Assembly (NCBI GenBank): GCA_037141875.1
Contig: JBAXBT010000001.1
Span: 1-28,654 of the forward strand
Reading direction: 5' to 3'
DNA: 28,654 bases
Source: Candidatus Riflemargulisbacteria bacterium
Lineage (GTDB): Bacteria; Margulisbacteria; Riflemargulisbacteria; GWF2-35-9; DYQY01
Shown: positions 1 through 28,654 of the stretch, piece after piece
Layout: each line of letters starts with the position of its first letter
Numbering within the stretch: position 1 is the first letter of the stretch
Position numbers and translations under genes: made by a program
Notes under the pieces: model-generated
The model's input: only the letters and a program-made list of their open reading frames with translations
The model's database searches: none
What the model was told of the DNA's origin: nothing

Positions 1-1
1 T

Positions 2-1285
2 AGAAATATCTAGCTTTAATGTATTAAGATCAACTTCATCCAGTCGACTTGCAGCCTTTGCCAACAAATACTTGTTGTCTTCATAAATATACAGAACAGA
101 TCTTGAAAAGTTTAGTTCTTCAGTAAAAATAGAACAAATACGCTCCATAATTCTATCTAACTCAAATTCTGATGTCAGAGACTTAATAACATTATAAACT
201 GTTGAAAGTTCAATTAAATGTTCTTCTGATTTCTGATAACGTTTAGAATTATTTAGTGCAAGGACTATATTGTTAGCCAAACTAGAGGAAATACCAAGAT
301 CTCTTTTAGTAAAACAAACCTGAGTTATTGGCCTCATAGCTCTTAACTCGCCAATAATATTTAAATCATCGTCAAATAAGGGAACAGAAAGCATAGAGTA
401 AACACCCAAATCCTGCAAAAAAGGTTGTGGGAAAAAAACATTATCTTCATAATTTTTTACCAAAATTCCATCTGAAACATTGTTCGCTAGCTGTAAACAC
501 TCTCTAAACTTAGGTGTCTCTTCTATCCTAGCAAGTTGAAATTCCGTAAAACCAAACTCTTTCTTAATATTAAAAACAGCATCTACATCATCCCTTAATA
601 AAACTATTATTTTAGGTGCCTTCAAAATAATAGAAGCATTGCGAACAATTATGTCAAAAGTCTTATTAAAATCAAATAAAGAACTAATAACCTTACCAAC
701 TTCATATAAAGAAGAAATTTCTTTCTCTTTTGTAATAGCTTCTTCGTAACGCATTGCAAAATAAATTTTTTGAGAAAACTCAACGGCCATCTCCTTTAAA
801 AGGAATAAATCATCCATGGAAAATGGCTTTCCTACTTTTTTCCCAACACAAAGAATACCAATACATTCATTTTCTAAATAAAAAGGAACGGCTACTTCCG
901 TTTGTATCTCCTCCATTGAAGTTATTAAAAAATGCAAAAGAGTTAACTTTGTATCTTTTACTTCAGTTTTTCTCTTAAGCTTTTCATAAGCAACTTGTAA
1001 ACTCTTCAATATCAAGGGTTCTCTTTTATTAAAAAAATACTGAACAAATGCTTCGTTTTTAGAAAAAGAAAGAAATCTTTTCTTAAACTTGATGGATTCT
1101 TTTAATTCAAACTCTTCGGAATTATGGTTATATAAAAGGAATAAAACATTCTCAATATCAATGTTTCTTGAAACTGAGGTAATTAAATATAACAAAATCT
1201 GTCTAATATCAATTTGCCCCTCATAGCTGCGTGATATTTCTTGTACCTTACGTGCTAACAAAAGTTCATTTTTTTTCCTGATCAT
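2..1285 (-). CDS. Multi-GAF-domain signalling protein, N-terminal 428 codons; continues beyond window start
   Basis: Manual translation from ATG at 1285 (MIRKKNELLLARKVQEISRS...) is open to base 2. It has repeated GAF-like units (EVAVPFYLENECIGILCVGKKVGKPFSMDDLFLLKEMA; SMLSVPLFDDDLNIIGELRAMRPITQVCFTKRDLGISSSLANNIVLAL) with helical linkers (EKEISSLYEVGKVISS; ELSTVYNVIKSLTSEFELDRIMERIC). Confidence 0.8.
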   Translation of the reverse strand, partial: MIRKKNELLLARKVQEISRSYEGQIDIRQILLYLITSVSRNIDIENVLFLLYNHNSEEFELKESIKFKKRFLSFSKNEAFVQYFFNKREPLILKSLQVAYEKLKRKTEVKDTKLTLLHFLITSMEEIQTEVAVPFYLENECIGILCVGKKVGKPFSMDDLFLLKEMAVEFSQKIYFAMRYEEAITKEKEISSLYEVGKVISSLFDFNKTFDIIVRNASIILKAPKIIVLLRDDVDAVFNIKKEFGFTEFQLARIEETPKFRECLQLANNVSDGILVKNYEDNVFFPQPFLQDLGVYSMLSVPLFDDDLNIIGELRAMRPITQVCFTKRDLGISSSLANNIVLALNNSKRYQKSEEHLIELSTVYNVIKSLTSEFELDRIMERICSIFTEELNFSRSVLYIYEDNKYLLAKAASRLDEVDLNTLKLDIS

Positions 1286-1291
1286 GTTTCA

Positions 1292-1320
1292 ATTATACAA
1301 GAAATATCATAAATTGCTAA
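1292..1320 (-). promoter_or_regulatory. Sigma70-like promoter TTAGCA-N17-TATAAT, 6 nt upstream of the GAF gene ATG (leaderless-type)
   Basis: Motif and 17-nt spacer read directly; no Shine-Dalgarno possible in 6 nt. Confidence 0.55.
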
Positions 1321-1347
1321 TGGCGGAAAGCACTTACAGATGCAACC

Positions 1348-1376
1348 TTTAGAATAAAGAACAACTTTGATATAAT
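1348..1376 (+). promoter_or_regulatory. Sigma70-like promoter for ftsK (TTTAGA-N17-TATAAT, extended -10 TGaTATAAT)
   Basis: TGATATAAT at 1368-1376, 11 nt before ATG 1388. Confidence 0.55.
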
Positions 1377-1387
1377 AAAGACATAAA

Positions 1388-3628
1388 ATGAGTAAAAAAA
1401 AGAAATACATTAACGAAACCCAACCATCTTTTCCTGATCAATTTAGAAGAGAAATTATGGGAATCATTGTTTTAGCAATTGCTGGATTTCTGTTCTTTGG
1501 CAATAGGTATCTAGCCTCTACAGGTTTTATTGGAAAAATTGTTTTTGGAAACATACTCACTCTTTTTATAGGACAGGGGAAAATTCTATTACCTTTATTT
1601 ATTGGGTTCACGGGAATTCTTCTACTTTTTGGCAGGAAAATTATAAGAGAAAAAACAGTAGCACCTGGCATCACATATGCATTTGCCATTCACTTAATTG
1701 TATTAGAGCTTCAACAAGAAGCTGTAACAAACACCCTAATATTAAAACCATTCTTTAATCATCCTGGAGGAATACTTGGGTATATTATAACTTTTACCTT
1801 AAAAAACCTACTTGGACCAACAGGTATAAAAATAGTTGTTATCTCGTCTATTTTTATTTGTTTTCTATTAATATTTAAAGTAACTATCTTGGATATTCTG
1901 GTATTTATTAAAAATGTTGTCCTAAAAATTTATGAACTTATTATCTCTCATAAGGAAAAAGTTAATGCCGAAAAATCCGAAAGGATTGAAACTGAAATTA
2001 TTGAGCCGAAAAAAGAGAAGCCTAATCTCAATCTAAAAATTGAACCAGTTATATTTAAAGAAGAAAGAAAACCACAGAAAGCTACAACTACTGAACAACC
2101 CAAGGAACAAACAATTACTCAAAAAGAACTAAATGAAATAGTCAGAATTGAATCTGATAACGAAGATTTTCTACTGCCAGACCTTAACCTCCTAAGCACT
2201 CCAACAACCAACAAAGAACATCTTAAAAAAGTTGAATCTGATATCCAAGAAACTATTCAAAAACTTGAGGAAACACTAGAAAGCTTTAAAGTAAATGCTA
2301 AAGTAGTCAATACTAGCCAAGGCCCTAATGTTACTCGCTATGAAATACAACCTGGATTTGGAGTAAAAGTTAGCAGAATCGTGAACCTAGCAGACGATAT
2401 AGCTCTTAATCTTGCCGCCAAAGGAGTAAGAATAGAAGCACCTGTTCCAGGGAAATCAGTAATTGGAATCGAAATACCTAATAAAATAACAAGCATAGTA
2501 AATATGCTTCCTCTCGCTAAAGAAGAAAAATTTATTTACTCTAGCTCACCTCTACTTATTGCCTTAGGTAAAGATATAGAAGGATCAACCTCTTACTTAG
2601 ACCTAAGCAAAATGCCCCACCTCTTAGTAGCTGGTGCTACTGGTTCAGGCAAATCAGTATGTATTAACTCAATTTTAATAAGCCTACTATTACGTAACAC
2701 TCCTTCAACTGTTCGCTTTATTATGATAGATCCTAAAAGAGTAGAACTAAATTTATACGACGATATACCACATTTAATTGCACCAGTTGTAACTGACGCT
2801 AAAAAAGCTGCTGTTACGCTAAGATGGTGCGTTATAGAAATGGAAAGAAGATATGAAGAACTAGCCAAACTAGGTGTAAAAAACATCGAAGGCTTTAATC
2901 AAAGAGTTGAAGAACTAAGACTTGAGAGAGAAAAGCTTTCAATTGAAGAACAACAAGAATTCTACATCCCAAAAAAATATCCATATATTGTTATCGTATT
3001 AGATGAACTTGCAGACCTTATGATGGCTGCAGCCTCTGAGGTTGAGTCCAGCATTTCTAGAATTGCACAAATGGCAAGAGCAGTAGGATTACACTTAGTT
3101 ATCGCCACCCAAAGACCTTCTGTAGATGTAATAACGGGGCTAATTAAGGCTAACGTTCCTTCCCGCATATCATTCGCTGTATCTTCCCAAATCGATAGCC
3201 GCACCATCCTAGACTCAATGGGAGCTGAAAAATTATTAGGTAGAGGAGATATGTTGTATAAGCCGGTTGGAGCGATGAGACCAACTCGTATACAAGGAGT
3301 ATTTCTTTCTGATAAAGAAATTCACAATATTGTAGACTTTGTAAAAAGACAAGGACAACCTGAATACTTACAGGAAGTAGTAGACTTGCGTCCGGAGGAT
3401 TTAGAGTCACTGAAAAGAGGTCATAGCATATCAGAAGATGGCGACAGAGATGAGTTCTTTGAAGAAGCAAAGGACATTATTCTAACAACAAAAAAAACAT
3501 CAGTTTCTTTTATCCAAAGACGACTCAAAATTGGATACAACAGAGCAGCTAGAATTATGGAGGAAATGGTTGAGGCAGGAATTATTTCTGAAATGGATGA
3601 TAGTGGTAAAAGAGAAATACTTTATTAG
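1388..3628 (+). CDS. ftsK: DNA translocase FtsK/SpoIIIE
   Basis: N-terminal TM segments, MPHLLVAGATGSGKS Walker A, IDPKRVEL, VLDELADLMM Walker B, ATQRPSVDVITG, C-terminal gamma domain (QRRLKIGYNRAARIME). Confidence 0.97.
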   Translation: MSKKKKYINETQPSFPDQFRREIMGIIVLAIAGFLFFGNRYLASTGFIGKIVFGNILTLFIGQGKILLPLFIGFTGILLLFGRKIIREKTVAPGITYAFAIHLIVLELQQEAVTNTLILKPFFNHPGGILGYIITFTLKNLLGPTGIKIVVISSIFICFLLIFKVTILDILVFIKNVVLKIYELIISHKEKVNAEKSERIETEIIEPKKEKPNLNLKIEPVIFKEERKPQKATTTEQPKEQTITQKELNEIVRIESDNEDFLLPDLNLLSTPTTNKEHLKKVESDIQETIQKLEETLESFKVNAKVVNTSQGPNVTRYEIQPGFGVKVSRIVNLADDIALNLAAKGVRIEAPVPGKSVIGIEIPNKITSIVNMLPLAKEEKFIYSSSPLLIALGKDIEGSTSYLDLSKMPHLLVAGATGSGKSVCINSILISLLLRNTPSTVRFIMIDPKRVELNLYDDIPHLIAPVVTDAKKAAVTLRWCVIEMERRYEELAKLGVKNIEGFNQRVEELRLEREKLSIEEQQEFYIPKKYPYIVIVLDELADLMMAAASEVESSISRIAQMARAVGLHLVIATQRPSVDVITGLIKANVPSRISFAVSSQIDSRTILDSMGAEKLLGRGDMLYKPVGAMRPTRIQGVFLSDKEIHNIVDFVKRQGQPEYLQEVVDLRPEDLESLKRGHSISEDGDRDEFFEEAKDIILTTKKTSVSFIQRRLKIGYNRAARIMEEMVEAGIISEMDDSGKREILY

Positions 3629-3652
3629 CTAATAGCTTCTAACTGCTATTAG
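3629..3652 (+). terminator. Hairpin immediately after ftsK stop (possible terminator/stabiliser)
   Basis: CTAATAGC-8 nt-GCTATTAG perfect 8-bp stem; lacks a clear U tract. Confidence 0.4.
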
Positions 3653-3700
3653 TAATTAACTAAAAAACAAAATTAAATAATTTAATACTACATACTCAAG

Positions 3701-3724
3701 GTCATTCCCGCCTGCGCGGGAATC
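3701..3724. repeat. REP-like palindrome GTCATTCCCGC-CT-GCGCGGGAATC (ATTCCC-N8-GGGAAT type)
   Basis: GC-rich palindrome in AT-rich context; matches the ATTCCC-N8-GGGAAT consensus known from Neisseria dRS3 and similar GTCATTCCCGC repeats. Confidence 0.7.
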
Positions 3725-3785
3725 TATTTATTTAATTAGTGAAACTAACATGGCTTATTAAAAAGTGAACTTTTTAATTCCTTCC

Positions 3786-3845
3786 AATAAGGGGTTCCTC
3801 ACCCCTTATTAATCCCCTCGTCCCCTCGTAAAACTCGAAGATTAT
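3786..3845 (+). repeat. Left copy of ~55-bp hairpin-containing element, inverted relative to 4250-4302
   Basis: AATAAGGGG-7-CCCCTTATT hairpin followed by AATCCCCTCGTCCCC; 3804-3824 is 19/21 complementary to 4265-4285. Confidence 0.7.
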
Positions 3846-3900
3846 AATTTGTGAAAATTCTCATCACCCTGTGATTTATAACTATTTTCAATAGTAAAAA

Positions 3901-4129
3901 CTCAACCTGCGGGAGCATTGCGAAATAATCTTCTTTTAAAGTAGTCTCGTTAAATGATTTCAAATTTTCTACAATTATATATCTTCTCAGACATTACTCG
4001 GGGACAGTTTTATTTTTAAAATATAAGTCCCGAAGCATTTTGAACGAATATAAAATCGCAGATATTTCGATGTCATTTATCGGTACTAAATAAGAAAAAC
4101 ATAACAAGGCAATGCTCCTGCAGATTGAG
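3901..4129. repeat. 229-bp segment bounded by 21-bp imperfect inverted repeats (MITE/REPIN-like)
   Basis: CTCAACCTGCGGGAGCATTGC (3901-3921) versus GCAATGCTCCTGCAGATTGAG (4109-4129), 19/21 complementary; AT-rich interior with no credible ORF. Confidence 0.65.
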
Positions 4130-4140
4130 CACTATATTAT

Positions 4141-4245
4141 GAAGATGGCAGTAGCTCACGAGGTGACAAGAAATATCCCAGATTTTATTGAGGTGAGTTT
4201 GCGGAATAGTCCACTTAGCGACAAAGGAGCTTAGTGGCTATCTTC
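4141..4245 (+). ncRNA. Candidate structured RNA or palindromic element (three-way junction), family unknown
   Basis: GAAGATGGC/GCTATCTTC closing stem, AGCTCAC/GTGAGTT and CCACTTAGC/GCTTAGTGG inner stems; G-U wobbles favour the + strand. Confidence 0.35.
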
Positions 4246-4249
4246 GATA

Positions 4250-4302
4250 GTAATCTCGAGAGTAGGGACTAGCGGATTAATAAGGCCGGCAGTGAGGCCT
4301 TA
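4250..4302 (-). repeat. Right (inverted) copy of the 3786-3845 element
   Basis: Reverse complement TAAGGCC-8-GGCCTTA-TTAATCCGCTAGTCCC...CTCGAGATTA aligns with the left copy. Confidence 0.7.
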
Positions 4303-4316
4303 ACAAATCTATATAA

Positions 4317-4357
4317 GCCCCCGTTATCAAAGGGTGATGTCCGTTAGGACAGGGGGA
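4317..4357 (-). repeat. GC-rich REP-like branched hairpin directly after the LCP stop; may act as terminator
   Basis: Minus strand TCCCCCT-GTCC-TAAC-GGAC-ATCACCCTTTGATAAC-GGGGG: outer C5/G5 stem with internal GTCC/GGAC hairpin. Confidence 0.55.
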
Positions 4358-5722
4358 TTATTTTTTAACTCCTGTTAGCTTTTCCCAATCCTTACCAAGA
4401 ACTAAACACATATCAATAGTTTTACCAGGCTTTGAATAAATAATTATATTTGCAGGATTAATATTCATTGCCTTTGCAAGCTTTAACGATTCGTTAGTTT
4501 TGCCTTTCCAATCTACTAATACAGTATTCTCATATTTGAAATGAGCGCCGTTCTCTATTCTTGAAACTTTTATACCTCTAACTTTAAGAATATCCGCAAC
4601 AATAGCTGCTGAACCAGTTATCCCATTTCCATTAAGAACCTCAACGCTAATTACTTTATTATTGTCAAAAATTATTCCCTTATCTGAAAGCTTTTCTTCT
4701 TCAGGTGAAAATTTCTTCATTTCAACTAAAGTAAGCATCTTTGGCTTACCAAAATTAGTATTAGCCAACTTAATATTAGTAGTAGCTTCTTTATTTGCTA
4801 TCTTCATCAAATTAAAACCATGAAGTGTATCATCAATCATTTTATTAGCACTAACCATATCAACATTCCAATAGCTTACTGAATCAATAAACACAGCCTC
4901 TCCAGGAAGAGTTTTCACTTTGAGTGCTCCTCGTTCCAAGCTATCTTTAAACTCTACGGATAAACCCAATATCTGAGCCACTGATAAATTGGTATCTACG
5001 TACTTATCCTTATCACTTATCAGCTTAGGCAATTTCATTAAATTCTGAGGTAAAAGCATTTTACTTATTACAGCCTTAATAAATTTTTGTTGTCTATCTA
5101 TCCTTGTAATATCTCCCTGTACATCGTGCCTATATCTTAAAAAAGAAGTTGCTGTTTTGCCATTCATTAATTGTTTGCCAGGCTTTAAATCAATATATAA
5201 ATCTCCAGCTTTATCTACATAATACATGCGCTTGTCTACATCAACTTCTACACCACCAATATCATCTATTAACCCTTTAACTCCATCCAAATTAAGCACA
5301 ACATAATATCTTATTGGTATTTGCAAAAAATCTGACAATGTTTCCCTCGCTAACTCAACTCCACCATAAGCATAAGCATGATTAATCTTTTGCATACCTT
5401 TACCTTTTATGTTGACCCTAGAGTCACGAGGAATCGATAATAAACCTATCTTTTTTGTTACCCTATTAACATTCACAACCATGATAGTATCAGATCGACT
5501 ATTACCACGAAAGGTATCAACACCAAGCACTAAAATGTTGTCTGCTGGACTAACTTTTGTTTGTGGAAGTACATGAAGTAAAAAATTAACAAAATTCCAT
5601 TGACTAACCAATAACCCAAAATAAAAACCTACAATTAAAGTTGCAATAAAAGATCCTATATATAAGGCAATAATCTTTCCATTAAAACCCTTATCCTTTG
5701 AAACAATCTTGTTATTAGACAT
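4358..5722 (-). CDS. LCP (LytR-CpsA-Psr) family cell-envelope glycopolymer transferase with C-terminal LytR_C domain
   Basis: Single N-terminal TM, NILVLGVD, RSDTIMVV, LLSIPRDSRV, KINHAYAYGG, FLRYRHD..GDITRIDRQQ, VEVLNGNG. Start taken at ATG 5722, which overlaps the ileS stop by 8 bp, rather than 5755. Confidence 0.92.
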   Translation of the reverse strand: MSNNKIVSKDKGFNGKIIALYIGSFIATLIVGFYFGLLVSQWNFVNFLLHVLPQTKVSPADNILVLGVDTFRGNSRSDTIMVVNVNRVTKKIGLLSIPRDSRVNIKGKGMQKINHAYAYGGVELARETLSDFLQIPIRYYVVLNLDGVKGLIDDIGGVEVDVDKRMYYVDKAGDLYIDLKPGKQLMNGKTATSFLRYRHDVQGDITRIDRQQKFIKAVISKMLLPQNLMKLPKLISDKDKYVDTNLSVAQILGLSVEFKDSLERGALKVKTLPGEAVFIDSVSYWNVDMVSANKMIDDTLHGFNLMKIANKEATTNIKLANTNFGKPKMLTLVEMKKFSPEEEKLSDKGIIFDNNKVISVEVLNGNGITGSAAIVADILKVRGIKVSRIENGAHFKYENTVLVDWKGKTNESLKLAKAMNINPANIIIYSKPGKTIDMCLVLGKDWEKLTGVKK

Positions 5723-8453
5723 GTACAACTTTATTACACCTTGGACAAAGCCCATCTTTGCTTAATTTTGCAAACTTCCAACAACGCTCACATTTCTCAC
5801 CATCAGCACCAAAAACTTCTACCCTATCATCACCTTTAGCGAATTTAACAACCTCAACTTGGCTTAAAACCATAATATCCATAATATCTTTTGGTTCAAT
5901 GTCTTTTGCTGTATAAAGAACAACCTTTGCATCCAATGAACTACCTATCACTTTATCTTTTCTAGCCTTCTCAAGTTCGATATTAATTAAAGAACGAACT
6001 CCTCGTGAAATCATTTCTCTTATCTTCATAACCTCAGCATCACTAGTTTCTGAAACTGGCGCACCGTTAGGGAGTATTTCTAAAAGAACTGACTTCTTCT
6101 TATCTTTATTAGGCAGGTACTGATAAATATCCTCCATAGAAAAACTTAGAATAGGCGCTAACATTTTAACCATATCCGAAGACATCAAATACATAGCAGT
6201 CTGCGCCGACCTTCTTTCCTTAGATAATGCAGAATTACAATACAAATTATCCTTCTGAATATCTAAATAAAATGCACTTAATTGACCTACACAAAACTCA
6301 TAGATTTTACGATAAATCTGATGAAAAAAATAAGTGTTATAACAATTATCAGTCTCAAAAATTACACCTTTAAGTTCTAATACAATATACTTATCAATAG
6401 GCAATAATTCTTGCTCAGACAAAGCGTCTTTTGCAGGATCGAAATCATAAAGATTACTTATCATAAACCTTAAAGTATTTCTAATCTTAGAGAACGCATC
6501 CTTTATCTGACCAATAATATTCTCAGATAAAGCAACATCATTTCTAAAATCTGTTGAGCTTACCCATAGTCTAAGTATATCTACCCCGTGTTGTCCGACC
6601 ACCTTTAATGGGTCTATCACGTTACCCTTTGATTTGCTCATCTTCTGCCCTTTTTCATCTATTGTGAATCCATGCGTCAATACTTGTTTATACGGAGCTG
6701 TTCCATATGCAGCAACAGACGTCAAAAGCGAAGACTGAAACCATCCGCGATGTTGATCACTGCCCTCTAAATAAAGGTCAGCAGGATAAGACAACTCACC
6801 CCTAGTCCTAAGTACTGCTTCATGAGAAGCCCCTGACTCTAGCCATACATCCATAATATTTATATCTTTGTAGAAAGTTTGATGTCCACATTTAGTACAT
6901 TTTGCTGCCTTAGGAAGAATTTCATTTGCTGATTTTGTAAACCAAGCATTTGTGCCTTCTTTGCCAACAAGCTCAGCTACTGACTGATTAAAAACACCAT
7001 TATAATGAGGCTCATCACATTTTTCACAGTAAAAAACAGGTATTGGTATGCCCCAACTCCTTTGACGAGAAATACACCAATCTGGCCTTCCTTCGACCAT
7101 ACCTCTAATACGTTTCTCTCCCCAAGACGGTATCCACCCATTATTTTTATTAATTTCTGCTATTTGCTTTAAAGCCTTCCCTCGCAGATTATAATCTCCA
7201 TCCATTTTAACAAACCATTGCTCAGTTGCCCTAAAAATTACTGGGCTTTGACATCTCCAACAATGAGGATAAGAATGCTTAATCCATTGCATCTTCAGTA
7301 ACTTACCAGATGCTTCCATGTCTTCTACTATCACTTTATTAGCATCAAATACTTTCATTCCCTGATACTTGCCTGCTTCTTCTGTAAAAATTCCTTTCTC
7401 ATCAACAGGCATTACTACTGGAAGATTATATTTGATACCTGCTACATAGTCATCATAACCATGACCTGGAGCAATATGAACAAGACCTGAACCGTCTTCA
7501 TTTGACACAAAGTCAGCAGAAATAACAGGAGAAATTCTATCCATAAATGGGTGTGAATATTTAAGTCCAACAAGCTTATCTCCAGTAATCTTTAAGATTA
7601 TGGTTACGTTGTCCCAATCCATTACCTCTTTTATCTTTTCTAATAATTCCTCTACACAAATATATTTTTCACCATTTACTTCAAATAAAACATATTCAAA
7701 AGTTGTGCTTACCGCTACGCCAACGTTTGCAGGTAAAGTCCAAGGAGTAGTAGTCCAAACTATTAAGGAAACTCCTTTATGACCGTTAAGTTCTTTTTCT
7801 AAAGTAAACTTAACATAGATTGAAGGAGATCTGTCATCAGCATATTCTATCTCAGCTTCTGCTAAAGCTGTTGTACATTCCATACACCAATGAATAGGCT
7901 TACGCCCTTGATAAATAACACCTTTTTCTGCCATTTTTCCGAAAAGCTCTATAACACCACGTTCATACTCTGGCGTTAAGGTCAAATAAGGATGATCAAA
8001 GTCCCCGAAAACTCCCATTTTACGAAATTGACCCTTCTGAAGCTCAACATATCTAAGAGCATATTCCTTACATTGGTTTCTAAAATCATTGATCTCCTCA
8101 GGTTTAATCTCCTTTTTTTTAAGTTCTTTTAAAAGTTGGATTTCTATTGGTAGCCCATGACAATCCCATCCTGGAATAAATGGAGTATAATCACCCTTCA
8201 TTAAATGATATTTAACTACAATATCTTTAAGTATTTTATTCAAAGCATGCCCTAAATGGATATTTCCATTCGGATAAGGAGGTCCATCATGAAGAATAAA
8301 AGGAGTATTGTTTTTATTATCTTCCAATCTTTTTTTATAGATATCATTCTGTTCCCACAAATGCAAAATATCGTTTTCAATATTTATAAGTCCTGCTTTC
8401 ATTGGCATCTCAGTATGAGGTAAATTTAATGTATCTTTAAAAGTTTTCTCCAT
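5715..8453 (-). CDS. ileS: Isoleucyl-tRNA synthetase, type 1
   Basis: LHDGPPYPNG.IHLGH, GWDCHGLPIE, WTTTPWTLP, DWCISRQRSWG, EGSDQHRGWF, KMSKS, C-terminal CERCW...CPRC zinc finger; SD AAGGAG. Confidence 0.98.
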   Translation of the reverse strand: MEKTFKDTLNLPHTEMPMKAGLINIENDILHLWEQNDIYKKRLEDNKNNTPFILHDGPPYPNGNIHLGHALNKILKDIVVKYHLMKGDYTPFIPGWDCHGLPIEIQLLKELKKKEIKPEEINDFRNQCKEYALRYVELQKGQFRKMGVFGDFDHPYLTLTPEYERGVIELFGKMAEKGVIYQGRKPIHWCMECTTALAEAEIEYADDRSPSIYVKFTLEKELNGHKGVSLIVWTTTPWTLPANVGVAVSTTFEYVLFEVNGEKYICVEELLEKIKEVMDWDNVTIILKITGDKLVGLKYSHPFMDRISPVISADFVSNEDGSGLVHIAPGHGYDDYVAGIKYNLPVVMPVDEKGIFTEEAGKYQGMKVFDANKVIVEDMEASGKLLKMQWIKHSYPHCWRCQSPVIFRATEQWFVKMDGDYNLRGKALKQIAEINKNNGWIPSWGEKRIRGMVEGRPDWCISRQRSWGIPIPVFYCEKCDEPHYNGVFNQSVAELVGKEGTNAWFTKSANEILPKAAKCTKCGHQTFYKDINIMDVWLESGASHEAVLRTRGELSYPADLYLEGSDQHRGWFQSSLLTSVAAYGTAPYKQVLTHGFTIDEKGQKMSKSKGNVIDPLKVVGQHGVDILRLWVSSTDFRNDVALSENIIGQIKDAFSKIRNTLRFMISNLYDFDPAKDALSEQELLPIDKYIVLELKGVIFETDNCYNTYFFHQIYRKIYEFCVGQLSAFYLDIQKDNLYCNSALSKERRSAQTAMYLMSSDMVKMLAPILSFSMEDIYQYLPNKDKKKSVLLEILPNGAPVSETSDAEVMKIREMISRGVRSLINIELEKARKDKVIGSSLDAKVVLYTAKDIEPKDIMDIMVLSQVEVVKFAKGDDRVEVFGADGEKCERCWKFAKLSKDGLCPRCNKVVHV

Positions 8454-8488
8454 GTAATTGCTCCTTTGAGTCGATAAAGTAAGTCTAT

Positions 8489-9220
8489 TTAAATTCTGCT
8501 TTGTATATACGTTCGTATTGCGATAACAGCTTTTTTATGAACCTGAGATATCCTAGATTCAGATAAATTCATTATAAGACTTATCTCTTTTAGTGACAAT
8601 CGCTGTTCATAGTACAGGCTAAGGATAATTTTATCTTTTTCAGGGAGATCGTCTATTGCTTTAACCAATAGGTCTAATTTCTCCTGTTCTATTATTCCGC
8701 CAAGATGATCTTCATCATCTGATAGTTGATCTATAAACCTTAAATTGTCTTCATCATCCGTAAAATCATCTAAAGACATCAGATACGCACCGCTGGTCTC
8801 TTCTAATAACTTATCAAACTTATCTTCACTTACACCTAACTCCTGTGCAACTTCTGTATCATTAGGGATTCTTCCAAGCTTTTGTTCAAGCTCCTTATAA
8901 GCATCGGATATCTTTTTATGCTTTCTTATTATTGACTGACCACCAAAGCTAACCTTCCTTATCTCATCAAGGACCGCACCACGAACTTTTATATATGCAT
9001 ATGTTTGAAATTGAACATTTTTAGAGCTATCAAAATTTTGAGCTGCTTCCAAAAGACCTATATTTCCAACACTTACAAGATCTTCTCTGTCCATTCCATA
9101 AGGGAGGTTCATCTCCATTCGAGATATAATATGCTTTACTAATGCTAAATTATTAATAACCAGTCTTTCGATTTCCTCACTGGTCTTATCTTGCTCATAA
9201 GGATTATTATTTAATCTCAT
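8489..9220 (-). CDS. fliA: Flagellar sigma factor sigma-28 (FliA/WhiG)
   Basis: DLVSVGNIGLLEAAQNFD, FQTYAYIKVRGAVLDEIR, LSLYYEQRLSLKEISLIMNLSESRISQVH; follows flhF-flhG. Confidence 0.95.
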   Translation of the reverse strand: MRLNNNPYEQDKTSEEIERLVINNLALVKHIISRMEMNLPYGMDREDLVSVGNIGLLEAAQNFDSSKNVQFQTYAYIKVRGAVLDEIRKVSFGGQSIIRKHKKISDAYKELEQKLGRIPNDTEVAQELGVSEDKFDKLLEETSGAYLMSLDDFTDDEDNLRFIDQLSDDEDHLGGIIEQEKLDLLVKAIDDLPEKDKIILSLYYEQRLSLKEISLIMNLSESRISQVHKKAVIAIRTYIQSRI

Positions 9221-9233
9221 GGTCCTTAAAAGC

Positions 9234-9479
9234 CTATCCTTCTTTTTTCTTTTGTTCTGTTCGCCTTTGCTCTTTTCTTAACTCAATCTTTCTCAGCTGA
9301 CTATCAAGCAAAGTTTCTACTGTAATTACACCTAAAATGAGAGATAAATAATAACAAACAAAAAAAGCTACAACAGTCCTAATAACCAAAGAAGTAAAAG
9401 ATACATTCTGCAAAAAGCTAACTAAAAAAACGACTATCGCAGCCGTATTTGCAAAATACAAACAATATTTTTTAATCAT
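9234..9479 (-). CDS. Small two-TM flagellar-locus membrane protein, FlgV-like by topology and position
   Basis: Two hydrophobic helices then a K/R/E-rich tail; sits between flhG and fliA. ATG 9479 overlaps the flhG stop by 8 bp (ORF-track start 9488 is TTG). Confidence 0.55.
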   Translation of the reverse strand: MIKKYCLYFANTAAIVVFLVSFLQNVSFTSLVIRTVVAFFVCYYLSLILGVITVETLLDSQLRKIELRKEQRRTEQKKKEG

Positions 9480-10371
9480 TCCAACCAAAGTACTTTGTAG
9501 CTAATGAAAAGAAATTAGAAAAACTTTTATTGCTACTTGGGTCAATGCTAATAATTTTTTTCGCCAATTTACTGATTTCATAACTTACAACTGCATTAGG
9601 ATAATTAACAAGAACAGGCCTCTGCTCCCTAACAGCTGAACAAAGTGTCTTACTGGAGCTTACATGACCCAAATATTCGATATCTTTGTTAAGAAATTTA
9701 TTACAAACATTTTGTAATAAAGAGTAGACTTTTAATGCTTCATTTTCACTATTAACCATGTTAACAATTATACTGACCTTCATTTCATTATTATATTGAT
9801 GCAAAGTTTTAGTGACGGCATAAGCGTCTGATAAAGAGGTTGGTTCTGAAGTTAAAACTACAATAACTTCATCCGCTGCAAGTAAAAAATTCATAACAGT
9901 ATTACCTACTCCAGCTCCAGTATCTATTATAATAATATCTGGATGATGCTTATCCTGATAAAGTTCAAGTTGTTCAAAAAAGAACTGTTTTTGATTCTCA
10001 GTAAGTGAAGTTAATTGTGCTACCCCTGATACGCCTGGAAGAACTTTTATGTTGTAAGGACCTTCAACTATAACATCCTCAATTGGTATTTGGTCATAAA
10101 TAACATTACTGATATTATACTTAGGAAAAACTCCCATTAAAATATCTACATTTGCTGTACCAAAGTCAGCATCAAGTATAAGGACTTTCTTGTTTTGATT
10201 CTTAGCTATTGCAATGCCTAAGTTCAAAGAAATATTAGATTTACCTACTCCGCCCTTACCACTTGTAACAGCAATGACTCTAGTATTACCTTCTTTTTTA
10301 GAAGGAACAACACTTACATCATTTCTGCCTTGTGACCTTACTAATTGTCTAAGTGAATCAGCCTGATCCAT
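9472..10371 (-). CDS. flhG: Flagellar number regulator FlhG/FleN (MinD-like ATPase)
   Basis: N-terminal MDQADSLR motif, VTSGKGGVGKSN, ILDADFGTANVD, IIDTGAG; directly after flhF. ATG 10371 preceded by GGGGA. Confidence 0.93.
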   Translation of the reverse strand: MDQADSLRQLVRSQGRNDVSVVPSKKEGNTRVIAVTSGKGGVGKSNISLNLGIAIAKNQNKKVLILDADFGTANVDILMGVFPKYNISNVIYDQIPIEDVIVEGPYNIKVLPGVSGVAQLTSLTENQKQFFFEQLELYQDKHHPDIIIIDTGAGVGNTVMNFLLAADEVIVVLTSEPTSLSDAYAVTKTLHQYNNEMKVSIIVNMVNSENEALKVYSLLQNVCNKFLNKDIEYLGHVSSSKTLCSAVREQRPVLVNYPNAVVSYEISKLAKKIISIDPSSNKSFSNFFSLATKYFGWND

Positions 10372-10390
10372 ATTTTCCCCCAAAAATTAT

Positions 10391-11602
10391 CTATCCCTCA
10401 AATATCAAATCAGCAATTTTCCCAGAATTTGCTACCTCAAAATCATCGGGAACATTTTGACCATTCGTAAAATAACTCAACTTCTTGTGATACTTATGAA
10501 CTACATCCAAAATGACCCCTCGAGAATCTGTCTCGTCAACCTTCGTAAATATTACCTTATCATCAAATATAGCACTATAACGTTGAATTGTATTATAAAT
10601 ATCTTTCGACTTTGCAGTAACGCTAAGCACTAAATAAGTATCTACAAAACTATTCCTTAAAAACTTTTTCAGCTCTAAGATTTGAGACCGATTGTTAGGA
10701 GAACGGCCAGCAGTATCAATAAGAATTAAATCCATATCCTTATGTTTTCTAAGCGCCTGAGTGAAATCCTCCATATTAAAGACAACTTCCATAGGTATAC
10801 CTATTATATTAGAATAGTTTCTTAATTGTTCTATGGCCGCAACCCTAAATGTATCGATAGTTATGAGTGCAACTTTCTTTTTCTGTATCAAACTAAAATT
10901 AGCTGCCATTTTTGCAATTGTTGTTGTCTTACCAACTCCAGTAGGCCCTACCAAAGCGATTATCCTTTTGGCATCTGGGACATCAAGATCTATTTGATGA
11001 GCCATCCCTAACATTTGAGTTACTTTGTCTCTAATATAATCATTAACTCGTGCCTTATCTTCTAATTCTTTATCTTCAAAATCATTTTCAATATTCTGCA
11101 AAATACTGACAATCAACTCTTCACTTATCCCTTTTGCTTCCAAGTTTTTATAATAAACAAGTAATTTAGGTGAAATCATCGGATGTGGAGAATTTGCTAC
11201 TTTTCTTACAATGATATTTAGTGTCTCTTTAATATCATCCATTTCTCTTGTAAGAGTTGTGACCTTTTGTTCCAAACTTGAGGTAATAGGAGTTATTTCT
11301 TGTGTTATTTGCTTTATATTCTCTTTCAAATTAAAAACTGGTTTATTTGAATTATTTTGCGAAGGAATAAAAGAGGAAGAAGGAACAAAAGAATTTTGTC
11401 TTTGCTCAACATCCTGTTTTTTTTCAACAATGTTAACATCAACTCCAGCCATAACCTCTACTATATCTTGACCAAATAAACCAAAAATTCCTCCCTTACT
11501 AATAGTTCTGGAATGAAGAATGATTGCTTCAGGCCCAAAGTCCCGTTTAATCATCCTTACAGCATCATTCATGCTCTTGGCTTCATACTTCTTTATCCTC
11601 AT
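10391..11602 (-). CDS. flhF: Flagellar SRP-family GTPase FlhF
   Basis: MRIKKYEAKSM..A...IKRDFG.EAIIL, GPTGVGKTTTIAKMAA, ITIDTFRVAA.EQL, DTAGRS, TKVDET, NGQNVPDD. Confidence 0.96.
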   Translation of the reverse strand: MRIKKYEAKSMNDAVRMIKRDFGPEAIILHSRTISKGGIFGLFGQDIVEVMAGVDVNIVEKKQDVEQRQNSFVPSSSFIPSQNNSNKPVFNLKENIKQITQEITPITSSLEQKVTTLTREMDDIKETLNIIVRKVANSPHPMISPKLLVYYKNLEAKGISEELIVSILQNIENDFEDKELEDKARVNDYIRDKVTQMLGMAHQIDLDVPDAKRIIALVGPTGVGKTTTIAKMAANFSLIQKKKVALITIDTFRVAAIEQLRNYSNIIGIPMEVVFNMEDFTQALRKHKDMDLILIDTAGRSPNNRSQILELKKFLRNSFVDTYLVLSVTAKSKDIYNTIQRYSAIFDDKVIFTKVDETDSRGVILDVVHKYHKKLSYFTNGQNVPDDFEVANSGKIADLIFEG

Positions 11603-13673
11603 TAACTAACCTCACTAATCCTATGGCTTGTATCTCAACCTCTGCTAATATTTCATTATACGCCAAGACAACTAAATTGGGAAATGTACGTGCTGTCATT
11701 TTCCTGAAATGTGGCCTAACACTTGTTGAACATAAAACAAGTGGCTGATACCCCAATTTTGATACTTTTTCTATCTCCTCAGAAATGCTTTGAAACATCT
11801 TTTGAATATACAAAGGACTAAGGGAAGTGAAGGAACCTTGATCAGTATATTGAATGGAGTCCGCGATTTTCTGTTCCAACGATGGATCAAGTGTTATCGC
11901 AACAATAATTCCTTTGGGAGTCTGATACATTTTTGTAATTTGCCTAGCAAGTCCCTGCCGACAATTAGAAGTTAAATTATCAACATTTTTACTAATTCTG
12001 GCATTGTCGGCAAGTATTTCTAAAATGGTAACTAAATTTCTAACTGGTATTCTCTCATTTAAAAGCTGTCCCATTACTTTCTGAACCTCTCCTACTGTCA
12101 TTAAAGTAGGAATAAGCTCCTCAACTACAGCTGGATATTTTTCTTTAACATTATCTATAAGAACTTTAACTTCTTGCCTACCCAATAGTTCAGCAGCATG
12201 TTTACGAATAATTTCTGTAATATGCGTAATGATAACTGTTGCTGCATCTACCACTGTATAACCAGCAACCTGTGCCCTTTCTCTATCACCTGAGGCAATC
12301 CAAATTGCCTTAAGACCAAAAGCTGGCTCAACTGTCTCAAACCCTGAAATCTTTTCTGTAACTCCACCAGGATCCATAGCCAAAAGCCTATCATTCATAA
12401 CTTCTCCAGTTGCCATATCAGCACTTTTAATTTTGATTACATAATTATTTGGCTTTAGACTAATATTGTCTCTTATTCGAATTGGTGGAACGATAATACC
12501 TAACTCAGAAGCTAATTTCTTTCTCATAGAAGTAATATTCTCAAGCAACGCGCCTCCTTGTTTAGGGTCAACCAGCGGAATTACACCATAACCTATTTCC
12601 AGCTCTAAAATATCCATATCAATTTTAGGAACTATTTTTTCTGGAGCAGTTTCCTTTGAGGCATCATCTTTTTTAATGCCAACACTATCTAACTGAGCTC
12701 CATCTTCTTTCCCCTCAAGCGTTTTGAAAGAATTACCAAGATATCCAAAAAAAATGGCCAAAACCAAAAAAGGTAACTTAGGCATTCCAGGAATAAATAA
12801 AGCAAGACCAGAAAGACCTGATGCGATATACATTACCCTCTGCTGTGAAAACATTTGATTTCTAATATCTGAAGCTAAATTAACCTCTGAAGAAGCCTTT
12901 GTAACTATAATGCCAGCAGCTGACGAAATTAATAAAGCAGGAACCTGAAGGACAATACCTGCACCCACAGTCAAAAGAGTATAAACCTGTATTGCTTGCA
13001 TCATTGGCATTCCTAATTGCAAAACTCCTACAATAAATCCTCCTAAAATATTAACAATGATAATGATAATAGATGCAATGGAATCTCCTCGTATAAACTT
13101 GGTAGCACCGTCCATAGACCCATAAAAATCAGCTTCCTTTGCTATATCTATTCTCTTCTTCTTAGCTGTCTCCTCATCAATGAGTCCAGCATTTAAATCT
13201 GCATCAATTGCCATCTGTTTGCCAGGCATTGCATCTAAGGTAAATCTAGCAGCTACTTCCGCAACTCTTTGAGCACCACCCGTTATAACAACAAACTGAA
13301 TAACGACTAACACAAGAAAAATCATTATTCCAACTACATAATTACCACCCACAACAAAATTTCCGAAAGTTGAAACGATGCTACCTGCTGATGCAGTTAA
13401 CATTAAAGATCTTGTAATAAGTATCCCTAATGCCAGCCTAAAAAGTGTTATTAGTAAAAGGAAGGTAGGGAAAACATTAAATTGAACAGCGTCTTTTGTA
13501 TTCATAGTAACCAATAAAATAAGCACAGAAACTGTAAAATTAAGAGAAACAACAATATCTATAAAAAAATTTGGTAAAGGAATAAGAATCATTATCAAGA
13601 CGGCTAAAACGCCTACAACCATGAATAAATCATTAAATATACCTGTTTTTTGAGTGCCAGCTACTTTTTCCAT
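11583..13673 (-). CDS. flhA: Flagellar export gate protein FlhA
   Basis: FPTFLLLITLFRL, RVAEVAARFTLDAMPGKQMAIDADLNAG, ADFYGSMDGA.KF.RGD, GIIVPPIRIRDN; linked to flhF/flhG so flagellar rather than SctV. Start placed at ATG 13673 (uncertain). Confidence 0.96.
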   Translation of the reverse strand: MEKVAGTQKTGIFNDLFMVVGVLAVLIMILIPLPNFFIDIVVSLNFTVSVLILLVTMNTKDAVQFNVFPTFLLLITLFRLALGILITRSLMLTASAGSIVSTFGNFVVGGNYVVGIMIFLVLVVIQFVVITGGAQRVAEVAARFTLDAMPGKQMAIDADLNAGLIDEETAKKKRIDIAKEADFYGSMDGATKFIRGDSIASIIIIIVNILGGFIVGVLQLGMPMMQAIQVYTLLTVGAGIVLQVPALLISSAAGIIVTKASSEVNLASDIRNQMFSQQRVMYIASGLSGLALFIPGMPKLPFLVLAIFFGYLGNSFKTLEGKEDGAQLDSVGIKKDDASKETAPEKIVPKIDMDILELEIGYGVIPLVDPKQGGALLENITSMRKKLASELGIIVPPIRIRDNISLKPNNYVIKIKSADMATGEVMNDRLLAMDPGGVTEKISGFETVEPAFGLKAIWIASGDRERAQVAGYTVVDAATVIITHITEIIRKHAAELLGRQEVKVLIDNVKEKYPAVVEELIPTLMTVGEVQKVMGQLLNERIPVRNLVTILEILADNARISKNVDNLTSNCRQGLARQITKMYQTPKGIIVAITLDPSLEQKIADSIQYTDQGSFTSLSPLYIQKMFQSISEEIEKVSKLGYQPLVLCSTSVRPHFRKMTARTFPNLVVLAYNEILAEVEIQAIGLVRLVNEDKEV

Positions 13674-13733
13674 AGAGAAATAATAACATAGCAAACCCTG
13701 CTTTGTATTCATAAACAATTACAAAATAAGCAT

Positions 13734-13758
13734 TAAACAGAATACCATTGTCTGTTTA
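13734..13758. promoter_or_regulatory. Inverted repeat upstream of flhA (possible operator or hairpin)
   Basis: TAAACAGA-9 nt-TCTGTTTA in the divergent flhA/RRM spacer. Confidence 0.3.
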
Positions 13759-13793
13759 CAACAATAATTAAAAGGCATTTACAATATTAAAAT

Positions 13794-13822
13794 TTGATTT
13801 TTACTAAATTATTGACTATAAT
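13794..13822 (+). promoter_or_regulatory. Sigma70-like promoter for the RRM gene (TTGATT-N17-TATAAT)
   Basis: Motif and spacing read directly; AGGAGGT SD follows before ATG 13852. Confidence 0.55.
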
Positions 13823-13851
13823 TTTAATTACTAAGCATCAGGAGGTACGAC

Positions 13852-14088
13852 ATGAGCACAAGTTTATACGTAGGAAACCTTTCATGGGAAACAACAGAAG
13901 AAGAATTAACTACTTTATTTAAAGATATAAACGAGCTTGATGAAGTAAGAACAAAAATCGAAACTGATACTCTAACAGGTCAACCAAGAGGATTTGCTTT
14001 TGTGGAAGTACCAAATGAACACGTTGAAAGTGTAATAAAAAACATGCACGGATTTGAGTTAAATGGAAGAGAACTAATAGTTAACTGA
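13852..14088 (+). CDS. Single-RRM RNA-binding protein
   Basis: RNP2 LYVGNLSW and RNP1 RGFAFVEV; ends at GRELIVN with no Gly-rich tail; strong SD. Confidence 0.92.
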   Translation: MSTSLYVGNLSWETTEEELTTLFKDINELDEVRTKIETDTLTGQPRGFAFVEVPNEHVESVIKNMHGFELNGRELIVN

Positions 14089-14103
14089 TATAAAAAACAG
14101 CTC

Positions 14104-14132
14104 TTCCCAGATACAAGCTTCTCCTTTATAAT
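14104..14132 (+). promoter_or_regulatory. Sigma70-like promoter TTCCCA-N17-TATAAT, 7 nt before yqeK ATG (leaderless-type)
   Basis: Motif read directly; no SD before ATG 14140. Confidence 0.45.
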
Positions 14133-14139
14133 CCGCTAA

Positions 14140-14700
14140 ATGACTATTAATTTACAGGAAATTCTACACAAATATTTAAACTCAGAAGAAAGAATTAATC
14201 ACTCAATAAGAGTCGCTGACTTAGCCGTAGAATTAGCAAAAAAATATGAAGTTGAACCAACCAAAGCATATACTGCAGGGATACTGCATGACTTAGCAAA
14301 AGAAATCACCTTTGAAAAAGCAATACAAATCTCTCGCGAAAACAACTACTCTCTTTCAGAATCTGAGATTCTAAATAAAAAACTGCTTCATGCACCCATT
14401 GGTGCGCTAATTGCTCAATACGAGTTAGGAATAACAGATGCTGAAGTAATAAGTTCAATCCGCTGGCATACTACAGGGAAAGCAAACATGAGCACTTTAG
14501 AAAAAATCATATACTTAGCTGACATGGCTGAACCAGGAAGAAAATTTCCAGAAGCTATTGAAATAAAAGAATTTGCTTTTCAAGACATTAATAAAGCAAT
14601 GCACTTTGCAATAAAGCATTCACTCAAAAAACTTATAGACGCTGAACGCAATATAGATTCTAACTCAATAGACTGTTACAACTATCTTACAAAAAGCTAA
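14140..14700 (+). CDS. yqeK: YqeK-family HD hydrolase (symmetrical Ap4A hydrolase)
   Basis: HSIRVA, AGILHDLAKE, LLHAPIGA, SIRWHTTG, LEKIIYLADMAEPGR. Confidence 0.92.
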   Translation: MTINLQEILHKYLNSEERINHSIRVADLAVELAKKYEVEPTKAYTAGILHDLAKEITFEKAIQISRENNYSLSESEILNKKLLHAPIGALIAQYELGITDAEVISSIRWHTTGKANMSTLEKIIYLADMAEPGRKFPEAIEIKEFAFQDINKAMHFAIKHSLKKLIDAERNIDSNSIDCYNYLTKS

Positions 14701-15848
14701 CGACTAAGAGCCTGAGAAAAGCTCTTCATTGCTTCAGACAAGGTGTCTCCTATCATTTTACCTACTGCTGTATAAGTAGCTATCATGTCTTTCATAGTTT
14801 GTAATTTCTGTTGAAGTTGAAACAATGCACCAGGATCAGTATAAGAAGTTAAATTATTAGCAAAATCTAACATACTCCTATATGTAGAATCTATTGAATC
14901 ACCTATATCATGACGAACCTGCGAAAGAGAAGATGTATTTGGGGTAGTGCCTGCAGTATAAAGACTGTTCACATTATTTCCATCTTCCATAGACCATGCA
15001 TTTCCTACTGAACCATCTCCACTAGTAACTTCCTGAGAGCTAAAAGTAAAAGCAAAATCAGACAACTCTGCAGTACCCTGAGTTAAATTTGTTGCATCAT
15101 AAGTCGTAATCTGGCCGCTTCCTCCAACCAATCCAACGACTACGTGTCCCTGGGTTGAAGCATCTCCACTAGTAACACAAACTTGCACCTTACTCTCATC
15201 AACTCCACAAGCTATAGCTAAGTTTGCAACTAAAATAGCCATATCTTCACAATCCCCTGAACCTGAAGCAAGCGTATTAGAAGCAGAACTCCACCCTTCT
15301 CCTGGCACATCAGCTTCATACCTAACATTTGAGTTCACATACTTAGTTATAGCTGATAGCTTTTCGGCATCAGTCATTGTGTCAGTAATAATTCCTTGAG
15401 CCATCAACTGACTTGCAAGGTCTACAACTGAAGCATTTTGTGGTTGGATAAAAGAAGTAATATCAACATTATTTGTGCCATCAAAAGCAGTTGCTTTATT
15501 AATATTAGCATTTGCTTGAATAGTTAAGGACAGTTCAGCTAAATAGGACATTATCTTTTGCTGATCCTCAAGACTCATATCATCAGTAATAACAAAATCT
15601 GATCTCAGTGTGTCAAAAAGTGCTTGAACTGCAGGATCGTTGGATTGAAAAATATCTGGAATACCCGTATATTTCTGGCCATTAATTTCTATTTTAAAGA
15701 ATTGATAATCACCTTGTTTAGAAGAACCTGCATAACTGGACTCCATCTCAACTGATTGTTGAACCAAACCATCTTCTTGTAAAATTGTTTCAGGAAGTCT
15801 CTGATTAACACCTCCTTGTGACTCAATCCCAACATTATTAATAACCAT
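14697..15848 (-). CDS. Transglutaminase-like (Cys-His-Asp) protein with uncharacterised helical N- and C-terminal extensions; probably secreted
   Basis: KLSAITKYVNSNVRY, TLASGSGDCEDMAILVANL (C200), GHVVV (H235), YDAT (D251); acidic, S/T/N/G-rich; SD GGGGGA. Core assignment is solid, extensions are not. Confidence 0.8.
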   Translation of the reverse strand: MVINNVGIESQGGVNQRLPETILQEDGLVQQSVEMESSYAGSSKQGDYQFFKIEINGQKYTGIPDIFQSNDPAVQALFDTLRSDFVITDDMSLEDQQKIMSYLAELSLTIQANANINKATAFDGTNNVDITSFIQPQNASVVDLASQLMAQGIITDTMTDAEKLSAITKYVNSNVRYEADVPGEGWSSASNTLASGSGDCEDMAILVANLAIACGVDESKVQVCVTSGDASTQGHVVVGLVGGSGQITTYDATNLTQGTAELSDFAFTFSSQEVTSGDGSVGNAWSMEDGNNVNSLYTAGTTPNTSSLSQVRHDIGDSIDSTYRSMLDFANNLTSYTDPGALFQLQQKLQTMKDMIATYTAVGKMIGDTLSEAMKSFSQALSR

Positions 15849-15873
15849 GTTAAATCCCCCCTATCTCTATTTA

Positions 15874-16269
15874 TTAAATATTCTGGTCATAAGAAAACGC
15901 ATCATTAGCTTGACTAGCGGTTTCTTTTAATTGTTTTTCCAGTTCATCCCAAATCATATCTTCCAAAAACTTATTACACAACTCTTCTTGAGTAATACCA
16001 TTTGTGCCTGAAGATGTCGCGCCATACGTTGACATATTCGCAATTTCTAAATTCTCCGTTCCCTGCATATCTCCATGATATACACTTATTTTAACGTCTC
16101 CCTCTGTAGCATCTAAAAGCTGACCAACAGTAGTCTCATTGCCCTCATACATCAAACTCATAGATAGTATTTCATTTTGATCGATTACGCCATCAGCTAC
16201 TAAAGCAGAACTGTTCCTTTGCTCCGATAGGTTTATAAAAACATTTCCAGAAACATAATTTGACTCCAT
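15874..16269 (-). CDS. Hypothetical acidic 131-aa protein, probably co-transcribed with the transglutaminase-like gene
   Basis: SD AAGGAG, 25-bp gap to next gene, similar composition; C-terminal amphipathic helix FLEDMIWDELEKQLKE. Confidence 0.75.
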   Translation of the reverse strand: MESNYVSGNVFINLSEQRNSSALVADGVIDQNEILSMSLMYEGNETTVGQLLDATEGDVKISVYHGDMQGTENLEIANMSTYGATSSGTNGITQEELCNKFLEDMIWDELEKQLKETASQANDAFSYDQNI

Positions 16270-16398
16270 GTTCTACTCCTTTATAAACTTTTCTACTTAC
16301 ATTGTTAATATCGCCACGAATAGAGAAATAAATGTATCGAAAATTATTAATGAATATTTTATTGTGTTTTGGGCGTATTAACTATTGGGGGAATATCT

Positions 16399-23855: not shown

Positions 23856-26176
23856 TGATCAAAGCCTCAGTAATTAGGCAAAAATATATCGATTATTTCA
23901 TCAGCAAAGGACACAAGTTCCAAGAAAGCGCCTCGCTTGTTCCTTCTGATCCAACTCTGTTATTAACAATTGCAGGAATGGTTCCTTTTAAGCCTTACTT
24001 TTTAGGCAAAAAAGAAGCTCCATATACTCGAGCTACCTCCTGTCAGAAATGTATTCGAACAAACGACTTAGATAATGTCGGAAAAACTCCTAGACACCAC
24101 ACATTCTTTGAAATGTTAGGCAATTTCTCGTTTGGTGATTACTTCAAAAAAGATGCTATCTCTTATGCTTGGGAGTTCCTAACAAAAGAAATGGGAATGA
24201 ATAAAGATAAACTGTATATCTCTGTATTTAAAGACGATGAAGAAGCTGCAAGTTTATGGAAATCAGAAACAGGCATTAGTGATGCGCGCATCTTCAGACT
24301 AGGTGCAGAACATAACTTTTGGGAAGCAGGACCAACCGGTCCATGTGGCCCTTGCTCAGAAATCTATTACGACACTGGAGTTGATGAGTCTTGCCAAGAC
24401 AAAGAAAACTGCGCACCTGGCTGTGACTGCAATAGATTCCTTGAAATATGGAATCTAGTCTTTATGCAATATAATAAAGATGAAAAAGGCAACCTTTCTC
24501 CTCTTCCTAAAAAGAACATAGACACTGGAATGGGACTAGAAAGAATTAGCACAGTCATTCAAAATGTAAGCTCCAATTTCGAGACTGACCTATTTACTCC
24601 AATTATTAAACAAATAACTTCGCTTGCCACACTTCAAAATATTGAATCTACTCAAGTCATTGCTGACCATATTAGAGCAATTACTTTTATGATTGCTGAC
24701 AATGTTTTCCCTGGGAATGATGGCCGTGGGTATGTACTAAAGAAAATTATGCGAAGAGCTATTCTTCATGGCAAACAATTAGGAATTAACAAACATTTTC
24801 TTACTGAACTGGCTGATATTGTTATCTCTGAATATGGTTCATTCTACAAAGAACTAGAACAAAATAAAAAAATTATTCATGAAATTATTTCTACCGAAGA
24901 AATTAATTTTTCTAAAACATTACAATATGGGCTAGAGTTATTAGAGGAAGTAATTAAAGAACAAAAATCCATCTCTGGAGAACATGCTTTTAAATTATTT
25001 GATACCTTTGGTTTCCCATTAGAACTAACACAAGATATTGCAAGAAAAAATAATGTCACACTTGATATTATAGGATTTGAAAAACTAATGGAACAACAAA
25101 AAGAACGGTCAAGGGGAAATTCTATTTTCTATAAAGAAGGCGAAAAACCAATCGGCGGAGAATCTATTATTGCTAAAGATGAAAAAGACAAAATAGAAAT
25201 GGCTAGAAATCATAGTGCTACCCACTTATTACAAAATGCACTCAGAAAGATTATGGGAAACCATATTTCTCAAGCAGGATCCATGGTCTCTCCAGAAAGA
25301 CTAAGATTCGATTTTACCGCACCAAAAGGTCTAAGCAATGAACAACTAGAAGAAACCGAAAAATTGATCAACGAAGCTATCTTGGCTAATCATTCTGTTG
25401 ACATCTGCGAACTAAAACTTCAAGACGCCTTGGATAGTGGTGCTGTTGCTTTATTTACCGAAAAGTATGGTGACGAAGTAAGAGTTGTAACTATGGGCAA
25501 CTCAAAAGAACTTTGTGGTGGCACTCACGTTGAAAGAACTGGAGATATCGGCTTATTTAAAATCACTTCAGAGGCCTCTATAAGTAGTGGTGTTAGAAGA
25601 ATCGAAGCCTTAACTGGTAGTTATGCTCTGGAATACCTTAACAATACCCTTAAGGTAGTAAAAAATATCTCTGCTAAATACAAAACACCTTTTGACCAAC
25701 TTGAACAAAAAATAGAAAACATTCAGGCTGAACTTGATGAACTTAAAAAAACTAACTCTAAAATGGCAGAAAAAATTCTGGTTGAACAAATACTACTAAG
25801 TAAAGAATCAGAAAAAATAAGCTTTGCTTCACTTTCAGCTTTTATATCCAAAATAGTTATAGAGGAAGACCAAAAAATAGACATGCAATCACTTGCTGAG
25901 AAAGTTCAAGAAAAAATAAATGGGATTGTCTGTATATTCCTCCATAATAAACAAACAAATAAAGCACAAATTATAATCAAAAGTTTTCCTGGTATACCTG
26001 TCAATCTATTTGATGCCGGATCATTACTTAAGGAAATTACCCCTATTCTAAAAGGAAAAGGTGGTGGACGTGCTGATATGGCACAAGGTTCAGGGGAAGA
26101 TGCAAGTATGCTACCAAAAGCCATTGAAAAGGCAACTACTTTTCTTAAGTTTACGCTTGGCTCTAGTGTTTGTTAA
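23855..26176 (+). CDS. alaS: Alanyl-tRNA synthetase, internally shortened form
   Basis: AGMVPFKPYF, CQKCIR, RHHTFFEMLGNFSFGDYFK, WEAGPTGPCGPCSEI, IDTGMGLER, editing motifs NHSATH and ELCGGTH, DHHA1 GKGGG. Confidence 0.97.
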   Translation: MIKASVIRQKYIDYFISKGHKFQESASLVPSDPTLLLTIAGMVPFKPYFLGKKEAPYTRATSCQKCIRTNDLDNVGKTPRHHTFFEMLGNFSFGDYFKKDAISYAWEFLTKEMGMNKDKLYISVFKDDEEAASLWKSETGISDARIFRLGAEHNFWEAGPTGPCGPCSEIYYDTGVDESCQDKENCAPGCDCNRFLEIWNLVFMQYNKDEKGNLSPLPKKNIDTGMGLERISTVIQNVSSNFETDLFTPIIKQITSLATLQNIESTQVIADHIRAITFMIADNVFPGNDGRGYVLKKIMRRAILHGKQLGINKHFLTELADIVISEYGSFYKELEQNKKIIHEIISTEEINFSKTLQYGLELLEEVIKEQKSISGEHAFKLFDTFGFPLELTQDIARKNNVTLDIIGFEKLMEQQKERSRGNSIFYKEGEKPIGGESIIAKDEKDKIEMARNHSATHLLQNALRKIMGNHISQAGSMVSPERLRFDFTAPKGLSNEQLEETEKLINEAILANHSVDICELKLQDALDSGAVALFTEKYGDEVRVVTMGNSKELCGGTHVERTGDIGLFKITSEASISSGVRRIEALTGSYALEYLNNTLKVVKNISAKYKTPFDQLEQKIENIQAELDELKKTNSKMAEKILVEQILLSKESEKISFASLSAFISKIVIEEDQKIDMQSLAEKVQEKINGIVCIFLHNKQTNKAQIIIKSFPGIPVNLFDAGSLLKEITPILKGKGGGRADMAQGSGEDASMLPKAIEKATTFLKFTLGSSVC

Positions 26177-26179
26177 TTC

Positions 26180-26578
26180 ATGAAAGTATTAGGTTTAGAT
26201 TTTGGCACAAAATATATTGGAATTGCCTTATCTGATCCGTTCAAATCTATAGCATTTCCTTATGGAAAAATAGAACCTGATAAAGCAATCGCTAAAATCA
26301 AAGAAATTTTAGAAGAAGAAAATATTGAATCCATAGTTCTAGGACTACCAAGAGCACTTAAAGGCAACGAGACAGCAATGACTGGACTTGTTAAAGAGTT
26401 CAGATTAGAACTGGAAAAACACGTAACTGTTCCAATCATCTATCAAGATGAAAGACTTACTTCTTCCTTTGTTGGAAAACAACTAACTGCTCAAGGTGTA
26501 AATCAAAAAAAACAGAGACAAATAAAAGATGCTTTAGAGGCAACTCAGATACTGCAAAGTTTTTTAGATAAAAAGTAA
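26180..26578 (+). CDS. ruvX: YqgF/RuvX pre-16S rRNA nuclease
   Basis: VLGLDFGTKYIGIALSD, IVLGLP, QDERLTS, DALEA..ILQ.FL; follows alaS. Confidence 0.95.
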   Translation: MKVLGLDFGTKYIGIALSDPFKSIAFPYGKIEPDKAIAKIKEILEEENIESIVLGLPRALKGNETAMTGLVKEFRLELEKHVTVPIIYQDERLTSSFVGKQLTAQGVNQKKQRQIKDALEATQILQSFLDKK

Positions 26579-26806
26579 TTACTTGCTTTTATCTGTTTTT
26601 TTATCTCCACAACAACAATCACCATCACATTTACATGTTGAAAAGTTAAAAAGAACATATGCAGGACAAAAACCTATGACTGCTGTCAAAAGCGGAATAA
26701 GACCAACAATCCCCAACCATGATTTAAATTCTACCCCTAATCCAATAACTATAATTCCCAAAATTACTCTAAAAAATCTATCATTTTTTCCTAAATTACA
26801 TTTCAT
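26579..26806 (-). CDS. DUF2892/YgaP-like inner membrane protein with Cys-rich tail
   Basis: MKCNLGKNDRFFRVILG...GLIPLLTAVIGFCPAY..FNFSTC; AAGGAG SD. Confidence 0.9.
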   Translation of the reverse strand: MKCNLGKNDRFFRVILGIIVIGLGVEFKSWLGIVGLIPLLTAVIGFCPAYVLFNFSTCKCDGDCCCGDKKTDKSK

Positions 26807-26884
26807 AATTTACTCCTTTTTTATAAAAACTAACAAACTATCAAGATTACTTATGCTCTTAATCATATCACATACAGCAATATA

Positions 26885-27448
26885 TTATCGTTTTGTGCCT
26901 TGTATAAGATAATGATAAGAATTAATGTCTTTATGGACTATATCTTTATAACCAGCCTGCATAAGCAAATTCATTGTTTCCATTGAAGATACTCTTTCTG
27001 ATACTTCAGGACCTTTTTCAGTATTTGTTTCGTTCCACTCAATAATAGCAATTTTGCCATTAACCTTCGTGGTCCTATATAATTCTGAAACTATTTCTTT
27101 CTTCTCTGTTACTTCATGTAAAACAAAAGCCAAAAAAACTAAATTTGCTATTTCATCTGAAAGCGGAATATTTGAGTCATATAATTTAACCAACTCAGCA
27201 GGAGCTGACAAATTAGCGTTTGCAACTTCCTGTAACATCTCCTCAAAAATATCTAAAGCAAAAACTTTTCCACGCTTAGTAACTATTTGTGAAGCAGGAA
27301 CAGTAAAAAACCCTGGTCCACACCCAAAATCGAGAAAACAATCCCCTTCTTTAAGGCCTATATCCTTTAAAGCCAATACTGGATTAATAATATTATATCT
27401 CTCTGGAGTAATTAACTTTTGAAAATCTTTAGGGTTAAAGGTGTGCAT
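26885..27448 (-). CDS. Class I SAM-dependent methyltransferase (UbiE-like, Methyltransf_11/31 type)
   Basis: FLDFGCGPGFFT, VFALDI, VFLAFVLHEV, GKIAIIEW, GP..SER. Confidence 0.9.
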   Translation of the reverse strand: MHTFNPKDFQKLITPERYNIINPVLALKDIGLKEGDCFLDFGCGPGFFTVPASQIVTKRGKVFALDIFEEMLQEVANANLSAPAELVKLYDSNIPLSDEIANLVFLAFVLHEVTEKKEIVSELYRTTKVNGKIAIIEWNETNTEKGPEVSERVSSMETMNLLMQAGYKDIVHKDINSYHYLIQGTKR

Positions 27449-27459
27449 AATATTGACTT

Positions 27460-27468
27460 ATTATATCA
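27460..27468 (-). promoter_or_regulatory. Extended -10 element TGaTATAAT, 11 nt before the methyltransferase ATG
   Basis: Same TGATATAATAA string and 11-nt distance as upstream of ftsK. Confidence 0.5.
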
Positions 27469-27493
27469 CAATTAAAAACTAGATAATTCCGAT

Positions 27494-27522
27494 TTGTATA
27501 TTAATAAGATGAAATTTATAAT
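27494..27522 (+). promoter_or_regulatory. Sigma70-like promoter TTGTAT-N17-TATAAT, 6 nt before mltG ATG (leaderless-type)
   Basis: Motif read directly; no SD. Confidence 0.5.
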
Positions 27523-27528
27523 AATCCC

Positions 27529-28533
27529 ATGAAAAAGGTAATTTGCTTTTTTTTTGTATTACTTAGTTTTAGTTTTGGCTCAATAACTACAGTAATGATT
27601 CCCAAAGGATCCTCCGCAAGTGACATAGCAATAATTCTTAAAAAAGACAAAATAATAAATAATGAGTTTACCTTCAATCTTTTGGTTAAACTTTTCAATA
27701 AAGAACGTAACTTCCTTTATGGCAGATTAAGCATCAGCACCAATGCTAGTTACCTTAATATAATAAACCAATTACAAGACCCAACGAACATTCAACTTGT
27801 AAAAGTTACCATACCTGAAGGGTTTAACTTATTTCAAATAAACGACCTTCTAGTCAAGAAAGGTTTATTGAAAAACACTGAGTTCTACGATTTTGCAACT
27901 GATAAAACAAAATTCATACAACTCCTTAAAGATATTCCAGAACTGTATAATGATCCTGAATTAACTCAACTGGAAGGGTTTCTCTTCCCGGAAACTTACT
28001 TATTTGAATACGATATAACCCCTGAGGAAATAGCCCAAGCAATGCTTCATCTCTTCAAAACCAAAGTAATGCCAGCTTATGAAAATGCTAAAATAAATGG
28101 TACGTTACCTAAAAGACATGGACAAACATTAAAATTCTACAATATTATTTCTCTTGCTTCTATTATTGAAGGAGAAGCAGTAGCTGCAGAGGAAAGAGCA
28201 ATCATTTCTGGTGTCTTCATAAATAGAATGAATAAAAGAATGATTCTAGGCTCCTGTGCAACAATCCACTATGCAAGAGCACTTAATGGACTTCCTAAAG
28301 TAATAGATCTTTCCTATACAGATACTAGAATAAACAGTGGATACAACACCTATACAAATCAAGGACTTCCACCTACTGCTATAAACAATCCATGATTAGC
28401 ATCAATTGAGGCGGCTCTTAATCCTGAGAAAAATATCTATTATTTTTTTGTTTCAAATAAAGACGGAACTCACCATTTTTCCAAAACTGAATGGGAACAT
28501 AATTATTGGAAAAGAAAATACTACACAAAGTAA
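27529..28533 (+). pseudogene. mltG: Endolytic transglycosylase MltG (YceG family) interrupted by an in-frame TGA at 28393-28395
   Basis: KVTIPEGF, LEGFLFPETY, LASIIEGEA, GVFINRM, YNTY.NQGLPPTAINNP*LASIEAALNP...YFFVSNKDGTHHFSKT..EHN; the stop sits at the normally Gly position of the NPG motif. Could be a sequencing error rather than a true pseudogene. Confidence 0.85.
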
Positions 28534-28562
28534 ATCCCAAACTCAAAAGACTTATTTAGCAA

Positions 28563-28654
28563 TTACTGAACAAGTTCTGATACAAATGAAAAGGTATAGC
28601 CTTCTTCTATCATTTTAGGCATCCATTCAAACAATACCTCTAAAGTATACTGTT
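28563..28654 (-). CDS. C-terminal 30 codons of a probable polysaccharide deacetylase (YibQ/NodB-like); gene starts beyond window
   Basis: Manual translation QYTLEVLFEWMPKMIEEGYTFSFVSELVQ* resembles the terminal T...L...LP.L...GY.FV.VSEL motif of these families. Confidence 0.55.
   Translation of the reverse strand, partial: QYTLEVLFEWMPKMIEEGYTFSFVSELVQ

Follow-up and report, generated by a model that had tools for sequence, protein, structure and literature searches.

A C-terminal helical hairpin shared by a LapG-like transglutaminase-fold protein and otherwise unrelated signal-less proteins in one Marinamargulisbacteria order

The target gene lies in a window of 28,654 nucleotides, which is the whole stretch of DNA that was analysed. 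The host is a freshwater Margulisbacteria genome and the gene is found near flagellar export genes. The features of the locus are as follows.

8489..13718, (-) strand: export and regulation genes of flagellar 'system 1', with flhA (11583-13718), flhF, flhG and fliA (8489-9220)
14697..15848, (-) strand: target ORF, 383 aa, protease domain followed by the tail module
14700..14927, (-) strand: C-terminal helical hairpin module, aa 308-383 (AF2, orthologue alignment, recurrence in paralogues)
14949..15572, (-) strand: LapG/BTLCP-like transglutaminase-fold cysteine protease domain, aa 93-300 (Pfam, PDB profiles, AF2, Foldseek)
15249-15251, 15144-15146 and 15096-15098, (-) strand: catalytic codons for C200, H235 and D251, each checked
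15659..15848, (-) strand: N-terminal aa 1-63, predicted disorder (AF2 pLDDT < 50), signal peptide absent
15874..16269, (-) strand: first ORF of the operon, 131 aa, pI 4.05, matching no family
16298..16337, (-) strand: promoter-like motif, ATACAT (16332-16337), a 17-nt spacer, GCGATA (16309-16314; extended TGGCGATATTA), then TGTA, with coordinates checked
16369..18555, (+) strand: two divergent ORFs of 357 and 367 aa, rich in Lys, Gln and Asn, matching no family

The ORF proposed at 14697-15848 is genuine and encodes 383 aa. It has a GGGGGG ribosome-binding site on its 5' side, the gap to the preceding ORF is 25 nt, and orthologues of its product are 63-87% identical, with synteny kept. Metatranscriptome contigs, in which carry-over of DNA into the RNA libraries is possible, cover this gene and the ORF upstream of it, and none covers the intergenic promoter region. 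The protein had been described as acidic, poor in Lys and Arg, rich in S/T/N/G/Q and devoid of a Sec signal, and the description holds in every respect: it contains 12 Lys and 6 Arg, its pI is 4.06, S, T, N, G and Q account for 41% of the residues, and neither a hydrophobic N-terminal stretch nor a transmembrane stretch was found in the hydropathy profile. The extreme N-terminus, MVD.INN.G, is kept in the alignment of orthologues.

The 131-aa ORF is kept only within the genus (four orthologues, 43-60% identity). In the sister genus it is absent, and the promoter stands directly before the protease gene. Its AF2 model (pLDDT 50) is too low in confidence for a fold search against T3SS chaperones, and a resemblance to the N-terminus of module family B, noticed by eye, received no support from hhalign. 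The position of the 357- and 367-aa ORFs beside the module gene is kept across the order.

The Cys-His-Asp core of the original prediction is intact. C200, H235 and D251 are all present, do not vary in eight orthologues and are retained by 36-37 of the 37 domain homologues in the alignment, among which G198-D199-C200-E201-D202 (the GDCED motif) is essentially invariant. The match to PF01841 (Transglut_core) reaches 39 bits against a cut-off of 23 (E 1.1e-9). Since PF06035 (Peptidase_C93) scores 26.1 bits, just under its cut-off of 27, and the NCBIfam LapG profile 22 bits against a cut-off of 320, the enzyme is a relative of LapG and not its equivalog. LapG chains 4fgo and 4u65 are the best PDB matches by profile, the target Cys and His aligning with the LapG catalytic residues, and LapG is also the best Foldseek match for the modelled domain (AF2 pLDDT > 90 across aa 121-300). 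The transglutaminase-fold core of the LapG/BTLCP family (MEROPS C93, PF06035) is common to LapG and the target, as are the triad spacing (35 residues from C to H, 16-17 from H to D) and the position of the nucleophile within GDCED. Unlike LapG, the target has no Sec signal and carries in addition a disordered N-terminus and the C-terminal hairpin. LapG-type enzymes are periplasmic and Ca-dependent (PMC4359373). The target is probably a Ca-dependent cysteine protease of the LapG/BTLCP type. Neither a LapD-type receptor gene nor a LapA-type substrate gene was found among the neighbours within the window. The closer relatives of the domain (30-41% identity) are parts of giant, adhesin-sized proteins of 4,000-7,800 aa. 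Other transglutaminase-superfamily cysteine proteases, the HopX/AvrPphE-type effectors of plant pathogens, are exported by injectisomes via an N-terminal signal. They have the Cys-His-Asp transglutaminase fold in common with the target and are delivered by a type III system, but they belong to another subfamily and have no C-terminal hairpin. Taken by itself, the enzyme domain is ordinary.

A segment preceding the core, aa 103-118, had been aligned by eye with the needle protein PrgI. This likeness was not borne out, as the segment gives no needle match (the sole stretch matched by the Pfam needle model is aa 308-371) and varies among orthologues. Transglutaminase-domain homologues that have no tail match the target from query residues 53-110 onwards, and because the region is common to them, aa 103-118 can be assigned to the N-terminal lobe of the enzyme.

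The C-terminal 75 aa are modelled by AF2 as the helix-turn-helix that had been predicted, with helices at aa 308-331 and 339-382 (pLDDT 55-88). As this hairpin is the best conserved block in orthologues of the target and also ends proteins whose bodies are unrelated, it is more than a chance match. At least four paralogous protein families (A-D), with host proteins of 105-996 aa, end in it. Across these families conservation is limited to the second helix, and the part conserved in all of them starts at the PG turn (14829-14834) and reaches the C-terminus, with the consensus PG.LF..QQ.LQ..KD.I......GK..GD........F. All module proteins are acidic and have no signal peptide or transmembrane segment, and in family D RTX-like GGxGxD repeats directly precede the tail. 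A protein of 105 aa that consists of the module only is rare (3 clusters among 5.8 billion proteins). The module is present in 12/12 genomes of one Marinamargulisbacteria order and in 0/69 other Margulisbacteria genomes. The host genome has three copies, most of the order three to four and two genomes one; genomes G002 and G004, both 99% complete, have four module genes each. In G008 and G009 the positional orthologues adjoining flhA are proteins of 226-233 aa that have no protease domain, which makes the enzyme an exchangeable cargo. The tail is a lineage-specific common module of 45-75 aa, restricted to one order. A profile of it, compared with PDB sequences, gave only a chance coiled-coil match (E 1.1). 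A weak similarity of the module core to the N-terminal FlgC motif QQKLQ.I..NIAN (13 bits, E 0.004 in a small database) is a lead only.

In all genomes examined from the order, the module gene has flhA-flhF-flhG-fliA as constant neighbours, and the family A gene always adjoins flhA. There are two complete-looking flagellar-type systems, with FlhA, FlhB and FliF each present twice and all of flagellar type (FlhA placed by tree), and these genomes encode canonical flagellins at other loci. The original prediction had proposed a check for a non-flagellar sct gene set, and none came to light: apart from the two flagellar-type systems, the search yielded just one secretin, a short, unlinked protein of 320 aa located beside comM. 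No match to the needle family (PF09392) lies above the cut-off in 81 genomes of the phylum. VirB4 and TssC, sought as marks of T4SS and T6SS routes, were not found, no HlyD-type membrane fusion protein of a T1SS was detected in G002 and G004 at E 1e-5, and no PrtD-type ABC protein scores above the cut-off in any module-bearing genome. Both flagellar systems occur in G012, which has no detectable module, so the module is no general requirement of either system.

The promoter-like motif precedes the operon's first ORF by 40 nt and is kept in the upstream regions of four genomes. In the form ATACAT-N17-[G/T]CGATAT it precedes module families A, B, C and D as well as the mini protein, and it is nearly absent from the rest of these genomes. 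Genome-wide, the distinct sites stand before module genes in G004 (4/4) and in G002 (3/3), with 0 control hits, and genomes of the order have 2-5 sites each. The regulon has at least one member without the module, a thioredoxin-like protein of 275 aa (C225). The -10 element has 7 of the 8 bases of the sigma-28 -10 consensus. The -35 element and the spacing differ from those of sigma-28 promoters, and three FliA-like sigma factors are candidates for reading the motif. The canonical sigma-28 promoter TAAA-N15-GCCGATAA was not found upstream of any module gene; it precedes one flagellin gene of G002, in the same lineage. A sigma factor encoded next to flhA2 was considered as an order-specific regulator and rejected, as the sigma factor itself is phylum-wide. 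Its N-terminal extension occurs only in the module-bearing order.

The likeness of the tail to the needle protein SctF is borderline. SctF (PF09392: MxiH, PrgI, YscF, EscF) and the tail have in common about 75 aa of helix-turn-helix, a turn that contains Pro and leads into L..LQ..L, and a long last helix with a conserved Phe near the free C-terminus. However, SctF is a standalone protein of 70-90 aa encoded in an injectisome cluster, whereas the tail is a domain that ends proteins of 105-996 aa, has no injectisome genes around it, and is conserved across the module families only in its second helix. The Pfam T3SS_needle_F cut-off of 29.4 bits was not reached (scores of 16.5, 20.9 and 21.4). 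For the isolated tail this model is the top match (21.4 bits, E 2.9e-4, model positions 1-65 of 71), and in a six-frame search of the genome the tail is its sole match (E 6e-4). The inner-rod protein MxiI scores 20.1 bits on the same model. Four of the 12 module variants are matched, all of them near-identical orthologues, and Phasin_2 matches the same four equally well. In hhalign comparisons of the module with needles P is 0.006-0.05, the true inner-rod homologues MxiI and EprJ giving 5.6e-5 and 0.047 in the same test; the alignment keeps the turn and the last helix in register for 42 columns without a gap, as far as the C-terminal Phe. Our own needle HMM gave the tail 8 bits and another match in the genome a higher score. 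By Atlas language-model features the tail is closest to needle clusters (0.91, 191/256 shared), followed by HrpF, EspA and HrpE clusters, and family B is placed near needle, EspA and LcrV clusters (0.82-0.85). The same search with the 105-aa module-only protein gave no needle signal (best score 0.76). The predicted tail fits the structure of a needle cluster with TM 0.82/0.81, a fit that many unrelated helical hairpins reach equally well. A homo-oligomer prediction for four tail copies scored 0.17 (mark 0.42) and counts neither way. The needle-like C-terminal extension thus stands in part: because it is conserved in homologues and gives weak SctF signals, the idea survives for this end of the protein, but membership in the SctF family is not supported, with Pfam scores below the cut-off, matches confined to near-identical orthologues, and the hhalign and HMM values given above.

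The explanation to which we give about an even chance is that a flagellar-type T3SS exports the enzyme as cargo and that the shared tail is a module for export or assembly. A single dedicated promoter with a sigma-28-like -10 element would transcribe all module families. The LapG/BTLCP-type protease would be the cargo of an acidic protein that has no signal peptide, and the tail would serve a common need of otherwise unrelated proteins, namely recognition, docking or assembly at the flagellar-type type III export apparatus. Once outside the cytoplasm, the protease would act on a surface or foreign protein. We infer export and the route that it takes from several circumstances, and likewise what the tail does and what the substrate is. 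The flagellar-type route is suggested by elimination, given two such systems, the adjacency to flhA, and a T1SS, VirB4 and TssC that were not found. An extracytoplasmic site is hinted at by the Ca-dependence of periplasmic LapG-type enzymes, the GGxGxD repeats of family D and the acidic, signal-less character of the members.

Late flagellar substrates offer a further comparison for the tail. They have C-terminal chaperone-binding helices, as in the pairs FliC-FliS, FlgK/L-FlgN and FliD-FliT, and module proteins may resemble them in a shared C-terminal amphipathic helix as a recognition element, in a late promoter of their own whose -10 element is of the CGATA type, and in a location beside flhA. 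Sequence similarity between the module and the C-termini of flagellin, FlgK and FlgL was not found. The export signals of flagellar and injectisome substrates are N-terminal, and their C-terminal helices serve chaperone binding or polymerisation, which counts against the proposed explanation and makes the exact role of the tail less certain. A pure export tag is also hard to square with the 105-aa protein that is nothing but module. The promoter, not being of the canonical sigma-28 type, and the module-free G012 likewise count against this explanation.

Another explanation, which we regard as rather unlikely, is that the hairpin is a true SctF or axial polymerisation domain, so that module proteins, the protease among them, assemble into or onto a structure resembling a needle, filament or tip, which a flagellar-type T3SS builds and which displays the enzyme on the outside. 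It would account for T3SS_needle_F being the best match for the tail, in a test where even the bona fide MxiI scores just 20.1 bits, for the nearness of Atlas needle clusters with their TM values and those of family B, and for the long hhalign register. Paralogues with one common terminal helix and variable middles have the architecture of axial proteins, and a module-only protein exists. Enzyme-bearing filament subunits have a precedent in flagellinolysin, a proteolytic flagellin whose enzyme is inserted between the flagellin N- and C-domains (PMC5595980). In concept, both flagellinolysin and the target would have an enzyme carried by a protein whose terminal helices serve a type III exported assembly; the target, unlike flagellinolysin, has no flagellin domains. 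On the other hand, every needle score lies under the family threshold with Phasin_2 matching as well, the profile-profile P values and our own HMM are weak, injectisome genes were not found, and unrelated hairpins fit the shape equally. The module-only protein gives no needle signal, and its occurrence in just 3 clusters means that there is no abundant small subunit.

It is unlikely that the protein stays inside the cell, with the hairpin as an intracellular interaction domain (of a regulator, sigma or anti-sigma factor, or scaffold) in a small stress or developmental regulon and with a cytoplasmic protease. The missing signal peptide, the dedicated promoter with C225 in its regulon, and the order-specific extension of the flhA2-adjacent sigma factor agree with such a role, and the weak Phasin_2 match illustrates how unspecific helical matching is. 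Yet an extracytoplasmic site and dependence on Ca are typical of LapG-type enzymes (PMC4359373) and of GGxGxD repeats, the very acidic, S/T/N/G-rich and Cys-poor composition with disordered N-termini suits secreted proteins, the closest domain relatives sit in adhesin-sized proteins, and flhA is adjacent throughout the order. Most improbable, and largely refuted, is a tail that serves as the C-terminal signal of RTX-type type I secretion through an ABC/membrane fusion protein/TolC system, even though it is located at the extreme C-terminus and uncleaved, its bearers are acidic and have no Sec signal, and in family D it follows RTX-like GGxGxD repeats. G002 and G004 have no HlyD-type membrane fusion protein, and the ABC matches of G002 comprise the ATPase domain only. 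A PrtD/HlyD pair occurs in two Margulisbacteria genomes only (G023 and G012), both without the module, and no ABC or membrane fusion protein gene adjoins a module gene. We rejected a T1SS signal on these missing transporters and the lack of co-occurrence with the module.

What is new is a portable C-terminal hairpin. It marks a small group of proteins that are under tight common regulation and have no signal peptide, in an uncultured phylum whose cells possess two export machines of flagellar type and no further obvious exit. The phylum's ancestral flagellar-type apparatus appears to be one without any flagellin. There is a small chance that one of the two flagellar-type T3SSs of Marinamargulisbacteria builds an appendage for secretion or adhesion, with families A-D providing both its extracellular parts (filament, tip or adaptor) and its cargo. 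Independently of injectisomes, their SctF-like hairpin would then have emerged or persisted, as a second 'needle' solution derived from the flagellum. Some relatives of these bacteria are animal symbionts. If the tail is indeed an export or assembly module, as in the explanation that we prefer, it would provide a handle on the secretome of these bacteria and a testable case of enzyme delivery by a flagellar-type T3SS. It might then also represent, outside any injectisome, a distant relative of the needle hairpin or an analogue of it, which would bear on the origin of needle proteins from the flagellar system. With the dedicated promoter as a guide, further members of the regulon should be easy to find.

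The target gene, the second of two in its operon, encodes a protein of 383 aa. A conserved intergenic region precedes both genes.

Genes in and beside the operon (window coordinates)
14140-14700, forward strand: HD-domain gene, convergent to the target gene
14697-15848, reverse strand: target gene
15874-16269, reverse strand: acidic ORF of 131 aa, first gene of the operon, 25 nt upstream of the target gene

The flhA, flhF, flhG and fliA genes lie downstream of the target gene on the same strand, and the other side of the operon is occupied by cheW and two divergent ORFs without a family assignment. Eight orthologues of the target protein (63-87% identity) keep this neighbourhood. The target stop codon (14697-14700) overlaps the 3' end of the HD-domain gene by 4 nt, and no terminator-like hairpin was found in window 14400-16600. 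The stretch was found in freshwater and lake metagenomes. Contigs from metatranscriptome libraries match the protease gene in part; two of them, 100% identical, come from the probable source sample and the longer ones from relatives. Coverage also extends over the 131-aa ORF as far as 16286 and resumes at 16498 in the divergent ORFs, leaving the promoter-bearing gap in between uncovered. Such coverage fits two divergent transcripts, contigs being no proof of transcription or of transcript ends.

The protein is as acidic, S/T/N/G/Q-rich (41%) and free of a Sec signal as originally predicted, with a pI of 4.06, 12 Lys, 6 Arg and no hydrophobic N-terminal or membrane segment by hydropathy. Its catalytic core, proposed to be that of an intact transglutaminase-like enzyme, is confirmed by Pfam, the profile match to LapG, the fold and the conservation of the triad. 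Transglut_core matches aa 149-236 (E 1.1e-9), and Peptidase_C93/BTLCP falls slightly below the Pfam cut-off. A PDB search with the orthologue profile picks out 4fgo and 4u65, both structures of LapG, and brings the GDCED nucleophile motif and the His into alignment; LapG is also the first-ranked Foldseek match of the AlphaFold2 (AF2) model, where aa 121-300 have pLDDT > 90. C200, H235 and D251 are conserved in 36-37 of 37 aligned homologues. The domain is best named a LapG-like transglutaminase-fold cysteine protease (for the biology of LapG, see PMC4359373) and is probably Ca-dependent. Closer relatives, with 30-41% identity, occur as domains near the N-terminal ends of giant proteins (4,000-7,800 aa); the protease is a new variant within a known enzyme family.

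The helix-turn-helix predicted for the C-terminal ~75 aa is borne out by AF2 helices at 308-331 and 339-382, and this stretch is the best-conserved part of the orthologue alignment. An exhaustive search of 1.84 billion proteins gave several matches to the tail alone, each at the extreme C-terminus of proteins of 218-893 aa with differing bodies. The invariant core is a PG turn leading into a single long helix (consensus PG.LF..QQ.LQ..KD.I......GK..GD........F). The module is present in all 12 genomes of one Candidatus Margulisbacteria order (assigned as Marinamargulisbacteria from record titles), mostly in 3-4 copies, three in the window's genome; it was not found in the phylum's 69 other genomes. 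The hairpin is a real, portable module, and four families and a rare module-only protein can be distinguished.

Proteins ending in the module
Family A (including the target): beside flhA; variable body and module
Family B: 230-306 aa; conserved N-terminal helix also present
Family C: 310-360 aa; module protein
Family D: 588-996 aa; same protease domain, GGxGxD repeats and module
Mini protein: 105 aa; module only, rare

A family A gene adjoins flhA in every examined genome of the order. In two genomes (G008 and G009) the positional orthologue has 226-233 aa and lacks the protease domain, so the enzyme is exchangeable cargo on a conserved scaffold. The family D gene of the window's genome is divided between two contig ends (G000:C84:4013-6055, L042, and G000:C29:1-390); its product has the same transglutaminase-like domain and at least 8 GGxGxD RTX-like repeats. 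A 112-aa ORF of this genome (G000:C17:3031-3369, reverse strand, L080) has a divergent module-like end, DPGSLFFINTKLNSLKD followed by a helix, to which the module HMM gives 15 bits; the promoter motif is absent upstream.

The region upstream of the operon is strongly conserved in four genomes, one of them without the 131-aa ORF. It contains a bipartite motif, ATACAT, ~17 nt, [G/T]CGATAT and then TGTA, which, in several genomes, also lies upstream of families A, B, C and D and the mini protein. In the 99%-complete relatives, a pattern search returned exactly four sites in G004, one before each module family, and three distinct sites in G002, every one before a module gene; the reversed pattern gave 0 sites in both. 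The motif occurs at 2-5 sites per genome inside the order and did not recur in the same form outside it. Because of its fixed orientation, spacing and position, we read it as a putative promoter linking the module genes. Its -10 element is like the sigma-28 -10 consensus; the -35 element and spacing are unlike the canonical sigma-28 site before a flagellin gene of G002. In the window's genome the motif (1026-1065) also precedes a gene (G000:C225:168-995, reverse strand, L043) whose 275-aa product has a thioredoxin-like CxxC region but lacks the tail; this protein seems to belong to the regulon without carrying the module. The FliA-like sigma factor encoded beside flhA2 (G000:C56:4715-5641, L004) is conserved phylum-wide; its ~110-aa N-terminal extension, in some genomes a separate or interrupted reading frame, is found only in the order with the module and the motif. 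A by-catch of the pattern search was a ~37-nt multi-copy element (ATGCATTTCACAGGTATACTTTATCGATAAGTGGGTA and variants) on many contigs of G022 and G014.

The original prediction also likened the tail to SctF needles, and here the outcome is mixed. The top match of the isolated tail is Pfam T3SS_needle_F (21.4 bits, model positions 1-65 of 71), and the tail is the sole match of this model in a six-frame translation of the whole genome (E 6e-4); MxiI, a genuine inner-rod protein, scores just 20.1 bits. In language-model features the tail lies closest to needle clusters (score 0.91; 191 of 256 features shared), with HrpF, EspA and HrpE clusters next in line, and family B lies near needle, EspA and LcrV clusters (0.82-0.85); the 105-aa protein had no match. 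Superposition on a needle cluster gives TM 0.82 both ways, a shape fit that unrelated hairpins equal, and hhalign places the turn and last helix in register as far as the terminal Phe. All scores against the needle family are below threshold: profile-profile P is 0.006-0.05, our own HMM of 30 non-redundant needles gives 8 bits, and T3SS_needle_F matches four near-identical orthologues only, which Phasin_2 matches equally well. The likeness to SctF is real, but insufficient for family membership. A second, supposedly PrgI-like stretch (aa 103-118) is not supported: it has no needle match, varies among orthologues and lies within the N-terminal lobe of the enzyme, a region common to homologues without the tail. 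The module core (QQ.LQ.IKD.IA.IT..GK) is also weakly like the N-terminal axial-protein motif of FlgC, QQKLQAIAENIAN.NT (G004:C6, L077:9827-10276, and G000:C7:10449-10895; 13 bits, E 0.004 in a small database), a likeness that may be fortuitous or may point to an origin among axial proteins.

The window's class has two flagellar-type systems, with two copies each of FlhA, FlhB and FliF. In the FlhA tree the window's copy groups with E. coli FlhA and the second with the FlhA that all other Margulisbacteria have as a single copy; SctV is separate from both. The paralogues flhA1 (window 11583-13718), accompanied by flhF, flhG and fliA, and flhA2 (G000:C56:2151-4256, L004) are 40% identical. This clustering and identity suggest that the system with flagellin either was acquired or represents an old paralogue. 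Canonical flagellins are confined to the two-system class; Flagellin_N was found in 0 of 13 genomes outside it. Those 13 genomes are G013-G025, of other classes. The ancestral Margulisbacteria flagellar-type system (loci L076, G013:C5:93000-112900, and L077, G004:C6:8000-27900) has genes for FlhA, FlhB, FliF, FliE, FlgB, FlgC, rod, P-ring, L-ring, FliH, FliI and its own sigma factor. No hook-sized Flg_bb_rod match was found in G013, and this system may be a flagellin-less flagellar-type apparatus. The sole secretin in these genomes is short (320 aa; G004:C7:36502-37464, L079:6502-7464); its gene has comM and two small ORFs without assignment as neighbours, and fliF of system 1, the flhA1 system, lies ~12 kb away.

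The search for a non-flagellar sct set turned up flagellar-type systems only, and neither injectisome genes nor VirB4 or TssC were found in these genomes. Architecture and regulon are matters of observation, and alternative secretion systems were not found. We infer the export, its route and the role of the tail: on roughly even odds, the target would be an enzyme that a flagellar-type T3SS exports as cargo, and the shared tail would be the common element for export, docking or assembly. That the tail mediates the formation of a needle-like polymer is kept in consideration because of its SctF-like shape, its position at a free C-terminus, its presence in paralogues whose middles vary and its occurrence on its own as a mini protein; this nevertheless seems unlikely, as an abundant small subunit is lacking, no injectisome was found and the homology to needles is not significant. 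A role as an intracellular interaction domain is rather improbable. A T1SS signal is largely refuted and very improbable, since G002 and G004 have no T1SS membrane fusion protein and the module genomes no PrtD-type ABC above cut-off.

A literature search found no description of the module, nor of flagellar or secretion biology in Margulisbacteria. Neither the tail module nor its regulon is assigned to any family, and both merit experimental follow-up.
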